Shown here: positions 1 to 64,000 of the stretch, piece by piece | Position numbering within the stretch: the first letter of the stretch is position 1 | Layout: each line of letters begins with the position of its first letter | From: Acidimicrobiia bacterium | GTDB lineage: Bacteria; Actinomycetota; Acidimicrobiia; Acidimicrobiales; CATQHL01 | NCBI GenBank assembly: GCA_009835395.1 | Contig: VXXM01000006.1 | Span: forward strand, 27,632-91,631 | Length of the DNA stretch: 64,000 bases | Reading direction: 5' to 3' | Notes under the pieces: generated by a model | Seen by the model: the letters and a program-made list of their open reading frames with translations, nothing else | Told to the model about the DNA's origin: nothing | Database searches by the model: none | Made by a program: the position numbers and the translations under genes

Positions 1-1
1 G

Positions 2-403
2 TGGCGGGGACTGCGCTTCGGTTTCGTGGCCGGCCTGCTGTACGACCTCGTCGCCGGCACCCCGCTCGGGCTGGCCGCCTTCGCGTACGCCGTGGTTGCC
101 GCGGCCGCCGGGCTGCTGGCGGGCTACACCGTGCGGATGTGGTGGTTGGTGCCCCCGTTCGTGGCTCTGGGGTTGTCCGTCTATGTGTTCGCCGGTGAGG
201 TGGTCGGCCAGAGTCACCTGTTCGACGACCGCTTCATGGTGACGCTCGGGGTGGTCGAGATCTGGGCGGCCATCCTGGCGGCGCCGACACTGCGCCTCGT
301 GCGTTGGGCCTTCAACGAGGCGACCGATGTGCGAGCGGGTTCCCCGAGCGTGCGCGCCGGCCCGCCGAGCGTGCGCGCGCTGGACCGGAAGTCCGGGCTA
401 TGA
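2..403 (+). CDS. mreD: Rod shape-determining protein MreD (5' truncated by window edge)
   Basis: Open from base 2; hydrophobic multi-TM protein with GFVAGLLYDL...TPLG motif; stop overlaps mrdA ATG (ATGA 400-403). Confidence 0.8.
   Translation, partial: WRGLRFGFVAGLLYDLVAGTPLGLAAFAYAVVAAAAGLLAGYTVRMWWLVPPFVALGLSVYVFAGEVVGQSHLFDDRFMVTLGVVEIWAAILAAPTLRLVRWAFNEATDVRAGSPSVRAGPPSVRALDRKSGL
329..379 (+). repeat. 21-nt tandem repeat (~2.4 copies) encoding VRAG(S/P)PS in the MreD tail
   Basis: gtgcgagcgggttccccgagc / gtgcgcgccggcccgccgagc / gtgcgcgcg. Confidence 0.6.
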
Positions 404-2517
404 GCCTGGCGACGCCGCCCGGCGGGGGTCGGTCCTCCGGTGCGGGCGGCGGCCGGCAGCGCGAGCCTGCCGCCGGGCAACGGGGACGTTTCAGCCGTTA
501 CGACTCGCGCCGGCTGCGCCTCAGCATCCTCGGCGTGATCGGGCTGGCACTTCTGGTGACGCTCGTGGTTCGCCTGTGGTACCTGCAGGTCGTGACGTCG
601 GAGCAGTTCGTGGAGAGGGCCGTCGGCAACATCATCCGCACCGTGCCCGAGCCGGCGCCCCGCGGTCGCATCTTCGACGTGCACGGCCGGGAGCTGGTCG
701 GCAACCGCATCGTCAACGTCGTCACGATGGACGCTTTCATCCTTCGTGACCAGATCGGGACGGCGCAGCGCCAGCGTCTCGCCCTGGAGTTGGCGCGCCA
801 GCTCTCGCGTTCAGGGGTCCTGACCAAGTCCGTGGAGTTGGCCGAGGCGCTGGCCGACCCCGCCTACGGACCCTTCGACCGGATTCCCCTGGCGGTCGGC
901 GTGTCGGACGCCATCAAGGTGTTCCTGGCCGAGCGGAACGAGGAGTTTCCCGGCGTCGAGGTGGTGCGGCGAACCCAGCGGGTCTATCCCTACGGAGACC
1001 TGGCGGCGCACGTGCTCGGCTACATCGACACCATCACCGCCGAGGAGATCGAGGCGCGCAGCAACCATCCGAAGCGTTACAGCACGGTGGACGAGATCGG
1101 CAAGTCGGGTGTGGAACTGGCATTCGAGGACGTGCTGCGCGGCACCCCCGGATGGCGTGAGATCGAAGTCGACAACGTCGGCAACGTGATCCGCGAGCGC
1201 GGCTACCGGGCGCCACAGCCGGGAACCGACCTCGTGCTCACGATCGATGCTGATCTGCAACGGTTCGTCGAGGAGGAGTTGCTGCGCGGCCTGGAGGAGG
1301 CCCGTGCCCGCCAGAACGAGGATGTGGAGGACTCCTTCGAGACATTCGCCGCCCCGGCGGGCGCCGCGGTCGTGCTGGATCCCCGCAACGGCAACGTCCT
1401 GGCCATGGCCAGTTACCCGGACTACGACCCGCGGGTCTTCATCGGCGGCATCAGCGAGGAGGAGTTCGACGCCTTCGTGCATCCGGCGAGTCATGCGCCC
1501 CTGAACAACCGAGCCATCCAGGGCGTGTACTCGCCCGCCTCGACCATGAAACCCCTCACGTCCTACGCGGCGCTCTCCACGGGCCTGCTCGGACCGGACG
1601 GTTTCCTGGGCATCACCCAGACCACCGAAGACCCCGGCTATCACGTGCTGGATGACTGCATCGGCGAGTGCGAGTTCGAGAACCCCGACCGCGCGCCCAA
1701 CGGGGACGTGGACCTGCGCATGGCGATCACGGTGTCCAGCGACGTGTACTTCTACAAACTGGCTGAGCAGTTCTCGCTCCGGGCCGGCTACGACGAGGAT
1801 CAGATCCAGCAGACCGCGCGGGACTTCGGCTTCGGGAAGACCACCGGCATCGCCCTCCCGTTCGAGCACGCCGGAATCGTGCCGGACGCCGAGATCAAGC
1901 AAGCCCGCCACGATGCCAACCCGGAGGCGTTCCCCGACCCGGATTGGCGTACGGGCGACACGATCAACATCTCCATCGGCCAGGGAGACCTGGGTGTGAC
2001 CCCGCTGCAGCTGGCGAACTCCTTCACGCCGTTCGCCAACGGGGGCAGGATCTACCTGCCCAACATCGCCGTCGGCATGATCGACCCCGTGAGCGGCGAG
2101 ACGGTCAACCTGATCCGCCCGCGCCTCACCTCCCGCCTCTACCTGCCGCCGGACCTGCAGGCTCCGATCCTGGACGGCATGCGCGGCGCCACCACGCTGC
2201 GCACCAACGAACGCGTCGGCACCGCCCAGGGGGCCTTCAACGGCTTTCCCCACGACCAGTGGCCGGTGGCGGGCAAGACCGGCACCGCGGAGGTGCTGGG
2301 CAAGGCCGACTCGGCGGTGTTCGTGGGGTTCGGCCCTCTGCCCCAGCCGCGCTACCTGGTGGCGGTCCTGCTCGAGGAGGCCGGCTTCGGTGGCGAGGCC
2401 GCGGCTCCGGTGGTGCGCCGGATTCTCGAGGCGGTGGCCCTTGACCGGATTCCCGAGACGGCGGCGGAGATCACCCGCCAGGACTTGGCCGTGGTGCCTT
2501 CGGCGGAGCCGTCGTGA
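400..2517 (+). CDS. mrdA: Penicillin-binding protein 2 (class B transpeptidase)
   Basis: N-terminal TM, PAPRGRIFD dimerisation domain, SxxK (STMK), SxD (SSD), KTG motifs; lies between mreD and rodA. Confidence 0.93.
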   Translation: MSLATPPGGGRSSGAGGGRQREPAAGQRGRFSRYDSRRLRLSILGVIGLALLVTLVVRLWYLQVVTSEQFVERAVGNIIRTVPEPAPRGRIFDVHGRELVGNRIVNVVTMDAFILRDQIGTAQRQRLALELARQLSRSGVLTKSVELAEALADPAYGPFDRIPLAVGVSDAIKVFLAERNEEFPGVEVVRRTQRVYPYGDLAAHVLGYIDTITAEEIEARSNHPKRYSTVDEIGKSGVELAFEDVLRGTPGWREIEVDNVGNVIRERGYRAPQPGTDLVLTIDADLQRFVEEELLRGLEEARARQNEDVEDSFETFAAPAGAAVVLDPRNGNVLAMASYPDYDPRVFIGGISEEEFDAFVHPASHAPLNNRAIQGVYSPASTMKPLTSYAALSTGLLGPDGFLGITQTTEDPGYHVLDDCIGECEFENPDRAPNGDVDLRMAITVSSDVYFYKLAEQFSLRAGYDEDQIQQTARDFGFGKTTGIALPFEHAGIVPDAEIKQARHDANPEAFPDPDWRTGDTINISIGQGDLGVTPLQLANSFTPFANGGRIYLPNIAVGMIDPVSGETVNLIRPRLTSRLYLPPDLQAPILDGMRGATTLRTNERVGTAQGAFNGFPHDQWPVAGKTGTAEVLGKADSAVFVGFGPLPQPRYLVAVLLEEAGFGGEAAAPVVRRILEAVALDRIPETAAEITRQDLAVVPSAEPS

Positions 2518-3674
2518 GCGCGCCGGGCGGGGCGCACCCCAGGCGACGCCTGCTGCCGCGGGTGCCCCCGCTGGCCGCCTGGTTGCACGCCGACGTGCTC
2601 CTGGTGGTGGCCGCGGCGGCGCTGACCCTGTTCGGGATCGCCATGATCTACAGCGCCACCCGTGGCATCGATCCGGCCGCCTACAGCGACTTCTACCTCC
2701 GGCGGCAGTCGCTGTTCGCCGTCGTCGGGGCCTTCCTGGGCGCGGTTGCGGCCGGCGTGGACTACCGGCGGTTCCGCTCGCTGGCCTGGCCCCTCTACGG
2801 CGCCACCCTGCTGGTGCTGATTCTGGTGCTGACGCCGCTGGGTTCGGTACGCCAGGGAGCCAGAGCCTGGTTCGTGTTCGGGGGCTACCAGGTGCAGCCC
2901 TCGGAGTTCGCCAAGCTGGCCATGATCGTCGTACTGGCCCACTACGCGGCGCGGTTCGGGGGGCGCATGACGCTGGTCCAGCTGCTCGGCGCGCTCGTGT
3001 TGGTGGCCGTGCCGATGATGCTGGTGCTGCTGGAGCCCGACGCCGGCACCGCGGTCGTATTCGCGGTCATCGCGATGGGACTGCTGCTGGTGGCTGGGGC
3101 GCAGGCGCGCCACATCGTGGTGGCGACGGCCCTGGGCCTCGTCGGGCTGGGGCTGGTGCTGAACTCGGGCCTCGTCGAGGAGTACCAGCGGCAGCGGATC
3201 GAGTCGATCGTGAACCCGGGCGGCAACCCCGGCGACACCTTCAACATCGAGCAGGCGCAGATCGCCATCGGCAACGGCGGTCTGACCGGCCACGGTTACG
3301 GGCAGGGCACGCAGACCCGTAGCGGACTGGTGCCCGCGCAGGAGACCGACTTCATCTTCACCGTCGTGGGTGAGGAGCTGGGCTTCCTGGGAAGCATCGT
3401 GGCTCTGAGCCTGCTGGCGGTGCTGCTCTGGCGGATCTGGCGCGCCGCCAGGGTTGCAGGCGACCTGTTCGGCTCGTTGCTGGCGACCGGGGTGCTGTGC
3501 ATGGTGCTTTTCCAGGTGTTCCAGACCGTGGGCATGGCTGCAGGCATCATGCCGGTGATCGGGATTCCCTTGCCGCTGCTGTCCTACGGGGGGTCATCGC
3601 TCCTGACCACGATGATGGCGTTGGGCCTGGTGCTCAACGTCTCGATGCGCCGCCACGTGGTGCGCGCCAGTTGA
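2514..3674 (+). CDS. rodA: Rod shape-determining protein RodA (SEDS family)
   Basis: QPSEFAK, PDAGT, TDFIF and LPLLSYGGSS SEDS motifs; follows PBP2. Confidence 0.93.
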   Translation: MSAPGGAHPRRRLLPRVPPLAAWLHADVLLVVAAAALTLFGIAMIYSATRGIDPAAYSDFYLRRQSLFAVVGAFLGAVAAGVDYRRFRSLAWPLYGATLLVLILVLTPLGSVRQGARAWFVFGGYQVQPSEFAKLAMIVVLAHYAARFGGRMTLVQLLGALVLVAVPMMLVLLEPDAGTAVVFAVIAMGLLLVAGAQARHIVVATALGLVGLGLVLNSGLVEEYQRQRIESIVNPGGNPGDTFNIEQAQIAIGNGGLTGHGYGQGTQTRSGLVPAQETDFIFTVVGEELGFLGSIVALSLLAVLLWRIWRAARVAGDLFGSLLATGVLCMVLFQVFQTVGMAAGIMPVIGIPLPLLSYGGSSLLTTMMALGLVLNVSMRRHVVRAS

Positions 3675-3717
3675 CCGGTGACCGCCGCCCAGGGGCCGGA
3701 CCGGTAGCCTGAACGTC

Positions 3718-5673
3718 GTGCGTTCGCTCTGGCCCGACTTGGAGCCTCTCCTGGATCAGGTTCAGCGTCCGGCGCGCTACATCGGCGGCGAGGAGGGCGC
3801 GGTCGCGGCAGCTCATGGACCCGGGAAGGTGGCCTGGCTGCTTTGCTACCCCGACAGCTACGAGGTCGGCCTGCCCAACCAGGGGCTGCAGATCCTCTAC
3901 GAGATCCTCAACGAGCGCGGCGACGCAACCGCCGAGCGGGCCTACGCCCCCTGGGGCGACCTCGAGGCCCTGATGCGCCGGCAGGGGCTTCCGCTCTTCT
4001 CGGTGGACACCCACCTGGCTGCCGGCGAGTTCGACATCCTGGCCTTCAACCTCTCCTCCGAACTGGTCTACACGAACGTGCTGAACCTCATCGATCTGGC
4101 CGGCGTGGCCGTGCGCAGCGCCGACCGCTCCGGCGACGACCTGCTGGTCGGCGCGGGTGGGCACTGCGCGTTCAACCCCGAGCCGCTGGCCGACTTCGTG
4201 GACTTCTTCGTGCTCGGAGACGGCGAGGAGGTGGTGGGGGAGATCACCGAGGCCGTCGTCGCCCATCGCGCCGGAGGGCGCCGGGAGGTACTCGGAGCTC
4301 TCGCGGGAGTCGACGGTGTCTATGTGCCGGCCGCCTACCGGGTGAGCTATTGCGGATCCTCGACAGTGGTGACGCCTCGCTGGGTGGAGGCGCCGGACGT
4401 CGTGGAGAAGCGGACGATCCCCTCGCTCGGCGACTGGCCGTACCCGAAGCGGCAGTTGGTCCCACTCACCGAGGTGGTGCACGACCGGCTCAACGTGGAG
4501 GTGTTCCGGGGCTGCACGCGCGGTTGCCGGTTCTGCCAGGCCGGCATGATCACTCGTCCCGTGCGCGAGCGCCCAGCGGAGCAGGTGCGCACCATGGTCT
4601 CCGAGGGCTTGCGGCGCACGGGCTACGACGAAGTTGCGCTCACTTCGTTGTCGACCGCCGACTTCAGCGGCATCGAGCAACTCGTGGCCGACGTCGTGGG
4701 GCCCGAGGACGGCGCCGGTGGGGCCGGCTGCCCCGCGGTGACGGTGTCGTTGCCGAGCCTTCGGGTCGACGCCTTCACGGTCGGCATCGCCGCGGAGTTG
4801 CAGCGAGCACGCCGCACGGGGCTGACCTTCGCTCCGGAGGCCGGATCGTGGCGGCTGCGTCAGGTGATCAACAAGCTGATCAGCGCCGAAGACCTCGATG
4901 CCGCGGTCGAGGGCGCCTTCTCGCAGGGCTGGCGCAGGGTGAAGCTCTACTTCCTCGTGGGGCTCCCGACAGAGACCGATGAGGACGTGTTGGGGATCGC
5001 CGCCCTGGCGCGCCGCTGCGTGGAGTTGGGACGCCGCCACGTCCGGGGAGCCTCGGTGACGGTCTCGGTCGGGGGTTTCGTCCCCAAGCCGCAGACGCCG
5101 TTCCAGTGGTTCGGCCAGAACACCGTCGAGGAGTTGCGCCGCAAGATCGCCCTCCTGGCCGACGACCTGCGTGCCGACCGCAGCGTCAGGCTGAAGTGGC
5201 ACGATCCCGAGGCGACGCTGGTGGAAGGGCTGGCCAGCCGGGGCGACCGGCGGCTCGGGGCGGTCATCGAGGACGTCTGGCGTTCGGGCGGCACCTTCCA
5301 GGAATGGTCCGAACACTTCGACTACCGGTTGTGGCTCGACGCCATGGAGCGCCACGGCCTGTCGGTCGAGGACTGTGCCTACCGGCATCGCAGCGACAGC
5401 GAGGCGCTTCCCTGGGATCATCTCTCGGCAGGTCTGCACAAGGACTTCCTATGGCAGGACTGGCAGGACGCACTGGCGGAGTCCGGCCTGGAGGACTGCC
5501 GCTGGACGCCCTGCTACGACTGCGGGGCGTGCACCGGCTACGGCATCGAGCACGTCGTGGCCTCGGCGACGCCTCCTGCGGGCGGGAGCCAGGGCACCGG
5601 TCAGGATCTGCTGCGGCCGGGGCCCGTGCCCGTGCGGCTGCTGGAGACCCGCCAGCCGGCAGGTGTGTCGTGA
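3718..5673 (+). CDS. TIGR03960-family B12-binding radical SAM protein
   Basis: CxxxCxxC (GCTRGCRFC), YPDSYEVGLPNQG, C-terminal CxxxxCxxCGxC; paired with the TIGR03936 gene. Confidence 0.88.
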   Translation: MRSLWPDLEPLLDQVQRPARYIGGEEGAVAAAHGPGKVAWLLCYPDSYEVGLPNQGLQILYEILNERGDATAERAYAPWGDLEALMRRQGLPLFSVDTHLAAGEFDILAFNLSSELVYTNVLNLIDLAGVAVRSADRSGDDLLVGAGGHCAFNPEPLADFVDFFVLGDGEEVVGEITEAVVAHRAGGRREVLGALAGVDGVYVPAAYRVSYCGSSTVVTPRWVEAPDVVEKRTIPSLGDWPYPKRQLVPLTEVVHDRLNVEVFRGCTRGCRFCQAGMITRPVRERPAEQVRTMVSEGLRRTGYDEVALTSLSTADFSGIEQLVADVVGPEDGAGGAGCPAVTVSLPSLRVDAFTVGIAAELQRARRTGLTFAPEAGSWRLRQVINKLISAEDLDAAVEGAFSQGWRRVKLYFLVGLPTETDEDVLGIAALARRCVELGRRHVRGASVTVSVGGFVPKPQTPFQWFGQNTVEELRRKIALLADDLRADRSVRLKWHDPEATLVEGLASRGDRRLGAVIEDVWRSGGTFQEWSEHFDYRLWLDAMERHGLSVEDCAYRHRSDSEALPWDHLSAGLHKDFLWQDWQDALAESGLEDCRWTPCYDCGACTGYGIEHVVASATPPAGGSQGTGQDLLRPGPVPVRLLETRQPAGVS

Positions 5674-6434
5674 GGGTGCGCCTGCGCTGGTCTAAGCAGG
5701 GCAAGATCCGCTTCTGCGGGCATCGCGACGCGGCCCGGATCTGGGAACGCGCCGTGCGACGGGCGGGACTGCCCGTGGCCTACTCGCAGGGGTTCAGCCC
5801 GAGGCCGAGGATCTCTTTCGGGTTGGCCCTCGCAACCGGGCAGGAATCGGTCGCCGAATACCTCGATGTGGATCTGCGCGCGTCCGGCGAGGAGCTCTAC
5901 GACTGGGCCGCCGGTATGCCCGAGCGGCTCAGTGCCGTGCTTCCCGACGGCATGACCGTGCACGACGCCTGCCCGCTGCGCCCCGGCGCGGTGTCGCTGC
6001 AGGAGGCGGTCACGAGTTGCACCTGGGAGTTCGCGCTGACCAAGACCGACACCGCGCTCGCCGCCGCCTGGGTCGAACAGGTCCGGTCGGCGGACAGCCT
6101 TCCCCTGCAACGTGAGCGCAAGGGACGGACCACCACCTCCGACGTGCGCAGTGCCGTCGGGGATCTGCACATTCTGGACGCCTCGGACCGAAGCGTCCTC
6201 GTTGCCGAACTCGGCACGAAACCCCGGGCGGTGCGGCCCGCAGAATTCCTGCACCTCATCGCCCCCCCGCTGGCCGCCGGATGCGTCCGGCGGTTGCACC
6301 AATGGATTACGCGGGACGGCGAGCGGTACGAGCCGCTTGCTCCCGAAGCCGGCGCGCTGGCGCCGGGCGGCGACGTACTCGCCGCGGCCTCGATCGACGC
6401 CGTTCCCGCTGCGCAGCAAGAGGTCTGCGCGTGA
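5670..6434 (+). CDS. TIGR03936-family radical SAM-associated protein (DUF2344)
   Basis: GTG at 5670 overlaps upstream stop; RFCGHRD...LPVAYSQGFSPRPRISFG motif. Confidence 0.85.
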   Translation: MRVRLRWSKQGKIRFCGHRDAARIWERAVRRAGLPVAYSQGFSPRPRISFGLALATGQESVAEYLDVDLRASGEELYDWAAGMPERLSAVLPDGMTVHDACPLRPGAVSLQEAVTSCTWEFALTKTDTALAAAWVEQVRSADSLPLQRERKGRTTTSDVRSAVGDLHILDASDRSVLVAELGTKPRAVRPAEFLHLIAPPLAAGCVRRLHQWITRDGERYEPLAPEAGALAPGGDVLAAASIDAVPAAQQEVCA

Positions 6435-6452
6435 TGAGAAGGGAACTACACC

Positions 6453-8207
6453 ATGTCCTCGTCCTCTCAAACGGACGCCGAATCCGCCAAGGGCGGCGCT
6501 GATTCGAAGAGCCGCAGCAAGTCTGCCGACCAGGAGAACGGCCAGGTAGCCGGCTCCGACGCCGGCGGCGGCCGAACCCGAGGCGGGGCGACCGGCTCCG
6601 CTTCCACCGAGCACCGCAAGCCCCGCATCGGCGACAGCCGGCCCGCCCCCGCGCCGTCCGGGGGATCCGCGCCGTCCAAGGGATCCGCGCCGTCCAAGGG
6701 ATCCGCGCCGTCCAGGGGATCGGCGCCGTCCGGCGGCGGTGGCAACAGGGGCGGGTCACGGTCCGGCGGCCGGCGCCGGCGGCGTGGCGGCCGCGGGTCG
6801 GGGTCGCGCGGCGGCCAGCAGCACAAGCCGGTCGAAGCGCTGACCGGCGGTGATCCGGTCGAGTTGGATGCCGAGACGCTCGCCCGCCGGCGGGGCCGCG
6901 CCCGCAAGGGCCGCCCGGTGGGGCGCTATCTCATGGCCATCCACGTCACCGCCGACGCCACCCACGTGGCCGTCTTGGAGGGGCGGGCGCTCGTGGAGTA
7001 CTACGTCTCCCGGCCGGCCAACGACACCACCGAGATCTACGGCAACATCTATCTCGGCCGCGTCCAGAACGTGCTGCCGGGCATGGAGGCGGCGTTCGTG
7101 GACATCGGCACGCCCAAGAACGCCATCATGTACCGGGGCGACGTGCAGTTCGACGCCGAGGATCTCGAGCGCTCCAGCCGGCCGCAGATCAGCCAGGCGC
7201 TGAAGGTGGGTCAGCGGGTCCTCTGCCAGGTCACCAAGAACCCCATCGCCCACAAGGGCGCCCGGCTGACCCAGCAGGTCTCCCTGGCGGGCCGCTACGT
7301 GGTGCTGGTGCCCAACAGCGATGCGTACGGCATCTCCAAGCGGCTCCCGGACAAGGAGCGCCGCCGGCTGCGCCGCATCCTGGACGGCGTCAAGCCGGCC
7401 GAGCACGGCGTGATCGTCCGGACCGCCGCCGAGGGCGTCACTCCCGAGGAGATCCGCCAGGACGTCACGCGGCTCGTGTCGCAGTGGGACCAGATCGACA
7501 CGCTCGCCAGTCGCTCCAAGGCGCCGGCGCTGCTGTACCGCGAACCCGACGTGGCGCTGCGGGTCATCCGCGAGGAGTTCACGACCGACTACCGCAGCGT
7601 CATGATCGACGATTCCGATCTCTACGGATCGGTGTCCAACTACGTCGAGAGCGTCGCCCCCGCGCTGGCCGAGCGCGTCTCGTTCTACGACCCCGCGACA
7701 GAGAACCTGGAACTGTTCGAGCGCTACCACGTCTACGGCCAGCTCCGCAAGGCCGTGGACCGAACCGTGTGGCTGCCGTCGGGCGGCTCGCTGGTGATCG
7801 AGCACACCGAGGCGATGACCGTGATCGACGTCAACACGGGCCGCAACGTGGGCTCGACGAGCCTCGAGCAGACCATCCTCGAGAACAACCTCGAGGCGGC
7901 GGCGGAGATCCCGCGCCAGCTGCGCCTGCGCGACATCGGCGGGATCATCGTGGTCGACTTCGTGGACATGGAGAGCAAGGCCAACCGCCAGAAGGTCATG
8001 AGCGCCCTGCGCGACGCGCTGGCCCAGAGCAAGACGCACACCCGGGTGAGTGACATCTCCAACCTGGGGCTCGTGGAAATGAGCCGCAAGCGGATCGGCG
8101 AGGGGCTGCTGGAGTCCCTCTCCCGGGCCTGCGAGGACTGCGACGGCTGGGGGATCCGGCTCGACGAGACGCTGTTGGGCCGCTCCGACGGCAGCGATAG
8201 CGTGTAG
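6453..8207 (+). CDS. rne: Ribonuclease E/G family protein with disordered N-terminus
   Basis: S1 domain ([16 protein letters not shown]), [21 protein letters not shown], Zn-link CEDC; upstream of rplU-rpmA. Confidence 0.92.
6650..6733 (+). repeat. 18-nt VNTR (~4.7 copies) encoding GSAPS(K/R/G)
   Basis: gggatccgcgccgtccaa at 6662 and 6680, variants at 6698 and 6716, partial copy before. Confidence 0.9.
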
Positions 8208-8212
8208 GGGCT

Positions 8213-8521
8213 ATGTACGCAGTCGTGGCAACCGGCGGGAAGCAGTACCGCGTGAGCGAGGGCGAGTTGATCACCACCGAGTTGCTCGGACCCGCCGGCG
8301 CCGAGGTCGACCTGCGCCCGGTGCTCTACGTGGACGGCGAGGTGGTGCTCGCCACGCCCACCGAGCTGGCGGCGGTGGCGGTGAAGGGCCGGATTCTCGA
8401 GGAGACCAAGGGTCCCAAGATCACGGGCTTCACCTACAAGTCGAAGAGCAACCAGCGGCGGCGCTGGGGCCATCGCCAGCGGCACTCGCTGGTGGAGATA
8501 ACCGAGATCGGGATGGCATAG
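8213..8521 (+). CDS. rplU: 50S ribosomal protein L21
   Basis: [14 protein letters not shown]...GHRQ. Confidence 0.97.
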
Positions 8522-8523
8522 GC

Positions 8524-8775
8524 ATGTCCAAGACCAAGGGCGGGGGCTCGACCCGCAACGGCAGAGATTCGCAGGCCAAGCGCCTCGGCGTGAAGGTCTA
8601 TGACGGAACCTGGGTCACGGCGGGCTCCATCATCGTGCGCCAGCGAGGCACCAAGTTCCATCCGGGCCACAACGTGGGCCGCGGCGGCGACGACACCCTG
8701 TTCGCCACCGCGGACGGCCGCGTGTCGTTCGGCTCCCGCGGCCGGCGCCGGTTGGTCGACGTCCTCACCGACTGA
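8524..8775 (+). CDS. rpmA: 50S ribosomal protein L27
   Basis: [20 protein letters not shown]. Confidence 0.97.
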
Positions 8776-8830
8776 CGGCAGGCGGCTTTCCGGGCGCCCC
8801 TCGGCGGGGGGCGGCCCGTATTCTTGGACC

Positions 8831-10138
8831 GTGTCGGAGTTCGTCGACGAGTGCGCGCTCTGCGTGCGCGGTGGTGACGGCGGTGCCGGCTGCGTGTCCT
8901 TCCGGCGGGAGGCGCACGTCGACCGGGGCGGTCCCGACGGGGGTGACGGCGGCCGCGGCGGCGATGTCTGGTTCGAGGCCGACCGCAATGTGGCGTCGCT
9001 GCTGGCGTTCCGCGATCATCCGCACCGCCGGGCCTCCTCCGGGGGCCACGGATCGGGGAGCCGGCGACACGGAGCCTCCGGCGCCGACCTGCTGGTGAAG
9101 GTGCCCGAGGGCACTGTCGTGCTCTCCGCCGACGGTGAGCGCCTCGCAGATCTGACGAGCCACGGTCAGCGATGGCTGGCCGCGCCGGGGGGCGCCGGCG
9201 GGCGGGGCAATGCCCGCTTCCTCAGCAACCGCCGCCGAGCGCCGCGTTTCGCCGAGCAGGGCGAGCAGCCCACCGAACGCTGGTTGCGGCTCGAGTTGAA
9301 GTTGCTCGCCGACGTGGCGCTGGTGGGGCTCCCGAACGTGGGTAAGAGCACGCTGATCTCGCGCCTCTCCGCCGCCCGTCCCAAGATCGCCGACTATCCC
9401 TTCACGACGCTCGTGCCCAACCTCGGTGTGGTCGTGACCGACGACGGGGAGGAGTTCGTCGTTGCCGACGTGCCCGGGCTCATCGAGGGCGCCAGCGAGG
9501 GGCGGGGGCTGGGCCACCGCTTCCTGCGCCACATTGAGCGCGCCCGCGCCCTGGTGCTGCTGGTCGACCTCGGGCCGGGTGCCGAGGCCGCTCCCGATGC
9601 CCAGCTGCGCATCCTGCTGGCCGAACTCGGCGCCTACCGGCCCGATCTTCTGCAGCGCCGGCGCCTGGTGGTCGGATCGAAGGCCGACGTGGCCACCGGG
9701 AGACTGCCGGAGGCCGACCTGGTCGTCTCCGCCGTGACCGGCGCCGGTGTGGTCGAGTTGACCGGTCGGCTGGCGACCCTCGTGCGCCAGGCCCGCCAGG
9801 ACGAGCCGCAGCCCGAAGCCGACGTGGCACCGGTGGTGCACCGACCTGTCGCCGACCGCGCCGCCGATGCCGTCAGTGTCCGGCGCGAGGGCGACGCCTG
9901 GCGCGTCTTGGGGCGTCCGGCGGCTCGGGCGGTGGCGCTCTCGGACCTCACCGACCCGCAGGCCCAGGATTACGTGGCGCAACGACTGCGAGCGCTCGGT
10001 GTGGACCGGGAACTCGCCCGTGCCGGGGCGCGACTCGGCGACGAGGTGCGCATCGGGAACATGGCCTTCGAGTACGAGCCCGACGAGGCGGTCGCCGCGA
10101 CGGCGAATGCGACGCACCCCGGGCGCAGCAGCCGATGA
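8831..10138 (+). CDS. obgE: GTPase ObgE/CgtA
   Basis: FVDE start, Gly-rich Obg domain, [18 protein letters not shown]; GTG 8831 chosen from homology and upstream TATTCT. Confidence 0.95.
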
Positions 10139-11223
10139 TCATCGTCGTCAAGATCGGTACCTCGTCGCTGGTGGACGAGTCGGGACACGTGGACACCGCC
10201 GAGATCGGGCGTCTCTGTGGACTGCTGGCCGAGTTGCGCGCCGACGGCCACCAGGTGCTGCTGGTGACGTCGGCGGCGATTACGGCTGGCCGCTGGCTGC
10301 TGGGGTTCGAGACCCGGCCCACCGATCCCGTGCTCCTGCAGGCGTCCTCGGCGGTGGGTCAGGGCCACCTCATGGCGATGTACAACGAGGCCTTCGCCGG
10401 CGTGGGCCTTGTGGCGGGGCAGATCCTGCTGACGCCCCTGGACTTCTTCGAGCGGAGCCGCTACCTGCGAGTGCGCGACACCCTGCAGCGCCTGCTGTCG
10501 CTGGGCGTGGTGCCGGTCATCAACGAGAACGACGCCGTGGCCGACGACGAGATCCAGTTCGGGGACAACGACCGGATCGCCGCCCTGGTGGCGCAGCTGG
10601 TGCAGGCGGACCTGCTGGTGATCCTCACCGACACCGAGGGTCTGCACACCGCCGATCCCCGGATCTCGAATGAGGCATCTCTGATCGCCGAGATTCAGGA
10701 GATCGACCGGGAACTGGAGGCCGCGGCCGGCGGTGTCGGCCACGCCGATGCGCGTGGCGGTATGGCCTCGAAGCTGTCGGCGGCCAAGATCGCCAGTTGG
10801 GCAGGCGTCCCCACGGTGATCGCCTCCTCCCGCCGCCCGAGCGTGCTGCGCGACGCGGCGGCCGGGAAGAACGTCGGCACGCTGGCCCGGCCGAGGCCGC
10901 AACGCCTGGGCGCCCGCAAGCTGTGGATCGCCTTCGCCGTGCGGTCGGTCGGCCGGCTGACCGTGGACGATGGCGCCCGTCGGGCACTCGTGGATCGAGG
11001 GAAGTCGCTGCTGGCGGTGGGCGTTCGCTCGGTGAGCGGGGAATTCGTGGCCGGCGACGCGGTCGAGGTGGCGGGCACTGACGGCGAGGTGTTCGCCAAG
11101 GGGCTCGTGCGGCTGCCCTCGGCCCGGCTCGATGCCGTCATCGGCCGGCGCAGCGACGAGCACGAGGCCGGCACGCCCGAGGAGCTGATCCACCGCGACG
11201 ACATGGTGCTGCTGGCACCCTGA
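10135..11223 (+). CDS. proB: Glutamate 5-kinase with PUA domain
   Basis: VVKIGTSSL, PVINENDAV, FGDND, GGMASK, C-terminal PUA. Confidence 0.95.
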   Translation: MIIVVKIGTSSLVDESGHVDTAEIGRLCGLLAELRADGHQVLLVTSAAITAGRWLLGFETRPTDPVLLQASSAVGQGHLMAMYNEAFAGVGLVAGQILLTPLDFFERSRYLRVRDTLQRLLSLGVVPVINENDAVADDEIQFGDNDRIAALVAQLVQADLLVILTDTEGLHTADPRISNEASLIAEIQEIDRELEAAAGGVGHADARGGMASKLSAAKIASWAGVPTVIASSRRPSVLRDAAAGKNVGTLARPRPQRLGARKLWIAFAVRSVGRLTVDDGARRALVDRGKSLLAVGVRSVSGEFVAGDAVEVAGTDGEVFAKGLVRLPSARLDAVIGRRSDEHEAGTPEELIHRDDMVLLAP

Positions 11224-11283
11224 CGGACCCTTGTCGGTGAGTCGCACAGGATCGCGCCCTCCGGCGAGAGGAGGTGGCTGACG

Positions 11284-12288
11284 GTGGCAATAGACGTCGT
11301 GCTGGCTCTCGCCGGGCTGCTGCTGCTGCTGGTCGGGTCCGACTGGCTGGTTGCCGGGGGCTCCCGGCTGGCGGCGCGCCGGGGGATCCCGCCGGTCGTG
11401 GTCGGCGCTGTGATCCTGGGGTTCGGCACGAGCCTCCCGGAGCTGGTCGTGGGTCTGGCGGCGGCGGCCGGAGGCGATTCGTCCCTCGGCCTTGGCGGCA
11501 TCGTCGGCTCCAACGCCGCCAACATGGGTCTCGTGCTCGGCGTTGCCGCCCTCGCCGTTCCCATCGCCGCCGATCGCGCCGCCTGGCGCAGGGTCCCGCC
11601 GGCCATCGCCGCGGTCCTGCTGCTGGCGGTTTTCCTCGTCACCGGTGGCGGGGTCATCGAGCGCTGGGAGGGCGGCGTGCTCCTCGCGGCGATGGCGGTG
11701 GCAACGTGGTGGCTGTTGCGTGACCCGCACGCAAGTGTCGGGCAGCACGGCGACGCCCCCGGCCCCGACGTTCCCGCGCCGAACAGGATGGACCGGCGGA
11801 TCGATGACGCGGTGCGGCGCCTGGCTCCGGACAGCCGCGGCGAGTTGTGGCGGCTGATTCTGGGTCTCGTGGCGATCGTGGTGGGTGCGCAACTCGCCGT
11901 CGACGGCTTCACGGGCATCGCCGAGCGCATCGGGCTCGCCACCGGTCTGGTCGGCCTCAGCCTCGTGGCAATCGGCACGTCGCTTCCCGAACTCGCCACC
12001 GCGCTCGCCGGGATACGCCGGCGCCAGCCCCTGCTGACCCTCGGCAACCTGCTCGGCAGCAACATCTTCAACAGCCTGGCCATCGGCGGCGTCATCGCGC
12101 TGGTCCGCCCGGGCGGGCTCGGCAGCGACGGCGTGCCCTGGGTCGCCGCGGCGGTCATGGTCGGCATGATCCTGCTGGCCATGCTGCTCCTGGCCACGAA
12201 CCGGCGGGAGCGACGCCTGGAACGCTGGGAGGGCGGTGTCCTGCTGGCCGCCTACGCGGCCGCCCTACCGCTCATCCTCGTCACCTGA
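11284..12288 (+). CDS. Calcium/sodium (CaCA, YrbG-like) antiporter
   Basis: Two alpha-repeat motifs GTSLPEL with GSNAAN and GSNIFN. Confidence 0.88.
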   Translation: MAIDVVLALAGLLLLLVGSDWLVAGGSRLAARRGIPPVVVGAVILGFGTSLPELVVGLAAAAGGDSSLGLGGIVGSNAANMGLVLGVAALAVPIAADRAAWRRVPPAIAAVLLLAVFLVTGGGVIERWEGGVLLAAMAVATWWLLRDPHASVGQHGDAPGPDVPAPNRMDRRIDDAVRRLAPDSRGELWRLILGLVAIVVGAQLAVDGFTGIAERIGLATGLVGLSLVAIGTSLPELATALAGIRRRQPLLTLGNLLGSNIFNSLAIGGVIALVRPGGLGSDGVPWVAAAVMVGMILLAMLLLATNRRERRLERWEGGVLLAAYAAALPLILVT

Positions 12289-12343
12289 GGCACCCGGGCG
12301 GCGAGTCGGACCCGCCACCAACCGGGGATCCGAACAGTACGAG

Positions 12344-12372
12344 CGTCATTCCGGCGAAGGCCGGAATCCACT
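12344..12372. repeat. CGTC-tagged REP-like palindrome, copy 1 (intergenic, between convergent genes)
   Basis: cgtcattccggcgaaggccggaatccact; 8-bp stem ATTCCGGC/GCCGGAAT; 28/29 identical to 61450-61478. Confidence 0.85.
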
Positions 12373-12406
12373 TCCCAGCGGCCCGACCGGCGCCGCCGGC
12401 GGACCG

Positions 12407-13831
12407 CTACTCCCCGTCGTCAGCGGCGTCGCCCGCCTCGGCTTCCATCGCATCGGCGAGGTGGCGGAGGTTCTCGGGCGTGGCTGTGCCGTCCATCTCG
12501 CCGAGGTAGGCGGGGAGCTTCACGCCCACCTGGCCGGCCAGGTCCTGCAGCGGGGGCAGGGCGCCGATGAGGCTGGAGAGGAAGTTGGCGGTGCTGCTGC
12601 CGCCGTTGCCCCCGTTCCCGCCGGAGTCCCACACGGTGACCTGATCGATCTTCAGGTTGGAGATGGCCTTGACCTGCTCGGCCACGAGCGCGGGCAGCTG
12701 CTCGGAGATGAGCATCAGGGCGGCCAGTTGCGCCTCGCCGCCGGTGCGGTCCACCAGTTCACCCAGACCCTCGGCGCGGCGGGTCAGCAGGGCCAGAAGA
12801 CCCATGGCCTCGGCCTCCATGAGCAGCCGCTGGCCGTCGGCCTCGCCGCCCTTGACGAAGCGGATGCGATCCGCTTCGGCCTCGGCCAGGGTGCGCACCC
12901 GCTCGCGCTCCACCTCGGCCGGAACGACGATGTCGGCCTGCTGGGAGGCCTTCTCCCGGGCGGCCCGGGCCACCTCGGCGGCGGCCTCGGCGGCGAAGGA
13001 CTCCTCCTCGGCGCGCGCCTGGGTGACGCGCTCGGCGGCGGTGGCCAACCGCTCGGCCTCGGCCTCCTTCTGGCGCCGCTCGCTGTCGGAGCGCGCCACA
13101 GTGACCTTGGCCTCGTTCTCGCCCTCGGTGGCCGTGGCGTTGGCCGACGCCACCCGGATGCGCTGCTCCCGGTTCGCCTCGGCGGCGCCGATGTCACCGT
13201 CGCGCTCCTGCTGGGCGACCTTGATCTTGGCCTCGTTGATGGCCCGCGCCGCCGCTTCCCGGCCCAGGGCGTCGATGTAGCCCGACTCGTCGGTGATGTC
13301 CTGGATGTTCACGTTGATGAGCCGCAGCCCGACCTTGCGCAGCTCGATCTCCAGCGACTCGGTGATGTTGGTGATGAGCTTCTCGCGGTCGGTGTTGATC
13401 TCCTCGATGGGCATGGTGGCGATGACCACGCGCATCTGCCCGAAGATGATGTCCCGCGACAGGTTCTCCACCTCGGCGAGGCTGAGCCCCAGCAGCCGCT
13501 CTGCGGCGTTCTGCATCACGCCCGGCTCGGTGGAGACGCCGACGGTGAAGGTGGCGGGTGTATTGACCCTGATGTTCTGCTGCGACAGCGCCCCTTGCAG
13601 CTTGATCTCGATGGAGATGGGCGTTAGGTCCAGGAAGGCGTAGCCCTGGATGATGGGCCACACCAAAGCGCCGCCGCCGTGCAGGCAGCGGGCCGACTCG
13701 CCCACGCCCCCGACCCGGCCGTAGATCACCAGGATCCGGTCCGAGGGGCAGCGCTTGTAGCGCGACGCCACCCAGAGGATGGCGATCAGGAGGATGACGA
13801 CAAGGCCGACGACTAGACCGATGACTGCCAT
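12407..13831 (-). CDS. Flotillin-like SPFH domain protein
   Basis: N-terminal TM, SRYKRCPSDRILVIYG, SPFH core, AEA-rich coiled coil, IDQVTVWD tail. Confidence 0.9.
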   Translation of the reverse strand: MAVIGLVVGLVVILLIAILWVASRYKRCPSDRILVIYGRVGGVGESARCLHGGGALVWPIIQGYAFLDLTPISIEIKLQGALSQQNIRVNTPATFTVGVSTEPGVMQNAAERLLGLSLAEVENLSRDIIFGQMRVVIATMPIEEINTDREKLITNITESLEIELRKVGLRLINVNIQDITDESGYIDALGREAAARAINEAKIKVAQQERDGDIGAAEANREQRIRVASANATATEGENEAKVTVARSDSERRQKEAEAERLATAAERVTQARAEEESFAAEAAAEVARAAREKASQQADIVVPAEVERERVRTLAEAEADRIRFVKGGEADGQRLLMEAEAMGLLALLTRRAEGLGELVDRTGGEAQLAALMLISEQLPALVAEQVKAISNLKIDQVTVWDSGGNGGNGGSSTANFLSSLIGALPPLQDLAGQVGVKLPAYLGEMDGTATPENLRHLADAMEAEAGDAADDGE

Positions 13832-13888
13832 GTGGGTTCCTTTCGGCGGATCTTCGAATTGGTTCCGGGGGTTGCGGTCGGGCCGGTG

Positions 13889-14446
13889 CTAGATCAGCGG
13901 CTCGACGAGGACGGTCGTGGGGTCCACGACGTCGGTCACCTTGACGCGTGTCTTGGCTGGGAGTTCGGTGGGCGCCGTCGTGTAGGCGTCGATCACGCGC
14001 ATGCGCCCCTGCACCATCACCTCCACCTTTCCGGGTTTGGCGCGGTTGGCGCCCACCGGGATGTAGACGGTGCCGTTCACGCCGACCGCGCTGCGGTAGT
14101 CGATGGAGCCGCTCTCGGTCATGCGGGCGAATCGTCGCCAGATCAGCGCCACGAGGAAGAACACGGCCAGGCCGACGATGGTCGAGATCACCACCGAGAG
14201 GGTGGTCGAGTTGTCCGCCTCCTTCATCAGCACGCCGGTCCAGCCGAAGGCGAAGAAGAAGGCGGTCAGGCTGCGCAGCGACAGGAAGCCCACGTCGGCG
14301 TCGCTGGCCTCGAGGTCGAAGTCGAAGTCCAGGCCGACACCCAGCGCCATGAGCAGGAACTGGAGCATCAGGAAGGCGCCCGAGACGATGCCGATCAGGT
14401 AGAAGACCTGCAGGTCGCCGGTGAGGGCGTTCCACCAGTCGCCCAT
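13889..14446 (-). CDS. NfeD-like (YuaF-type) membrane protein
   Basis: Three TM segments plus OB-fold (GTVYIPVG...GKVEV); ATG 14446 preceded by GGAGG; upstream of flotillin. Confidence 0.82.
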   Translation of the reverse strand: MGDWWNALTGDLQVFYLIGIVSGAFLMLQFLLMALGVGLDFDFDLEASDADVGFLSLRSLTAFFFAFGWTGVLMKEADNSTTLSVVISTIVGLAVFFLVALIWRRFARMTESGSIDYRSAVGVNGTVYIPVGANRAKPGKVEVMVQGRMRVIDAYTTAPTELPAKTRVKVTDVVDPTTVLVEPLI

Positions 14447-14631
14447 CGAGGCCTCCCGGGTCGACAACTCGGCGCGGAGCCGGCCGCTGGGGCTCCGGTA
14501 CCGCTCAGGCTACCGGCACGGCGGCACCGCGGCCAAGGCCCGGCCCCTGGAGCGGGCGTCGCGGCGGTCCGTCGTCCTCGGTGGGCGCAGGGTCATCGGC
14601 GGTCCCGGCGCCGGCGGTACGCTCAGATGTC

Positions 14632-15936
14632 GTGGCGAGGCGGTACTGGCTGGAGACACTCGGCTGTCCCAAGAACCAGGTCGACTCCGACAAGCTCGCC
14701 GGGCAGCTCGCCGCCGACGGCTACCGGCCGGCTGCCGCGGTGGCCGAGGCGGATCTCGTGGTGGTCAACACCTGCGCCTTCATCGATGAGGCCAGGCGGG
14801 AATCGCTGGAGACTGTCGAGAGTCTGGCGTCACAGCGGCGCGCCGGCGCCGAACTGGTCGTGACCGGCTGCCTCGCCGAGCGGACCGGCTCCCGGCTGCG
14901 CCAGGAGCACCCCGAGATCGACCGCGTGGCGGGCTTCGGCGAACCGATCGCCCTGGGGCCCACTCGCCGCGGGCGGCGTCGTTCGCTGCAGGTCGCCGGT
15001 GGCGGTCCGGTGCCTCGCCTGGACCTGCTCAACATGCCCCGACCGCCGGCGTCGGCGCCCTGGGCCTACGTGAAGATCGCCGAGGGCTGCGACCGCCGCT
15101 GCGGGTACTGCGCCATTCCGAGCTTCCGGGGACCGCAGCGCTCGCGCAGCCCCGAGTCGATACTGGCCGAGATCGAGGCCTTGGGAGCCCGCGAGATCGT
15201 GCTGGTGGCCCAGGACCTGGCCTCCTACGGCCGCGACGGGGGCGGCGGCGAGCGGCGCCTGGTACCGCTGGTGGAGGCGGCCCGGGAACTGGTGCCGTGG
15301 GTGCGGCTGCTCTACCTCTACCCCTCCGACCTCACCGACGAATTGGTGGCCGCGATCCTGGCCACCGGCGTGGCCTACTTCGACCTGTCGCTGCAGCACG
15401 CCTCCCGCCCTCTGCTTCGCCGGATGCGCCGCTGGGGCGACGGGGAGCGCTTCGCGGCGCGGATCGCCGAGATCCGTCGCGCCGCGCCGGACGCCGCCTT
15501 CCGGTCCAACTTCATCGTGGGCTACCCCGGCGAGACCGAGGAGGACCATGACGCCCTGCTGGCGTTCGTTGCCGAGGCCGAGCTGGACTGGGTGGGGGTC
15601 TTCGCCTACTCCGAGGAGCAGGGAACGTATTCGGCAGATCTGGACGGGCAGGTGCCCAAGCCGCTGGTCGCCGAGCGCATGGCCGAGCTGCGCGAGCTCT
15701 GCGACGAGATCACCGAGCGACGACGCCGCCGCCTCGTGGGCAGCACCGCCACCGTTCTGGTGGATCGGCCGGGACGGGCGCGCAGCCATCGGGAGGCCCC
15801 CGAGATCGACGGCCTCGTGGAAGTGCCCGACGACCTGGCGACGGGCAGCTTCGCGACCGTCGAGATCATTGGGGCCGCCGGTGTTGACCTGATGGCGGCG
15901 CCGCTGGTCGCCGCCGGCTCCGGAGGGGCGCGGTGA
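14632..15936 (+). CDS. rimO: Ribosomal protein S12 methylthiotransferase RimO
   Basis: TLGCPKNQVDS, VNTCAFI, KIAEGCDRRCGYCAIP, REAPEIDG. Confidence 0.93.
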   Translation: MARRYWLETLGCPKNQVDSDKLAGQLAADGYRPAAAVAEADLVVVNTCAFIDEARRESLETVESLASQRRAGAELVVTGCLAERTGSRLRQEHPEIDRVAGFGEPIALGPTRRGRRRSLQVAGGGPVPRLDLLNMPRPPASAPWAYVKIAEGCDRRCGYCAIPSFRGPQRSRSPESILAEIEALGAREIVLVAQDLASYGRDGGGGERRLVPLVEAARELVPWVRLLYLYPSDLTDELVAAILATGVAYFDLSLQHASRPLLRRMRRWGDGERFAARIAEIRRAAPDAAFRSNFIVGYPGETEEDHDALLAFVAEAELDWVGVFAYSEEQGTYSADLDGQVPKPLVAERMAELRELCDEITERRRRRLVGSTATVLVDRPGRARSHREAPEIDGLVEVPDDLATGSFATVEIIGAAGVDLMAAPLVAAGSGGAR

Positions 15937-16544
15937 CGGCGCCGGCGCCCGGCATCGGTCTCGGCCTGGCCACGCCTGCGAACCTCATCACGCTGGCGCG
16001 CATCGGCGCCTCGCCGGTGTTGTTCTGGTTGATCCTGCGCGCCCGCGACGACGGCGGGGCCTCGTGGCTGGCCGTCGCGGTGGCCGTGGTGTTCGCCGCC
16101 TCCGACGCCTGGGACGGCCACCTGGCGCGGAACACCGGCACCGTCACGCGCACAGGAGCGTTCCTGGATCCGCTTGCGGACAAGGTCGTGGTCCTGGGTT
16201 CGATGGCGTCCCTCGCCGCCATCGGCAGGGTCAGCTGGGTCCCGGTCGCGCTCATCGCCGCTCGCGAGGCGGCGATGAGCGGGTACCGGGTGCGCTGCGC
16301 CCGCCGCGGCGTCTCCGTCCCCGCCCGGCGCTCGGCCAAGTGGAAGGTCATCCTCCAGGGACTGGCGGTGATCCTCACCCTCGTCCCGCCCCTTGCTGCA
16401 GAGGACTCCCCGGCCCGTGAGGGGTTCGTGCTGGCCGTCTGGTGGCTGGCCGTGGCGGCCACTGCCGTCACCGGCCTGCTCTATCTTCTCGACGGCCGCA
16501 GGACGGCCGCGGAGGGCGGAGGCGCCGGCGGAGGTCCCCGATGA
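15933..16544 (+). CDS. pgsA: CDP-alcohol phosphatidyltransferase (PgsA-like)
   Basis: PANLIT, DAWDGHLAR...GAFLDPLADK. Confidence 0.88.
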   Translation: MTAPAPGIGLGLATPANLITLARIGASPVLFWLILRARDDGGASWLAVAVAVVFAASDAWDGHLARNTGTVTRTGAFLDPLADKVVVLGSMASLAAIGRVSWVPVALIAAREAAMSGYRVRCARRGVSVPARRSAKWKVILQGLAVILTLVPPLAAEDSPAREGFVLAVWWLAVAATAVTGLLYLLDGRRTAAEGGGAGGGPR

Positions 16545-17794
16545 GGTGCGAGGTCGTCGCCGTCGGCACCGAGCTGCTGCTCGGGCAGGTGGTCGACACC
16601 AACTCGTCGTGGATCGGCCAGCACCTGGCCGGACTGGGGATCGACTCGTACTACCAGACGAAGGTCGGCGACAACCTCGACCGGATCTGCGCCGTGCTGC
16701 GCACGGCTGTGGCGCGCAACGACTTCGTCGTGGTCTGCGGCGGCCTGGGCCCGACCCCCGATGACATCACCCGCGAGGCGCTGGCCGCCGTCATGGGGGT
16801 GGAGTTGCGCCGCGACCCCGAACTCGTCGAGCGCATCTCGGCCAAGTTCTGGCGGCGCGGCCGCTCGATGCCCGCCAACAACCTGCAGCAGGCCGACGTG
16901 CCTGACGGCGCCGAGGTCATACCGGTCTTTCCCGGCACCGCGCCCGGCCTCGTCTGCCCGGTCGGCGACACCGTGGTCTACGCGGTTCCCGGTGTGCCGT
17001 GGGAGATGCAGACGATGATGACCGAGTGGATCGCGGGGGACATGCGGCGCCGGGCAGGCGTCTCGGGCGTGATCCAGAGCCGCACGCTGCGCACCTGGGG
17101 CGAGTCCGAGGGCGGCTTGGCCGAGCGGCTGGGCGGCGTGATCGACCGGCTCGACGCCTCCGGGAGGGTGACGCTGGCCTTCCTGGCATCGGGGATCGAG
17201 GGCCTCAAGGTGCGCCTGACCGCCAAGGCGGACACGGCCGCCGAGGCCGCGGCGATGCTGGATGCCGAGGAGGCGGCCGTACGGGCGGCCATCGACGCCC
17301 ACCTGGTGTTCGGCACCGACGAGGAGACCATGGAGACGGCGGTGCTCGAGCTGTGCCGCAGGGCGGGTCTCACACTGGCCACGGCGGAGTCGCTGACGGG
17401 GGGAATGATCGCGACCCGCCTGAGCGCCGCCCCCGGCGCCAGCGACGTGTTCCGGGGCTCGCTGGTGACCTACGCCGCCGAGACCAAGCGCGACCTGCTG
17501 GGCGTTCCGGCCGGTCCCGTCGTGTCGGAGGCGGCGGTGCGGGCGATGGCCGCCGGCGCCTGCGAGCAACTGGGCGCCGACTGCTCGCTGGCCGTGACCG
17601 GGGTCGCCGGCCCCGCCCCCGCCGATGGGGAGGAGCCCGGGATGGTCTGGATGGCCACCTCGGTCGACGGCGAGGTCGTGGCGCGCCGGCACCATTTCCC
17701 GTTCGATAGGGAGCGGACCCGCCAGTTCACGACCATCGGCGTGCTCAACGAGTTGCGCCTGCGCCTCCTGGCGCGGGAAGCGGCCACACGATGA
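16541..17794 (+). CDS. cinA: CinA protein (MocF-like domain plus PncC NMN deamidase)
   Basis: VGTELLLGQVVDTN, GGLGPTPDDIT, TAESLTGG, SLAVTGVAGP. Confidence 0.93.
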   Translation: MRCEVVAVGTELLLGQVVDTNSSWIGQHLAGLGIDSYYQTKVGDNLDRICAVLRTAVARNDFVVVCGGLGPTPDDITREALAAVMGVELRRDPELVERISAKFWRRGRSMPANNLQQADVPDGAEVIPVFPGTAPGLVCPVGDTVVYAVPGVPWEMQTMMTEWIAGDMRRRAGVSGVIQSRTLRTWGESEGGLAERLGGVIDRLDASGRVTLAFLASGIEGLKVRLTAKADTAAEAAAMLDAEEAAVRAAIDAHLVFGTDEETMETAVLELCRRAGLTLATAESLTGGMIATRLSAAPGASDVFRGSLVTYAAETKRDLLGVPAGPVVSEAAVRAMAAGACEQLGADCSLAVTGVAGPAPADGEEPGMVWMATSVDGEVVARRHHFPFDRERTRQFTTIGVLNELRLRLLAREAATR

Positions 17795-19407
17795 CCTCCC
17801 CGGATAGCTTGACCCCCGTGGTGAATGGTGCGGCGGGCGAGGTGCACGCCGCCATCGACGTCGGGACCAACTCGTTCCATCTGGTCGTCGCCCGGGTCAG
17901 TGCCAGCGGGGGCCTCGAGATCCTCTTTCGGGACAAGGAGGTGGTGCGCCTGGGATCCGGCTCGGGCGACATGCGACACCTCACGCCCGATGCCATCGAC
18001 CGGGGGATCGAAGCCCTGCGCGGGCTGGTCAAGACGGCAGCCTCCTACGGCGCCGACGTGCGGGCGGTGGCGACGAGTGCGGTCCGCGAGGCCGAGAACC
18101 GCCTTGAGTTCCTGGATCGGGCAGCCGCCGAGGCCGGGGTCCAGGTGGAGGTCATCTCCGGCACCGAGGAGGCCCGGCTGATCCATCTGGGGGTGGTGCA
18201 GGCGCTGTCGGTGTTCGACCGCCAGATCCTGGTCACCGACATCGGCGGCGGCAGCACCGAACTGCTCATCGGCCGGGGCACGCGGCCACTGGCGGTGCGC
18301 AGCGTCAAGCTGGGACACGTCCGTCTCACCGATCGCTTCTTCCCCGGCGGCGTGGCCGCCGGCGCCGCGGTGGAGGAGTGTCGTGCCTACGTGCGCTCGT
18401 TCCTGACCCCCGTGGGCCACGATCTTGGGCCCTACAGGTACGAGTTGGCCGTGGGCAGTTCGGGGACGATCGCCACGATCGCCCAGATGGCCGAGTACCT
18501 GCGCGACGGGCGAGCCGATCGCTGGCTCAACAACGTCTCCTTCAGCCGCGCCCAGCTGGCCGAGGTCACCGATGCCGTGCTCGCCGCGCCGACCCCCGAG
18601 GCGCGCCGGGCCATCGGCGGCCTGGACGAGCGCCGGGCCGACGTCATCGTGGCGGGCGTCCTGCTGCTGGAGGGCGTGTTCGAGTGCTTCGACATTCCGT
18701 CGATCACGGTGTCCGGCTATGCGCTGCGCGAGGGCGTGCTGCTGGACGGAGTGCACGCCGGGGGAAACGGCGACGCCTTCTGGCATCTCAGCGACATCAG
18801 GCGGGAGTCCGTGCTGCGCATCGCCGAGGACTACGACGAGGAGCGCCCGCACGTCCGGCGGGTGACCGATCTGGCGCTGCAGCTCTTCGACGCGCTCGGG
18901 GATCTGCACCGCTTCGGGCTGTACGAGCGGGACCTGCTGGAGGCCGCCGGGATGCTGCACAACGTGGGGCGCTTCATCTCCCGCGGCGCGCACCACAAGC
19001 ACAGCTACTACGTCATCCGCAGCAGCGACCGGCTGCTGGGCTTCACCGAGCGCGAGGTGGAGCTGATGGCTCTCGTGGCGCGTTACCAGCGCAAGGCGCT
19101 GCCCCGGATGGGCCACGCCGAGTTCGCGGCCCTGAACGTGGCCGACCGTGCCCGGGTGCAGTTGCTGGCGGGGATCCTGCGAATCGCCATCGCGCTCGAC
19201 CGGACCCGCGGTGGCGCCGTGAGCGGCGTGACGGCCGAGGCCGGCGAGGCCCTCGTGATCAGCTGCCGCACCGCGCCGGGCGCCGACGCCGCGGTGGAGT
19301 TGTACACGGCCAAGCAGCGCAGCGAGTTGCTGGCCGCCGCCACCGGGCTGGCCGTGCGGGTCGTTGCCGAGAGCCCGGTTCCCGCCGGCTCCGGCTCCGA
19401 GGGCTAG
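17791..19407 (+). CDS. ppx: Ppx/GppA family exopolyphosphatase with HD domain
   Basis: IDVGTNS, ATSAVREAEN, DIGGGSTE, LREG, C-terminal LHNVG...HHKHS. Confidence 0.9.
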   Translation: MTSPDSLTPVVNGAAGEVHAAIDVGTNSFHLVVARVSASGGLEILFRDKEVVRLGSGSGDMRHLTPDAIDRGIEALRGLVKTAASYGADVRAVATSAVREAENRLEFLDRAAAEAGVQVEVISGTEEARLIHLGVVQALSVFDRQILVTDIGGGSTELLIGRGTRPLAVRSVKLGHVRLTDRFFPGGVAAGAAVEECRAYVRSFLTPVGHDLGPYRYELAVGSSGTIATIAQMAEYLRDGRADRWLNNVSFSRAQLAEVTDAVLAAPTPEARRAIGGLDERRADVIVAGVLLLEGVFECFDIPSITVSGYALREGVLLDGVHAGGNGDAFWHLSDIRRESVLRIAEDYDEERPHVRRVTDLALQLFDALGDLHRFGLYERDLLEAAGMLHNVGRFISRGAHHKHSYYVIRSSDRLLGFTEREVELMALVARYQRKALPRMGHAEFAALNVADRARVQLLAGILRIAIALDRTRGGAVSGVTAEAGEALVISCRTAPGADAAVELYTAKQRSELLAAATGLAVRVVAESPVPAGSGSEG

Positions 19408-20696
19408 GGGCGGATCTGGCCGTCGCCCCTGATGACGTTCTTGACGGCGGTGAGGTGGACGAGGCCCATCGGGCCGCGGACGTGCAGCTTCTGGGTGCTG
19501 ATGCCGATCTCGGCGCCGTAGCCCATCTCCTCGCCGTCCACGAAGCGGCTCGAGGCGTTGACCAGCACGCAGGCGGCGTCCACCTCGGCGCAGAACCGGC
19601 GTGCCGAATCCTCGTCGGCGGTCACGATCACCTCCGAGTGCCGGGTGCCGTAGTGGTTGACGTGGTCGATGGCCGCATCGAGCGAGTCCACTACCCGCAC
19701 GGAGAGCTTGTAGTCCAGGAACTCGGTGCCGTAGTCGGCTTCGTCGGCCTCGCCGACGCTCGGAGCCAGAGCCCGGGAGGTCTCGTCGCCCACCATCTCC
19801 ACGGTGGGCATGGCGCGCACGAGGCGGGGCAGCACCTCGGCGGCCACCTCGGCGTGCAGCACGATCGACTCGGTGGCGTTACAGACCGACGGGCGCTGGG
19901 TCTTGCCGTTCACCACGATTGCCTCGGCCATGTCCAGGTCGGCGGTGCGGTCGACATAGACGTGACAGTTGCCGTCGCCGTCGAGGATGAACGGCACGGT
20001 GGCGTTCTCCATGATGGAGCGGATCAGGGCGGGCCCGCCGCGGGGGATGAGGCAGTCCACGTAGTCGCTGAGCCGCATGAACTCCACCGCGGCCTCACGG
20101 CTGGTGTCCTCCACGAGGATCAGCGCGTCCGCCGGCACATCGCAGGCCTCGTAGGACCGCCGCAGCACCTCGGCGATGGCCAGGTTCGAGCGGATGGCCA
20201 TCGAGGAGCCGCGCAGGAACGCCACGTTTCCGGACTTGAGGCACAGGCCGGCGGCGTCGCTGGTGACGTTGGGACGGCTCTCGTAGACGATCGCCACGAC
20301 GCCGAGCGGCACCCGCACCTGCTCGATGCGCAGGCCGTTGGGACGCACATCGCTGGCGACGACCGTGCCGACCGGGTCCGGCAGGTCCGCGACCTGGCGC
20401 AGGCCACCTGCCATGCCGTCGATGCGGGCCGGGGTGAGGCGCAGCCGGTCCAGCAGGGTCGCCGAGATGCCGGCCTCCTTGGCGGCCGCCAGGTCGCCCT
20501 CGTTGGCCTCCAGCAAACCCTCGGCGTGTGACTGCAGCCCGTCGGCGGCGGCCAGCAGCGCCCGGTTCTTGCGGTCGGTCGGGGTGGCGGCCAGCAGCGG
20601 TGCCACTGCCCGGGCGCGCCGGCCGAGCTCCTCCATCGCCTGCCGTCTGGACGTCGCCTCGCCGCCTGCGGTGGCGAGTGCCCCCGATGCCTCCAC
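19404..20696 (-). CDS. proA: Gamma-glutamyl phosphate reductase
   Basis: YESRPNVT, LIPRGG, PSVCNATE, NASSRFVDG, GPMGL. Confidence 0.95.
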   Translation of the reverse strand: MEASGALATAGGEATSRRQAMEELGRRARAVAPLLAATPTDRKNRALLAAADGLQSHAEGLLEANEGDLAAAKEAGISATLLDRLRLTPARIDGMAGGLRQVADLPDPVGTVVASDVRPNGLRIEQVRVPLGVVAIVYESRPNVTSDAAGLCLKSGNVAFLRGSSMAIRSNLAIAEVLRRSYEACDVPADALILVEDTSREAAVEFMRLSDYVDCLIPRGGPALIRSIMENATVPFILDGDGNCHVYVDRTADLDMAEAIVVNGKTQRPSVCNATESIVLHAEVAAEVLPRLVRAMPTVEMVGDETSRALAPSVGEADEADYGTEFLDYKLSVRVVDSLDAAIDHVNHYGTRHSEVIVTADEDSARRFCAEVDAACVLVNASSRFVDGEEMGYGAEIGISTQKLHVRGPMGLVHLTAVKNVIRGDGQIRP

Positions 20697-20742
20697 GGTG
20701 TGCCTCCCGAGTGCTCTGAGCAGCGCTGATTACGCTCTTGCC

Positions 20743-22458
20743 GTGAGCGGATTCTACCGGTCGCCGCTGCAGGGAGACGGCGAGCCGGGCTCCGGGGGTT
20801 TCGGCGCGCGCCGCCGCCGCAGCGGTCGCAGCGCCACCGTCGTCGGCGCCGGTGTGGTGTTGTCGCGCCTGTCGGGGGTGGCGCGCGAGGCGGTCCTGGG
20901 GGCGTTCCTGGGCACGCGCGCCTCCGCCGACGCATTCGGCGCCGCTCTGCGGATCCCCAAGCTGCTGCAGAACCTGCTGGGGGAGGGTGCTCTGTCGGCC
21001 TCGTTCATCCCGGTGTACGCCCAGGTCCTCGAGGAGGGCGACGAGAAGCGGGCGGGCCGTCTGGCGGGCGCGGTGGCGGGCTTGCTGGCGGTGCTCACGG
21101 GCGGGCTGGTGCTGCTGGCGATCTTCCTGGCCGAGCCGCTCACCTGGATCGTGGCCCCCGGTTTCTCCGGCGTGCGACACGAACTCACCGTCGTGCTGAT
21201 CCGCATCATGGCCGGCGGGATCGGGCTGATCGTGATGGCGGCCTGGTGTCTCGGCGTGCTGAACGCCCACCGACGCTTCTTCCTCTCCTACGTGGCGCCG
21301 GTGTTGTGGAACGTCGCCATCGTGGCCGCGGTGGCGGCCGCCGGCGTGGTCGGTGCGGCCGAGACCGGGATCGCCGAGGCGGCGGCGTGGGGCGTGCTGG
21401 TGGGCGGCGCCCTGCAGTTCGTCGTCCAGATCCCCGCCGTCGTGTCTCTGGTGCCGCGCCTTCGGGTCAGCCTGCGGCTGCGGCTGCGCGGGGTGCGCGA
21501 GGTGGCCCGGCGGTTCGGTCCGGCGGTGGCGGGCCGCGGCGTCGTCACGCTCTCCAGCTACGTGGACGTGATCCTGGCGTCGCTGCTGGCCACCGGCGCC
21601 ATCGCCTACCTGGACCGCGCCCAGGTGCTGTACCTCATGCCCATCAGCGTGTTCGCCGTGTCGGTGGCGGCCGCAGACCTGCCCGAACTGGCGCGCGAGC
21701 AGGAGAGTCTCGAGCGTCTGCACGAGCGCCTCACCGTCGGCGCCGCCCGGGTGCTGCTGTTCCTGGTCTTCGCCCTCGTGGCCTTCGTGACCTTCGGCCG
21801 CCCCATCGTGGGCGCGCTGTACCAGCGGGTGAACTTCACCGCCGACGACACCTACGTGGTGTGGCTGGTGCTGGCGGCGTACAGCCTCGGCATCGTGGCC
21901 GCCGGGCTCTCCCGCCTGCTGCAGAACACCTGCTACGCCGCCGGCGACATCAAGGGCCCGGCCCGCATCGCCGCCGGTCGGCTGGTCTTCGCCGCCCTGG
22001 GGGGGCTGGTGCTGATGATCCAGTTGGACCGGGTGGGGGTGATCGACGGCGAGATCCGGCGCCTGGGCGACCTGCCGGCCTTCTGGCTGCTCGACAGCGA
22101 GATCCGCCAGACCGGCGACGTCAGGCGATTCGGAGCCGTCGGCCTGGCGCTGGCCGCGTCCGTCGCGGCCTGGCTGGAGTTGGGGCTGCTGCGCAGGCGG
22201 ATCCGCCGCACCATGGGGCTGCGCCCGCCGTTCGGCCGGCTGGCGGGGCGGTTGCTGCCGGGCGCCGTGTTGGCCGGGATCGCCGGCTTCCTGCTGATGC
22301 GTGCCATGGCGGGCGCCCCGCACCTGCTGACCGCGCCGGTCTGCCTGGTCGCCGCCGGGACGCTCTACCTGCTGGTGGCGAACCTCTGCGGCCAACCGGC
22401 TGCCCGCCACCTGCTGATTCCCCTGCGCCGCCACCTCTGGGCCGGCCGGCGCCGCTGA
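20743..22458 (+). CDS. murJ: Lipid II flippase MurJ/MviN
   Basis: LSRLSGVARE, ADAF...IPKLLQNLLGEGALSASFIPV; multi-TM. Confidence 0.9.
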   Translation: MSGFYRSPLQGDGEPGSGGFGARRRRSGRSATVVGAGVVLSRLSGVAREAVLGAFLGTRASADAFGAALRIPKLLQNLLGEGALSASFIPVYAQVLEEGDEKRAGRLAGAVAGLLAVLTGGLVLLAIFLAEPLTWIVAPGFSGVRHELTVVLIRIMAGGIGLIVMAAWCLGVLNAHRRFFLSYVAPVLWNVAIVAAVAAAGVVGAAETGIAEAAAWGVLVGGALQFVVQIPAVVSLVPRLRVSLRLRLRGVREVARRFGPAVAGRGVVTLSSYVDVILASLLATGAIAYLDRAQVLYLMPISVFAVSVAAADLPELAREQESLERLHERLTVGAARVLLFLVFALVAFVTFGRPIVGALYQRVNFTADDTYVVWLVLAAYSLGIVAAGLSRLLQNTCYAAGDIKGPARIAAGRLVFAALGGLVLMIQLDRVGVIDGEIRRLGDLPAFWLLDSEIRQTGDVRRFGAVGLALAASVAAWLELGLLRRRIRRTMGLRPPFGRLAGRLLPGAVLAGIAGFLLMRAMAGAPHLLTAPVCLVAAGTLYLLVANLCGQPAARHLLIPLRRHLWAGRRR

Positions 22459-22503
22459 GGCCCGTTGCCCGGCTCGCGCCGGCGTCCCGTAGCCTGACGA
22501 TCC

Positions 22504-23388
22504 ATGGCTCATCGCTTCGCCAGCGTCGGCGCGGTCCGGGACGGGCTCGACGGCGTGCAGTATCTGGCCGATGAGGGCATCGCCGGGGTCGTCTATCTGG
22601 CGGACCGGCTGGCCAAGCCGGTCCTGGTGGAGGGACCGGCAGGGACCGGCAAGACGCAGCTGGCCAAGAGCACGGCGGAGATGTGCGGGGCCCGCCTCAT
22701 CCGCTTGCAGTGCTACGAGGGCATCGACGAGGCCAAGGCGCTCTACGAGTGGAACTACAAGAAGCAACTGCTGCGGATCCAGGCGGAGTCGCAGACCTGG
22801 GACGAGGTGTCCGACGACATCTTCTCCGAGGAGTTCCTGCTCACCCGGCCACTGCTGGAAGCCATCAGGGCCAGCGAGCCCGTGGTGCTGCTGGTGGACG
22901 AGGTGGACCGCGTGGAGGTGGAGACCGAGGCCCTGCTGCTGGAGATCCTGAGCGACTACCAGGTGTCGATTCCGGAGTTGGGCACCATCGAGGCCACCCA
23001 GATCCCCCTCGTGTTCCTCACCTCCAACAACACCCGCGAGCTCTCCGAGGCCCTGAAGCGCCGCTGCCTGTATCTCTACATCGACTATCCCGACCTGGAG
23101 CGGGAGCGGGACATCGTCCTGACGAAGGTTCCCGACATCAGCCGGAGCCTGGCCGACGAGGTGGCACGCATCGTCCGCTCGGTTCGCCAGTTGGAGTTGA
23201 AGAAGGCGCCGTCGGTGTCCGAGACCCTGGACTGGGCGCGCACGCTGGTCCTGCTCGGCGTGGAGCACGTCGATGCCGAGACGGCCGCCGAGACGGTCCA
23301 CACGCTCCTCAAGTACCGCAGCGACATCGAGAAGGCCCTGAAGGAGTTCTCCGCCGGCGACGCCCGGAGTTCCGGCCTGCCGCGCTGA
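22504..23388 (+). CDS. MoxR-family AAA+ ATPase (CoxD-like)
   Basis: GPAGTGKT, RLQCYEGID, LLVDEVDR, LSEALKRRC. Confidence 0.92.
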   Translation: MAHRFASVGAVRDGLDGVQYLADEGIAGVVYLADRLAKPVLVEGPAGTGKTQLAKSTAEMCGARLIRLQCYEGIDEAKALYEWNYKKQLLRIQAESQTWDEVSDDIFSEEFLLTRPLLEAIRASEPVVLLVDEVDRVEVETEALLLEILSDYQVSIPELGTIEATQIPLVFLTSNNTRELSEALKRRCLYLYIDYPDLERERDIVLTKVPDISRSLADEVARIVRSVRQLELKKAPSVSETLDWARTLVLLGVEHVDAETAAETVHTLLKYRSDIEKALKEFSAGDARSSGLPR

Positions 23389-23438
23389 GCCGCGGCGCGG
23401 GTGCGGACGGTGCGACGGCCCGCAGCCCGGGGCCGATC

Positions 23439-24905
23439 GTGACGGCACCGACGGCGCCGATCGGAGCCGGGACCGCCGAGTCCCCGCTGCTGGCGCTGCT
23501 CGGCGGTTTCATCGCCGAGTTGCGCCGAGCCGGCCTGCCGGTGAGCCTCACCGAGCATCTCGATGCCATGGAGGCGGTGCGCCACATCCCCCTCGACGAC
23601 CGCGAGGCGTTCAAGTTCGCCCTCGCCGCCACCCTGGTCAAGCACCACGCCCACTGGCGGGCCTTCGAGACCGTCTTCGAGGTGTACTTCTCGCTGCGCG
23701 GCGCCGAGCACGAGCCCGGCGACGGCACCTGGGCGGACGACGTGGATCCTGCCGAATTGCTGGATCCCCGCCCGGAGGGGATGGGCGGCGGCGAGCCGCT
23801 GAGCGACGAGGATCTGGCCCGGCTGCTGTTCGCGGCGCTGCTGCGGGGCGATCAGGCGCAGTTGCGGGCGGTGGCCTGGCGGGCCGTGCAGCGCTACGCC
23901 GGCATGGAGCCGGGCCGGCCGGTGGGCGGCACCTACTACCTCTACCGCACGCTGCGCAACCTGGGGTTGGACGACCTGCTGGAGCGGCTCCTGGAGACCA
24001 TCGGTGAGGAGGCGGAACGACCGCTCACGCCGCTGGAGGAGCGCCTCGAGCGCGACGAGCTGGAGGCGCGCATCGATCAATTGCGCAAGGAGGTGGAGGC
24101 CGAGATCCGGCGCCGCCTGGTGGCCGACCGCGGCCCCGAGGCGATGGCCCGGACGCTGCGCAAGCCGCTTCCCGAGGATGTGGAGTTCATGCACGCCACG
24201 CGGGAGGAGATGGAGGCCCTGCGCAAGGCCATCGATCCGCTGACCCGCAAGCTGGCGGCGCGCCTGTCCCGGCGTCGGCGCCACAGCAGGCGGGGCGTGC
24301 TGGACTTCCGCAGGACGATCCGGCAGTCGCTGAGCTACGGCGGCGTCCCGGCCGAGCCGCGCTTCCGCTACAAGCGGCCCGCCAAGCCCGAGATTATGGT
24401 CATCGCCGACATCAGCGGCTCGGTGGCGGCCTTCGCCCGCTTCACTCTGCACCTCGTCTACGCCATCAGCAGCCATTTCTCCAAGGTGCGCTCGTTCGTC
24501 TTCATCGACGGGCTGGACGAGGTCACGAACCTCTTCGAGACGAGTGAGGACATCACCGAGGCGGTGCACAGGGTGAACACCTCCGCGGACGTGGTGTGGG
24601 TGGACGGCCACTCCGACTACGGCCACGCCCTGGGGGTGTTCTGGGATCGCTACGGAGCGTCGGTCGGCCCGAAGACCACGGTCATGATCCTGGGCGACGC
24701 CCGCAACAACTACCACGCCTCCGGGTCCTGGGTGATGCGCGAACTGCACCGCAAGGCCCGGCGGGTCTTCTGGCTGAACCCCGAGCCGCGCTCGTACTGG
24801 GACACCGGCGACTCCATCATGAGCGAGTACAGCACCCACTGCGACGGCACTTTCGAGGTGCGCACGCTGAGGCATCTGGAGCGGTTCGTGGAGAAGACCT
24901 TCTAG
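23439..24905 (+). CDS. VWA domain protein (CoxE-like)
   Basis: ELRRAGLPVS N-terminus, MIDAS-like ADISGSV, GHSDYG, ILGDARNN, WLNPEP. Confidence 0.88.
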   Translation: MTAPTAPIGAGTAESPLLALLGGFIAELRRAGLPVSLTEHLDAMEAVRHIPLDDREAFKFALAATLVKHHAHWRAFETVFEVYFSLRGAEHEPGDGTWADDVDPAELLDPRPEGMGGGEPLSDEDLARLLFAALLRGDQAQLRAVAWRAVQRYAGMEPGRPVGGTYYLYRTLRNLGLDDLLERLLETIGEEAERPLTPLEERLERDELEARIDQLRKEVEAEIRRRLVADRGPEAMARTLRKPLPEDVEFMHATREEMEALRKAIDPLTRKLAARLSRRRRHSRRGVLDFRRTIRQSLSYGGVPAEPRFRYKRPAKPEIMVIADISGSVAAFARFTLHLVYAISSHFSKVRSFVFIDGLDEVTNLFETSEDITEAVHRVNTSADVVWVDGHSDYGHALGVFWDRYGASVGPKTTVMILGDARNNYHASGSWVMRELHRKARRVFWLNPEPRSYWDTGDSIMSEYSTHCDGTFEVRTLRHLERFVEKTF

Positions 24906-24936
24906 GGCAACCGCGACGCGCCTCTAAAATGCCCGT

Positions 24937-25248
24937 GTGTCCCTTGCCGTCCTGCCCGGCGTCGTGATCCGGCGGCGGATCACCGAGGTGTCGCGCCGCC
25001 TGGCGCGTTGCCGCCAGGAGTTGCAGGTGGCCGAGGAGCAGCTCGTCCACTTCAGCGACTCCGAGGCGGACGCCCACCTCCGGTCACTGGTGTCGGAGAC
25101 CCCGGTCGCCGACCGCGAGCTGCGCACCGCGGCACGCCACGCGGCGGCGATGACCGGTCACCGTGACCGCCTGCAGGCGGAGATCTCGCAACTGGAGGAA
25201 CGCCTGGACGAGCTGCTGGACCACCTTTCGAGCAGGAGGAACCCGTGA
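24937..25248 (+). CDS. Small coiled-coil hypothetical protein
   Basis: Heptad-rich 103 aa; TAAAAT 6 nt before GTG; stop overlaps next start (GTGA). Confidence 0.7.
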   Translation: MSLAVLPGVVIRRRITEVSRRLARCRQELQVAEEQLVHFSDSEADAHLRSLVSETPVADRELRTAARHAAAMTGHRDRLQAEISQLEERLDELLDHLSSRRNP

Positions 25249-25871
25249 CCGCCGAGCGAACCGTCGGGACGCGCACGCGCGTCCTGATCGCCGAGGACGA
25301 GGCCATCATCCGCTTGGACCTGAAGGAGACTCTCACCGCCGAGGGCTACGAAGTGGTCGCCGACAGCGGGCGCGGCGACGAGGCACTGGCGCTGGTGCGC
25401 GAGCTGCGTCCCGATGTGGCCATCCTGGACATCAAGATGCCCGGCAACGACGGGTTGGCGGTGGCCCGAGCCATCAGCGAGGAGCGTCTCTGCGCAGTGC
25501 TGGTGCTCACCGCCTTCAGCCAGCGCGAGCTGGTGGCGCAGGCGGCCCAGTCGGGTGTCCTGGCGTACCTGGTCAAGCCGTTCGCGGCCGGCGAGTTGGT
25601 GGCGGCCATCGAGATCGCCCTGGCCCGCTTCGGCGAGGCGCAGGAACTCAAGGCCGAAGCCACCGACTATGCCGAGCAACTCCAGACCCGCAAGATCGTC
25701 GAGCGCGCCAAGGGCCTGCTCATGGACAACTACGGCTTCCGCGAGGACGACGCCTTCGCCTTCATGCGCAGCACCGCCATGAACCAGCGGCGCCCGATGC
25801 GCGCCGTGGCCGAGGATCTGCTGGCGGGCACCCTGTCGGTGGCCTCGACGCCCGCCGACGACTCGCGGTGA
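25245..25871 (+). CDS. Response regulator with ANTAR RNA-binding domain (PdtaR-like)
   Basis: AEDE, ILDIKMP (phospho-Asp), YLVKP, RKIVERAKGLLM ANTAR. Confidence 0.92.
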   Translation: MTAERTVGTRTRVLIAEDEAIIRLDLKETLTAEGYEVVADSGRGDEALALVRELRPDVAILDIKMPGNDGLAVARAISEERLCAVLVLTAFSQRELVAQAAQSGVLAYLVKPFAAGELVAAIEIALARFGEAQELKAEATDYAEQLQTRKIVERAKGLLMDNYGFREDDAFAFMRSTAMNQRRPMRAVAEDLLAGTLSVASTPADDSR

Positions 25872-25916
25872 GACGCCGCGGCGTGCTCGCGTCGTCGCCC
25901 GCCGCCGCCTGAACCC

Positions 25917-28649
25917 GTGAGCGGCCTGCTGCTCATCGACGGGCATTCCCTGGCCTACCGGGCCTTCCACGCGCTACCCGACGACCTCAGGACCGCCTCC
26001 GGGCAGGTCACCAACGCGGTGTACGGATTCACCTCGATGCTGGTGAACCTGCTGCGCGACCACGCACCGGAGCGGGTGGCGGTGGCGTTCGACCTGCCCG
26101 GCGGCACGTTCCGTCACGAGCGTCTCGACAGCTACAAGGCCAACCGGTCGAAGCCGCCGGAGATCTTCCGCGAGCAGTTGGGCCTGCTGCGCGAGGTGCT
26201 GGACGTGCTGGGAGTGCGCACCGTGGAGGCCCCCGGCTTCGAGGCCGACGACATCCTGGCAACCCTCGCCACCGAGGCCGCCGCCGAGGGTCTGGACGCG
26301 GCCGTGGTGACGGGGGACCGCGACGCCTTCCAGTTGGTGGCCGACCCCCACGTCACCGTGCTGTACCCCCGCCGGGGCATGTCGGACCACGTGCGCTACG
26401 ACGAGGCGGGCATCGAGGCGCGCACCGGCGTGCGTCCCGCCGACTACGTGGACTACGCCGCCCTGCGCGGCGACACGTCCGACAACCTGCCGGGCGTGCC
26501 CGGCGTCGGGGAGAAGACGGCGGCCCGGCTCGTCAACGCCCACGGCGGCATCGACGGCATCTACGCGCATCTCGACGAGCAGACCCCCCGGTTGCGGTCG
26601 TCGCTGCAGGAGGCGGAGCAGGCCGTTCGCCTCAACTGCGAACTCATGGAACTGCGGCGCGATCTGGACCTTCCCGTCACCGTCGGCGACCTGACCGTGA
26701 CGCCGGCCGCCACCGAGGAGATCCTCCGCCTGTTCGAGTTCCTGGAGTTCGGCTCGCTGCTGGGGCGCCTCGGCGAGGCCCTGGGCCTGGAGTTCGCGCC
26801 GGAGGTGGACGCCGAGGTGCTCGAGGTCGCCGTGGAGCAAGCCGGTGATGTGGTCGCCGCGGTCGCCCGCATGACGGCCCTTGCGCAGAGCGGTCGGCTG
26901 GCCGTTGCGGGGGCGTGGCGCGGCCGGCGGGGCCGGTCGGAGTTCGAGGGGTTGGCTCTCATCGGTTCCGATGAGGGCCAACCCGATCCGCCGTCGCCGA
27001 CCGGCGAGAGCGACGCCGGCGCCGCCCGGAGCGCGGTGTGGATTCCGGGCGACCTCCTGGACGGCGGGACGCTGCGGGAGGTGCTCGGCGGTCTGTTCGG
27101 CGAGGGCGGCCCCGGACTGGTGGCGCACGACGCCAGGGACCTGATGCGCAGCCTGCTGGCCATCGGCATCGATGTCCGATCGCTGAGCATGGACACGGCC
27201 ATCGCCGCCTACCTGCTGGATCCCTCGCAGTCCGACTATCCCGTCGGGGACCTGCTGGCGCGCTATGCCGGCTGCGCCCTGGCCGCCGACGGCGCCGAGG
27301 AGGAGACGCAGGGACGGCTGGCGTTCCCCGAGACCGGCGAGGCGCTCCGGACCCGCACCGCGCTCGAGGCCCTGGCCGCGGCCCGCCTGGCGGAGCCGCT
27401 GCGCGCCGCGCTGCGCGAGGGCGGTGCCGAGAAGCTGCACGACACGATCGAGGTGCCGCTGGTGCGGGTGCTGGCCCGCATGGAGCACTGCGGCGTGGGT
27501 GTGGACCTGGCGGGCCTCGAGGCGCTCACCGGCGAGCTCGACGGGGAGGCCACGCGGCTGCGCGCCGCAGTCGTGGCCGACGCCGGCGAGGAGTTCAACG
27601 TCAACTCCCCACAGCAGCTCGCCAGGGTGCTCTTCGAGCGGCTCGGCCTGCCGCCCCAGAAGCGGACGAAGACCGGCTACTCCACCGACGCCGCCACCCT
27701 GGAGCGCCTGCGCGGCGAGCACGACATCGTGGAGCACCTGCTGGCCTACCGGGAGGTGGAGAAGCTGCGTTCCACCTACGGGCACGGGTTGGCGGCCGAG
27801 GTGGACCCGGACACCGGTCGCATCCATGCCTCCTTCAACCAGACGGTGGCCCGCACGGGCCGGCTCTCCTCCGACGCGCCCAACCTGCACAACATCCCGG
27901 TGCGCACCGAGACCGGCCGCGCCTTCCGCAAGGTGTTCGTGCCCGCCGCGGGCACTGCGCTGCTGATCGCCGACTACAACCAGATCGAGCTGCGCTGCAT
28001 CGCTCACCTGGCCGACGACCCGGGGCTCATCACCGCCTTCGAGGCGGGGGAGGACATCCACACCGCCACCGCGGCGCGGGTCTTCGGGGTCGCACCCGCC
28101 GACGTGACCACCGAGCTGCGATCCAAGGCGAAGATGGTGTCCTACGGCCTGGCCTACGGCATGGAGTCCTACGGGTTGGCGCAGCGCCTGTCGATCCCCA
28201 CCGAGGAGGCCCAGGTCATCCTGGACGCCTACTTCGGCGCGTTCCCGGCGGTGCGCGACTACATGGACACCGCCGTGGCCCGGGCCCGGGAGTTGGGCTA
28301 CACCGAGACGCTCTACGGCCGGCGGCGGCCGATCCCCGAGCTCCGCTCGGACAACTTCCGGGTGCGCCAGGCCGGCGAGCGCCAGGCCAAGAACGCCGGC
28401 ATCCAGGGTCTCGCCGCCGACATCTTCAAGGTGGCCCTGGTGCACATCGACGGTGCCCTGGAGCGCGACGCCATGGCCAGCCGGCTCATCCTGCAGGTCC
28501 ACGACGAGGTCATCCTGGAGGTGCCCGACGCCGAGCGCAGTGCCGCGGCCGAGTTGGTGCACCGGGAGATGGCCGCCGCCTGCGACCTCCGGGTCCCGCT
28601 GGTGGTGGACCTGGCGTTCGGCAGCACCTGGGCGGCCGCCAAGGCCTGA
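25917..28649 (+). CDS. polA: DNA polymerase I
   Basis: LIDGHSLAYRAF 5'-3' exonuclease, RTGRLSS, DYNQIELR, YGLAYG, QVHDE. Confidence 0.97.
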   Translation: MSGLLLIDGHSLAYRAFHALPDDLRTASGQVTNAVYGFTSMLVNLLRDHAPERVAVAFDLPGGTFRHERLDSYKANRSKPPEIFREQLGLLREVLDVLGVRTVEAPGFEADDILATLATEAAAEGLDAAVVTGDRDAFQLVADPHVTVLYPRRGMSDHVRYDEAGIEARTGVRPADYVDYAALRGDTSDNLPGVPGVGEKTAARLVNAHGGIDGIYAHLDEQTPRLRSSLQEAEQAVRLNCELMELRRDLDLPVTVGDLTVTPAATEEILRLFEFLEFGSLLGRLGEALGLEFAPEVDAEVLEVAVEQAGDVVAAVARMTALAQSGRLAVAGAWRGRRGRSEFEGLALIGSDEGQPDPPSPTGESDAGAARSAVWIPGDLLDGGTLREVLGGLFGEGGPGLVAHDARDLMRSLLAIGIDVRSLSMDTAIAAYLLDPSQSDYPVGDLLARYAGCALAADGAEEETQGRLAFPETGEALRTRTALEALAAARLAEPLRAALREGGAEKLHDTIEVPLVRVLARMEHCGVGVDLAGLEALTGELDGEATRLRAAVVADAGEEFNVNSPQQLARVLFERLGLPPQKRTKTGYSTDAATLERLRGEHDIVEHLLAYREVEKLRSTYGHGLAAEVDPDTGRIHASFNQTVARTGRLSSDAPNLHNIPVRTETGRAFRKVFVPAAGTALLIADYNQIELRCIAHLADDPGLITAFEAGEDIHTATAARVFGVAPADVTTELRSKAKMVSYGLAYGMESYGLAQRLSIPTEEAQVILDAYFGAFPAVRDYMDTAVARARELGYTETLYGRRRPIPELRSDNFRVRQAGERQAKNAGIQGLAADIFKVALVHIDGALERDAMASRLILQVHDEVILEVPDAERSAAAELVHREMAAACDLRVPLVVDLAFGSTWAAAKA

Positions 28650-28798
28650 GCGACACTCCGGCATGCCCCGCGGCGCGCCGGGCGGCGGATTGCAGTTGGT
28701 GGTCGTGCTGTTAGCCTTGCTCCTGCTATTCGGGGCCGGTCGGCCCCGTTTCGACGGCTCGCGTCGTCCAGTCCTGTCCATCGAACAAGTGAGAATCC

Positions 28799-30217
28799 GT
28801 GTCCGACCTCGACCCCAACCTGTCCGTATCCGACGACTCAACCCCAGAACCGACTCCCGCTGAAGAGACACCCGAGCCGTCAGCTTCTGCAGAGAGCCCC
28901 CCGGCGGAGGAATCCGCCTCCGAGACCGCCGACGAGATGACCGAGGCGTACGAGCCGCGGGAGATCGCGGTCAACGACCTCGACGACGAGGCGTTGGCCG
29001 CCGCCTACAGCGCCAGTGTGGTGACGGTCGAGGAAGGCACGATGGTGGTCGGCCACGTGGTGCGGATCGACAACGACGAGGTGCTCATCGACATCGGCTT
29101 CAAGTCCGAAGGAGTCATCCCGTCGCGCGAACTCTCGATCCGCAACGACGCAGATCCCGGCGACGTGGTGGCGATCGACGAGGAGGTCGAGGCCCTCGTC
29201 CTGCAGAAGGAGGACAAGGAGGGCCGCCTCATCCTCTCCAAGAAGCGCGCCCAGTACGAGCGCGCCTGGGGCAACGTGGAGGAGGTCAAGGCCGCCGGTG
29301 GGGTCGTCTCGGGAACCGTCATCGAGGTCGTCAAGGGCGGACTCATCGTGGACATCGGCCTGCGCGGCTTCCTGCCCGCCTCGCTCGTGGACCTGCGGCG
29401 GGTGCGTGACCTGCAGCCGTTCGTGGGCAGCAAGGTGGAGGCCAAGATCATCGAGCTCGACAAGAACCGCAACAACGTGGTGCTGTCGCGCCGGGCGTGG
29501 CTGGAGGAGACCCAGAAGGAGCAGCGCGAGGAGTTCCTGGACAACCTGAAGCCGGGCGAGGTCCGCCGGGGTGTCGTCTCCTCGGTCGTTCCGTTCGGGG
29601 CGTTCATCGACCTCGGCGGGATGGACGGCCTGGTGCACGTCTCGGAGCTGTCGTGGCGCCACGTGGACCACCCCAGCTCGGTCGTGTCGGTCGGTGACGA
29701 GGTGGAGGTGCAGGTGCTGGAGGTGGATCCCAGCCGCGAGCGCATCAGCCTCTCCCTGAAGGCCACCCAGCAGGATCCCTGGCAGGAGTTCGCCGCCACC
29801 CACCGGGTCGGCGAGCTGGTCTACGGCCGGGTCACCAAGCTGGTCCCGTTCGGCGCCTTCGTGCAGGTCGGCGAGAGCATCGAGGGACTCACCCACATCT
29901 CGGAGATGTCGGCGCACCACGTCGAGGTGCCCGAGCAGGTCGTCACGCCCGGCGAGGAGCTGTGGGTGAAGATCATCGACATCGACCTGCAGCGGCGCCG
30001 CATCAGCCTGTCCATCAAGCAGGCCGCCGAGGGCGGTGTGGTGTCCGCCGAGTTCCAGGAGCACTTTGGCGAGCACGCCTTCGACGAGGAGGGCAACTAC
30101 CTGGGCACCGTCGAGGAGGGGGAGCCCGTCGGGCCGGGCGACTCCGCCGGCGCCGCCGAGGAGTTCGGCGCCGAGGTGGAGGAGGCCGAGAGCTTCGAGG
30201 CCGTCGCCAGCGGCTGA
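28799..30217 (+). CDS. rpsA: 30S ribosomal protein S1
   Basis: Four S1 domains (DIGFKSEG, GLVHVSELSW); acidic termini. Confidence 0.96.
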   Translation: MSDLDPNLSVSDDSTPEPTPAEETPEPSASAESPPAEESASETADEMTEAYEPREIAVNDLDDEALAAAYSASVVTVEEGTMVVGHVVRIDNDEVLIDIGFKSEGVIPSRELSIRNDADPGDVVAIDEEVEALVLQKEDKEGRLILSKKRAQYERAWGNVEEVKAAGGVVSGTVIEVVKGGLIVDIGLRGFLPASLVDLRRVRDLQPFVGSKVEAKIIELDKNRNNVVLSRRAWLEETQKEQREEFLDNLKPGEVRRGVVSSVVPFGAFIDLGGMDGLVHVSELSWRHVDHPSSVVSVGDEVEVQVLEVDPSRERISLSLKATQQDPWQEFAATHRVGELVYGRVTKLVPFGAFVQVGESIEGLTHISEMSAHHVEVPEQVVTPGEELWVKIIDIDLQRRRISLSIKQAAEGGVVSAEFQEHFGEHAFDEEGNYLGTVEEGEPVGPGDSAGAAEEFGAEVEEAESFEAVASG

Positions 30218-30238
30218 GGGCGATCCGGCCGGCGCTCG

Positions 30239-30856
30239 ATGATCGAGGTCGGCCTCACCGGCTGCATCGGTTCGGGCAAGTCCACCGTCGCCGCCGCCCT
30301 GGTGCGTCGCGGCGCCGTCCTTCTGGACGCCGACGCCATCGTCGCCGAACTGCAGCAGCCGGGTCGTCCGGTCCTGGAGGAGATGGTGGCGCACTTCGGG
30401 CCCTCCATCCTGCGACCCGACGGGCATCTGGACCGCGCCGCCGTGGCCGCCGTCGTCTTCGAGGATCCGCGGGAGCTGGCGGCGCTGAACGCCATCGTGC
30501 ACCCGGCGGTGCGCTCCGAGATGGCGGCTCGGCGCCGGGAACTGGCCGGCAGCGACGCCGTGATTGTGGCCGACATCCCGCTGCTCGCCGAGTCGGGGCC
30601 CGAGCGGCGGAAGGGGCTGGCAGGCATCATCGTCGTCGACGTCGACCCCGAGATCGCCGTGCGGCGCCTGGTTGCGGGACGGGGCCTGACGGCCGGCGAG
30701 GCGCGGGCACGGCTGGCCCGCCAGGCCACGCGCGCCGAGCGCCTGGAGTTGGCGGACTTCGTGATCGACAACAACGGCACGCCGACGGCGTTGGAGGAGC
30801 AGGTGGACCGCTGCTGGCAGTGGATCGGCTCGTTGCGGGGCCCGGCGGCCGGATAG
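30239..30856 (+). CDS. coaE: Dephospho-CoA kinase
   Basis: GLTGCIGSGKST, LNAIVHP, DIPLL, DFVIDN. Confidence 0.93.
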   Translation: MIEVGLTGCIGSGKSTVAAALVRRGAVLLDADAIVAELQQPGRPVLEEMVAHFGPSILRPDGHLDRAAVAAVVFEDPRELAALNAIVHPAVRSEMAARRRELAGSDAVIVADIPLLAESGPERRKGLAGIIVVDVDPEIAVRRLVAGRGLTAGEARARLARQATRAERLELADFVIDNNGTPTALEEQVDRCWQWIGSLRGPAAG

Positions 30857-30896
30857 ACGCCCGCTCGCCGGCCCGGCCTCTGGCTAGGGTCGTCTC

Positions 30897-32981
30897 ATGA
30901 CCTCCGGCGCCGACCTCGTGGCCTCGCGCCGCCACACGCCGTTCCGCATGGTGGCCGACTTCCGGCCCGCCGGAGACCAGCCGGCGGCCATCGCCGGGCT
31001 GTCCGAGGGCATCGGCGGCGGCGAGCGCTTCCTCACGCTGCTGGGCATCACGGGATCCGGCAAGAGCGCCACCATGGCCTGGACCATCGAGCAGGTGCAG
31101 CGGCCGACCCTGGTGCTGGCGCCGAACAAGTCGCTCGCAGCCCAACTGGCCAACGAGTTGCGGGAGTTCTTCCCGCACAACCGGGTGGAGTACTTCGTCT
31201 CCTACTACGACTACTACCAGCCCGAGGCGTACATGCCGGCCAGCGACACCTACATCGAGAAGGACGCCTCGATCAACGACGAGATCGAACGGCTGCGGCA
31301 CTCCACCACCTCGGCGCTGCTGACCCGCCGCGACGTGGTGGTGGTGGCCTCGGTGTCGTGCATCTACGGCCTCGGCGGGCCCGACGAGTACCAGAACCAG
31401 TTGCTGGTGCTGCGCACCGGCGAGTCCTACGACCACCGGGCCATCCTGCGCCGGCTGGTGGACATGCACTACGAGCGCAACGACACCAACCTGGCGCGGG
31501 GTCGCTTTCGGGTGCGCGGCGACACGCTGGAGGTGCGACCGGCCTACGAGGAGAACGTGGTCCGCGTGGGGCTGTTCGGCGACGAGGTGGAGCGGATCAC
31601 CGTGCTCGACCCGGTCACCGGCGAGCGCCTCGACGACCTCGACGAGATGATCCTCTTCCCGGCCAGCCACTACGTCACCACCCCCGAGCGCCTGCAGGCC
31701 GCGGTCGGGCGCATCGAGAGTGAACTGGCCGAGCGGCTGGGGTACTTCGAGTCGACGGGGCGGCTCCTGGAGGCGCAGCGCCTGCGCATGCGCACCACCT
31801 ACGACCTGGAGATGCTGCAGGAACTCGGCTACTGCAACGGCATCGAGAACTACTCGGCGCCCATCGACGGCCGGGGCACCGGCGAGGCACCGTTCACCCT
31901 GTTGGACTACTTCCCCGAGGATTACCTCACCGTGATCGACGAGTCGCACGTGGCCGTGCCACAACTGCACGGGCAGTACGAGGGCGACCGCAGCCGCAAG
32001 CTGACCCTCATCGAGCACGGCTTCCGCCTGCCCTCGGCCGCTGACAACCGGCCGCTCACTTTCGACGAGGTCATGGAACGGGTGGGTCAGGTGGTGTTCC
32101 TGTCGGCCACGCCGGGGTCCTACGAACTGTCGGTGTCGGACCGGGTGGTGGAGCAGATCGTGCGCCCCACCGGGCTCGTGGATCCCGAGGTGGTGGTGAA
32201 GCCGACGAAGGGTCAGATCGACGACCTGCAGGAGCTGATCCGTCGGCGGGTCGCCGCCGGGGCGCGGGTGCTGGTCACGACCCTCACCAAGAAGATGGCC
32301 GAGGACCTCACCGAGTACCTGCTGGAGATGGGCGTGCGGGTGCGCTACCTGCACAGCGAGGTGGACACGCTGGCCCGCATCGAGATCCTGCGCGACCTGC
32401 GGCTCGGGCACTTCGACGTGCTGGTGGGCATCAACCTGCTGCGCGAGGGCCTGGACTTGCCGGAGGTCTCGCTGGTGGCGATCCTGGACGCCGACAAGGA
32501 GGGGTTCCTGCGCAGTGAGACCTCGCTGGTGCAGACCATCGGCCGCGCCGCCCGCAACGTGGACGGCGAGGTGGTCATGTATGCCGACGTCGTCACCGAC
32601 TCGATGCGCCGGGCCATCGAGGAGACCAACCGCCGCCGTGCCCGCCAGCAGGCCCACAACGCCACCCACGGCATCAGCCCCCAGACCATCCGCAAGGCGG
32701 TCACCGACATCCTGTCGCTCATCCGACCCGAGGAGACGGCGCCGGTGCCCCAGCGCCAGCGCCACGAGCGGCGCGGGCGCCGCGGCGTCGTCGGTGCAGC
32801 GGCCGAGGGCCTCGACGTCTCGAGTGACGACCTGCCGCGGCTGATCGCCGCGCTGACCGAGGAGATGCAGGCGGCCTCCGCCGATCTGCGTTTCGAGTAC
32901 GCCGCCCGGCTGCGGGACGAGATCAACGAGTTGCGCCGGGAGATGCGCGACATCGCCGGCGCACACGCCGTCGGCGCCTGA
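30897..32981 (+). CDS. uvrB: Excinuclease ABC subunit B
   Basis: [43 protein letters not shown] tail. Confidence 0.97.
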
Positions 32982-33058
32982 ACAGCGGCGACTTCTCACC
33001 AGGTTTTCCACAGCCGGGGAGGACTCCGATGCGGCGTTCCGGCACCTACGCTGGACCC

Positions 33059-35947
<2,889 letters not shown>

Positions 35948-36144
35948 TAGCGGATATCCCTGGTAGGCCCCACCCGGCCGGGGTCGCCCGACTCTCGTTT
36001 GCTCGCCGGTCGGCGGTGTACTTGAATGTCCCCATTGCGGCGCCTCGGTAAGCCGTGCGCGCCACCGATACAAGCGCGGCGCGGGCCGGGCCGTTGGTCT
36101 GGGCCGTGCCTCACGATGACCAACCCACAGGGGGAGAACCGAAC

Positions 36145-37761
36145 ATGACACGTAGACGTATGACTCGTTGGCTCGTGATGCCGCTGCTGGCCGCGCTGGC
36201 CGTGCTTGCGGCATCGTGCGCCGACACCGGCGCGGCCGATGACGCCATGGCCGAGGCTGCGGCTGCCCGCTCCGAGGCCGCTGCTGCGGCCGCCGACGCC
36301 GCTGGGGCGGCTTCGGCTGCTTCCGCTGCATCGGCCGACGCCGCCGCGGCGAACAACCGGGCGGACGCCCTCGAGGCCGAGACCGCGGCCGCCAACGCCG
36401 CTGCCGCGGCAGCGCAGGCCGCTGCGGACGCGGCCAGCGCGGCGGCGGACTTGGCTCAGGCCACCGCCGAGGGCAACGTGGCGGCTGTGGCCGCTGCGGA
36501 GGCAGCCCTGGAGGCTGCCCAGGCCACCGCCGATGAGGCACAGGCCTTCGCCGCGCAGGCGCAGGAGGAGGCCGCTGCAGCCCAGGCCGAGGCTGCTGCC
36601 GCGCAGGCCGAGGCCGAAGCCGCCCAGCAGGAGGCCGCAGCTGCGCAGGCCGAGGCTGCCGCTGCGGGCGAGGAGGCCGCCGCCGCGCAGGAGTCGCTCG
36701 CTTTCGCAACCGACCAGCTCGCAGCCGCCCAGGCGGCCGCCACCGAGGCCGGCGGCGACCTGCCGTTCACGCACGTCCTCAGGGACGGCAGCGACTTCGT
36801 GCTGAACGAGCGCATCGCCCGCAAGATCCGGACCGGAGAGCCGGTCAACTACCTGTTCTCCTACCAGTCCTCGGGTATCGCGCTGTTCTCCGACCAGTAC
36901 GAGGCGGGCTTCCAGGCCACCCAGGGTGATGCCTACCGGATCTACCCCATGAACTTCACGGTCGTGGCGCCGGTGACGAGTCCCTTCGACATCCAGGAGC
37001 AGATCGCCCAGATCGAGGCGCAGGTCGCCGTCGATCAGGTCGACTGCCTGTCGATCGAGCCGGCGGACTCGAACTCCTTCACGGAGCTCACGAACCGCCT
37101 CCTCGCCGATGGCATCCCCGTGTTCACCGTGGGCCTCACGACGAACGGCAACGAGTTCACCAACTTCACCCAGGTGCCGTACAACGAGGGCCGTCAGGCC
37201 GCCGAGCTCTCCGTGGAGTTCATGCGGGAGAACGGCTACGAGTGGGACACCTTCATGGTTTCCGGCGGTGACCCGACGCAGTTCTGGGCCCAGGGCCGGA
37301 TGACGGGCTTCTACGACCGCATCCTGGAACTGCTGCCCGACGCCGAGTTCCTCACCACTCCCGATAACGGGATCCAGGTCGGCGGCGGCGGCTATGACCC
37401 GGGGATCAGCTACGACGACTACTCGGCGATCCTGGTCGGCAACCCCGAGTTGGACTTCATCGAGAACGTGGACATCGGCGCCGAGCACGCCAACCGGGCG
37501 ATCATCGACGGTGGCCGCGAGGGCGAGGTGTTCACGATCGGCTGGAACGTCAGCTACGGGCAGCTCGACGGCGTCGAGCGGGGCATCCAGGTTGCGGCGC
37601 TCGACCAGCGCTGGTCGGAGCAGGCCGGCTTCGGCGCCATCGCCTGCGCCGAGTTCCTGGCCAACGGCAGGATTCTGCCGAACACGCAGACGCTGCTGCC
37701 GATCCAGAAGGAGCAGGTCGAGGCGGCCCGCCGCGACCTGGATCTGATTCTCGGCGGCTGA
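36145..37761 (+). CDS. Sugar-type (CUT2, RbsB-like) ABC substrate-binding lipoprotein with long Ala-rich N-terminal extension
   Basis: Lipobox LAASC (Cys25); ~177 aa Ala/Glu/Gln region; class I periplasmic fold motifs (LSIEPAD, GIPVFTV, YNEGRQAA); first gene of SBP-permease-ATPase operon. Confidence 0.82.
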   Translation: MTRRRMTRWLVMPLLAALAVLAASCADTGAADDAMAEAAAARSEAAAAAADAAGAASAASAASADAAAANNRADALEAETAAANAAAAAAQAAADAASAAADLAQATAEGNVAAVAAAEAALEAAQATADEAQAFAAQAQEEAAAAQAEAAAAQAEAEAAQQEAAAAQAEAAAAGEEAAAAQESLAFATDQLAAAQAAATEAGGDLPFTHVLRDGSDFVLNERIARKIRTGEPVNYLFSYQSSGIALFSDQYEAGFQATQGDAYRIYPMNFTVVAPVTSPFDIQEQIAQIEAQVAVDQVDCLSIEPADSNSFTELTNRLLADGIPVFTVGLTTNGNEFTNFTQVPYNEGRQAAELSVEFMRENGYEWDTFMVSGGDPTQFWAQGRMTGFYDRILELLPDAEFLTTPDNGIQVGGGGYDPGISYDDYSAILVGNPELDFIENVDIGAEHANRAIIDGGREGEVFTIGWNVSYGQLDGVERGIQVAALDQRWSEQAGFGAIACAEFLANGRILPNTQTLLPIQKEQVEAARRDLDLILGG

Positions 37762-37775
37762 TACTCGGACACCCC

Positions 37776-37814
37776 CGTGATGGGAGGAGGGACCCGATCC
37801 CTCCTCCCATCACG
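37776..37814 (+). terminator. Perfect 17-bp intercistronic hairpin after the SBP gene (likely mRNA stabiliser/attenuator, no U-tract)
   Basis: cgtgatgggaggaggga-cccga-tccctcctcccatcacg. Confidence 0.7.
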
Positions 37815-37849
37815 ACGTTCCCGAGGCTGATCACCCAGGGGGAAGTCGC

Positions 37850-38986
37850 GTGAGCAACGACACGAACGACGCAGGGACCACGGTGCCCGACGAGCCTCGC
37901 GACCGGGTTCTCCCGCGGCTCGGGGGACTGGGTCTGCAGCGCGTCGGCGGGCTGCTGGCGGCCGTCGTCATCGCGGGGTTCATCTTCGCCGTCTGGTCGG
38001 ACTGGCTGTTCCTCAAGACGGGGAACCTGGTCGTGATGATCAGATTGATGGGGGTGCTCGGCATCATCGGCCTCGGTCTGCTGGTCGTTCTCCTGGTTGG
38101 CGAGATCGACCTGTCGTTCTCTGCGCTGGCGGTCCTTTCGGCCGTCGTCATGGGGAAGATGTGGGTCGAACTCGGCTATCACATCGCCATCGGGATCCTG
38201 GTTGCGTTCGCCGTCGCCATCGGGGTTGGTCTGTTCAATTCCTTCTTCGTGAACGTGGTCAAGGTGCCGTCGTTCATCGTGACATTGGGATCCAACACAC
38301 TCGTTTTCGGGTTCACCCTGCTCATAAGCAGGAATACGCCGATCCTGGCGCAGAAACTGCCGCCGGATCCAGAGGAATGGCAGGTACGCGGCGGCGACTA
38401 CGTCGACGCCGCCGAGTACACGTTCTTCCGGGCGCTGGCCAGCAACTACGCGCTGCCCGGCCGCTTCCCGCTCCAGGTGGTCTGGTTGGCGGGATTCGCA
38501 ATCGTGTTCGGCATCCTGCTGTCGCGCGGCGTGTTCGGCTTCAGGATGAAGGCCATCGGCGGCAACGAGCAGGCGGCGGTTTTGGCCAAGCTGCCGGTGC
38601 GCCGCTACAAGACGCTGGCCTTCGTGATCTGCGCCTGCATGGCGGCAGTGGGTGGTCTGCTGGACTTCTCCTTCATCTCGCAGGTCCAGCCCAATCAGGG
38701 TGGCGTCTACCTGTTCCCGGTGTTCACGGCCGTCATCGTCGGCGGTGCGAGCCTGTCGGGAGGGCGCGGCACCGTCTCGGGCACCCTCTTGGGAGCCCTT
38801 CTGCTGGCCGTCATCTCCAACGGCCTGGCCCTCAACGCGACAGGCGCGTTCGTGCAGCAGATGTGGCTGGGTACCGTCACGATCGGCGCGGTCGTGCTGG
38901 ATCAGTGGACGCGGAGTCGCCAGCGGAGCGAGTCGCTGGGCGCCGGACTGCGAGATCTGGGCAGGCGACTCGGTCTCCTGAGGTGA
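37850..38986 (+). CDS. CUT2 sugar ABC transporter permease
   Basis: GEIDLSF, VPSFIVTLG, AIGGNEQAA, VIVGGASLSGGRG. Confidence 0.92.
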   Translation: MSNDTNDAGTTVPDEPRDRVLPRLGGLGLQRVGGLLAAVVIAGFIFAVWSDWLFLKTGNLVVMIRLMGVLGIIGLGLLVVLLVGEIDLSFSALAVLSAVVMGKMWVELGYHIAIGILVAFAVAIGVGLFNSFFVNVVKVPSFIVTLGSNTLVFGFTLLISRNTPILAQKLPPDPEEWQVRGGDYVDAAEYTFFRALASNYALPGRFPLQVVWLAGFAIVFGILLSRGVFGFRMKAIGGNEQAAVLAKLPVRRYKTLAFVICACMAAVGGLLDFSFISQVQPNQGGVYLFPVFTAVIVGGASLSGGRGTVSGTLLGALLLAVISNGLALNATGAFVQQMWLGTVTIGAVVLDQWTRSRQRSESLGAGLRDLGRRLGLLR

Positions 38987-38996
38987 GTGGCAGGCG

Positions 38997-40571
38997 ATGA
39001 CGGCTGTGGTCTCCGGCGGGAGCATCGTCATCGAGGGGCTGCACAAGCGCTACGGCGACACCGTCGCGCTCGACGGGCTGGACATCACCGTGCAGCCCGG
39101 CGAGATCCTGGGCATCGCCGGGCCCAACGGTTCGGGCAAGAGCACGATGGTCAAGACGCTGGCGGGCGAGGTGATGGCCGACCGGGGGCGCATCCTGCTG
39201 GACGGTGCCGAGCGCGACGCCGCGGAGCTGGCTGCCCAGGTGACGATCGTGCACCAGGAGCCACAGGTCTTCCTGAACCTGACGGTTGCGGAGAACCTGC
39301 TCGTCGGCAGGGAGCACAGGAAGATCCTGAACCGGCGCATCGATGCCGCCGAGTCCGAACTGCTGGCGGACATGGGTCTGAGCGCACATGCCGACACGCC
39401 CCTCGAGCATCTCCCCCTGGCGGCGCAACAGCGCACCGAGATCGCCCGCGCCCTGGCGCAGGATGCCCGCATCTTCCTGTTCGACGAACCCAACTCGGCT
39501 CTGACGGAGGAGGAATCCGAGGATCTCTTCCGCAGGATGCACGACCTGGCCAATTCCGGTTGCCTGGTGATCCTCGTGTCGCACCGGTTGCACGAACTGG
39601 TGGTGCATGCGGACCGGGTGGGGATGATCATCGACGGGCAGTGCCGGGTGATCCTGAGCGGCGACGACCTGACCGAGGAGCGCGTGGCTCGCGAACTCGT
39701 CGTCGGCGTTGCCAAGGGAGGCGAGGCCGGAGCCCAAGCCCTCAAGGGCGACATGGCGGGGGCCCGAGCGGGCGGTGAGCAGGACTCGGTGGCTCTGAGG
39801 CTCTCAGGCTGGACACACCGCGACGGCGGATTCTCCGACATCGACATGTCGGTGGGGCTCGGCGAGATCGTGGCCATCTCCGGTGTGGAGGGATCCGGAG
39901 CCCGCGCGCTGGTTCACTCGCTGGCGGGCTTCGCACCGGCGACCGGCTCTCTTCGTGTCGGGGTGGACAGCACCGCGGAGGCGAACGGCGACGGCAGGAG
40001 CACCAAGACCGCCACAGAGCAGGTGGGATTCGTGGGGGCGAACCGGGCGGAGAACCTCTTCTTCAACCTCTCGGTGGGCGAGAACCTGCTGTCCCGCCTC
40101 ACCGTCGACATCAGTGACCGGCTGGGGTTGCTGCATCCCCGGACGATGCGGGACGCGGCGAACCACCTCGCTGACCAGTTCCAGGTCAAGGCCGGCTCGG
40201 TGGATGATCCGATGGGATCGCTCAGCGGCGGCAACCAGCAGAAGGTGGTCATCGGTGCGGCCACCGCCACCCGCCCGAAAGTCCTGGTCCTGGAGGAACC
40301 CACCCGAGGCGTGGACGTGGGCAGCAAGTCCGAGATCTACCGGCTGCTGCGCCAGTACGCCGATCCGGAAGGTCAGCTGGGGCTCCCCGGGATGGAGGGC
40401 CACGGTGAGGCCGTCGTGCTTTATTGCACCGAGGACGCCGAGATCTTCGAGGTCGCCGACCGGGTCTATGTCATCGCCCAGGGCCGCATCTCGGGCGAAC
40501 TGAACCTCTCGGACTACGACGACGTGGAGTCCTTCGCCGCCGACCGCGTCCACCTCGAAGCCGGCGGCTAG
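38997..40571 (+). CDS. CUT2 sugar ABC transporter ATPase (two fused ABC domains)
   Basis: GPNGSGKST, FDEP, LSGGNQQK, EEPTRGVDVG. Confidence 0.92.
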   Translation: MTAVVSGGSIVIEGLHKRYGDTVALDGLDITVQPGEILGIAGPNGSGKSTMVKTLAGEVMADRGRILLDGAERDAAELAAQVTIVHQEPQVFLNLTVAENLLVGREHRKILNRRIDAAESELLADMGLSAHADTPLEHLPLAAQQRTEIARALAQDARIFLFDEPNSALTEEESEDLFRRMHDLANSGCLVILVSHRLHELVVHADRVGMIIDGQCRVILSGDDLTEERVARELVVGVAKGGEAGAQALKGDMAGARAGGEQDSVALRLSGWTHRDGGFSDIDMSVGLGEIVAISGVEGSGARALVHSLAGFAPATGSLRVGVDSTAEANGDGRSTKTATEQVGFVGANRAENLFFNLSVGENLLSRLTVDISDRLGLLHPRTMRDAANHLADQFQVKAGSVDDPMGSLSGGNQQKVVIGAATATRPKVLVLEEPTRGVDVGSKSEIYRLLRQYADPEGQLGLPGMEGHGEAVVLYCTEDAEIFEVADRVYVIAQGRISGELNLSDYDDVESFAADRVHLEAGG

Positions 40572-40577
40572 GGAGAC

Positions 40578-42239
40578 TCAGCCGCTCCTCGTGATGACGA
40601 CCGTGTCGGCGGTCGAGGTAGCCGATCGCACGGTGATGGTGTAGCCGCGAAGGCTGAGGCTCTCACCTTCGGTGAGGAACGGGGATCGGTCAATCGTCCC
40701 GCTGCCGGTGTCGTCCCCGATCTTGAGCGGGAGTGCGCCCGAGTCAAGGGTGGAATCCACCGTGTACACCAGCACACCATCGCTTCCCCACGGGATGTCG
40801 TCGTAGCCGATCCGGCGCCTGCTCTCGACGACGATGACCTCGGTGTCCGAGAGGGGGATTGCCGCCATTGCCGTCCCGTCGCCGGGGTCGGCGACGGGGC
40901 TCAGAACGACCGTCGCGTCGCCCTCGGTGACACAGCGGACCTGACCGGTGGTGAGCCAGCCGAGTTGCCAGCGGCTCCAGGCCAGCATCTCGGGGTGGGT
41001 GACGTAGCTCGCGTTGTCGCCGATGGCCGGGTAGTAGACGTCCAACCCCATGAGACCGAATCGAGCATATGCCCAAGTCGTGCTGGCCGGCCGCTCGGGT
41101 CGGTCCACGATGTGCGGGTAGAGGTCTGCAAGGCCGAAACTGTGCGCCATCTCGTGCGCCATGACGTCACCCCAGTCGAAGGGTTCACCGGGGCGATCGG
41201 ATCTCACCCACGAGTTCACGACCGGTGCATGAGCGATGTCGTCCTCCGCCGTGGTGAGCGGCGGAGACTGAACTCCGGCAGCGCCGGCCCAGAAGTGCGA
41301 ACTCGGCATCACCACCAGCGCCATGCCGTATCCGGTGAAGTCGAGGTGTGGATCCGCCAGCCGCACGGCTTCGGCTTGAGGGGTTACTCCCACCGTGACC
41401 CACCGCCGACCGTCCCAGATCGATTGTCCGTCGAGGTTGTATTCGTCGTAGTCGTGCTCGGCGCGGAGCCAGCGGTGCAGCGGCTCGAACTGCAGGTCGA
41501 GCCTTCCGTAACTTGCGCCCTCGAGGTACGTCTCGATATGGGCGAGCGCGGAAGCCGACTCCTGGCGAGTCGTATGGGTGGCCTCGGCGTTGGGGAAGTC
41601 CAGGAACAGCACTGCGACGCGCACCGTCCCGGTCGCCCGAAGGAAGACAGGGGGCAGCGGGAATCCCACAGTGTCGTTGTGGATGCCCCGCGGTCGGCAC
41701 GCGGCATGTCCATTGCCGTCGACACCGACGGAACTCGCCGGTTCAGACTCCGCCGCGCCCGTCCGGAGCGTCAGAGGGGAACTGACCAGCCACCGCCCGA
41801 CGGTCGCGGTGGTGGGGAAGAAGCGCCGGGACGGCAGCATCCGGTCGCTCCAGGAGTTGTCCGCTAGGCGCTGCTGCAGGCCGAACTCGATCCGGCCGTC
41901 GGCGACCTTGCGGGCCACGATGCGTGCGCCCAGCGTGAGGGGGGAACTGACCAGCCAATGCCCGACCGTTGCGGTGGTGGGGAAGAAGCGCCGGGACGGC
42001 AGCATCCGGTCGCTCCAGGAGTTGTCCGCCAGGCGCTGCTGCAGGCCGAACTCGATCCGGCCGTCGGCGACCTTGCGAGCCACGATCCGCACCGTGTCCG
42101 GGCCTTCCTGGGCCTCTGTGGGATCTCCGGTGAACCCGGCGAAGAGAATTGCGACGAGAGCGGCGATCAGGAGACCAGACAGACAACGCCGCCATCGACT
42201 CGAGACTGGGGAACCAAGGCACGTGACTGTGAATTGCAT
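40578..42239 (-). CDS. Secreted M6 (immune inhibitor A-like) metalloprotease with tandem 55-aa N-terminal module
   Basis: Signal peptide; HEMAHSFGLADLY, FGLMG Met-turn, WSRWQLGW, GVLVYTVD. Confidence 0.78.
   Translation of the reverse strand: MQFTVTCLGSPVSSRWRRCLSGLLIAALVAILFAGFTGDPTEAQEGPDTVRIVARKVADGRIEFGLQQRLADNSWSDRMLPSRRFFPTTATVGHWLVSSPLTLGARIVARKVADGRIEFGLQQRLADNSWSDRMLPSRRFFPTTATVGRWLVSSPLTLRTGAAESEPASSVGVDGNGHAACRPRGIHNDTVGFPLPPVFLRATGTVRVAVLFLDFPNAEATHTTRQESASALAHIETYLEGASYGRLDLQFEPLHRWLRAEHDYDEYNLDGQSIWDGRRWVTVGVTPQAEAVRLADPHLDFTGYGMALVVMPSSHFWAGAAGVQSPPLTTAEDDIAHAPVVNSWVRSDRPGEPFDWGDVMAHEMAHSFGLADLYPHIVDRPERPASTTWAYARFGLMGLDVYYPAIGDNASYVTHPEMLAWSRWQLGWLTTGQVRCVTEGDATVVLSPVADPGDGTAMAAIPLSDTEVIVVESRRRIGYDDIPWGSDGVLVYTVDSTLDSGALPLKIGDDTGSGTIDRSPFLTEGESLSLRGYTITVRSATSTADTVVITRSG
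41767..42089 (-). repeat. 165-nt tandem duplication encoding two near-identical 53-aa modules
   Basis: 41767-41924 vs 41932-42089; RIVARKVADGRIEFGLQQRLADNSWSDRMLPSRRFFPTTATVG(H/R)WLVSSPLTL. Confidence 0.95.
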
Positions 42240-42260
42240 CAGAGGCGCCTCGGCTCCGTG

Positions 42261-42635
42261 TCAGGCGGCGGCGCAGCTTGCGTGCATGATCATTACATGG
42301 GGGACGAGACGCCGGGCGACCGGGTCCACGGCCAGGGCGAGGCTCTCGAGGGTCAGAGCGCCGAGTAGGGGTAACGAGCCGTCCTCGCCGAAGGCCACCT
42401 GGGTCGTGACGCTCTCGCCGCTTACCGTCGCCCGGGCCTCGCCGACATCCGCCTCGAACAGCCGACCGTCAGCGAGTCGAAGCCTGCGCCTGTAGGTCGG
42501 TTCGACGCCGATCTCGCGCAGCACGCAGGCCGGCAGTGAGGTGTAGAAGGCGCCGGTGTCGACCAGCGCCTCGACTTCCACGGACCTCTCGCCGCTCAGA
42601 TCAGTGATTCGCAGCGGCCATTCGAATGTCCCCAC
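42261..42635 (-). CDS. Clan AA (retropepsin-like) aspartyl protease
   Basis: ALVDTGA catalytic motif, C-terminal LLGALTLE; GGAGG before GTG. Confidence 0.85.
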   Translation of the reverse strand: MGTFEWPLRITDLSGERSVEVEALVDTGAFYTSLPACVLREIGVEPTYRRRLRLADGRLFEADVGEARATVSGESVTTQVAFGEDGSLPLLGALTLESLALAVDPVARRLVPHVMIMHASCAAA

Positions 42636-42845
42636 GGCTGTCGCCTCCCTCGGGTTGCCCTCTCCATTCCCAACGCTCGATCATAGCCCGTGAAGGGCAG
42701 CAAGTAGTTATCTTCAATATCAATATTTTTCATCATATGTGAGTTCTGATCGGTGGTGGCTGCCAGAGTCTCGAACCGTGGATTCCGGGAGGCGCCCGAT
42801 ACCAGCGATCCGGGCCGTCACGCGGGCAGCCGTACCATGGAGCGC

Positions 42846-44699
42846 GTGATGGAGCGTCCGCCTGCCGCGACCATCCCCGAGGTCCCCGGGTCGTACCAGT
42901 TCCTGGACGCTGACGGCCGGATCATCTACGTCGGCAAGGCCAAGTCGCTGCGGAGCCGTGTCGGCAGCTACTTCCAGAGCCCGGCGCAGCTCACTCCGCG
43001 TGCCGCCCAGTTGATGGCCGCCGCGGCGTCGCTGGAGTGGATCACCGTGGCCACCGAGGTGGACGCGCTCCTGCTGGAGTACAGCCTCATCCAGCGTCAC
43101 CAGCCGCGCTTCAACGTGCGCTACCGGGACGACAAGAGCTACCCCTTCCTGTGTGTCACGCTGGTCGACGAATGGCCTCGGGCCATGGTCGTACGGGGTC
43201 GCAAGCGCAAGGGGAACCGCTACTTCGGCCCGTACGGCCACGCCTACGCGATCCGCGAGACGCTCGACCTCTTGCTGCGCACGTTCCCGATCCGCACCTG
43301 CTCGGACAACAAGTTCGCCGATCACCGGCGGCTCGGCCGGCCCTGCCTGCTGTACCACATCGAACGTTGCGCCGGTCCCTGCGTGGGGGAGATCCACAAG
43401 GAGCCCTACGACGAGCTGGTCCGGGAACTCCTGGACTTCCTGGGCGGCGACACCGACGAGATCATCGGGCGCCTGGAGGCCGACATGACCACCGCCGCAG
43501 AGGCGCTGGACTTCGAGCGGGCCGCCCAGCTCCGGGACCGCCTGGCGAGCGTGCACAAGGCCATCGAGCGCCAGGAGATGATTGGCTCGCGGGCCGAGGA
43601 CGCCGACGTGTTCGGCATGGTCGCCGACGAGTTGGAGGCGGCCGTGTCGGTGTTCTTCGTGCGCAAGGGCCGGGTCATGGGCCAGCGCGGCTTCATCGTG
43701 GACCGCGCCGAGGACCTCTCCGGCCCCGAGTTGATGGGCAGGGTCCTCGAGCGGATCTACTTCGACGAGAACCCGTTGGGGTATCCGAAGGCGGTGCTGG
43801 TGCCGGAGATGCCCTCTGGTGAGGACATGTACGCCGACTGGCTGGGAGGCCTGCGGGGCTCGAAGGTGCAGGTCAGGGTTCCCCAGAGGGGCGCCAAGCG
43901 GCGTCTCGCCGAGACCGCCCGCCAAAACGCCGCCGACTCCCTGCAGCGCCACCGCCTCAAGCGGGCCAGCGACCACAACAGCCGCGCCCGGGCGCTCAAC
44001 GAGCTGCAGCAGTACCTGGGCCTGCCCGACGCCCCGCTGCGCATCGAGTGCTACGACATGAGCCACCTCGGCGGGCAGGACTACGTGGGCTCGATGGTGG
44101 TCATGGAGGACGCCCTGCCCCGCAAGTCGGAATACCGTCGCTTCCGGCTGCGCAACGTGGCCGGCAACAACGACCTGGCGGCCATGGAGGAGGTCCTGGA
44201 GCGGCGGCTGCGGAACTACCTCGACAACCGGCACCTGCCGCCGGCGGAGCGGGGCCGCTTCGCCTACCCACCGCAGTTGCTGCTGGTGGATGGCGGCCCG
44301 GGGCAGTTGGGCGTGGCCAAGCGGGTGCTGCTGCGCCTGGGGCTGGCGGGTGAGATCCCGGCGGCGGCGCTGGCCAAGCAGTTCGAGGAGGTGTTCGTGC
44401 CCGACCAGCCCGAGGCCATCCGCATCCCCCGGCAATCCGAGGCGCTCTACCTGTTGCAGCGCATCCGCGACGAGAGCCACCGGTTCGCCCTGGCCTACCA
44501 CCGGCAGCTGCGCGGCAAACGCATGACCACCTCGGCGCTGGACGGCATCGCCGGCCTCGGCCCGACTCGGCGCAAGCGGCTCGTGGCCGAGTTGGGCGGC
44601 GTGCGTGCCGTGCAGAACACCTCGCTGGAGGATCTGCAGTCCCTCAGCTGGCTGCCCGACACAGTGGCTGAGGCCGTCCACGCCAAGTTCCACTCCTGA
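42846..44699 (+). CDS. uvrC: Excinuclease ABC subunit C
   Basis: GIY-YIG (YVGKAKSLR), RIECYDMSH, LLVDGGPGQ, RIRDESHRFA, HhH; start uncertain among 42837/42846/42849. Confidence 0.96.
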   Translation: MMERPPAATIPEVPGSYQFLDADGRIIYVGKAKSLRSRVGSYFQSPAQLTPRAAQLMAAAASLEWITVATEVDALLLEYSLIQRHQPRFNVRYRDDKSYPFLCVTLVDEWPRAMVVRGRKRKGNRYFGPYGHAYAIRETLDLLLRTFPIRTCSDNKFADHRRLGRPCLLYHIERCAGPCVGEIHKEPYDELVRELLDFLGGDTDEIIGRLEADMTTAAEALDFERAAQLRDRLASVHKAIERQEMIGSRAEDADVFGMVADELEAAVSVFFVRKGRVMGQRGFIVDRAEDLSGPELMGRVLERIYFDENPLGYPKAVLVPEMPSGEDMYADWLGGLRGSKVQVRVPQRGAKRRLAETARQNAADSLQRHRLKRASDHNSRARALNELQQYLGLPDAPLRIECYDMSHLGGQDYVGSMVVMEDALPRKSEYRRFRLRNVAGNNDLAAMEEVLERRLRNYLDNRHLPPAERGRFAYPPQLLLVDGGPGQLGVAKRVLLRLGLAGEIPAAALAKQFEEVFVPDQPEAIRIPRQSEALYLLQRIRDESHRFALAYHRQLRGKRMTTSALDGIAGLGPTRRKRLVAELGGVRAVQNTSLEDLQSLSWLPDTVAEAVHAKFHS

Positions 44700-44721
44700 A
44701 CTGCTCGGTAGGCTCGGGGGC

Positions 44722-45573
44722 GTGCTGGTCGTCATCACCGGGCTGTCGGGGTCGGGGCGATCGGAGGCGGCCAACTGCCTCGAGGACCAGGGGTTCTTCG
44801 TCATCGACAACCTGCCGCCGTCGTTGATCCCCAAGGTCATCGAGCTGGCGGGCCCGGCCATCGCCCGGCTGTGCCTGACGATGGGCACCGAGCGCTACAG
44901 CGACGAGATCGGGCCGGCCGTGGCCGATCTGCGCGCCGCGGCGAAGGGGGCGCCCCACTACAGCGACGTGCGGCTGTGGTTCCTGGAGGCCCGCACGCAG
45001 GCGCTGGTGCAGCGCTACGAGAGTTCGCGCCGGCGGCATCCGTTCGCTCTGCGGGGCTCGGTGGAGGAGGCCGTGGAGGCCGAGCGGGAATCGCTCTGCG
45101 GGCTGCGTGCCGACGCCGACGTCGTGATCGACACCTCCGACACCAACGTGCACGAGTTGCGCGACCGAATCGTGGGCCTCCTCGGCGAGGCCGGTTCCCG
45201 GCGGCTGACCACCCGGGTGCTGTCGTTCAGCTTCAAGCACGGCCTTCCCGCCGACGTCGACATGGTGTTCGACTGCCGCTTCCTGCCGAATCCGCACTGG
45301 GAGGCCGACCTGCGGCCGCTGGACGGCACCGACGGGCCTGTGCGCGAGTTCGTGGTGGGCAGCCCGCTGGGGGAGCGGTTCGTGCAGCACCTGGAGGATC
45401 TCTGCGAACTGCTGCTGCCCGCGTTCGAGGCGGAGGGCAAGACGTACCTCACGCTGGCGTTCGGCTGCACGGGGGGAAGGCACCGCTCGGTCTGCCTGGC
45501 CGAGCACGCCGCGGCAACGCTGCGGCGGCTCGGATTCGATCCGCAGATCCAGCATCGGGATCTGCAACGCTGA
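44722..45573 (+). CDS. rapZ: RNase adapter RapZ (YvcJ)
   Basis: ITGLSGSGRS, IDNLPP, FDCRFLPNPHW, GCTGGRHRSV. Confidence 0.93.
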   Translation: MLVVITGLSGSGRSEAANCLEDQGFFVIDNLPPSLIPKVIELAGPAIARLCLTMGTERYSDEIGPAVADLRAAAKGAPHYSDVRLWFLEARTQALVQRYESSRRRHPFALRGSVEEAVEAERESLCGLRADADVVIDTSDTNVHELRDRIVGLLGEAGSRRLTTRVLSFSFKHGLPADVDMVFDCRFLPNPHWEADLRPLDGTDGPVREFVVGSPLGERFVQHLEDLCELLLPAFEAEGKTYLTLAFGCTGGRHRSVCLAEHAAATLRRLGFDPQIQHRDLQR

Positions 45574-45621
45574 GACCGGCCGGACCAGCCACCGGCCGCC
45601 CCGATCCGCACTGGAGGAAAC

Positions 45622-46623
45622 ATGACGCTGCGCGTGGGAATCAACGGCTTCGGACGCATCGGGCGCAACCTCTACCGGGCGGCGCGTGCCCGGGACGCCT
45701 CCTTCGAGATCGTGGCGGTGAACGACCTCGGTTCGGTGGCGACGATGGCTCACCTCCTGAAGCGGGACTCGGTGCTCGGTCCGGCTCCTTGGGATGTGGT
45801 CGTCGCCGACGGCGGCATCGCCATCGACGGCGAGGTTCTGCCGGTGCTGGCGCAGCGTGATCCCGCCAGCCTGCCGTGGGGTGACCTGGGGGTTCAGGTC
45901 GTCGTGGAGTCGACCGGGTTCTTCACGAGCCGCGACAAGGCGGCGGCCCATCTCGATGCCGGCGCCGAGCGGGTCGTGATCTCCGCACCGGCCAAGGACG
46001 TCGACGCCACGTTCGTGGTGGGGGTCAACGACGACACGTACGACCCGGACAGCCACCGGGTCGTCTCCAACGCCTCCTGCACCACGAACTGCTTCGTGCC
46101 GATGGTGAAGGTTCTGGACGACGCCTTCGGGGTGGTCCAGGGGTTCATGAGCACCGTGCACGCCTACACCGGCGATCAGATGCTGGTGGACGGCCCCCAC
46201 GGCGACCTGCGTCGCACCCGGGCGGCGGCCGTGAACATCATCCCCACCTCCACGGGCGCGGCCCGGGCCACCGGCCTGGTGCTGGCCGCGATGCAGGGGC
46301 GGCTCGACGGCATCGCCCTGCGGGTTCCCGTAGCCGACGGTTCACTCACGGATTTCACCGCCACGCTCGAGCGGCCGGCGACCGCCGAGGAGGTGAACGA
46401 CGCATTCGCGAGGGCGGCGGCCTCGGGACCGTTGCGGGGCGTCCTCGAGTACTCCACCGAGCCGCTGGTGTCCAGCGACATCGTGGGTTCTCCCGCCTCA
46501 TGCGTGCTCGACTCCGGACTTACCATGGCCGGCGGCACCCTGGTGAAGGTCTGTGGCTGGTACGACAACGAGTGGGGCTACTCCAATCGCCTCGTCGACC
46601 TCGTCGGACGCATCGGCGCCTGA
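45622..46623 (+). CDS. gap: Glyceraldehyde-3-phosphate dehydrogenase type I
   Basis: GINGFGRIGR, SNASCTTN, WYDNEWGYS. Confidence 0.97.
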   Translation: MTLRVGINGFGRIGRNLYRAARARDASFEIVAVNDLGSVATMAHLLKRDSVLGPAPWDVVVADGGIAIDGEVLPVLAQRDPASLPWGDLGVQVVVESTGFFTSRDKAAAHLDAGAERVVISAPAKDVDATFVVGVNDDTYDPDSHRVVSNASCTTNCFVPMVKVLDDAFGVVQGFMSTVHAYTGDQMLVDGPHGDLRRTRAAAVNIIPTSTGAARATGLVLAAMQGRLDGIALRVPVADGSLTDFTATLERPATAEEVNDAFARAAASGPLRGVLEYSTEPLVSSDIVGSPASCVLDSGLTMAGGTLVKVCGWYDNEWGYSNRLVDLVGRIGA

Positions 46624-46624
46624 G

Positions 46625-46655
46625 GAGGCTCCGATCAGTCGCCTGACGGGGCCTC
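46625..46655 (+). terminator. gap-pgk intercistronic hairpin
   Basis: gaggctccg-a-tcag-tcgc-ctga-cggggcctc; ends directly before the pgk GAGG/ATG. Confidence 0.55.
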
Positions 46656-46659
46656 GAGG

Positions 46660-47820
46660 ATGAGGCTGCCGACGATTCCCGACCTCGGCGACCTGGGCGG
46701 GCGCAGCGTGCTGCTGCGCGCCGACCTGAACGTGCCGCTGCACGACGGCGAGGTGGCTGACGACACCCGCATCCGGGAGGTCGTCCCCACGATCGCGGTG
46801 CTCGTCGAGGCCGGGGCCCGGGTGAACGTGTGCAGCCACCTCGGCCGGCCCAAGGGTCGCCCCGATCCGGCCTTCGATATGGCCCCGGTCCGCCGGCGCC
46901 TCGCCGATTTGGCGCCAGGCGTCGATCTGCTCGACAACCTCCGGTTCGATCCGCGGGAGGAGGCCGGTGATCCGGCCCTGGCGGCTCGCTTGGTCGCCGG
47001 TCACGACGTCTTCGTGAGCGACGCCTTCGGTGCCTGCCACCGTGCCCACGCCTCGATCGTGGGTCCGCCCCGGCTGCTACCCAGCGCCGCCGGGCTGCTG
47101 ATGCTCGTTGAGGCCGCGGAGATCCTCAGCTTGCGACGGGCGCCGCGGCGGCCGTTCGTCGTGGTGCTGGGAGGCGCCAAGGTCGCCGACAAGCTCGGCG
47201 TGGTCGAGGCCGTGTGCTCGATGGCCGACATCGTGCTCGTCGGCGGGGCGATGTGCTTCACCTTCCTTGCGGCCGCGGGTCACGACATCGGAGCCTCGCT
47301 GTGTGATCCCGACCATCTGGAGGACTGCCGGGCGCTGCTGGCCGCGGGGCACCCGCTGCAGTTGCCGGAGGATCTCGTGGGTCTCGGTCCGGGCGGCCGG
47401 CTCGGTGAGCCGGCCGCGGGCGGCGCGGTGCGGCAGTTCGGCGCGAACCTGCCCGACGGTTGGCTGGGCGCCGACATCGGCCCGGGCACGGCGGCCTCCT
47501 TCGCCGACACGATCGCCGATGCCGGGACGGTGTTCTGGAACGGCCCGCTGGGCGCCTTCGAGGATCCCCGCTTCGCGGCCGGGACCGCCACAGTGGCCGA
47601 GGCCCTGGCCGAGACCCGTGCCCACACCGTGGTGGGCGGCGGCGACAGCGGGGCGGCGCTGACCTCGATGGGCCTCGCCCGCTCGGTGAGCCATCTCTCC
47701 ACCGGCGGCGGGGCCTCGCTGGCGTTGCTGGAGCACGGCGACCTGCCGGGGTTGGCGGTGCTGCGCGCCTCCGCCGAGCGTTTCTCGCTGCCGCTGCATG
47801 AGGTGGACGAACGTGACTAG
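46660..47820 (+). CDS. pgk: Phosphoglycerate kinase
   Basis: RADLNVP, SHLGRP, HRAHAS, GGAKV, WNGP, STGGGASL. Confidence 0.96.
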   Translation: MRLPTIPDLGDLGGRSVLLRADLNVPLHDGEVADDTRIREVVPTIAVLVEAGARVNVCSHLGRPKGRPDPAFDMAPVRRRLADLAPGVDLLDNLRFDPREEAGDPALAARLVAGHDVFVSDAFGACHRAHASIVGPPRLLPSAAGLLMLVEAAEILSLRRAPRRPFVVVLGGAKVADKLGVVEAVCSMADIVLVGGAMCFTFLAAAGHDIGASLCDPDHLEDCRALLAAGHPLQLPEDLVGLGPGGRLGEPAAGGAVRQFGANLPDGWLGADIGPGTAASFADTIADAGTVFWNGPLGAFEDPRFAAGTATVAEALAETRAHTVVGGGDSGAALTSMGLARSVSHLSTGGGASLALLEHGDLPGLAVLRASAERFSLPLHEVDERD

Positions 47821-47913
47821 GCGGCGGGACGTCGTGACCGCGGGGCAGCGTCGCCGCCCGCTGCCTGTAGACAGGGCAAGTTGGAACCGCCGGTTCGACC
47901 AGGAGGTGCAGCC

Positions 47914-48696
47914 GTGACCAGCGCTCGCCGGCCGCTCATCAGCGGCAACTGGAAGATGCACCTCAACCACTTCGAGGCCATCAGTCTGGTGCAGAAGCTG
48001 TCGTACGCCCTGACCGACGCCGACTACGCGGCCGTCGACGTGTGCGTGCATCCGCCGTTCACCGATCTGCGCTCGGTGCAGACCGTGCTGGACATCGACG
48101 ACATCCCCATCCTGCTGGGGGCCCAGCACTGCCATCACGAGGATTCCGGGGCGTTCACCGGGGAGGTGTCGCCGGCGCTGCTGGCCAGGCTGCAGGTCCG
48201 CTACGTGATCGTGGGGCACTCCGAGCGGCGGGCGCTGTTCGGCGAGACCGACGAGGGGGTCAACAGCAAGGTGCATGCCGTGCTGCGACACGGCATGACG
48301 CCGATCCTGGCGGTGGGGGAGACGCTCGAGCAGCGGGAGGCCGGCGACACCACAGAGGTCGTGCTGGGTCAACTGACCGCCGGCATGCAGGGCCTGACGC
48401 GCCAGCAGGCGGCGGGCCTCGTCGTGGCGTATGAGCCGGTGTGGGCGATCGGCACGGGCCGGGTGGCGAGTCCAGGCGACGCCCAGGAGATCTGCGCCGA
48501 GATCCGTCGGCAAGTCGGAGAGTCCTTCGGCGCGGCCGCGGCGGAAGGCGTGCGCATCCAGTACGGCGGCTCGGTGAAGCCGGTCAACGCCGCCGCGCTC
48601 ATGGCCGAGCCGGACATCGATGGAGCCCTGGTCGGCGGGGCGAGCCTCGACGCCGACAACTTCGCCCGCATCGTGCAGTACCGCCTCGCCACCTGA
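47914..48696 (+). CDS. tpiA: Triosephosphate isomerase
   Basis: GNWKM, GHSERR, AYEPVWAIGTG, YGGSV, LVGGASL; AGGAGG before GTG 47914. Confidence 0.97.
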   Translation: MTSARRPLISGNWKMHLNHFEAISLVQKLSYALTDADYAAVDVCVHPPFTDLRSVQTVLDIDDIPILLGAQHCHHEDSGAFTGEVSPALLARLQVRYVIVGHSERRALFGETDEGVNSKVHAVLRHGMTPILAVGETLEQREAGDTTEVVLGQLTAGMQGLTRQQAAGLVVAYEPVWAIGTGRVASPGDAQEICAEIRRQVGESFGAAAAEGVRIQYGGSVKPVNAAALMAEPDIDGALVGGASLDADNFARIVQYRLAT

Positions 48697-48741
48697 CCCT
48701 CGAGGCCCGGAGAGACGCCCGGCGCTGGTATCGTTCCTGCG

Positions 48742-48972
48742 ATGTTCATCCTGGCGCTCGTCCTGCATGTGGTGACGACGGTCGGTGTCGTGCTGCTGGT
48801 GCTGCTGCACAGCGGGCGCGGCGGCGGCCTCTCGGACATGTTCGGTGGCGGCCTGGGTGCCTCGGCGGCCGGCTCCACGGTCATCGAGAAGAACCTGGAC
48901 CGCATCACGATCGTGGCGGCGCTGATCTTCGGCTTCGTCACGCTGGCGCTCGCCCTCATGATGGACACCTGA
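48742..48972 (+). CDS. secG: Preprotein translocase subunit SecG
   Basis: LLHSGRGGGLSDMFGGG, EKNLDRIT; follows tpiA. Confidence 0.93.
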   Translation: MFILALVLHVVTTVGVVLLVLLHSGRGGGLSDMFGGGLGASAAGSTVIEKNLDRITIVAALIFGFVTLALALMMDT

Positions 48973-48994
48973 GCCGGATCAGACCGGTACCCCC

Positions 48995-49080
48995 GTCGGA
49001 GTGGCGGAATTTGGTAGACGCGCATGGTTGAGGGCCATGTGCCCGCTAAGGGCGTGGGGGTTCAAGTCCCCCCTCCGACA
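48995..49080 (+). tRNA. tRNA-Leu(GAG)
   Basis: Acceptor GTCGGAG/CTCCGAC, D-loop GAATTTGGTAGA, anticodon stem CATGG/CCATG with GAG at 49030-32, long variable arm, GGGGG-TTCAAGT-CCCCC; CCA not encoded. Confidence 0.96.
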
Positions 49081-49111
49081 CGCTGCGAACGTTTGCGGCG
49101 CCAGCACCCCC

Positions 49112-49199
49112 GTCGGAGTGGCGCAGTATTCGATGGACGCGCATGGTTGAGGGCCATGTGCCCGCTAAGGGCGTGGGGGTTCAAGTCCCCCCTCCGACA
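49112..49199 (+). tRNA. Second tRNA-Leu(GAG)-like copy with non-canonical D-loop (variant or pseudo-tRNA)
   Basis: Identical to copy 1 except D-loop CAGTATTCGATGGA; anticodon at 49149-51. Confidence 0.7.
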
Positions 49200-49596
49200 C
49201 GCTGCAAGTTGATTTGCAGTCGGTTTCCCGATGTCTTTGTTGTTACAACTACTTTATTGTGCCAGAGTTGGTATCGAGAGAAATACAAGAAGCACCGATT
49301 CATTGTCTCTATGGCTTATGAAGATGGGTCGCCATCTGAGGATCCAATACAATGAGTATTCGTCGATGAATCCAGTAGTCGGTGTGGCTGTGTCGACCCC
49401 GGCGGGGGGCGGCTCCAGGCGTTGCGGCATGCGCGACGGCATGCAGGAGTTGGACGGGTTCACCGCGCGTGCCGGCGACGGATCGAGTCGCTGACGACAC
49501 TCAAATCGCCTGCTGGCAGACGGTATCGAACTCTTCGTCGCGTCGCCACGGCAACCGGTGGGACGGGGAGGGGCCGTGCCGCTCGATCCATCTATC

Positions 49597-49750
49597 GATA
49601 GCAACTATCAGTGCCATAAACGTGGCGAGCACTCGTCTGCCAATACTAAATTCTAGTTGCTACTATTTGTCAGATGACCCGGTGTCAGCGAACTACTAAG
49701 AGAACTTGTATTGCACGTATTGAGAAGTCATTAGCACTATTGTGCAGGTC
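49597..49750 (+). promoter_or_regulatory. AT-rich promoter/operator region of the TetR gene
   Basis: GATAG-CAA-CTATC (49597-609), inverted TAGTTGCTA (49654-62), TAGCACTAT (49732-40), -10 TATTGT (49738-43). Confidence 0.5.
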
Positions 49751-50425
49751 ATGCTATCGGACAAGGACACTGAACCTCTTGTAGGAGACGGCTCCGATCG
49801 TCGGAGTAAGTCGGACCAAACGACTCAACGGCTCTTGGACGCCGCAGCCGAGGAGTTCATGGAGCACGGCTACGAGGGCTCCCGAATCAGCCGGATCGCG
49901 CGCCGTGCGGGACTCACCTCGGGCGCCGTCTACGCGCGGTGGCCCCACAAGCCTGACGTACTAGCGGCGGCGCTCGACCATATCCTCCGGCAGGAACTCC
50001 CCGAGGAGTTCGGGGCCGAGCGGTTCGGGCTCAACCCGTTCGTGAGCGACCCGCCGGATCCTGTAGCCATCATGAGACTGCTGGGAGCAGGCCGGCTCGA
50101 CCGCGGCGAACATCGAGACGTGATGGTCCAGGCGTTCGGAAGCGCCCGCAACAACGAGGCGATCAGAGACTGCCTGGTGGGGTTCTTGAACGAGGAGGCC
50201 CGGCGGCTCTGCGGACTCATCGAGGTGGGGCAGGAACACGGATACTGCGCAGAGGAGTTCAGTGCCGCAGCCCTCACGCTGCTGTGGCACTCGATCATCC
50301 TCGGCTCCCAGCTGCTGGTCTCCGCAGGGCTCGATGAGCGCTACGTCCCGGACGATGACGACTGGACCGCTCTGCTCTGGACGGTGGTCTGTGCCGTCTG
50401 CCCCGGTGCACAGCCGATCGAGTAG
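49751..50425 (+). CDS. TetR/AcrR family transcriptional regulator
   Basis: RLLDAAAEEFMEHGYEG...IARRAGLTSGAVYARWPHK HTH. Confidence 0.9.
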   Translation: MLSDKDTEPLVGDGSDRRSKSDQTTQRLLDAAAEEFMEHGYEGSRISRIARRAGLTSGAVYARWPHKPDVLAAALDHILRQELPEEFGAERFGLNPFVSDPPDPVAIMRLLGAGRLDRGEHRDVMVQAFGSARNNEAIRDCLVGFLNEEARRLCGLIEVGQEHGYCAEEFSAAALTLLWHSIILGSQLLVSAGLDERYVPDDDDWTALLWTVVCAVCPGAQPIE

Positions 50426-50484
50426 CCGCGCCACCGAGCGAAGCGACAGCCGTACTCGGAGGACGTGACCACTAGCCTGAGGCT

Positions 50485-51477
50485 GTGGGAGCCGCGACCG
50501 GATCCGGGGAGGCAGCGAGGAACGGTCACGTCGTAGCCGTTACCGATCACCCTTTCCCTGATCTCGAACCGACGCGAGAGGTGCTCGCCCCGTTGGGCGT
50601 GGAGATCCGGATGTCCGCATCGGTCGGTGCGGCCGATGTCCTGGCCGTGGCGCAGCATGCCGATGCGGTGATCAACACCTACGCCCAGCTGCCCGCCGAG
50701 CTGGTCGACCGCTTCGAGCGGTGCCGGATCATCGCCCGCACGGGCATCGGGATCGACACGGTGGATCTGGCGGCCGCCACGGCCAGGGGAATCGTCGTGA
50801 CGAACGTCCCGGAGTACTGCGAGGACGAGGTCTCCGATCACGCCATGGCGCTCATGCTGGCGCTGGCCCGCAACGTGACGCGAGGCAACACGCTGGTGCA
50901 CGGCGGCAGTTGGGACCTCGCCGCCGTCAAGCCGATCTACCGGGTGCGGGGGCGCACGGTCGGTCTGGTGGGATTCGGCAAGATCGCCCGGCTCGTGGCC
51001 GCCAAGGCCCAGGGTTTCGGGCTGGGTGTGCTGGCGTTCGACCCGTACGTGGATCCCGCCGACGCCGCCGCGCTGGGTGTCGAGCTGGTGCCGTTAGAGG
51101 AGTTGCTGGCGCGCTCGGACTTCGTGTCGGTCCACGCACCCCTCACGCCGGAGACCCGTCACATGATCGGCGCCGAGGCGCTGGCGCTGATGCGGCCCGA
51201 GGCCGTGGTCGTCAACACCGCCCGGGGCGGGCTGGTGGACGTCGTCGCCTTGGCGGAGGCGCTGGACCGCGGGGCAATCGCCGGGGCCGGGCTCGACGTG
51301 CTCCCCGACGAGCCGCCGGGCGCCGATATGCCCCTCTACGGCCGCCCGAACGTGATCCTCACGCCGCACACCGCCTTCTACTCTGAGGAGTCGGTGCTGG
51401 ACCTCCAGGTCAAGGCCGCCCAGCAGGTGGCCCTCGTGCTTACCGGCCAGGACCCCGTCTACCCGGTCAACCTCTAG
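50485..51477 (+). CDS. D-isomer-specific 2-hydroxyacid dehydrogenase (CtBP/SerA-like)
   Basis: GLVGFGKIA, VNTARG, GLDV..EP, TPHTAFYS. Confidence 0.92.
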   Translation: MGAATGSGEAARNGHVVAVTDHPFPDLEPTREVLAPLGVEIRMSASVGAADVLAVAQHADAVINTYAQLPAELVDRFERCRIIARTGIGIDTVDLAAATARGIVVTNVPEYCEDEVSDHAMALMLALARNVTRGNTLVHGGSWDLAAVKPIYRVRGRTVGLVGFGKIARLVAAKAQGFGLGVLAFDPYVDPADAAALGVELVPLEELLARSDFVSVHAPLTPETRHMIGAEALALMRPEAVVVNTARGGLVDVVALAEALDRGAIAGAGLDVLPDEPPGADMPLYGRPNVILTPHTAFYSEESVLDLQVKAAQQVALVLTGQDPVYPVNL

Positions 51478-52391
51478 AGCGAGATGACCTGGCCGCCCTC
51501 CTGGGTGGTCTGCCAGCGCAGGGACTTGCGCTCCACGAAGCCGATTCCCCCGTTCATGATGAGCGCGATCAGGGCCAGGATGAAAACGATGGCGAAGGTG
51601 TCGCCGTAGGAGAGCTGGTTGGCCGCGGTGATGAGCCGCTGACCGAGGCCCCGCTTGGCTGAGAAGATCTCGCCGAAGACGACAGCCAGCACCGAGATGA
51701 CCGCCGACAGCCGCAGCGCGCCGAACACCGCCGGGGTGATGCCGGGCAGCGTGACCTTCATGAAGCGCTGCCGCTGGGAGGCGCCCATGGTCCGGGACAC
51801 CAGGTCCAGGTCGGGATCCACCAGCGCCACAGCGGACTGGGTGGGCACCTCCACGATGAAGAACACGATCAGCACCGCCAGGACCACCTTGGACATCTCG
51901 CCGACCCCGTACACGATCAGGATCAGCGGCAGGAAGGCGATCTTGGGCATGGCGTTGACGATGACGACGAACGGCCCCAGCGTCCTCGCCGCCCTCTGGA
52001 AGCGTCCCAGGACGATGCCGACGATGAGTCCCAGGAGCGAGCCGAGCACGAAGCCGATCAGCGCCTCCTTCACCGTGACCCAGAGGTCCTGCCAGAAGAG
52101 CTGCTCGTGGTAGATCTCGGTGAAGTACACCCACGTCTCGTACGGGCTGGCCCGGAACGTCTCGGGCACGTTGGGGAACGGCTTCACGCCGAACACCGAG
52201 AACGAGTCCCAGCCGTTCCAGAGCACCTCGGACCACCACAGCCACCAGAGCAGGAACAGGATCCCGATCCGCAAGAACTGCACCGGCAGGTCGATGCGCC
52301 GCAGCCAATACCTCCAGGTGGGCTCGTGGGGGATCAGCGCCTCCACTTCCTCCTGGGTGAGGGCGTCGGCCAACCTCGTCCCCTCGGCCAT
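51474..52391 (-). CDS. NitT/TauT-family ABC transporter permease
   Basis: NAMPKIAFLPL, SRTMGAS, LPGITPAVFGALR, KRGLG; GGGAGG before ATG 52391. Confidence 0.9.
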   Translation of the reverse strand: MAEGTRLADALTQEEVEALIPHEPTWRYWLRRIDLPVQFLRIGILFLLWWLWWSEVLWNGWDSFSVFGVKPFPNVPETFRASPYETWVYFTEIYHEQLFWQDLWVTVKEALIGFVLGSLLGLIVGIVLGRFQRAARTLGPFVVIVNAMPKIAFLPLILIVYGVGEMSKVVLAVLIVFFIVEVPTQSAVALVDPDLDLVSRTMGASQRQRFMKVTLPGITPAVFGALRLSAVISVLAVVFGEIFSAKRGLGQRLITAANQLSYGDTFAIVFILALIALIMNGGIGFVERKSLRWQTTQEGGQVISL

Positions 52392-52416
52392 GTCGGCCTC
52401 CCGCGGCTCGTCGACG

Positions 52417-53193
52417 TCAGACGATCTCACCGCGCAACTCCTCCCAGATCTTGTGCTCGGTCTCCCGGAAGTCCGGGTCGAAGCGGAGCTCGTCGATCAC
52501 CCGCGGGCGGCGCAGATCCACGATGGTGTCGGACTTGATGCGCCCGGGGCGGGCCGTCATGACGATGACCCGGTCGGCCAGCAGCACCGCCTCCTCCAGG
52601 TCGTGGGTCACGAAGATCACCGTCTTGTGGGTCTCGTACCAGAGTTCCAGGAACTCGGCCTGAACGGTGAGGCGGGTCTGGGCGTCGAGGGCGCCGAAGG
52701 GCTCGTCCATGAGCCACAGGTCGGGGCTGATGGCCAGCGTGCGGGCGATGGCGACCCGCTGGCGCATGCCCTGGCTGAGCTGGGAGGGGTACGAATCGGC
52801 GAAGCCCTCGAGGCGCAGCTTGGCCAGCAGGTCCATGGCCTGCCGGCGCCGCTCCGCCTTGGGCACCTTGCGGAACTCCAGCCCCAACTCGACGTTCTTG
52901 CGAGCGGTGCGCCACGGGCTCAGGCCGGAGCGGGCGAGCATGTAGCCGATGTCCTGGCTGGGGCCGTCGACCTCCTGTCCGTGGCGCAGCACCGAGCCCC
53001 GGGTGGGGTTGAGGATCCCGGCCAGCATGTTCAGGATCGTCGTCTTGCCGCAGCCGCTGGGTCCCACGACGGCAACGAACTGGCCGGGCGGGATGGCGAC
53101 ATCGATGTCCTGGACGGCGAGCACCGGCTCATCGTCGGGGCGGTCGCCGCCGAAGATGAGCGTGACGTCCTTCAGTTCTACGGCCGGCTGCAC
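52417..53193 (-). CDS. NitT/TauT-family ABC transporter ATPase
   Basis: GPSGCGKTT, LSQGMRQR, MDEPFGALD, VTHDLEEA. Confidence 0.94.
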   Translation of the reverse strand: MQPAVELKDVTLIFGGDRPDDEPVLAVQDIDVAIPPGQFVAVVGPSGCGKTTILNMLAGILNPTRGSVLRHGQEVDGPSQDIGYMLARSGLSPWRTARKNVELGLEFRKVPKAERRRQAMDLLAKLRLEGFADSYPSQLSQGMRQRVAIARTLAISPDLWLMDEPFGALDAQTRLTVQAEFLELWYETHKTVIFVTHDLEEAVLLADRVIVMTARPGRIKSDTIVDLRRPRVIDELRFDPDFRETEHKIWEELRGEIV

Positions 53194-53219
53194 AGAACCC
53201 CTAGGTTGTCAGACTCGCG

Positions 53220-53253
53220 CCGGAGGGGCGACTCGGTTCAGCCGCCCCTCCGG
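53220..53253 (-). terminator. 11-bp intercistronic hairpin after the SBP gene
   Basis: ccggaggggcg-N12-cgcccctccgg. Confidence 0.6.
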
Positions 53254-53270
53254 GCAGAGTTCCAGGTTGG

Positions 53271-55448
53271 TTACGGGGTGACGGCGAAGTCGTCGAAGTC
53301 CTGAGCTTCTTCGAGAATGCCGCGTCCCACGGCGTAGTTCACGTTGTTGCCGAGCCGCCTGGGGTCGGGGCGCCCGTTGAGGCTGAAGCTGCCGATGTTG
53401 CTCGCCAGCACGACCTCGGCGACCGAGCGGTCCAGGCCCAGGAAGCTCTCCATGAGGTCCAGGACCTCGGGATGGTTGGCCGGGTTGCGCATCCAGTCCA
53501 TGGCGTCACGGACCGAGCGGGCGTAGATGGCCACCGTGTTGGGGTTGTTCTGGAAGAACTCCCGGCTGGTGGTGTTCACCGCTGAGGGCCAGTCCAACTC
53601 GGTGGGGCCTTGGCCGGTGCGCAATGTGAACGGCGAGTAGCCGATCCCGTCGATGACCGCCTGGCTGAGGCCGGGCTCGAAGGTGATGGCCCAGTCCACC
53701 TCGCCCGAGGACAGTGCGGCCAGCGTGGTGCCGGCCAGTCCGGTGGCGATGTAGGTGGCGCCGTCGGGATCGAATCCGGCGGAGTCGTACAGCTGGCGGG
53801 CGATCTGCTCGGCGGCGGCGCCGCGCGCCACCACGCCCACACTCGTGCCCTCGAGGGCGGCCATGGTGCACTGCCAGTCGCCCAGCTCGCAGTCGATGGG
53901 ACCGAAGTTCTCGCTGATGATGATGTCGAAGAAGTGCGTGTCCTGGATCTGCTGGAACAGCACCACGTCGAAGCCGGCGTTGCGGATGCCCAACATGTTG
54001 TCGGGCGTGTTGATCGAGAAGTTCACCTCGCCGGCGATCAGCGCCGCCGCGTTTGCCGGGCCCGAGTGGCACTGCACGAACTCGCCGTCCACGCCGCGGT
54101 CGCCCAGGAAGCCCTTCTCCACCGCCACGTGCACGGTCAGGCCGTTGAACGAGGGTGCCTGGCAGATCAGGACGTGATCGGTCTCCGCCACCAGTTCCTC
54201 GGGCAGGATGGCGTCGATATCCGGGCCGACGGCGAACTCCCCGAACTGCTGGGCCTCGGCGAGGATGCCCCGACCGACCGCGTAGTTGACGTTGTTGCCG
54301 ATCCGGACCGGGTCGAGGACGCCGGTGACGGTGTAGCTGCCGATGTTGTTGTCCACTATGTGCGCAGCCATGTCGAGTTCGAGGCCGAGGAAGTCGACCA
54401 CGCCCGCCAGCAGCTCGTCACGGTTGGCCGGGTCGCGCATCCACTCGACGGCTTCCACCATTGCCTCGCGGTAGTGCAGGACGGTGTTGGGGTTGCTGTC
54501 CCAGAAGTCCCGGGCGGTCAGCAGGATCGCCGACGGCCAGTCCAACTCGGCCGGGCCGTGTCCCGCCTGGAGCCGGAACGGCCGGTAGCCGATGCCGTCG
54601 AGTTCGGCCCGGGTCAGGCCCGGCTCGAACGTGATGGTCCAGTCGATCTCGTCGGAAGCCAGCGCGGCCAGTGTCGTTCCCGACAGCCCGGTGGCGATGT
54701 ACGTGGAGTCGTCGGGATCGAACCCGGCCGAGTCGAGCAGCTGCCGGGCGATCTGCTCGGCGGCGGCGCCGCGGGCCACCACGCCGACCCGGGTGCCCTC
54801 GAGTGCGGCCATCGCGCACTCCCAGTCGCCCTCGGCGCAGTCGATCTGCCCGAAGTTGTTCGACACCACGATGTCGAAGAAGTGGGTGTCGACGATCTGG
54901 GCGAACATGACCACGTCGAAATCGGCGTTGCGGATACCCAGCATGTTGTCGGGGGTGTTCAGTGCGATGTCGACCTGTCTCGAGACCAACGCCGCGGCCT
55001 GCGCCGGGCCCGACAAGCACGCCACGAACTCGATCTCGGTCCCCCGATCGGAGAGGAATCCCTGCGAGACCATGACCTCCGCATACATCTGGGTGAACGA
55101 CGGCGCTGCACACACCCGGATCAGGTCCACCTCCGGTGGGCCGATCACCATCGGCTCGGCGGCGTCGGCCGCGGTGGCCGGCTCGGCGTCGTCATCCGCC
55201 GGCGCTGCGTCGTCTGCAGCCGGGGGCGGAGCCGGAGCCGCATCGTCGTCCGGGGCCGGAGCGGGTGCCGGGGCCGCATCGTCCATGTCCTCGGCGTCGT
55301 CCATCTCCTCGGCCTCGCCGGCAGGCGCAGCCGGCGCGGCACCGGGATCAGGTGCCGAGGGTTCGTCGTCGCCTGCGCACGCCGTGGCCAGCAGCGAAAA
55401 CGCCAGCAGAATCCCGAGAAGTGCGAAGAACCGTGATCGTGTCCTCAT
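53271..55448 (-). CDS. ABC substrate-binding lipoprotein with two tandem NMT1/SsuA-like domains
   Basis: Lipobox LATAC (Cys24), Pro/Ala/Asp linker, two homologous ~300-aa domains (NTPDNMLGIRNA, GVVARGAAAEQIARQL, GNNVNYAVGRGIL in both). Confidence 0.85.
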   Translation of the reverse strand: MRTRSRFFALLGILLAFSLLATACAGDDEPSAPDPGAAPAAPAGEAEEMDDAEDMDDAAPAPAPAPDDDAAPAPPPAADDAAPADDDAEPATAADAAEPMVIGPPEVDLIRVCAAPSFTQMYAEVMVSQGFLSDRGTEIEFVACLSGPAQAAALVSRQVDIALNTPDNMLGIRNADFDVVMFAQIVDTHFFDIVVSNNFGQIDCAEGDWECAMAALEGTRVGVVARGAAAEQIARQLLDSAGFDPDDSTYIATGLSGTTLAALASDEIDWTITFEPGLTRAELDGIGYRPFRLQAGHGPAELDWPSAILLTARDFWDSNPNTVLHYREAMVEAVEWMRDPANRDELLAGVVDFLGLELDMAAHIVDNNIGSYTVTGVLDPVRIGNNVNYAVGRGILAEAQQFGEFAVGPDIDAILPEELVAETDHVLICQAPSFNGLTVHVAVEKGFLGDRGVDGEFVQCHSGPANAAALIAGEVNFSINTPDNMLGIRNAGFDVVLFQQIQDTHFFDIIISENFGPIDCELGDWQCTMAALEGTSVGVVARGAAAEQIARQLYDSAGFDPDGATYIATGLAGTTLAALSSGEVDWAITFEPGLSQAVIDGIGYSPFTLRTGQGPTELDWPSAVNTTSREFFQNNPNTVAIYARSVRDAMDWMRNPANHPEVLDLMESFLGLDRSVAEVVLASNIGSFSLNGRPDPRRLGNNVNYAVGRGILEEAQDFDDFAVTP

Positions 55449-55550
55449 GTGAGTCCCCTCAACCTCGTTGCCAAGCTCCCTAGCAGGGCAATCAGTTCGC
55501 AGAGAAACTACCAAATGTTTGATTCCTGTGCACGTCGGGGTGGCTTCCGT

Positions 55551-56324
55551 TCAGCCGGCTGCCCACCCGCCATCCACGGTGTGCCAGCCGCCGTTGATGT
55601 ACGAGGCGTCGTCCGACGCCAGAAAGGTCACCAGGGCGACGACCTCCTCGGGTCTGCCCCGGCGACCCATGGGGTTCCGCTCGTCGCTCCGCCTCAGGAA
55701 CAGGTCCGGATCCTCGGGGAACTTGCCGGCCGCGATCGCCTCCAGCATGCGGGTGTCGACGGGCCCGGGGCAGACGGCGTTCACCCGGATCCCGGCCGGC
55801 GCCAGCTCGATGGCCGCGGTCTCGGTCATGCCGATCACGGCGTGCTTGCTGGCGCCGTAGGCGATCAACTCCGGCGTGCCGCGCAACCCGGCGCCCGACG
55901 AAGCGTTGACGATGGCGCCGCCGCCACGGGCCCGCATGGCGGCGGCCACGTGGCGCATGCCGAGCCAGACGCCCTTCACGTTCACGGCCATGACGGTGTC
56001 GAACGTCTCTTCGGGGTAGTCCTCCAGCGGCGAGACGACCCCTTCGACGCCGGCGTTGTTGAACAGCACGTCCACGCCGCCGAAGCGGTCCACGGCCGCC
56101 TGCACGTAGGCCTCCACGTCGCCCGACTGCGTCACGTCGGCCCGAACCGCATGGGCCGTCCCGCCGGCCGCCTCGACCGCGGCGACGGTCCCGGCCAGCC
56201 CGTCGGTGTCCAGGTCGACCGCCACGACGGCCGCACCCTCGGCGGCGAAGCGCAGCGCCGCAGCCCGCCCGATGCCCCCGGCCGCGCCGGTCACGATCAC
56301 GACCTTGCCCTCGAATCGGTTCAT
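55551..56324 (-). CDS. Short-chain dehydrogenase/reductase (classical NAD-type)
   Basis: TGAAGGIG, NNAG, YGASK, IRVNAVCPG. Confidence 0.93.
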   Translation of the reverse strand: MNRFEGKVVIVTGAAGGIGRAAALRFAAEGAAVVAVDLDTDGLAGTVAAVEAAGGTAHAVRADVTQSGDVEAYVQAAVDRFGGVDVLFNNAGVEGVVSPLEDYPEETFDTVMAVNVKGVWLGMRHVAAAMRARGGGAIVNASSGAGLRGTPELIAYGASKHAVIGMTETAAIELAPAGIRVNAVCPGPVDTRMLEAIAAGKFPEDPDLFLRRSDERNPMGRRGRPEEVVALVTFLASDDASYINGGWHTVDGGWAAG

Positions 56325-56423
56325 GGCTTCCCTCCGTGAGACCGCAGTGAATGTATGACAATGTGGCGCCGCTGCGCTCGCCGGCACAGGCGGCATCGAT
56401 TCACAGATCGGTCAGGGAGAGAC

Positions 56424-58751
56424 ATGTCCAGCGACCTGCAACGCCAGCACTATCCCGGATTCGAGGGACGGATCGGCCGGGTGTTCTCCACCTCGGAGCC
56501 GTGGTGGCCGCAGAAGCCGGCCGCGCCCGCCGGTGCGCCGAACGTCGTGATTGTGCTGGCCGACGACCTGGGCTATTCCGACGTGGGGTGCTACGGCTCG
56601 GAGATTCCCACGCCGGCGATCGACACCCTGGCCGCGGCGGGGCTCCGCTACTCGAACTTCCACGTGACCCCCATGTGCTCGCCGACGCGGGCGGCGCTGT
56701 TGACGGGGCTGAACCCGCATCTGGCCGGTATGGGCTTCGTGGCCAATGCCGATCCGGGGTTCCCCGGCTATGCCGGCGAGTTGCCTCGAAACCAGCCCTC
56801 GCTGGCGGAGATGATGCGCGCCAACGGCTACGCCACGCTGGCGGTGGGGAAGTGGCACCTGTGCACTCCCGCCGACCTGTCCGACGCCGGCGACAGGAAC
56901 TCGTGGCCGCTGCAGCGGGGGTTCGACCAGTACTACGGGTTCCTGGAGGCGCTCACGAACTTCCACCACCCGCACCGGCTGTACGAGGGCAACAGCGCCG
57001 TGCAGACCGACGAGTATCCCGAGGGGTACTACCTGACCGACGATCTGACCGACCGGGCGGTGCGCATGATCCGCGAGGTGCGCCTCAGCGACCCGGACAA
57101 GCCGTTCTTCCTGTACTACGCGCACGGGGCGGTGCATGCCCCGCTGCACGCCCCCGCGGCCGACATCGCCCGCCATCGGGGCCGCTACGACGGCGGCTGG
57201 GACCGGCTGCGCGAGGAGCGGCTGGCCCGGCAGATCGAGTTGGGGATCGTGCCCCCCGGCACGGTGCTGCCGCCGCGCAACACAGAGCCGGGCGAGGACG
57301 TCAGGGAGTGGGACTTGCTGTCGGCGAACCAGCGCAAGGTCATGGCGCGCTACATGGAGGTGTACGCGGCCATGATCGAGTCGGTCGATCGCAGCGTGGC
57401 CGCCATCCGCAACACCCTCGAGGACCTCGGCGAGTTGGACAACACGATCTTCGTGTTCACCAGCGACAACGGGGCGTCGCGGGAGGGCGGTGAGTGGGGG
57501 ACCCCCTCTTACTTCCAGGCCGTCGGCGAGATCTCGGGCACTCCCGGCGGGCACGGCGAGCCGATCGGCCACGACGTCGTCGCCAACATCGACGCCATCG
57601 GCGGGCCGACCACCTGGCCGCACTACCCGCGCGGTTGGGCCATGGCCTGCAACACGCCATTCCGCCTCTACAAGCTCATGACCTACCGGGGCGGGCATTC
57701 GGTGCCGTTCGTGCTGTCGTGGCCGGCGGGGTCGGTCGGGCAGCCGAGAGTGATCCGTGACCAGTACGCCAACATCACCGATGTTCTGCCCACGCTGGCG
57801 GACCTGCTGGGGCTCGAGGTGCCCAGCCGACGTGAGGGTCTCGAGGCGGAGCCGCTCTCGGGGGTGTCGTTCGCGGCGTCGCTGGCCGACCCTGCCGCGC
57901 CGTCGCTGCGCGACGAGCAGTACTACGAGTGCGTCGGCCACCGGGCCTTCTACCGGGACGGCTGGGCGGCGGTGACCTTCCACCGGAACCGCACCCCGTT
58001 CAGCGAGGACCAGTGGGAGCTGTTCAACCTGCCCACCGACCTCAACGAGTTGCGCGATGTCGCCGCCGAGTATCCCGAGAAGCTGGCGGAGATGCTGCAG
58101 GGTTGGGAGGACGCGGCCTGGCGGAACCGGGTGTTCCCGCTCGACGAGGGGGTGGGGCTGAAGACGGCGATGCGGCCGCCCGGCGACGAACGGTTCGCCC
58201 GAGCGGTGCGGCTCACACCGGGTGCGCCGAGTCTGGAGCGAGTGCGCTCGCAGCGGCTGATCGGAGGCCGGTCGTTCCGCATCGACATCCGTCTCGACCA
58301 TCGCCCCGGCGACGAGGGAGTGCTGGTCGCCCACGGCGGCCAGGAAGCCGGCTACGTGCTCTACGTCGAGGATGACCGGCTCTGCTTCGAGTTGAACGAG
58401 GCCGGCCGGCCGAACCCGCTGGCGCCGGCGCCCCTCGGTTCATGCTCGGGGATCGTCATCGACGTGCGGGCCCCCGGCGGCCACCGCTGGGACCTCGACG
58501 TGATCGTCGACGGCCGGACCGCCATCGCCGGCCAGGGCCTGGTGCAGATCTCGGAGTTCCTGCCCTTCGAGGGCATCGACGTCGGCATCGACCGCCGCTC
58601 ACCGGTGTCGTGGCAGCTCTACCAACGCCGTGGCAGCTTCCCCTACACCGGCCAACTCCACGAGGTCACCTACACCCCCGGCGACTACGCCCCCGACGCC
58701 CTCGCCGTCCGCCTAGACGAGGTCCGCCGAATCGGCCTCGCCCTGGAGTGA
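56424..58751 (+). CDS. Arylsulfatase (Cys-type, formylglycine-dependent)
   Basis: LADDLGYSD, CSPTRAALLTG, GKWHL, FTSDNG. Confidence 0.93.
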   Translation: MSSDLQRQHYPGFEGRIGRVFSTSEPWWPQKPAAPAGAPNVVIVLADDLGYSDVGCYGSEIPTPAIDTLAAAGLRYSNFHVTPMCSPTRAALLTGLNPHLAGMGFVANADPGFPGYAGELPRNQPSLAEMMRANGYATLAVGKWHLCTPADLSDAGDRNSWPLQRGFDQYYGFLEALTNFHHPHRLYEGNSAVQTDEYPEGYYLTDDLTDRAVRMIREVRLSDPDKPFFLYYAHGAVHAPLHAPAADIARHRGRYDGGWDRLREERLARQIELGIVPPGTVLPPRNTEPGEDVREWDLLSANQRKVMARYMEVYAAMIESVDRSVAAIRNTLEDLGELDNTIFVFTSDNGASREGGEWGTPSYFQAVGEISGTPGGHGEPIGHDVVANIDAIGGPTTWPHYPRGWAMACNTPFRLYKLMTYRGGHSVPFVLSWPAGSVGQPRVIRDQYANITDVLPTLADLLGLEVPSRREGLEAEPLSGVSFAASLADPAAPSLRDEQYYECVGHRAFYRDGWAAVTFHRNRTPFSEDQWELFNLPTDLNELRDVAAEYPEKLAEMLQGWEDAAWRNRVFPLDEGVGLKTAMRPPGDERFARAVRLTPGAPSLERVRSQRLIGGRSFRIDIRLDHRPGDEGVLVAHGGQEAGYVLYVEDDRLCFELNEAGRPNPLAPAPLGSCSGIVIDVRAPGGHRWDLDVIVDGRTAIAGQGLVQISEFLPFEGIDVGIDRRSPVSWQLYQRRGSFPYTGQLHEVTYTPGDYAPDALAVRLDEVRRIGLALE

Positions 58752-58775
58752 CCGCCGGGGTCCCGGGTTGATCGA

Positions 58776-59099
58776 TCAATACGTGATGTCGAGGGCGAAG
58801 CGGAGTGCGCGGTCCAGGTCGGCTCGGACGATCTCGTTGAGACGGCCGACCGGTTGCGGGTCGAGTTCGGTGAGGGGGACGGTGAGGATGTTGTCGCAGT
58901 TGATGACGCAGGGCTCTGAGAGGCCCGCGTCTGGGCCGATCTCCACCTCCGAGCGAATGCCACGGATCGTGCGGGTGATCGGCGCGCAGGTGACTGTCGT
59001 TAGGACCGACGCGGCGGCATCTCTCGTGAGGACGCAGACGGGGCGCCGACCGGCAGGAGGGCCGAGGTCGGCCCAGTAGATCTCGTTGCGGGCTACCAC
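58776..59099 (-). CDS. PemK/MazF-family endoribonuclease toxin
   Basis: EIYWADLG..AGRRPVCVL, APIT, INCDNILTV; overlaps antitoxin stop. Confidence 0.88.
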   Translation of the reverse strand: MVARNEIYWADLGPPAGRRPVCVLTRDAAASVLTTVTCAPITRTIRGIRSEVEIGPDAGLSEPCVINCDNILTVPLTELDPQPVGRLNEIVRADLDRALRFALDITY

Positions 59100-59338
59100 T
59101 CGGGCACTGTGCGAGCCGCCAGGCGAGCCGCCGATCGTGCGAGCGCTGGATCCGGAGGTTGCCGGCGGTAGGCAGCGATCAACTCGGCGTCGGCAGTGGC
59201 CGCCTCGTCGGCTTCGATCACCGCTCGAGCTCCGCGGCGGAGGAGTTCGGATCTGCTGGTGCTGCGCGCCGCGGCGATGCGGTCCAACTCTGTGACGAGA
59301 TCGTCATCGAGCTGGACTAGCACCTCACGTCTGGCCAT
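59093..59338 (-). CDS. CopG/RHH-type antitoxin
   Basis: VLVQLDDDLVTELD...SRSELLR ribbon-helix-helix; directly upstream of toxin. Confidence 0.85.
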   Translation of the reverse strand: MARREVLVQLDDDLVTELDRIAAARSTSRSELLRRGARAVIEADEAATADAELIAAYRRQPPDPALARSAARLAARTVPEW

Positions 59339-59359
59339 GACCATATGTTAGACCATATG
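59339..59359 (-). promoter_or_regulatory. TA promoter/operator: two GACCATATG repeats flanking -10 TAACAT
   Basis: gaccatatg at 59339-47 and 59351-59; minus-strand TAACAT 6 nt before ATG. Confidence 0.65.
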
Positions 59360-59569
59360 GTATTCGCCGTCAGATTCCACAACGGTCCTCCCCGGTGGGG
59401 TGCAGTGTTGCCATGTGCACGAGGCTTGGGGTTCGAGCCGGTGCAGTGGGGCGAAGTCCTTGACATTCTCGGTGACCACCGCCCGCTCGTCGGCCGTCGC
59501 GGCCCGCAGCGGCTCGAGAATCAACCGGGCCTGCGTTACCTCGCGGAACGTCATGCCCGAGGCGTGCAC
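59348..59569 (-). pseudogene. Probable chimeric remnant: FadR/FCD-like fragment joined to DUF5615 PIN-like fragment
   Basis: SGMTFREVTQARLILEP followed by LRAATADERAVVTENVKDFAPL. Confidence 0.4.
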
Positions 59570-59624
59570 GATGCACCGCGCTCGGCCGATCCGTCAGAAT
59601 CATCCCGCTAGATTCTCGGCGGCC

Positions 59625-61274
59625 ATGGTTGCAGAGACCTACGAGACCACCGGCGCCGGGGCGCAGCCCGAGGGCGACTTTGACGCGGTCGTCATCGGCG
59701 CGGGAGCGGCCGGGCTCTACGCGCTGCACCGGCTGCGGGGACTCGGACTCTCGGTGCGGGTGTTCGAGCAGGGCGACGGCGTGGGGGGGACGTGGTACTG
59801 GAACCGCTATCCCGGCGCCCGCTGCGACGTGGAGAGTTGGGACTACTGCTACTCGTTCTCCGAGGAACTCGAGCAGGAGTGGGACTGGACCGAGCGGTTC
59901 CCCAGCCAACCGGAGCTGGAGCGCTACTTCAATCACGTCGCCGACCGCTTCGACCTGCGCCGCGACATCCAATTCGACACGCGGGTGGAGCGGGCCGGCT
60001 TCGACGAGGGCCGCAACCGCTGGATCATCGACACGTCGGGCGGGGCCACGGTCTCGGCCCGGTTCCTGGTGTCGGCGGCGGGCTGCCTCTCGGAGGTGAA
60101 CAAGCCGGTGATCCCGGGTGCGGAGACGTTCGCGGGGGTGCAACTCCACACCGCCCGCTGGCCCGACGAGGGCGTCGACGTGGCCGGCAAGCGGGTCGGC
60201 GTGATCGGCACCGGGTCCAGCGGCGTGCAGGTGATTCCCCAGGTCGCCAGGACGGCCGACCACGTCTACGTCTTCCAACGCACCGCGCAGTACACCGTGC
60301 CGGCACGGAACCGCCTGCTCGACGACGAGGCCCGCCAGGAACTCCGCGACAGCTTCGCCGAGCGGCAGAAGTTCAAGCGCACCACTCCCGCCGGGCTGTC
60401 CCGCCCCGTCGTCCCGGCGTCGTCGGACCTGGACGCAGCCGCGCGTGCCGAGATTCTCGAGGCCTCCTGGCAGCGGGGAGGGCCGGGCTTCGCGATGACC
60501 ATCGACGACATCCTGACCAACCCGGAATCGAACGAGCGAGCCGCCCGGTTCGTGCGCGACAAGGTCCGGGCCAAGGTCGACGACCAGGCGGTGGCCGAGA
60601 AGCTCGTGGACATCGACTTCCCGATCGGGGCCCGGCGCCTGATCGTCGACATCGACTACTTCGAGACCTACAACCGCGACAACGTCACGCTGGTGGACGT
60701 GAAGGCGGCGCCGATCACCGAGATCACGTCCGGGGGGCTGCGGACGTTAGACGCCCACTACGACCTTGACGTGCTGGTCTACGCCACCGGCTTCGACGGG
60801 ATGACCGGTGCGCTGCTGTCGATGGACATCCGCGGCGTCGGCGGGCTAGCGCTGCGGGACAAGTGGGCCGACGGGGCGGGCACCTACATCGGCCTGGTCG
60901 CATCGGGATTCCCGAACCTGTTCATGATCACCGGGCCGGGCAGCCCGGCGGTGTTCAGCAACGTCATGCTGTCGATCGAGCAGCACGTGGACTGGATCGC
61001 CGACTGCCTCGCCCACATGGTCGAGGGCGGCTTCGAGCGCATCGACGCCGACCCGGAGGCCGAGGCCCGCTGGACCCGGCTGGTGGAGGATCTCGTCGCC
61101 CGCAGCATCGTCGGCAAGACGAACTCGTGGTGGACCGGGGCGAACATCCCGGGCAAGCCCCGCGGCATCACGATGTACCTGGGCGGAACCCACAACTACC
61201 GGGCCGCCTGCGACGAGGTCGCCGCCAACGGTTACGAGGGATTCACCCTCACCCGGCCGGCCGATCCGGCCTAG
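59625..61274 (+). CDS. Type I Baeyer-Villiger monooxygenase
   Basis: GAGAAG, GGTWYWNRYPGARCD, fingerprint FAGVQLHTARWP, GTGSSG, ATGFD. Confidence 0.93.
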   Translation: MVAETYETTGAGAQPEGDFDAVVIGAGAAGLYALHRLRGLGLSVRVFEQGDGVGGTWYWNRYPGARCDVESWDYCYSFSEELEQEWDWTERFPSQPELERYFNHVADRFDLRRDIQFDTRVERAGFDEGRNRWIIDTSGGATVSARFLVSAAGCLSEVNKPVIPGAETFAGVQLHTARWPDEGVDVAGKRVGVIGTGSSGVQVIPQVARTADHVYVFQRTAQYTVPARNRLLDDEARQELRDSFAERQKFKRTTPAGLSRPVVPASSDLDAAARAEILEASWQRGGPGFAMTIDDILTNPESNERAARFVRDKVRAKVDDQAVAEKLVDIDFPIGARRLIVDIDYFETYNRDNVTLVDVKAAPITEITSGGLRTLDAHYDLDVLVYATGFDGMTGALLSMDIRGVGGLALRDKWADGAGTYIGLVASGFPNLFMITGPGSPAVFSNVMLSIEQHVDWIADCLAHMVEGGFERIDADPEAEARWTRLVEDLVARSIVGKTNSWWTGANIPGKPRGITMYLGGTHNYRAACDEVAANGYEGFTLTRPADPA

Positions 61275-61297
61275 TAGGGGCTCGGCGGGGACGCTTC

Positions 61298-61819
61298 TCA
61301 GGCGCCTGCGGCTGCGGCCGCGGTGACGTCGTCCTCGGTGACGCGGCCGCTGGGTCCGGTACCGACAACCGAGTCGAGGTCGACGCCGAGTTCGGTGGCC
61401 AATCGCCGCGCACGCGGTGCGATCTGGCGGCGGGATCCGCCAGCACTCTCGTCATTCCGGCGGAGGCCGGAATCCACTGCAGGCCCACGCGGTGCGTCTG
61501 GCGGATCTGCCTCCTCGGCGACATCCCGGTTGACGGCGTCCTGCCGGTCCTCGACGCCATCCGGCTCGACGGCTCCGGCGGGGCCGATCACGGCCAGCAA
61601 CTCGTTGACGGCGACGGTCTCGCCCTCGGGCACCAGGATGCGCTGGAGCACGCCGCCGTCGGTTGCCACCAGTTCCTCGGTGACCTTCTCCGCCTCGATC
61701 TCGGCCACCACCTCCCCGGCCGCCACCGGGTCGCCCTCGCGCTTGAACCAGGTGATGATCGTGCCCTCCTGCATCCCCATGCCGAACTGGGGGAGTCGGA
61801 TCTCGGTGACCGCGGTCAT
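61298..61819 (-). CDS. Lipoyl domain + peripheral subunit-binding domain protein with no acyltransferase domain (mini-E2), 173 aa
   Basis: LPQFGMGMQEGTI, EIEAEKV lipoyl-Lys, APRARRLATELGVDL...GTGPSGRVTEDDV, then TGA. Confidence 0.85.
   Translation of the reverse strand: MTAVTEIRLPQFGMGMQEGTIITWFKREGDPVAAGEVVAEIEAEKVTEELVATDGGVLQRILVPEGETVAVNELLAVIGPAGAVEPDGVEDRQDAVNRDVAEEADPPDAPRGPAVDSGLRRNDESAGGSRRQIAPRARRLATELGVDLDSVVGTGPSGRVTEDDVTAAAAAGA
61450..61478. repeat. CGTC-tagged REP-like palindrome, copy 2 (in frame inside the mini-E2 linker)
   Basis: cgtcattccggcggaggccggaatccact; reads VDSGLRRNDE on the minus strand. Confidence 0.85.
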
Positions 61820-62784
61820 GCCATCAGTTCGCGGGCGGCGGCTGCGATCCGATCGGCGCTCGGGTACAGGGGGCGCTCGAGGGCGGCGCTGTAGGGGATC
61901 TGCGTGTGGGGCGTCGTCACCCGGGCGATCGGTGCCTGGAGGTCCCAGAACCCTTCCCCGGCGACGATCGCGGCAACCTCGGACGCCACCGAGCCCATCT
62001 CGTGAGCGGGATCGGCGACGACGAGCCTGCCGGTCTTTGCGACCGAGGCCAGCACGGTCCGGCGGTCCAGGGGCACGATCGACCGGAGGTCGACCACCTC
62101 TGCTGATATCCCTTCGTCGGCGAGTTCCTCGGCCGCGGTCAGGGCATGGGCGACCGCTCCCGCCAGGGCCACGACGGTGACATCGTCGCCCTCCCGCTTG
62201 ACGTCGGCCACGCCGAGGGGGACGACATGGTCGCCGTCGGGCACCTCGCCGCGCTGGCCCCACAGGCCGCCGTCCTCGAAGCTGATCACGGGGTCGTCGT
62301 CGCGGATCGCTGCCTTGAGCATCCCCTTGGCGTCGGCGGGCGTGGCCGGCGCGATGAGCTTCAGGCCGGGGATCGTCATCAGGGCGGGGTAGGGCCGGTC
62401 GGAGTGCTGGGCGGCGTTGCCGCGGTTGTACAGCATGGGCGCCATCAGCGTGATCGGCAGCTTGGCCTGCCCGCCGTAGAGGTAGGTGGACTTGGCGATG
62501 ATCGAGACGAGCTGGTCGAACGCCACGTACACGAACGGTGCGATCAGCATGTGCACGACCGGACGCATACCCACCATGGCCGCGCCGGCGCCCGCCCCCA
62601 CGAAGCCGGCCTCGGAGATCGGCGTGTCGCGGACCCGCTCCTGGCCGAACTTGTCGACCAGCCCCGTGGTGGAGCCCATGAGGCCCCAGGTCACGTCCTC
62701 GCCCATCACGAAGACCGACTGGTCGCGTTCCATCTCCTCGACGAGCGCCTCGTTGAGCGCCTCGAGGTAGGTCAGGGTTCGCAT
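61816..62784 (-). CDS. ThDP-dependent dehydrogenase E1 beta subunit (AcoB/PdhB-like)
   Basis: MGEDV, DTPISEAG, AQHS, VVDLRSIVPLD. Confidence 0.92.
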   Translation of the reverse strand: MRTLTYLEALNEALVEEMERDQSVFVMGEDVTWGLMGSTTGLVDKFGQERVRDTPISEAGFVGAGAGAAMVGMRPVVHMLIAPFVYVAFDQLVSIIAKSTYLYGGQAKLPITLMAPMLYNRGNAAQHSDRPYPALMTIPGLKLIAPATPADAKGMLKAAIRDDDPVISFEDGGLWGQRGEVPDGDHVVPLGVADVKREGDDVTVVALAGAVAHALTAAEELADEGISAEVVDLRSIVPLDRRTVLASVAKTGRLVVADPAHEMGSVASEVAAIVAGEGFWDLQAPIARVTTPHTQIPYSAALERPLYPSADRIAAAARELMA

Positions 62785-62794
62785 GGCGGGACGC

Positions 62795-63772
62795 TCAGGC
62801 ATCGATCGGGTTGGTGAACAGGTGCGTGAAGGCGGCCTCGGGTGGAGGGGCGGGACTCGAGCGGGCGAAGTCCAGCGCCTCGGCCAGTTCTGCCTCGACC
62901 TCTTTGTCGATGACGTCCAGTTCGTCGCCGTCGACGCCTCGTTCCCCCAATGCGTCGCGGAACAGCACGAGCGGGTCACGCTGCGTCCGCCAGTGCTCGA
63001 TCTCGGCGGGGTCGCGGTAGTTCTCGATCCGGATGCCGATCGCGTGGTTGTCGAACCGGTAGGTCATCGTCTCCACCAGGCTCGGCCCCTCGCCGCGGCG
63101 AGCCCGTGTCACGGCCTCGCTGACCGCTTCGTACACGGCGAGCACGTCTTGGCCGTCCACGGTGACACCGGGCATGCCGTAGCCCGCGGCCCGCTCCGAC
63201 ACCTCCTCGACCGCCGTGGTCTTGTGTGCAGCGGTCAGCTCGCCGTAGCCGTTGTTCTCGCACACGTACACCGCCGGGAGCGTCCAGATCGCCGCCAGGT
63301 TGAGCGACTCGTGGAACGTCCCCTGGTTGGAGGCACCGTCGCCGAAGAAGCACAGCGTCACCCGATCGATGCCCTGCAGCTTGGAGCCAAGCGCCGCTCC
63401 CGCCGCCACCGGCAGCCCCGACCCGACGATCGACGTCTCCCCGAGGCTCCCCACCGAGAAGTCCGACAGGTGCATCGACCCGCCCTTGCCCTGGTTCACC
63501 CCGGTCTCCTTGCCCATCAACTCGGCGAGGAGGCCATCCAGCGCGGCCCCCTTGCCGATGGGATGGCCGTGCGAGCGGTGCGTGCCGACCATGTAGTCGT
63601 CGTCGCGAAGAGCCATGCACGCCCCGACGATCGAAGCCTCCTGGCCGGTCGAGGTGTGGAAGGCGCCGTACAGCTCCCCGGCGAGCAGGAGTTCCTTGGT
63701 CGTGGCCTCGAACTGCCGGATGCGCGACATGCGCCGGTACATCTCCCGCAGATCGCCACCGCTGACCGTCAT
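62795..63772 (-). CDS. ThDP-dependent dehydrogenase E1 alpha subunit (AcoA/PdhA-like)
   Basis: HRSHGH, GKGGSMH, GDGASNQG...ENN ThDP motif; GAGGAG before ATG 63772 (alternative ATG 63799). Confidence 0.92.
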   Translation of the reverse strand: MTVSGGDLREMYRRMSRIRQFEATTKELLLAGELYGAFHTSTGQEASIVGACMALRDDDYMVGTHRSHGHPIGKGAALDGLLAELMGKETGVNQGKGGSMHLSDFSVGSLGETSIVGSGLPVAAGAALGSKLQGIDRVTLCFFGDGASNQGTFHESLNLAAIWTLPAVYVCENNGYGELTAAHKTTAVEEVSERAAGYGMPGVTVDGQDVLAVYEAVSEAVTRARRGEGPSLVETMTYRFDNHAIGIRIENYRDPAEIEHWRTQRDPLVLFRDALGERGVDGDELDVIDKEVEAELAEALDFARSSPAPPPEAAFTHLFTNPIDA

Positions 63773-63790
63773 GACATGCTCCTCGCCTGA

Positions 63791-63808
63791 GGGCGTCATA
63801 TTACGCCC
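63791..63808. promoter_or_regulatory. Palindromic operator candidate overlapping the E1 alpha -10 (TAATAT, minus strand)
   Basis: GGGCGTCAT|ATTACGCCC, 8 of 9 positions pair. Confidence 0.55.
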
Positions 63809-63823
63809 GCCCGATGGGGTGCG

Positions 63824-64000
63824 ATGATGAGGTCCGTGGGACGTCTGGACGGCAAGGTCGCGATCGTGACCGGCGCGGGCTCGGGTCTCGGCCGGGCCGC
63901 GGCGCTCCGGTTCGCGGCCGAGGGAGCCTCGGTGGCGTGTGTCGACCTGGATCGCGAAGGTGCGCAGGAGACGGTCTCGGCGATGGGGGAGCGGGGCCTG
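63824..64000 (+). CDS. Short-chain dehydrogenase/reductase (3' truncated by window edge)
   Basis: [29 protein letters not shown]. Confidence 0.88.

Follow-up and report, generated by a model that had tools for sequence, protein, structure and literature searches.

A paired, strongly basic all-beta module on an M6-like metalloprotease: a candidate cell-envelope anchor in one family of Acidimicrobiales

The protease gene and its surroundings

The window, a 64,000-nucleotide stretch of an Acidimicrobiia genome (contig VXXM01000006.1, positions 27,632 to 91,631), contains a gene for a predicted secreted M6-like metalloprotease that carries two copies of a 53-aa module at its N-terminus (Table 1). 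The long start codon (553 aa) was favoured over that of the stored gene call P0153 (501 aa), whose start, V53, falls within module 1 and leaves out the signal peptide, because the products of the syntenic orthologues measure 553-555 aa. The A-Q(E/D) context of the likely cleavage site also precedes the first module in paralogues. Module copy 1 scored 116 bits in the genome search and 103 bits with profile A1. In the model of the catalytic part, the first 13 residues had a pLDDT <50 and the next ten a pLDDT of 66; the protease region proper begins with a conserved CRPxG start at aa 181.

The upstream neighbour lies on the same strand, 21 nt apart, and encodes a small retropepsin-like protein (Asp_protease_2, 23.7 bits, slightly below the 24.3-bit cut-off). 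At the orthologous locus L045, a 123-aa gene was found in the same position. The neighbour is possibly co-transcribed with the protease gene, and its membership of the feature is uncertain.

Table 1. Features of the protease locus (positions are those of the window)
Feature	Coordinates	Strand	Description and basis
Whole gene, secreted M6-like metalloprotease with N-terminal module pair	40578..42239	(-)	553 aa; ORF list and syntenic orthologues
Signal-peptide-like N-terminus, aa 1-43	42111..42239	(-)	Hydrophobic core LLIAALVAILFAGF, likely cleavage between TEA and QE; read from sequence
Module copy 1, aa 50-103	41931..42092	(-)	VRIVARKVADGRIEFGLQQRLADNSWSDRMLPSRRFFPTTATVGHWLVSSPLTL, core R51-L103; TRF, genome search and profile
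Module copy 2, aa 106-158	41766..41924	(-)	Core R106-L158; TRF and genome search
Acidic Ser/Gly/Ala-rich linker, aa 159-180	41700..41765	(-)	Composition from sequence; low pLDDT
M6-like (thuringilysin/InhA-like) metallopeptidase region with C-terminal beta domain, aa 181-553	40581..41699	(-)	TIGR03296, AF2 and Foldseek
Zinc-binding motif, aa 362-372	41124..41156	(-)	HEMAHSFGLAD (HExxHxxGxxD); sequence and alignment
Retropepsin-like aspartic protease, upstream neighbour	42261..42635	(-)	124 aa, DTGA; Asp_protease_2

The catalytic region

The first-pass annotation had called the product an M6 metalloprotease, and this holds in the form M6-like. TIGR03296 matched aa 211-492 over the full profile (58.9 bits, E 7e-16), below its 110.8-bit cut-off, and Pfam Peptidase_M6 gave no match for the protein, so the enzyme was assigned to a divergent subfamily. 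The H, H, G, L and D of the zinc motif are invariant in 75 homologues (alignment A5). The AlphaFold2 model of the protease region (pLDDT 91.2) was compared with solved structures by Foldseek: the best match was the M6 immune inhibitor A2 peptidase 4yu6 (E 1.9e-7, prob 1.0, TMq 0.56), and the top four matches were all 4yu6/4yu5 chains (E 1.9e-7 to 4.4e-6, prob 1.0, TMq 0.52-0.56). With the M6 peptidases (immune inhibitor A / thuringilysin), the protein shares the HExxHxxGxxD motif and the catalytic fold with its following beta domain, but its identity to the solved structure is only ~10%. Judged from the lengths (373 vs ~700 aa), the enzyme appears to be without the N-terminal pro-domain and the VEG/MAM-like parts of InhA-type enzymes.

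The module: sequence and predicted fold

For the whole protein, the Pfam search returned no matches at E<=1. When 33 modules were searched against Pfam-A with hmmscan (E<=10), nothing credible was obtained, only single-member chance matches to DUF7316, PDE12-like_N and Fibre_HD; the same library does find SLH in P0248, P0108 and others. No NCBIfam model covers the module, a PDB sequence-profile search gave no matches, and Foldseek comparison of the module model with the PDB and BFVD, a check that had been proposed earlier, returned no structural relative (best E 0.08, TM <= 0.36). Identity with a known domain was ruled out by these searches, and the previous statement that the module belongs to no named family stands.

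The AlphaFold2 model of the module pair is all-beta (pLDDT 97.3, pTM 0.88). Each module contains seven conserved Arg (R2, R6, R12, R20, R29, R35 and R45) and two invariant Trp (W26 and W46). The pI of the module is 11.8 here, against 4.7 for the protease, and over 137 representatives the medians were 11.6 for the module and 4.6 for the passenger. As modelled, the ~53-aa module is a previously undescribed domain, strongly basic and all-beta, that folds on its own.

History of the two copies

Tandem Repeats Finder (TRF) detected a single array (41767-42086, period 165 nt, 1.9 copies, 94% matches, no indels). The 53-aa cores of the two copies differ at one residue, H94 vs R149 (CAT/CGG), and the two-residue spacers differ as well (GA / RT). 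The comparison yielded 8 synonymous codon differences and 1 non-synonymous, which indicates that the module is under strong purifying selection. To this extent the array agrees with the first-pass annotation, which had described two 53-aa modules one residue apart, with a 165-nt period and mostly synonymous differences.

The same annotation had dated the duplication as recent, a claim that is contradicted by the orthologues: all are already two-copy, and each has private substitutions that its two copies share (V/M here, S in P0155, G in P0157). These two observations point to an old pair that was repeatedly homogenised. On the sequence comparisons, the near-identity of the copies seems to reflect concerted evolution and not a one-off recent duplication; simple recent duplication was rejected on the orthologue substitutions and the pair identities. 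Most other module pairs in this genome are 42-73% identical. First and second copies show no positional specialisation (61% identity either way), and within-protein homogenisation of module copies averages 80%.

Distribution of the module

This genome contains ~41 module copies on ~20 exported proteins. All 21 genomes of this Acidimicrobiales family carry the module (8-62 copies), and it was absent from the ~240 other Actinomycetota genomes searched. Worldwide, 1,644 protein clusters with the module were recovered, one of them on a Chloroflexota-like contig (its ThyX gene is Chloroflexota-like). This search of genomes and metagenome clusters, also proposed earlier, rejected the possibility that the module is limited to this one protein. 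A single-protein contig scan matched close Acidimicrobiales relatives only. The relatives are labelled 'MAG: Acidimicrobiales bacterium' and one homologue Candidatus Poriferisocius, and the partner domains of the module correspond to the eukaryote-like set that has been described in Actinobacteriota of sponges (PMC11706023). The link to sponge-associated Acidimicrobiia, which the first-pass annotation had raised, receives only indirect support from these labels and this set of domains.

Carrier architecture

Among 150 family representatives, the number of copies per protein was two (132), four (13), three (4) or five (1), so that copies came in twos or fours in 145; single-copy carriers are the C54 paralogue, P0272 and P0276. 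An N-terminal hydrophobic segment was present in 124/150. The module directly follows the signal peptide in 117/150 (median start at residue 44) and lies at the extreme C-terminus in 13/150, where the four-copy carriers include Ig/cadherin adhesins of 2,493 aa and 4,152 aa. The passengers comprise RCC1-like propellers, LRR, ankyrin, FN3 and cadherin adhesins, CAP, proteases, a secreted nuclease and peptidoglycan enzymes; the peptidoglycan-active ones include Amidase_3 and VanY plus PGA_cap in this genome, and YkuD in P0208. LPXTG-like tails were found in 0/150 carriers and a C-terminal TM segment in 1/150. Each genome of the module-bearing family contains one sortase; that the carriers are sortase substrates was rejected, given the 0/150 tails.

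That the pair serves for export or processing, read by a secretion, folding or modification system or removed as a pro-region, is very improbable: the usual site directly after the signal peptide and the many proteases among the carriers would suit such a role, but modules are found at the extreme C-terminus too, and in sets of four, the range of passengers is much too wide for a pro-domain (a pro-domain or chaperone of the protease was rejected on this ground), the domain is confidently folded and under strong purifying selection, and no associated system was seen adjoining the gene.

Exchange with SLH repeats and other tethers

Beyond the orthologue group, the proteases most similar to this one are P0248-P0250 (63-66% identical), which consist of a signal peptide, three SLH repeats and then the same 'CRPRGI..TVGFPLP' start, so that the SLH repeats occupy the exact slot of the module pair here. 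RCC1 and PD40/DPPIV_N passengers were likewise found with either SLH or the module. For Amidase_3, the proteins of the module-bearing family have the order signal peptide, module pair, amidase domain; in the homologues of other families (69%, 57-59% identical), and in a paralogue from the family itself, the module slot is filled by a lipobox or TM anchor with a Thr/Pro-rich linker.

The same exchange is visible at the level of genomes. All 21 genomes of the module-bearing family have only 0-2 SLH matches, and the CsaB-type pyruvyltransferase (PF04230) is absent from every one of them. In five further families of the order, SLH matches number 7-59, each has a CsaB homologue (PF04230), and the module is absent except for one weak match (E 7.5e-5) in G029. 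Several proteins carry SLH repeats at the N-terminus, a module pair at the C-terminus and hardly anything more.

Comparison with known modules

Like SLH (PF00395), the module is a unit of ~55 aa that is repeated a few times in tandem and attached to a wide range of unrelated exported proteins, either directly behind the signal peptide or at the C-terminal end. Conserved Arg residues matter for SLH (PMC5817068, PMC6081394), and the module has conserved Arg too. It differs in having no match to the PF00395 profile with its ITRAE-type motif (protein, E<=1; 33 modules, E<=10). In SLH, three helical repeats act together as a trimer (PMC6081394), whereas the module is predicted to be all-beta and occurs in twos. 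Since the module-bearing genomes are without CsaB, the ligand of the module cannot be a pyruvylated polymer.

The catalogued wall-binding modules of monoderms are LysM, SH3b types, CWB1, CWB2, ChW, WXL, PG_binding_1, SPOR and CW_7 (PMC5817068). They resemble the module as short repeats on autolysins, proteases and adhesins, often basic, with conserved Trp in ChW, CWB1 and WXL. However, none of them (LysM, SH3b, CWB1, CWB2, ChW, WXL, PG_binding_1/2, SPOR, CW_7) matched the 33 modules at E<=10, and the module has a very narrow, different taxonomic range and no structural relative in the PDB. Two IMG/VR scans for a phage lysin with the module gave no relatives, a weak negative with narrow patterns; the support for wall binding that endolysins classically provide is therefore missing.

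Type I dockerins offer a further parallel, as internally duplicated units whose halves are kept alike and which are attached to varied passengers at either end. Dockerins bind cohesin proteins through helical, Ca-binding segments of ~22 residues; the unit here is a 53-aa, very basic beta module. By analogy, the duplicated pair might plug its passengers into a surface receptor or lattice (S-layer, scaffold), the two near-identical halves giving a dual binding mode. The strong preference for twos or fours, the lack of specialisation between first and second copies, the within-protein homogenisation and the position at either terminus of many unrelated passengers all speak for such protein-protein docking. 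We nevertheless judge it improbable: no receptor candidate emerged, some carriers have a single copy, homogenisation is missing from most pairs in this genome, an extremely basic unit with conserved Arg/Trp would more usually bind a polymer, and the module, predicted to be all-beta, gave no Pfam dockerin match.

Proposed role as a cell-envelope anchor

The features expected of an anchoring module were found together: exported carriers, a terminal site, many unrelated passengers, peptidoglycan enzymes among them, and exchange with known anchors. We infer the binding itself, and the nature of the ligand, from the existence and distribution of the module, its architectures, the slot exchanges, the charge and the lack of other anchors on its carriers. 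On these comparisons, the module is rather more probably than otherwise an anchor that is confined to this lineage, holds proteins non-covalently in the cell envelope and parallels SLH without being related to it. The first-pass annotation had proposed surface anchoring analogous to SLH, and the exchange with SLH in the proteases and with lipid/TM tethers in the amidases now lends this comparative support.

The anchor would work as follows. Carriers would be exported by Sec and their signal peptide cleaved, after which the module pair (pI ~12) would attach to an anionic constituent of the producer's own envelope; peptidoglycan or a polymer linked to the wall is the likeliest target, and an anionic membrane glycolipid is another candidate. 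The presence of the module on a Chloroflexota-like contig excludes a lineage-specific wall polymer as ligand. The pair would keep the acidic M6-like protease at the cell surface via the short flexible linker, and the same module would display ~20 other passengers per genome. In this Acidimicrobiales family, the module would thereby replace the SLH/CsaB system or the lipid/TM tethers of related lineages. The paired copies may give avidity or form a pseudo-dimer, and gene conversion may hold the two copies alike in some genes.

Some observations count against anchoring. The cross-phylum spread among probable sponge symbionts fits a host-derived ligand too, many of the passengers are domains of eukaryote-like kinds for which action on the host is commonly assumed, and the proteins with SLH repeats and a module pair look more like a bridge between two ligands than like redundant anchors. 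The main alternative is built on these points: the basic, Arg/Trp-rich pair would bind an anionic component of the animal host, such as a sulfated polysaccharide of the sponge mesohyl or a host cell-surface glycan, and so deliver effectors and enzymes to the host. The patchy distribution (one Acidimicrobiales family and a Chloroflexota-like contig), the mostly eukaryote-like passengers (RCC1, LRR, Ank, FN3, cadherin, CAP), the SLH-plus-module proteins as cell-to-ligand bridges and a strong positive charge suited to sulfated glycans would all be accommodated. Peptidoglycan amidase, VanY and YkuD passengers, however, make little sense on a host matrix; the module swaps with SLH and lipid/TM tethers, all of them self-retention devices; probable symbiont relatives with SLH on the same passengers carry no additional host-binding module; and the giant adhesins would have no cell anchor. 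Host-ligand binding, which had been named before as the other option, is thus a live but unlikely reading, less likely than anchoring.

Tentatively, the module could be viewed more broadly, as a new fold and a horizontally exchanged surface-display handle common to unrelated phyla that inhabit marine invertebrates, so far represented by Acidimicrobiales and Chloroflexota. Its ligand would be a conserved glycan of the envelope or of the host, and in each genome it would mark the host-facing proteome of the uncultured symbiont (eukaryote-like repeat proteins, proteases, giant adhesins), having displaced SLH/CsaB completely in one Acidimicrobiales family.

Studies of how symbionts present eukaryote-like proteins have so far relied on Pfam domains (e.g. 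PMC11706023). The module (~20 exported proteins per genome, ~1,600 clusters) could serve as a sequence-only predictor of surface-exposed proteins in uncultured symbionts, and it is a candidate for a new anchor with which to display proteins on Gram-positive cells. With no structural relative in the PDB, it is also a target for structure determination. The proteases and amidases would make a clear evolutionary case, in which homologous passengers have changed from one envelope-anchoring system (SLH/CsaB, lipid tethers) to another.

Gene layout and protease domain

The M6-like protease gene encodes two copies of a basic beta domain of about 53 aa, here called the module; the remainder of any carrier is its passenger. 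Tandem Repeats Finder reported one array only in the gene (period 165 nt, 1.9 copies, 94% matches, no indels). As the first-pass annotation had described, the copies are one residue apart and differ mostly at synonymous sites: the two 53-aa cores show eight synonymous codon differences against one replacement (H94/R149), so the copies are under strong purifying selection. P0153, a stored call for this protein, has 501 aa: it begins within module 1, at GTG V53, and so misses the signal peptide along with a piece of that module; orthologues of 553-555 aa share the signal peptide with the ORF and support the predicted 553-aa long start.

Features of the protease locus (window coordinates in nucleotides unless marked aa)
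Feature	Position	Strand	Remarks
M6-like protease ORF	40578-42239	-	553 aa
Signal-peptide-like N-terminus	aa 1-43		likely end between ...TEA and QE
Module 1	aa 50-103		Gly-Ala spacer after
Module 2	aa 106-158		acidic linker after
Catalytic region			begins at CRPRGIHNDTVGFPLP, after acidic linker
Tandem array	41767-42086		
Start region of the M6-like protease gene	42081-42239		
Retropepsin-like aspartic protease	42261-42635	-	124 aa

The retropepsin-like gene lies 21 nt upstream on the same strand. Its product has a DTGA motif and matches Asp_protease_2 at 23.7 bits, just below the cut-off; a 123-aa gene occupies the same place in the orthologous locus L045, and the two genes may be co-transcribed.

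The Pfam scan of the protein gave no match to the protease. The NCBIfam model TIGR03296 ('M6 family metalloprotease domain') covers aa 211-492 end to end, at 58.9 bits against a 110.8-bit cut-off. The H, H, G and D of the HEMAHSFGLAD motif are invariant in 75 homologues, and the AF2 model of aa 160-553 (pLDDT 91.2) had as its only significant PDB matches in Foldseek four chains from 4yu6/4yu5, the M6 immune inhibitor A2 peptidase (E 1.9e-7 to 4.4e-6). The original M6 assignment is thus upheld by motif, end-to-end match and fold and weakened by the sub-cut-off score and the missing Pfam match; the accurate label is 'M6-like, divergent subfamily'. All protease homologues found were annotated as hypothetical, except P0359, named solely after its S-layer homology (SLH) domain.

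In the homologous protease P0251 (553 aa) the N-terminal slot (aa ~40-170) is filled by two copies of another module, unnamed, Cys/His-rich and ~65 aa long (CFEHHKFG..PVDVAK..W.HD.IGCYL.LDD.AL), with no Pfam match. A second protease family in the source genome (contig C37, 2519-5063, minus-strand ORF offsets; module copies at G000:C37:10508-10876, plus coordinates) consists of a module pair, an RCC1-like propeller and a C-terminal HELAH metalloprotease-like domain ending ...FRDGGC.

Sequence, fold and charge of the module

The repeat is genuine, and the module represents a domain family of some size with neither a name nor a structural match. Pfam had no credible model either for the protein or, with the limit relaxed to E<=10, for a set of 33 modules; NCBIfam had nothing over the module region, PDB sequences gave no match to a profile of 62 module pairs, and precomputed Pfam annotation never covers the module in its cluster entries. 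The first reading, a beta pattern outside any named family, agrees with the AF2 model of the pair (pLDDT 97.3, pTM 0.88), a predicted all-beta unit with a long beta-hairpin and then short strands in each module, for which Foldseek gave no convincing relative either in PDB (lowest E 0.086, TMq at most 0.36) or in BFVD. In the consensus (VRIvARkLaDGRvEFgLQqR..d..WgeR.LPr.RFFPt.A.vGRWL.SSPLtl), E14, R35 and W46 are invariant, R2, A5, W26, P32, P38, L47 and S49 are >=98% conserved, and R6, R12, R20, R29 and R45 are 77-86% conserved.

Net charge averages +3.7 and is positive in 96% of modules. The pI is 11.8 for the module pair versus 4.7 for the protease part of the protein, and the medians over 137 representatives are 11.6 for modules versus 4.6 for passengers. 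Proteins bound non-covalently to the wall of monoderm bacteria usually combine a very basic module at one terminus with an acidic passenger. Such proteins have been catalogued, and the 2018 catalogue of wall-binding domains holds only families excluded here by the Pfam scan (PMC5817068). No account of such a module from sponge symbionts or Acidimicrobiia came up in full-text literature searches, which does not prove it undescribed.

Distribution and concerted evolution

The source genome (3.16 Mb, 95 contigs, 70% GC) has ~41 copies on ~20 ORFs, nearly always in adjacent pairs, so the module is not confined to this protein. The profile search that the first-pass annotation had proposed covered 61 related genomes and found at least 8-62 copies in 17/17 other genomes of the genus and at least 20-31 more divergent copies in each of three genomes of the sister genus; 40 other families of the order had no module matches listed, bar one weak match. 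No module was among the matches listed for 200 genomes sampled evenly across the phylum. Copy counts from both searches are lower bounds. Among 1.84 billion representative proteins, 1,644 clusters matched at E<=1e-3 and 1,278 at E<=1e-10; source databases name them 'hypothetical protein' or by passenger domain, and close relatives bear the label 'MAG: Acidimicrobiales bacterium'.

The 150 best representatives, among which multi-copy and near-consensus members are over-represented, carry two (132), four (13), three (4) or five (1) copies, which follow the signal peptide in 117 (median start residue 44), lie at the C-terminus in 13 and have little else beside them in 18. Single-copy carriers exist, such as a paralogous M6-like protease on contig C54.

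The duplication in the protease had been taken as recent. Yet all orthologues have two copies, and each orthologue has private substitutions common to both of its copies (K-V-ADG and DR-M here, QQR-S-ADN in P0155, LA-G-NSW in P0157), which rules out a recent one-off event; the duplication is old and homogenised by concerted evolution. Across 134 two-copy representatives, halves are 80% identical within a protein, and between proteins first-first, second-second and first-second comparisons all give 61%, so the halves are not specialised by position. Identity between the two copies reaches ~98% in just two intact pairs of the source genome, the one in this gene and another on contig C4, and is 42-73% in twelve others, so homogenisation acts episodically and on particular genes.

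The 33-kb contig that bears the LRR carrier P0119 has a GC content of 68% and, 8 kb upstream of the carrier, a ThyX gene with no homologue in 31 Acidimicrobiales genomes; the closest named relatives of this ThyX are Chloroflexi, Dehalococcoidia and Tepidiforma proteins (74-81% identity). Horizontal spread of the module between phyla is likely, with one neighbour gene on one contig as modest evidence. Presence in two phyla would make the candidate ligand one common to both: peptidoglycan, a general anionic envelope component or a host molecule. Genes for two proteins that join LRR to the module (935 and 983 aa) lie at 1-22808 of the 108-kb ENA contig L046, among IS110, IS21, IS1595 and Mu-type transposases and a group-II-intron-type reverse transcriptase; these surroundings, rich in mobile elements, are consistent with horizontal spread.

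Passengers and exchange with known anchors

In 94 representatives the passengers include RCC1-like propellers (27), LRR (8), SLH (5), FN3 (4) and ankyrin (3), together with PD40/DPPIV_N, CAP, cadherin, Calx-beta, trypsin-like and PGA_cap domains. The source genome has Amidase_3, PGA_cap + VanY, RCC1 with the second metalloprotease type, FN3, a GmrSD_C-like nuclease with Excalibur, PPC and several unknown domains; YkuD, alpha/beta-hydrolase and Macro occur elsewhere. An 'AQRLADGRTEF' module subtype carries trypsin-like, M10-like, Big_2 and GLUG/CARDB passengers, and two giant Ig/cadherin/Spondin adhesins (2,493 and 4,152 aa) end in four module copies at the extreme C-terminus. Although each genome of the module-bearing family has one sortase, an LPXTG-like signal was found in 0/150 carriers and a C-terminal TM in 1/150.

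The protease orthologues, whose catalytic parts are 73-83% identical, have the module pair. In P0248-P0250, the proteins next in similarity (63-66%), three SLH repeats stand between the signal peptide and a catalytic region that starts in the same way, and many further homologues have SLH, SLH + RCC1 or PD40 + SLH; RCC1 and PD40/DPPIV_N passengers occur on module-bearing proteins too. Likewise, the family's Amidase_3 protein consists of signal peptide, module pair and amidase; in its homologues (69% in G058, a genome of another family; 57-59% in genomes G035 and G054; a source-genome paralogue on contig C91), the module slot holds a lipobox or uncleaved TM followed by a Thr/Pro-rich linker.

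SLH anchoring needs the pyruvylated wall polysaccharide made by CsaB (PMC6081394, PMC10435577, PMC5817068). The 21 module-bearing genomes have 0-2 SLH matches each (the source genome 0) and none has a PS_pyruv_trans (CsaB-type) gene; five SLH-rich relatives (7-59 matches) have one in 5/5, often beside SLH genes. The family therefore lost or never had the SLH/CsaB system and equips the same passengers with the module. In this one Acidimicrobiales family the module, a putative functional analogue of SLH unrelated to it, seems to have taken over from SLH/CsaB and lipid tethers.

Proteins with N-terminal SLH, a C-terminal module pair and little between (P0108, P0105, P0101; G003:C1:109337-110923; G017:C2:79644-80030) are present even in genomes without CsaB; they may be bridges or relics.

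Function of the module

The best-supported reading, which we hold to be somewhat on the probable side, is a putative non-covalent cell-envelope retention module. It would account for the slot exchanges, peptidoglycan-enzyme passengers, terminal positions, missing alternative anchors and charge dipole, and makes the original guess of surface anchoring a good one. Targeting of host matrix, the main rival, is possible but considerably less probable: the cross-phylum, probably symbiont-restricted distribution, eukaryote-like passengers and SLH-plus-module proteins fit it, whereas the amidase, VanY and YkuD carriers and tether swaps fit poorly. A dockerin-like docking unit would suit the pairing and homogenisation of copies but is without a receptor, and we consider it doubtful; an export tag or pro-domain is very unlikely. 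Envelope anchoring is a familiar function class; what is new is the domain itself, along with its fold, where it occurs and its value as a displayed-proteome marker, all of which can be tested cheaply.

There are indirect indications that the source bacterium is a marine-invertebrate (sponge) symbiont: one homologue is labelled Candidatus Poriferisocius, and the repertoire of passengers corresponds to the eukaryote-like proteins whose enrichment in sponge Acidimicrobiia has been reported (PMC11706023).

Module pairs in genome assemblies

Several source-genome contigs end in module pairs or have N-runs or frame breaks within them, with breaks on C4 (1-1400), C9 (11570-11980; 32100-32570), C14 (11800-12250) and C21 (end). 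Assembly breaks apparently arise in part from the repeated module, and some of the carriers that look 'frameshifted' may therefore be artefacts. Module-gene paralogues cluster within tens of kb at G012:C1:359068-385522, G017:C3:78849-100422 and G002:C10:1246396-1282236, and in the source genome at C82:13533-16294 (minus-strand ORF offsets), which suggests local tandem expansion.

Follow-up and report, generated by a model that had tools for sequence, protein, structure and literature searches.

Organization of the tandem tRNA-Leu(GAG) locus

The window (the whole 64,000-nucleotide stretch of DNA that was analysed) contains two tRNA-Leu(GAG) genes on the + strand, on which ARAGORN and Rfam RF00005 agree, downstream of a gap-pgk-tpiA-secG gene order that is the same in all related loci (Table 1). 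The two copies start 117 nt apart with 31 nt between them, a tandem arrangement proposed in a preliminary description of the sequence and confirmed here by ARAGORN, Rfam, and direct reading. Copy 1, which encodes no CCA, is the genome's only standard gene for the GAG anticodon, as the genome search returned a single Leu(GAG) locus. Across 55 related loci, this canonical gene varies only in the variable loop and at one D-loop position.

By direct reading, (i) the first 12 nt at the 5' side (GTCGGAGTGGCG) are the same in copy 1 and copy 2, (ii) the 74 nt from the D-stem 3' strand to the discriminator show no difference, and (iii) the sole difference in the tRNA body is the D-loop, which reads GAATTTGGTAGA (49007-49018) in copy 1 and CAGTATTCGATGGA in copy 2. 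The earlier statement that the stems, anticodon, variable arm, and T-arm are the same in both copies is thereby upheld, and the sharing of flanks proved more extensive than had been listed: upstream, 9/11 nt match (CCGGTACCCCC and CCAGCACCCCC), and downstream, both copies are followed by CGCTGC and a homologous hairpin. An Infernal-type score, proposed earlier as a check, came to 42.7 bits for copy 2 and 51.7 bits for copy 1; since copy 2 lies above the RF00005 gathering score of 29 and has the cloverleaf as its minimum-energy fold, it passes as a class II tRNA in shape.

Table 1. Features of the tRNA-Leu(GAG) locus, in window coordinates
Feature	Position	Strand	Evidence or remark
tpiA (triosephosphate isomerase), in the gap-pgk-tpiA-secG operon 5' of the tRNA	47914..48696	+	Pfam PF00121, E 2.6e-91
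secG	48742..48972	+	Pfam PF03840; stop codon 22 nt 5' of the tRNA
Native 5' leader of copy 1 (CCGGTACCCCC)	48984..48994	+	precedes the single tRNA in genus relatives, with 0-1 change
Copy 1, canonical tRNA-Leu(GAG)	48995-49080	+	ARAGORN; Rfam 51.7 bits
Inner spacer hairpin, trailer of unit 1 (CGCTGCGAACGTTTGCGGCG)	49081..49100	+	fold -10.7 kcal/mol
Unit 2 leader (CCAGCACCCCC)	49101..49111	+	9/11 positions as in copy 1 leader
Copy 2, variant tRNA-Leu(GAG)-derived (putative pseudo-tRNA)	49112-49199	+	ARAGORN; Rfam 42.7 bits
Derived 14-nt D-loop CAGTATTCGATGGA	49124..49137	+	CA plus canonical loop with 4 substitutions
Terminal trailer hairpin (CGCTGCAAGTTGATTTGCAGTCGG)	49200..49223	+	fold -10.9 kcal/mol; trailer comparison
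Lineage-specific 1.28-kb islet	49201..50480	+	low-GC stretch, further stretch, TetR-family gene
Terminator-like hairpin with T-rich tail (weak candidate)	49219..49242	+	consensus scan
TetR-family regulator, in islet	49742-50425	+	TetR_N domain
D-isomer-specific 2-hydroxyacid dehydrogenase, conserved right anchor of the variable slot	50485..51477	+	Pfam PF02826, PF00389

No promoter-like site was found between secG and the tRNA, nor a sigma-70-like site in 48600-49900, so the tRNA units are probably cotranscribed with secG. The terminator-like hairpin is a weak candidate because one site was found with 0.5 expected. Homologues of the inner spacer hairpin are present in all other arrays described below, and the terminal trailer is of the native type that lies behind the single tRNA of relatives L045, L171, and L189.

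The AT-rich DNA described earlier immediately after copy 2 is real but short (49201-49380, 42.8% GC versus 66-70% around it). Likewise, the proposed island border stands insofar as a short low-GC stretch and a lineage-specific islet begin here; the islet, however, extends over only 1.28 kb, contains no integrase, and gives way to the conserved dehydrogenase gene, which adjoins the tRNA or array in L012, L018, L019, L041, L045, L074, and L181. The islet is 100% identical in L042 and L043 and partially present in L049 and L171; for its stretch 49201-49800, no homologue was found in 40 relatives.

The altered D-loop and its counterparts in related genomes

Among the genome's 45 genuine tRNAs, the GG of the D-loop is invariably located 3-6 nt past the D-stem 5' strand and 2-5 nt before the 3' strand (5-6 nt and 4 nt, respectively, in the other five tRNA-Leu genes). 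Copy 2 is an outlier, with its GG 11 nt past the 5' strand and 1 nt before the 3' strand, and the earlier observation that the conserved GG is displaced therefore holds. Copy 2 thus does not present A14 and G18G19 at the canonical spacing needed for the D/T elbow. In contrast, the description of the loop as rewritten overstates the change: in a 3'-justified alignment, the window's variant loop retains the canonical nucleotide at 8/12 positions, and the allele CAGTATTTGATGGA does so at 9/12 (P about 0.001-0.006, before correction for the three offsets tried). Variant and canonical loops differ in this alignment by 3-4 substitutions, the A14 and G19 equivalents among the positions substituted, and by a 2-nt insertion.

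Several possible sources of the loop were considered and rejected. The longest match elsewhere in the genome, a 16-mer in a coding gene on contig C18, was judged a chance match. In the islet, AGTATTCG recurs at ~49354, but 28/500 composition-preserving shuffles scored equally. In public collections, the exact 22-mer of the loop matched only a coding sequence of a Rhodothermales MAG, where there is no tRNA, and it had no match in viral contigs or JGI metagenome contigs. A degenerate loop pattern gave 26 matches, among which L074 alone is a tRNA array; ARAGORN finds no tRNA at the other loci, which were presumed from this result to be chance matches.

Related genomes of the same genus contain arrays of one canonical copy followed by one to six further copies (1+1 to 1+6 in L041, L047, L049, L074, L172, L174, L178, L180, and L186). 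In every array the first copy is canonical and all later copies carry the variant loop; none of the arrays sampled has two canonical copies. All variant copies score 32-43 bits with Rfam, compared with 51.6-51.7 for the canonical copies. The period is constant at 117-119 nt, and the units, each comprising an 11-nt leader, the tRNA, and a trailer hairpin of ~20 nt, are arranged head to tail with a leader and trailer common to all of them; in the genus, this leader corresponds to the spacer between secG and the tRNA. All arrays also have in common the loop motif CAGNNNTYGATGGA and the junction GGCG|CCGGCACCCC. Long-read contigs with the canonical-plus-variant order came from L041, L047, L049, L172, L174, L178, and L180, and three of the independent array-bearing assemblies are long-read. 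L043 (GCA_009840475.1), an independent assembly, contains copy 1, the spacer, and copy 2 at 100% identity to the window.

The arrays occur in at least eight scattered lineages of the genus, most relatives having a single gene, and range from 0 to 6 extra units, differing even between near-identical genomes. L042 corresponds to the window minus exactly one unit at 100% identity (one copy versus two); L186 has two copies and L189 has one, at a distance of 0.5%; and L172 has four and L174 seven, in one sample and with the same flank. Neighbours 0.2-0.5% apart thus differ in array presence, and on a tpiA-secG tree of 55 rows the array label changes at least eight times, with at least six changes forced by well-supported branches. 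A tandem-junction pattern had 0 matches across GTDB species representatives, indicating that the array is absent or collapsed in all other representatives. TpiA look-ups from four array lineages returned no further independent assemblies of those strains, and our search of the literature turned up no account of tRNA arrays with full-length copies that vary in the D-loop.

Comparison of the units shows that a native 117-nt unit underwent one head-to-tail duplication that predates the diversification of the sampled genus, and the arrays are best read as having a single origin and many losses. As to whether the second copy is absent or randomly degraded in relatives, a point raised in the preliminary description, the same derived loop, or a close relative of it, is found in 22 variant copies from eight lineages (at least eight lineages carry it), with the consensus CAG-NNN-T-Y-GATGGA. 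Only positions 4, 5, 6, and 8 of the 14 show any change, the other ten being invariant, and no covariation inside the loop was seen by eye. The loop is identical in the window and L041 despite 30% four-fold divergence.

Between array lineages, the loop diverges by 0.16 per site, compared with 0.24 at tpiA four-fold sites and 0.27 in the inner spacers; variable sites number 4/14 in the loop and 16/31 in the leader plus hairpin (Fisher 0.20). Within a genome, the inner spacers differ at only 0-2 positions, as against ~27% between genomes, and the variable-arm alleles (CTAA or TTAC) always match the first copy of their own genome. Apart from the loop, the unit remains identical to its genome's essential first copy, an indication of concerted evolution. 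It had been argued earlier that change concentrated in one loop contradicts neutral decay. This inference fails once homogenisation with the adjacent essential copy is considered, because near-identity within a genome extends to the function-free inner spacers, and divergence of the loop itself is about neutral. The only hints of conversion from copy 1 are leader variants common to copy 1 and the variant copies (L074, L186, and L172 copy 2).

Extra lesions are present in 6/22 variant copies and 0/55 canonical copies (Fisher 3e-4), comprising A35G, G31A, G9A, a T-stem mismatch, a T/V-arm deletion, and G70A with A73C; consensus errors could account for some of them, which were read from long-read contigs of low coverage (8-25x). 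A35G occurs in both L074 variant copies and gives the anticodon GGG, and the single variant copy of L041 is damaged at its acceptor end. With lesions at canonically invariant positions, the variant copies do not show purifying selection equal to that on the canonical gene. Most arrays nevertheless retain at least one variant copy intact outside the D-loop, L041 and L074 being the exceptions.

Explanations for the variant copies

The presence of the same altered copy, repeated one to six times in at least eight lineages, points to an old, unstable pseudo-tRNA array and not to an integration scar or an assembly error. We favour, at somewhat better than even confidence, the explanation that copy 2 is a real, inherited member of a disabled tRNA-Leu(GAG) paralogue array whose units look recent because of unequal exchange. 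Either unequal crossing-over or short gene conversion involving the first copy would hold the 74-nt 3' and 12-nt 5' blocks identical, and the D-loop would form an indel-containing heterology between these two exchange zones; it would, by this position, be the sole part of the tRNA to record the copy's true age. The loop would have drifted by its 3-4 substitutions, losing the A14 and G19 equivalents, and by its 2-nt insertion, and would still be drifting at about the neutral rate. The variant RNA is probably cotranscribed with secG and tRNA-Leu and may be excised as a tRNA-shaped molecule; because its D/T elbow is not normal, charging by LeuRS and decoding are both unlikely. The arrays would then persist through expansion and contraction dynamics rather than decoding.

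Several findings sit less comfortably with a disabled copy. First, 117-nt tandem repeats are expected to be short-lived, yet these have been kept in at least eight lineages with ~24% four-fold divergence. Second, the 5' 12 nt never vary, 10/14 loop positions are invariant, and the window has the same loop as the distant L041. Third, a single population contains both three and six variant copies (L172 and L174), which could reflect selection on dosage. Fourth, no sampled array contains a second canonical copy.

A possible, though less probable, alternative is that the variant is a selected non-decoding tRNA-like RNA, serving as a decoy or regulator, for which the cloverleaf matters but the normal elbow, the anticodon, and charging do not. 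Such an RNA might conceivably have had its elbow disabled "deliberately", being processed like a tRNA but neither charged nor used by the ribosome; its target might be, for example, a tRNA-binding enzyme or toxin, or RNase P, and its dose might perhaps be tuned through expansion and contraction of the array over 0-6 units. Consistent with this, the 5' acceptor and D-stem strand of the variant units varies between lineages at 0/12 sites versus 16/31 leader and hairpin sites (Fisher 0.0013), an invariance for which selection on the fold, or else conversion from copy 1 in short patches, has to be assumed. The invariance of most loop positions over eight lineages, the genus-wide persistence of the array despite frequent loss, the amplification to as many as six identical units (L174), and the retention in most arrays of a variant copy unchanged outside the D-loop also agree with it, and Bacillus cereus tRNAOther provides a precedent (PMC3399842). 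However, divergence of the loop is not significantly below neutral, most lineages are array-free, including the near-identical neighbours noted above, and the acceptor end is broken in the sole variant copy of L041. Moreover, no conserved partner gene lies beside the array, the downstream genes differing in every lineage, and a search of the genome for enzymes that use Leu-tRNA outside translation found neither a cyclodipeptide synthase nor an L/F-transferase.

The preliminary description had joined such an RNA with a functional but non-canonical tRNA as a single option; the non-decoding half survives as a tentative possibility, and a normal decoding role is unlikely. As a working extra tRNA-Leu(GAG), the variant would add capacity for CUC/CUU, its odd D-loop being tolerated by LeuRS, and in the window's copy the stems, anticodon loop, variable arm, T-arm, and discriminator A73 are indeed intact, the Rfam score lies far above threshold, the cloverleaf is the minimum-energy fold, and several arrays contain only otherwise intact copies. 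We nevertheless consider this improbable. The GG lies 1 nt from the D-stem 3' strand, compared with at least 2 nt in the 45 genuine tRNAs and 4 nt in the five other tRNA-Leu genes, and the A14 and G19 equivalents are mutated in the 3'-justified alignment. Asahara and co-workers reportedly established in the 1990s that E. coli LeuRS reads D-loop/elbow tertiary elements together with A73. Further, the L074 variant copies with anticodon GGG would misread proline codons if charged with leucine, extra lesions are confined to variant copies, and one gene suffices in most species.

The earlier suggestion that the pair is a collapsed attL/attR scar, left by an element whose attP carried a near-complete tRNA, is very improbable. 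The tRNA is an integration hotspot, with AlpA-type or other islands beginning right at its 3' end in many relatives, and the stretch of 81 nt without a mismatch that runs from the D-stem to 6 nt beyond the 3' end looks like an att identity block. Copy 2, however, possesses the full 5' half and a genus-specific chromosomal leader, merely 31 nt of native-type trailer and leader separate the copies, the arrays reach six units, and the nearby downstream genes are the TetR gene and the dehydrogenase, with no integrase among them. In other families, the true att repeats of this tRNA are 3' fragments of 21-26 nt, and no further copy of the tRNA 3' end was found in the genome or in seven same-genus genomes. 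In island-bearing single-copy genomes, no variant copy was found at the island's far end or elsewhere. A search of phages and mobile elements for the variant D-loop, as had been proposed, gave 0 matches in viral contigs and no phage or plasmid record carrying it, and phage and plasmid BLAST returned only ordinary tRNA-Leu similarity in the 3' two-thirds of the tRNA. Lacking an integrase, an att fragment, and a phage or plasmid copy, the attL/attR reading fails.

A misassembly, for instance one in which a strain bubble was linearised into a false repeat, is scarcely credible: although the genome is a 95-contig MAG, the otherwise identical L042 is single-copy, and a 10-N gap lies inside copy 2 of L043, that gap is flanked by a 55-nt overlap as expected for an unmerged k-mer join, the 20-nt inner spacer is unique sequence that must derive from reads, the same copy 1, spacer, and copy 2 emerge independently in L043, and the same architecture in long-read contigs of other lineages, as well as in L074 and L186, rejects this last of the earlier options.

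If the variant copies are disabled paralogues, as we favour, the locus shows how a gene copy that is dead or disabled can pass as recent: decay would be erased by exchange with an essential neighbour everywhere outside a short heterologous patch, and that patch can be taken for a targeted rewrite. The arrays also call for caution in isodecoder annotation in MAGs, as tRNA finders call the variant copies good tRNA-Leu genes and, once, tRNA-Pro. In uncultured Acidimicrobiales, they document a tRNA-derived array that spans the genus, varies in copy number, and is probably collapsed by short-read assemblies. Were the non-decoding reading true, a natural tRNA body would have been turned into a non-translational RNA with dosage set by repeat number, and Acidimicrobiia would have their first described RNA family of this kind.

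Comparison with known systems

The tRNA-linked repeats (TLRs) of E. coli (Egan & Landy 1978; Rudd 1999), mostly without known function, have in common with the upstream tRNA or rRNA only its last 18-19 bp (PMC8144298). Like TLRs, the units described here (i) lie directly 3' of a tRNA in the same transcription unit, (ii) occur in one to several copies, here one to six, and (iii) derive from the neighbouring tRNA. Unlike TLRs, each unit contains a complete tRNA with its own leader and trailer, so that the whole tRNA bar the D-loop is shared with the parent.

Bacillus cereus tRNAOther is reported to flank an island and to be non-functional in translation but to have a phenotype, so that such a copy can retain a role in the cell (PMC3399842). 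It resembles the present copies as a tRNA-shaped gene bordering variable or island DNA; tRNAOther, however, is a single diverged gene, whereas the present copies are tandem near-copies of an adjacent essential tRNA.

Islands and prophages that integrate into tRNA genes were reportedly grouped by Williams in 2002 into sublocation classes, and are said to leave partial tRNA copies (att repeats). Such repeats are 3' fragments that are bounded by the crossover site and separated by the element. The same tRNA is a hotspot in relatives here, and the repeat sits between the tRNA and variable DNA, but copy 2 is full length, has a chromosomal 5' leader, and lies 31 nt from its parent with no integrase.

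In Staphylococcus, non-proteinogenic tRNA-Gly isoacceptors serve in cell-wall synthesis, being charged and having a known tRNA-dependent transferase partner. They resemble the present variants as paralogues with altered D- and T-loop tertiary nucleotides, which would divert them from the ribosome. Here, in contrast, cyclodipeptide synthase and L/F-transferase are absent, and not every array conserves the anticodon and acceptor end.

Concerted evolution by unequal crossing-over or gene conversion is known for rRNA operons, tandem tRNA genes, and satellites. The present arrays share with these a constant period with native flanks, an identity within genomes that far exceeds that between genomes even in function-free spacers, a copy number that is polymorphic among close relatives, and the spread of a lesion through one array (A35G in L074). 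They differ in that a short internal segment, the D-loop, appears to be exempt from homogenisation, with the result that the first unit always differs from the later ones.

The tandem tRNA-Leu(GAG) pair

ARAGORN, Rfam, and direct reading of the sequence bore out the preliminary description of a tandem tRNA-Leu(GAG) in which the D-loop is the only change, and both copies score above the Rfam RF00005 gathering score of 29. The canonical copy 1 and the variant copy 2 are identical over the 5' 12 nt (the acceptor 5' strand, U8, G9, and the 5' strand of the D-stem) and over the 3' 74 nt, from the D-stem 3' strand to the discriminator A73. The flanks are shared as well, over more than was previously described: the leaders match at 9/11 nt, and each copy is followed by CGCTGC and a hairpin, the two hairpins being related in sequence (-10.7 and -10.9 kcal/mol). 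With similarity on both sides of the tRNA, the repeat unit comprises leader, tRNA, and trailer, 117 nt in all.

Features of the tRNA-Leu(GAG) region in the window
Feature	Position	Strand	Remark	Source
gap-pgk-tpiA-secG	upstream of tRNA pair	+		Pfam
tRNA-Leu(GAG) copy 1	48995-49080		starts 22 nt past secG stop	ARAGORN; Rfam RF00005, 51.7 bits
D-loop of copy 1	49007-49018		GAATTTGGTAGA	direct reading
tRNA-Leu(GAG) copy 2	49112-49199			ARAGORN; Rfam RF00005, 42.7 bits
D-loop of copy 2	49124-49137		CAGTATTCGATGGA	direct reading
Lineage-specific segment	49201-50480		1.28 kb
Low-GC stretch	49201-49380		opens the 1.28-kb segment
TetR-family gene	49742-50425		inside the 1.28-kb segment
2-hydroxyacid dehydrogenase gene	50485-51477		next after the 1.28-kb segment

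The cloverleaf is predicted to be retained in both RNAs. The distances from the D-loop GG to the two strands of the D-stem are 3-6 nt (5' strand) and 2-5 nt (3' strand) in 45/45 genuine tRNAs of the genome, but 11 nt and 1 nt, respectively, in copy 2, making the variant loop an outlier. The GG near the end of the variant loop is a new one, and not a displaced G18G19 as had been thought. The genuine set leaves out 13 over-long ARAGORN calls (86-97 nt; e.g., Gly(acc), Pro(agg), Arg(gcg), Arg(tcg), and two SeC) from the whole genome, which have degenerate D-arms and look like the false positives that a GC content of 70% typically produces.

Arrays in related loci and their origin

The tandem-junction pattern had no matches in the GTDB representative collection, and 40 species representatives carry a single canonical gene. 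Looking up SecG in public assemblies, as the exact protein and as three variants of it, gave many more loci, arrays among them. One variant unit follows the canonical gene in L041 (a 3.19-Mb long-read contig), L178, L180 (2.95-Mb contig), and L186; two in L047 and L074/L168 (the same record, LXNI01003425.1); three in L049 (2.41-Mb contig) and L172; and six in L174, which shares its sample and downstream flank with L172. The first copy is canonical in all arrays, and each later copy carries a 14-nt loop, CAG-NNN-T-Y-GATGGA, in six alleles that vary at positions 4, 5, 6, and 8 only.

The suspicion of an assembly artefact is rejected by canonical-variant pairs in L043 and other loci, including long-read contigs. 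Over copy 1, spacer, and copy 2, L043 (GCA_009840475.1) matches the window at 100% identity, and the 55-nt overlap flanking its 10-N gap is what an unmerged k-mer join would be expected to leave. L042 lacks exactly one 117-nt unit relative to the window and is otherwise identical, as would be expected after either a crossover between copies 1 and 2 or an assembly collapse. In sample ERZ25069711, L172:1755-2230 and L174:1755-2590 have the same flanks with 4 and 7 tRNA units, a difference that reflects either within-population copy-number heterogeneity or long-read assembly uncertainty at 8-9x coverage. At L175:1754-1785 (GCA_026702815.1), the canonical tRNA has in front of it a 16-nt direct duplication of its own 5' end (GTCGGAGTGGCGGAAA then GTCGGAGTGGCGGAATTT...), which reflects either a separate micro-duplication, located at the same point of the D-loop, or slippage in the assembly.

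Homologous inner spacers and one junction (...GGCG followed by CCGGCACCCC) are common to all arrays, which points to a single array origin. The unit leader is the genus-specific secG-tRNA spacer, and the window's terminal trailer is that found after the single tRNA of L045, L171, and L189; these matches to relatives identify the unit as native chromosomal DNA. An attL/attR scar, the first explanation offered for the pair, is rejected, since copy 2 is full length, has its own chromosomal leader, and lies 31 nt from its parent. The last unit of L074 continues through the trailer into leader-like GCCGGCGCC, which suggests that the original duplication used the short repeat CGGCGCC on either side of the gene. 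Mapped onto a 55-locus tpiA-secG tree, the presence of an array requires at least 8 changes, at least 6 of them forced by well-supported branches, and array-bearing and single-copy loci are as little as 0-0.5% apart. For an array of single origin, so scattered a distribution implies that it is highly unstable and was lost repeatedly, whether or not homologous recombination also transferred it.

Decay, homogenisation, and constraint

A D-loop that had been rewritten, in a pattern not predicted by neutral decay, was the earlier view, and neither part of it held. Aligned at its 3' end, the variant loop reads CA + GTATT(C/T)GATGGA and matches canonical GAATTTGGTAGA at 8-9/12 positions (P ~0.001-0.006 before correction for three offsets), with 3-4 substitutions, including the A14 and G19 equivalents, and a 2-nt insertion; it thus appears to be decayed and not rewritten. 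Between array lineages, divergence per site is 0.16 in the variant D-loop, 0.17 in the leader, 0.24 at tpiA four-fold sites, and 0.27 in the inner spacers, which puts the divergence of the loop close to neutral. Canonical and variant loops differ by about one third plus the indel, which is comparable to the divergence of inner from terminal trailers (∼60% of aligned columns match).

Within one genome, the inner spacers show 0-2 differing sites, and the variable-arm allele of the variant units (CTAA or TTAC) is always that of the genome's own first copy. Because the spacers have no tRNA function, their uniformity indicates homogenisation and not per-copy selection. Exchange would take place in the 74-100-nt identical 3' block, and less so in the 12-23-nt 5' block, while the indel-bearing loop between them would not be crossed, which accounts for a change concentrated in one loop. 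The first unit would remain canonical, since a product lacking it would lose the only CUC/CUU decoder, and later units would retain the drifting loop. Homogenisation of this kind is the concerted evolution commonly seen in tandem arrays, and we lean towards a disabled paralogue array masked by it. Extra lesions occur in 6/22 variant copies, at positions invariant in 55/55 canonical copies (Fisher 3e-4): G70A and A73C in L041, at the flank breakpoint; a T-stem mismatch in L047 copy 3; a T/V-arm deletion and G9A in L049 copies 3 and 4, respectively; and, in L074 (2121-2326), A35G, which changes the anticodon to GGG, in both variant copies, with G31A in one. The L047 and L049 lesions lie on 9-25x long-read contigs, where consensus errors are possible; those of L074 and L041 remain.

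It is conceivable, if rather doubtful, that the variant units instead encode a selected, non-decoding tRNA-like RNA. Their 5' 12 nt are invariant between lineages, whereas 16/31 leader and hairpin sites of these same units vary (Fisher 0.0013), and 10/14 variant loop positions are invariant. Further, copy 1 and variant-unit leaders differ at 4/11 positions in the L172, L174, and L180 lineage, so wholesale 5'-side homogenisation is not evident; however, lineage-specific leader bases common to copy 1 and the variants (L074, L186, and L172 copy 2) hint in three cases at short conversion on the 5' side. A tandem repeat of such length would normally disappear quickly, yet the array is older than ∼24% synonymous divergence, and three and six variant units occur within one population.

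A normal decoding role is unlikely: the L074 GGG copies have a tRNA-Leu body with A73 and a long variable arm (ARAGORN calls one tRNA-Pro), LeuRS does not read the anticodon, and a leucine-charged GGG RNA would put Leu at CCC/CCU proline codons, so that fixation of GGG argues against decoding.

Genomic surroundings and known systems

tRNA-Leu(GAG) is an integration hotspot. In many relatives the discriminator is directly followed by an island, which often has a left end of conserved sequence (...GACAAGCGATCAAATAGCCTCTGACCTGCGTAAA...), with an AlpA gene ∼180 nt away; other families keep 21-26-nt 3' tRNA fragments as att-type repeats, and islands insert behind whichever tRNA copy is last. The left end abutting the discriminator reads ...GAC(A/C)AGCGATCAAATAGCCTCTGACCTGCGTAAACAGTGATC... 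in L005/L046, L010, L013-L015, L017, L050, L161-L170, and others, with the AlpA gene at this distance in several (e.g., L050, L161-L170). Single-copy genomes with islands never showed a variant copy at the island's far end, and the proposed search of mobile DNA returned no variant loop in viral contigs, phages, or plasmids. Seven same-genus genomes searched had no tRNA 3' repeat of at least 17 nt elsewhere, a search of the window's own genome found no other tRNA-Leu(GAG) fragments, and Pfam and Rfam over the window region found no integrase or further Rfam family near the pair. Elsewhere in that genome, near tRNA-Lys and tRNA-His, contig C61:2-1340 (locus L032) starts inside a P4-type tyrosine integrase (Arm-DNA-bind_3, Phage_int_M, Phage_integrase), followed by an AlpA gene with 85% DNA identity to the tRNA-Leu(GAG)-proximal AlpA of several relatives.

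AT-rich accessory DNA had been placed immediately after copy 2; a low-GC stretch (42.8% GC) does begin there, but it is short. No counterpart of the 1.28-kb segment occurs in 40 related genomes; the segment is present at 100% identity in L042 and L043 and partially in L049 and L171. Within it, 49354-49369 (AGTATTCGTCGATGAA) resembles the variant D-loop AGTATTCGATGGA, with an 8-mer and GATG in common after a TCG repeat, a likeness treated as chance (28/500 shuffles score equal or better). The dehydrogenase gene adjoins the tRNA in many relatives, and the slot between it and the tRNA or array is a strong gene-turnover hotspot. Across window 49201-50484, L041-L050, and L161-L190, almost every lineage has a different gene there: TetR, metallophosphoesterase, TPP enzyme, TENA/THI-4 protein, AlpA-type islands, SNF2 helicase, SWM-repeat giant proteins, rve transposase, or AIPR; the L074 slot is empty. 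No partner gene for the array was found, the gene after it differing in each lineage, and cyclodipeptide synthase and L/F-transferase are both absent from the genome.

We found no account in the literature of genus-wide arrays, 1-6 units long, in which complete tRNA copies are disabled in the D-loop alone. The nearest described class is the E. coli tRNA-linked repeats, which follow tRNA genes in numbers of 1-5 per locus, mostly with no known function, but have only 18-19 bp in common with the tRNA (PMC8144298). The nearest functional precedent for the variant copies is the Bacillus cereus pseudo-tRNA tRNAOther, which is reported to flank an island and to have no role in translation (PMC3399842).

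Follow-up and report, generated by a model that had tools for sequence, protein, structure and literature searches.

A core-less lipoyl-PSBD protein conserved behind an E1alpha/E1beta pair in Acidimicrobiales, a candidate free carrier of a 2-oxoacid dehydrogenase

In the present study, we analyzed a 64,000-nt stretch of a sponge-symbiont Acidimicrobiia genome (the window; contig VXXM01000006.1), in which the third gene of an E1alpha/E1beta operon encodes a 173-residue protein, mini-E2, made up of a lipoyl domain and an E1/E3-binding domain (PSBD). The comparative data indicated that mini-E2 is an old, selected design and not a broken gene. We consider it quite probable that mini-E2 functions as the carrier of its own E1, and we hold with moderate confidence that such a free carrier both serves this E1 and passes the acyl group to a core acting in trans. 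No prior description of a natural lipoyl-PSBD didomain of this kind was found in the searchable literature. The features of the locus are given below in window coordinates; C39, C72, C73, and C94 denote contigs of the same genome.

59655..61274, plus strand: type-I Baeyer-Villiger/flavin monooxygenase (BVMO), convergent to mini-E2, with FMO-like and Pyr_redox_3 domains
61298..61819, minus strand: mini-E2, 173 aa, lipoyl domain and PSBD (PF00364 and PF02817, no PF00198 match)
61325..61423, minus strand: PSBD (E1/E3 binding), residues 133-165 (PF02817 E3_binding, 52 bits, profile positions 3-35 of 36)
61424..61585, minus strand: flexible inter-domain linker of about 50 residues (79-132), pLDDT < 50, of differing length among orthologs
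61450..61476: REP-type palindrome TGGATTCCGGCctccGCCGGAATGACG within the linker, a genome-wide element read in frame as VDSGLRRNDE
61586..61804, minus strand: lipoyl domain, residues 6-78 (PF00364 Biotin_lipoyl, 69.6 bits; pLDDT about 90)
61816..62802, minus strand: E1beta (PF02779 and PF02780; NF006667, 324.7 bits, above the cut-off of 321)
62795..63799, minus strand: E1alpha, ThDP-binding subunit of a heterotetrameric 2-oxoacid/acetoin-type dehydrogenase (PF00676 E1_dh, 275 bits)
63824..64000, plus strand: start of a divergent short-chain dehydrogenase (SDR) that leaves the window (C73:91455-92240; adh_short_C2, 215 bits)

The PF00676 alpha subunit and the adjoining Transket_pyr/Transketolase_C beta subunit identified the first two genes as a heterotetrameric (alpha2beta2) ThDP-dependent E1. 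The preliminary description began E1alpha at 63772, which is one of two candidate ATGs; the longest open reading frame begins at 63799. The E1alpha stop lies in an 8-nt overlap with E1beta, and the described coupling of mini-E2 to E1beta was found as an ATGA stop/start overlap (gcATGAcc). The nearest solved structure to E1alpha was human PDH E1alpha (216 bits). Since E1alpha scored below the equivalog cut-off for pyruvate dehydrogenase E1 (TIGR03182 PDH_E1_alph_y, 328 bits against 394), pyruvate was not assigned as the substrate. The BVMO reading frame ends at 61274, 23 nt from the mini-E2 stop codon (61298-61300), as had been described. Its PtlE-like similarity (242 bits) lay far under the cut-off of that model, and it was convergent to mini-E2 in 11 of the 12 relatives' loci, making it a conserved neighbour of the operon. 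The best curated matches of the SDR were generic SDR models, with meso-2,3-butanediol dehydrogenase at 219 bits against a cut-off of 270; in five relatives' loci, an SDR ortholog (88-92% identity) lay no more than about 2.5 kb from the operon. The neighbourhood of the Georgenia thermotolerans ortholog, searched for a substrate clue, held only an AraC regulator and an HpcH/HpaI aldolase.

Pfam profile matches and an AlphaFold2 model agreed that the third gene ends cleanly after 173 aa, carrying a lipoyl domain and then a full PSBD. In the model, residues 1-80 formed a beta-barrel (pLDDT about 90), residues 87-129 were disordered (pLDDT < 50), and residues 130-170 formed a two-helix PSBD (pLDDT about 84, range 82-86); no other fold was present. 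The lipoyl-lysine motif, reported as intact, proved to be EIEAEKV with K45 (codon 61685-61687) invariant in 24 aligned sequences, and the PSBD residues P135, R139, G153, G155, and G158 were likewise invariant in the alignment. Measured against a complete E2, mini-E2 therefore has the lipoyl domain with its lipoyl-lysine and the PSBD and lacks the C-terminal CAT-like core (PF00198, DHRxxDG), the chain ending 8 residues past the PSBD. The database label of the protein is merely "E3 binding domain-containing protein". The REP-type palindrome occurs in this genome in 12 exact copies, or 60 matches with a looser pattern. In mini-E2 orthologs it stood at another linker position or was missing, and all REP insertions in mini-E2 genes preserved the frame and were confined to the linker.

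The absence of an acyltransferase core, an AcoC-type hydrolase, or an E3 downstream of mini-E2, noted in the preliminary description, was borne out. A tblastn search of the window with outgroup full-length E2s aligned only E2 residues 1 to about 155, and a PF00198 remnant was not found downstream of mini-E2 in any frame. Across 12 species-level mini-E2 loci, neither a catalytic-domain remnant nor a transferase gene within 10 kb of the operon was detected. We rejected an assembly or frameshift artefact for the window clade, because the convergent BVMO follows directly in independent short- and long-read assemblies and because Logan contigs from a sponge metagenome run (X1) matched this region with zero mismatches. 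Three distant "mini" hits were discarded. Two of them (P0081 in L011 and P0090 in L013, both long-read assemblies) were full-length E2s with the catalytic part in an overlapping second reading frame, the break in L011 falling in a G run; the third (P0083 in L012) had catalytic-domain matches in a second frame.

Subsequently, the distribution of the gene was considered. At a length of 154-178 aa and with its synteny retained, the gene was present in 12 species-level Acidimicrobiales relatives, many of them sponge-derived, always in the order E1alpha-E1beta-mini-E2 and always ending directly after the PSBD. Matches to mini-E2 at 62-93% identity came from more than 70 protein clusters of 156-191 aa, on contigs of up to 3.9 Mb, in which PF00364 and PF02817 were the only domains. 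The proposed search for E1alpha-E1beta-(lipoyl+PSBD) triplets elsewhere thus returned these 12 relatives and one further, apparently independent case (L026). The suggested dN/dS check, over 78 pairs, gave 0.18 for the lipoyl domain, 0.21 for the PSBD, and 0.60 for the linker; length and reading frame were kept across the 12 species at dS values of 0.28-0.43. Full-length E2s (374-440 aa) were found only at more distant orthologous loci, with E1 identities of 72-80%, and not in close relatives. In the E1alpha/beta tree, the 12 mini-E2 loci formed one well-supported clade nested among full-length loci, and L026 sat beside a full-length locus, which suggested two independent losses of the core at the same domain boundary. 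Mini-E2 and its E1alpha/beta were both present or both absent across the family, with E1beta orthologs in none of the 8 genomes that lack mini-E2. In addition, sponge metatranscriptome contigs about 92% identical over the whole operon represented a close relative, DNA carry-over being possible among these contigs. Based on the conservation, the dN/dS values, and the missing catalytic remnants, we rejected a recent truncation or pseudogene. The truncated E2 that the preliminary description had offered as its alternative was right in evolutionary terms, but the truncation is old and fixed.

Only three PF00198 domains were found in the genome. They belonged to the following proteins:

C72: housekeeping full E2, next to lpd
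C94: OdhA-type fusion, 1257 aa
C39:43877-44647: stand-alone catalytic-only E2, 256 aa, PF00198 with an intact DHRAFDG motif

On C72, LipA and LipB/LplA-type genes come after the housekeeping E2. The stand-alone catalytic gene that had been sought is thus present, and it occurred in 13 of 13 family genomes with mini-E2. Members of its family measured 246-266 aa at 75-100% identity, and the nearest full-length E2s were 64-70% identical. The co-occurrence with mini-E2 was not significant and was not used as statistical support (catalytic-only E2 in 16 of 18 genomes within the genus; a hypergeometric test gave p of about 0.07, all genomes being from one genus and phylogenetically non-independent). 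Its link to the mini-E2 operon is circumstantial, because it lies in a different, conserved cluster on C39 (P450-cat-SDR ... E1alpha2-E1beta2-lipoyl-only) that contains an E1 pair and a lipoyl-only carrier of its own. We also rejected the idea that it is the detached core of mini-E2, given 32-38% identity to outgroup cores and 64-70% to housekeeping E2s; judged by these identities, it stems from the housekeeping E2 lineage. All three "catalytic-only" hits examined outside the genus (L109-L111) most likely represented housekeeping E2s split in gene calling, with a lipoyl-only gene directly upstream and lpd or lipB adjoining. A short PF00198 protein in the L026 genome lacked the catalytic His and was unrelated. 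Five further E1alpha/beta pairs were found in the genome, each adjoining a lipoyl-only gene of about 80 aa, and free carriers are therefore the rule here. In total, the genome holds six free carriers, and a PSBD occurs in just two of its proteins, the housekeeping E2 and mini-E2.

From the domain content, conservation, purifying selection, co-inheritance with E1, lipoylation genes, candidate trans partners, and close-relative transcripts, we infer the following cycle, including its partners and substrate class. LipB/LipA (C72) would lipoylate K45. Through its PSBD, mini-E2 would dock in turn on the E1 heterotetramer and the Lpd dimer (C72), and the disordered linker of about 50 residues would let the lipoyl domain reach the ThDP site for reductive acylation. 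As no core is attached to mini-E2, the acyl-dihydrolipoyl domain would pass on its acyl group in trans. For this step, the catalytic-only E2 is the foremost candidate, an assignment to which we give somewhat less than an even chance; the second candidates, the housekeeping E2 and the OdhA-type E2 domain, appear clearly less likely. Lpd would then re-oxidise the arm and yield NADH. The outcome would be a distributive, non-assembling dehydrogenase for a 2-oxoacid or an acetoin-type ketol. The non-assembling system with a free lipoyl carrier was already envisaged in the preliminary description. The triplets, the stand-alone catalytic gene, and the dN/dS values favor a functional carrier over a recent truncation, and the trans acceptor stays at the level of a candidate.

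The role of the catalytic-only E2 can be read differently. If it serves solely the C39 system, mini-E2 could still be a functional carrier that gives up its acyl group to the housekeeping E2 (C72) or to the E2 domain of the OdhA type (C94), and the didomain would then plug its own E1 into the central actinobacterial PDH/ODH machinery. The location of the catalytic-only E2 in a distinct conserved cluster, which has an E1 pair and a carrier of its own, fits this proposal, and acceptors are widely available: a full E2 is present throughout the family, and the OdhA type was found in each of the ten mini-clade genomes examined for PF00198. However, E2 cores as a rule discriminate in favor of their cognate lipoyl domain and acyl group, and nothing ties the housekeeping E2 specifically to the mini-E2 operon, so we regard this route as unlikely even though actinobacterial OdhA works with lipoyl domains given in trans (PMC8740704). 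It is more doubtful still that no CoA transfer takes place at all. E1, the didomain, and Lpd would then act as an oxidative decarboxylase or in ketol cleavage, with the thioester hydrolysed or passed elsewhere, or with the arm working mainly as a dithiol redox shuttle. The lack of a transferase near the operon in the 12 loci would suit such a system, as would a 4HBT_3 thioesterase-type protein near the operon in L009 and a haloalkane-dehalogenase-like alpha/beta hydrolase near it in the present genome. These hydrolases are not conserved with the operon, though, the dehalogenase-like one being present in 3 of about 12 loci. The latter was rejected as an AcoC-like partner for these reasons, and it is only weakly similar to the hydrolase domain of AcoC (52 bits against a cut-off of 307). 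Hydrolysis would also waste the thioester energy, which all characterised family members conserve.

Two further readings seem very improbable. Mini-E2 descends from a full-length E2 and carries a REP element inside its coding sequence, which would fit a decaying stump that lost its catalytic domain and was kept by translational coupling to E1beta, while E1alpha/beta used another carrier or became obsolete. This is opposed by the length and frame held over 12 species, the dN/dS of about 0.2 on both folded domains, the invariant lipoyl lysine and PSBD Arg/Gly residues, the in-frame, linker-only REP insertions, the strict co-inheritance with E1alpha/beta, and the transcript contigs. Alternatively, mini-E2 might be an adaptor resembling the eukaryotic E3BP, recruiting Lpd (or E1s) both to its own module and to the five lipoyl-only ones; it is indeed the only small PSBD-bearing protein in a genome with two PSBDs and six free carriers. 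An adaptor of this sort hardly agrees with a protein that is gained and lost strictly with its own E1alpha/beta, with a C39 lipoyl-only module that occurs in genomes without mini-E2, or with the missing core on which a scaffold could be built. The free carrier unloaded in trans remains the reading that we prefer.

Comparison with known systems further placed this candidate carrier. The canonical E2s at orthologous loci (Georgenia thermotolerans; Acidimicrobiia and Dehalococcoidia/SAR202 MAGs) occupy the same position after E1beta, with E1alpha/beta 72-80% identical and with lipoyl domain and PSBD 45-53% identical to mini-E2, but they are 374-440 aa long and retain the PF00198 core. Lipoyl-PSBD didomains engineered in the laboratory are competent E1 and E3 substrates in vitro. 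Those from Geobacillus stearothermophilus and human E2p/E3BP (e.g. PDB 3DUF chain I and 1ZY8 chain K) have the same lipoyl-linker-PSBD content without a core; by phmmer, the alignment to G. stearothermophilus E2p (its residues 4-171) covered mini-E2 residues 6-173, and that to the E3BP chain in 1ZY8 (229 residues) covered mini-E2 residues 6-165. The engineered forms are truncations of full-length E2 or E3BP, whereas the truncation of mini-E2 is natural, genomically fixed, and conserved across species. E3BP (protein X) of eukaryotic PDH likewise combines a lipoyl domain and PSBD without acyltransferase activity, but it retains a core-forming, catalytically dead C-terminal domain in the E2 scaffold, and mini-E2 has nothing past the PSBD. 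The glycine-cleavage H protein, to which mini-E2 had been likened, and LbpA-type carriers are small free lipoylated shuttles visiting several enzymes, as mini-E2, with its predicted lipoylation, would be. The likeness held for function only: their fold is GCV_H (PF01597), and the Pfam scan of mini-E2 returned Biotin_lipoyl and not GCV_H, in keeping with an E2-type lipoyl domain joined to a PSBD. AcoC (lipoyl plus alpha/beta-hydrolase fold; NF011457) shares a lipoyl part encoded in an E1alpha/beta operon, but its hydrolase-fold domain is missing from mini-E2, which matched profile positions 3-126 of 372 at 84.5 bits against the cut-off of 307. In the same phylum, OdhA (Kgd) of Actinobacteria has no lipoyl domain itself and works with those of E2p in trans (Bruch et al. 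2021; commentary PMC8740704). In both systems, the E2 core is dismantled and the arm and the acyltransferase lie on different polypeptides; OdhA, however, has its catalytic domain fused to E1 and relies on an arm on a full E2, whereas the mini-E2 system would pair a free arm bearing a PSBD with a separate catalytic-only E2.

Textbooks present the 2-oxoacid dehydrogenases as the model multienzyme complex, assembled around an E2 core with swinging arms of its own. Work on Corynebacteriales revealed that Actinobacteria have partly dismantled this design. A lipoyl-PSBD didomain fixed in nature would take this trend to its extreme, especially together with a catalytic-only E2 and five lipoyl-only carriers. 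It is possible, although we think it rather doubtful, that in this sponge-symbiont Acidimicrobiales genus the six E1alpha/beta modules with private free carriers (five lipoyl-only, one with a PSBD) share one trimeric catalytic-only E2 and one Lpd in a hub-and-spoke network without an assembled complex; if so, catabolic E1 modules could be gained and lost as plug-ins. The mini-E2 system offers a natural test case for how far substrate channelling needs covalent tethering, for what a PSBD does without a core to bind, and for how catabolic E1 modules are added to a shared E2/E3 back end.

The window spans C73:27632-91631 in a genome of 3.16 Mb (95 contigs, 94% complete, ~70% G+C), and its E1alpha/E1beta operon ends with a 173-aa lipoyl + peripheral-subunit-binding domain (PSBD) protein, termed mini-E2. 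The genes of this region were as follows:

59655-61274, plus strand: Baeyer-Villiger-type flavin monooxygenase (BVMO), by domain matches, convergent to the mini-E2
61298-61819, minus strand: mini-E2 ORF, 173 aa (PF00364 + PF02817)
61816-62802, minus strand: E1beta (PF02779 + PF02780)
62795-63799, minus strand: E1alpha (PF00676, 275 bits)
63824 (start), continuing past the window edge: short-chain dehydrogenase (SDR), divergent from the operon

In the mini-E2, the lipoyl domain (PF00364) covered residues 6-78 with 69.6 bits and the PSBD (PF02817) residues 133-165 with 52 bits, and the Pfam scan of the 173-aa ORF gave no match to the catalytic core (PF00198). The predicted lipoyl lysine was K45, in EIEAEKV. 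An ATGA overlap joined the E1beta stop and the mini-E2 start, and 23 nt lay between the mini-E2 stop and the end of the convergent BVMO. These results agreed in every detail with the preliminary description, which had reported an E1alpha/E1beta pair followed by a core-less mini-E2. An AlphaFold2 model, for which the input alignment held 24 sequences, showed a confident beta-barrel at residues 1-80, a disordered segment at residues 87-129 (pLDDT <50) and a two-helix PSBD at residues 130-170, with no further part. The mini-E2 clearly descends from an E2; unlike a canonical E2, however, it has no core, and for this reason it is not a member of the E2 class.

The preliminary description had proposed a free lipoyl carrier, with a truncated E2 as the alternative. 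Among proteins close in length to the mini-E2, a word-indexed homologue search found more than 70 clusters, 156-191 aa long, that contained lipoyl and E3_binding domains only and shared 62-93% identity with it; some lay on contigs up to 3.9 Mb, and their NCBI name was 'E3 binding domain-containing protein'. A scan of species-representative genomes yielded 80 loci. Twelve Acidimicrobiales/Acidimicrobiia MAGs (L014-L025), several from sponges, carried an ORF of 154-178 aa that ended just past the PSBD, and not the full-length E2 expected of relatives of a recent truncation. Their E1alpha and E1beta were 80-96% identical to those of the window, the E1alpha-E1beta-mini-E2 order was constant in 12/12, and the convergent BVMO was found in 11/12. 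The loci L027-L093, from other Acidimicrobiia, Actinomycetota including the cultured Georgenia thermotolerans, and many Dehalococcoidia/SAR202, encoded full-length E2s of 348-441 aa, save a few cut by contig ends. In tblastn, outgroup E2s aligned to the window and the mini loci tested through the first ~155 residues only, indicating that no core remnant was left. The dN/dS values (Nei-Gojobori, 78 pairs from 13 mini-E2 orthologs) were 0.18 (lipoyl domain), 0.21 (PSBD) and 0.60 (linker), with a median dS of 0.28-0.77, which favoured a functional gene; K45 and the PSBD Arg/Gly residues were invariant or nearly so among the aligned orthologs. Ortholog conservation, dN/dS and the absent core remnant thus ruled out a recent truncation, and the comparative evidence favours a functional free carrier.

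In a maximum-likelihood tree built on concatenated E1alpha + E1beta sequences, the 12 mini loci formed a single clade (SH-aLRT 98) nested among full-length-E2 loci, and a further mini locus, L026, paired with the full-length-E2 locus L027 (SH-aLRT 97). This topology requires two core losses, both at the PSBD-core linker, and suggests that the loss in L026 was independent of that in the window clade and struck the same domain boundary. L026 belongs to a MAG labelled Solirubrobacterales; its lipoyl + PSBD-only gene (9992-10471) encodes 159 aa, and two small SnoaL-like genes lie between this gene and its E1beta. The same genome encodes a PF00198-like protein (L108 5686-6363, minus strand, 226-aa frame) in which CDGRILYG replaces DHRxxDG; it is possibly an inactive member of the CAT fold.

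Across 201 evenly sampled genomes of the order, mini-E2s of high identity were confined to the window's own genus. In the family census, the mini-E2 was present in 13/18 genomes of this genus and absent from the sister genus; four of the five own-genus genomes without it were only 74-83% complete. An ortholog of the window's E1beta was found in none of 8 genomes lacking the mini-E2, the best matches being 40-48% identical paralogs, which indicates that E1alpha/beta and the mini-E2 move as one module.

The linker of the mini-E2 contains a REP-type palindrome, TGGATTCCGGC-N4-GCCGGAATGACG (61450-61476), with the in-frame translation DSGLRRNDE; the genome contains it 12 times exactly and 60 times under a looser pattern. 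In the orthologs P0060, P0065 and L018 the palindrome stands at a second linker position, in L015 and L016 a longer form occupies the same position as in the window, and further orthologs have none. This variation points to repeated insertions, tolerated in the disordered linker only.

Two more distant 'mini' hits, P0081 and P0090, were rejected as artefacts, since a PF00198 ORF overlapped the end of the short gene at their loci. Apparent 'split E2' pairs at L011, L013 and L109-L111, in which a catalytic fragment comes after a lipoyl or lipoyl + PSBD fragment, appear to be ordinary full-length E2s divided during gene calling; at L011 (10380-10520), in a long-read assembly, the frame is broken in a G run. 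Divided calls of this kind can mislead anyone surveying truncated E2s.

Exactly three PF00198 domains were found in the window's genome:

C72, 478-aa frame: housekeeping E2 with one lipoyl domain, PSBD and core
C94, 1257-aa frame: OdhA/Kgd-type fusion
C39:43877-44647: stand-alone catalytic-only E2, 256 aa, catalytic domain alone, DHRAFDG motif kept

The last is a stand-alone 2-oxoacid_dh catalytic gene of the kind the preliminary description had proposed to look for. The gene order at C72:17488-22005 is lpd, full-length E2, a LipB/LplA-type gene and lipA, and this lpd was the only E3 gene met among the own-genome loci examined. The catalytic-only E2 starts 50 nt past a P450 gene, with a GGAGG motif ahead of its start, and its conserved family comprises 33 clusters with lengths of 246-266 aa and identities of 75-100%. 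Among full-length proteins, the closest to it were housekeeping Acidimicrobiia E2s (64-70% identity), indicating that it arose by duplication and truncation of the housekeeping E2; its reading as the detached core of the mini-E2 was therefore rejected. It occurred in 13/13 family genomes with the mini-E2, and three further genomes, incomplete and without the mini-E2, also had it; the co-occurrence is suggestive, is not statistically significant and lies within one genus only.

The same gene sits in a conserved cluster (C39:36000-52400, L007; relatives L094-L097 and L099). The first part holds Zn-ADH, ferredoxin reductase, SDR, ABC transporter, P450, catalytic-only E2 and SDR genes; further along follow SDR, glyoxalase, E1alpha2, E1beta2, an 81-aa lipoyl-only gene and MFS. 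Judged by its gene content, the cluster is a putative second 2-oxoacid-dehydrogenase-like system, its parts divided throughout over single-domain genes and a PSBD missing altogether, and the catalytic-only E2 may mainly serve it.

The genome has seven E1alpha/beta pairs and one full-length E2. Five pairs (C41, C52, C39, C80 and C45/C43) adjoin a gene of ~80 aa with a lipoyl domain alone, each with an (E/D)K lysine motif:

C41:13243-13479, plus strand: lipoyl-only gene
C52:~36827-37066, minus strand: lipoyl-only gene
C39:51275-51520, plus strand: lipoyl-only gene, 81 aa, beside E1alpha2/E1beta2
C80:~40678-40925, minus strand: lipoyl-only gene
C45:~987-1250, minus strand: lipoyl-only gene, beside the pair on C45/C43

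No carrier gene was found near the C19 pair. The window's pair is the one with a lipoyl + PSBD gene, and the genome has only two PSBDs. Lipoyl-only genes are common in metagenomes, labelled 'biotin attachment protein' or 'lipoyl domain-containing protein'; our literature search found no paper characterising them or a natural lipoyl + PSBD protein.

The region was found in many sponge metagenomes, and the Logan contigs of the best one matched without mismatch. Contigs of a sponge metatranscriptome, ~92% identical, spanned BVMO, mini-E2, E1beta and E1alpha, a faint indication, given possible DNA carry-over, that the operon is transcribed in a close relative. The E1 subunits resemble the PDH type with scores under equivalog cut-offs, and the conserved neighbours (BVMO, an SDR with sub-threshold butanediol dehydrogenase similarity, and a MaoC-type hydratase) point faintly to a role in the breakdown of ketones, ketols or diols. 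The RipB/Ich-like MaoC hydratase of this genome lies at C73:93033-93701 (minus strand), and in at least 8 loci it lies a few kb from the operon. At L009 (1041-4528) it is accompanied by genes for an ADP-forming CoA ligase and for an HpcH/HpaI lyase. This set resembles a route of the itaconate or citramalyl-CoA type, and the pyruvate formed by such a route could be a substrate for a PDH-like E1. Between a sulfatase gene and the BVMO, a MazF/PemK-type toxin (107 aa) and an RHH antitoxin (83 aa) were found at 58776-59344 (minus strand); relatives have PIN/RHH or MazE pairs close to the operon.

The nearest PDB matches of the mini-E2 were chains of laboratory constructs, core-less didomains; such constructs serve as E1 and E3 substrates in vitro. 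Most likely, E1alpha/beta and the mini-E2 work as a distributive dehydrogenase. The PSBD of the lipoylated didomain would bind either the cognate E1 heterotetramer or Lpd, and the long disordered linker would bring the lipoyl-lysine to the ThDP site. A core in trans would discharge the acylated arm to CoA, and Lpd would re-oxidise the arm; the leading candidate for this core is the catalytic-only E2, followed by the housekeeping E2 or OdhA. OdhA provides a precedent in the same phylum for arms and cores on separate polypeptides (PMC8740704). The mini-E2 is a natural, apparently convergent core-less swinging arm, and its genome seems to carry E2 dismantling to an extreme.
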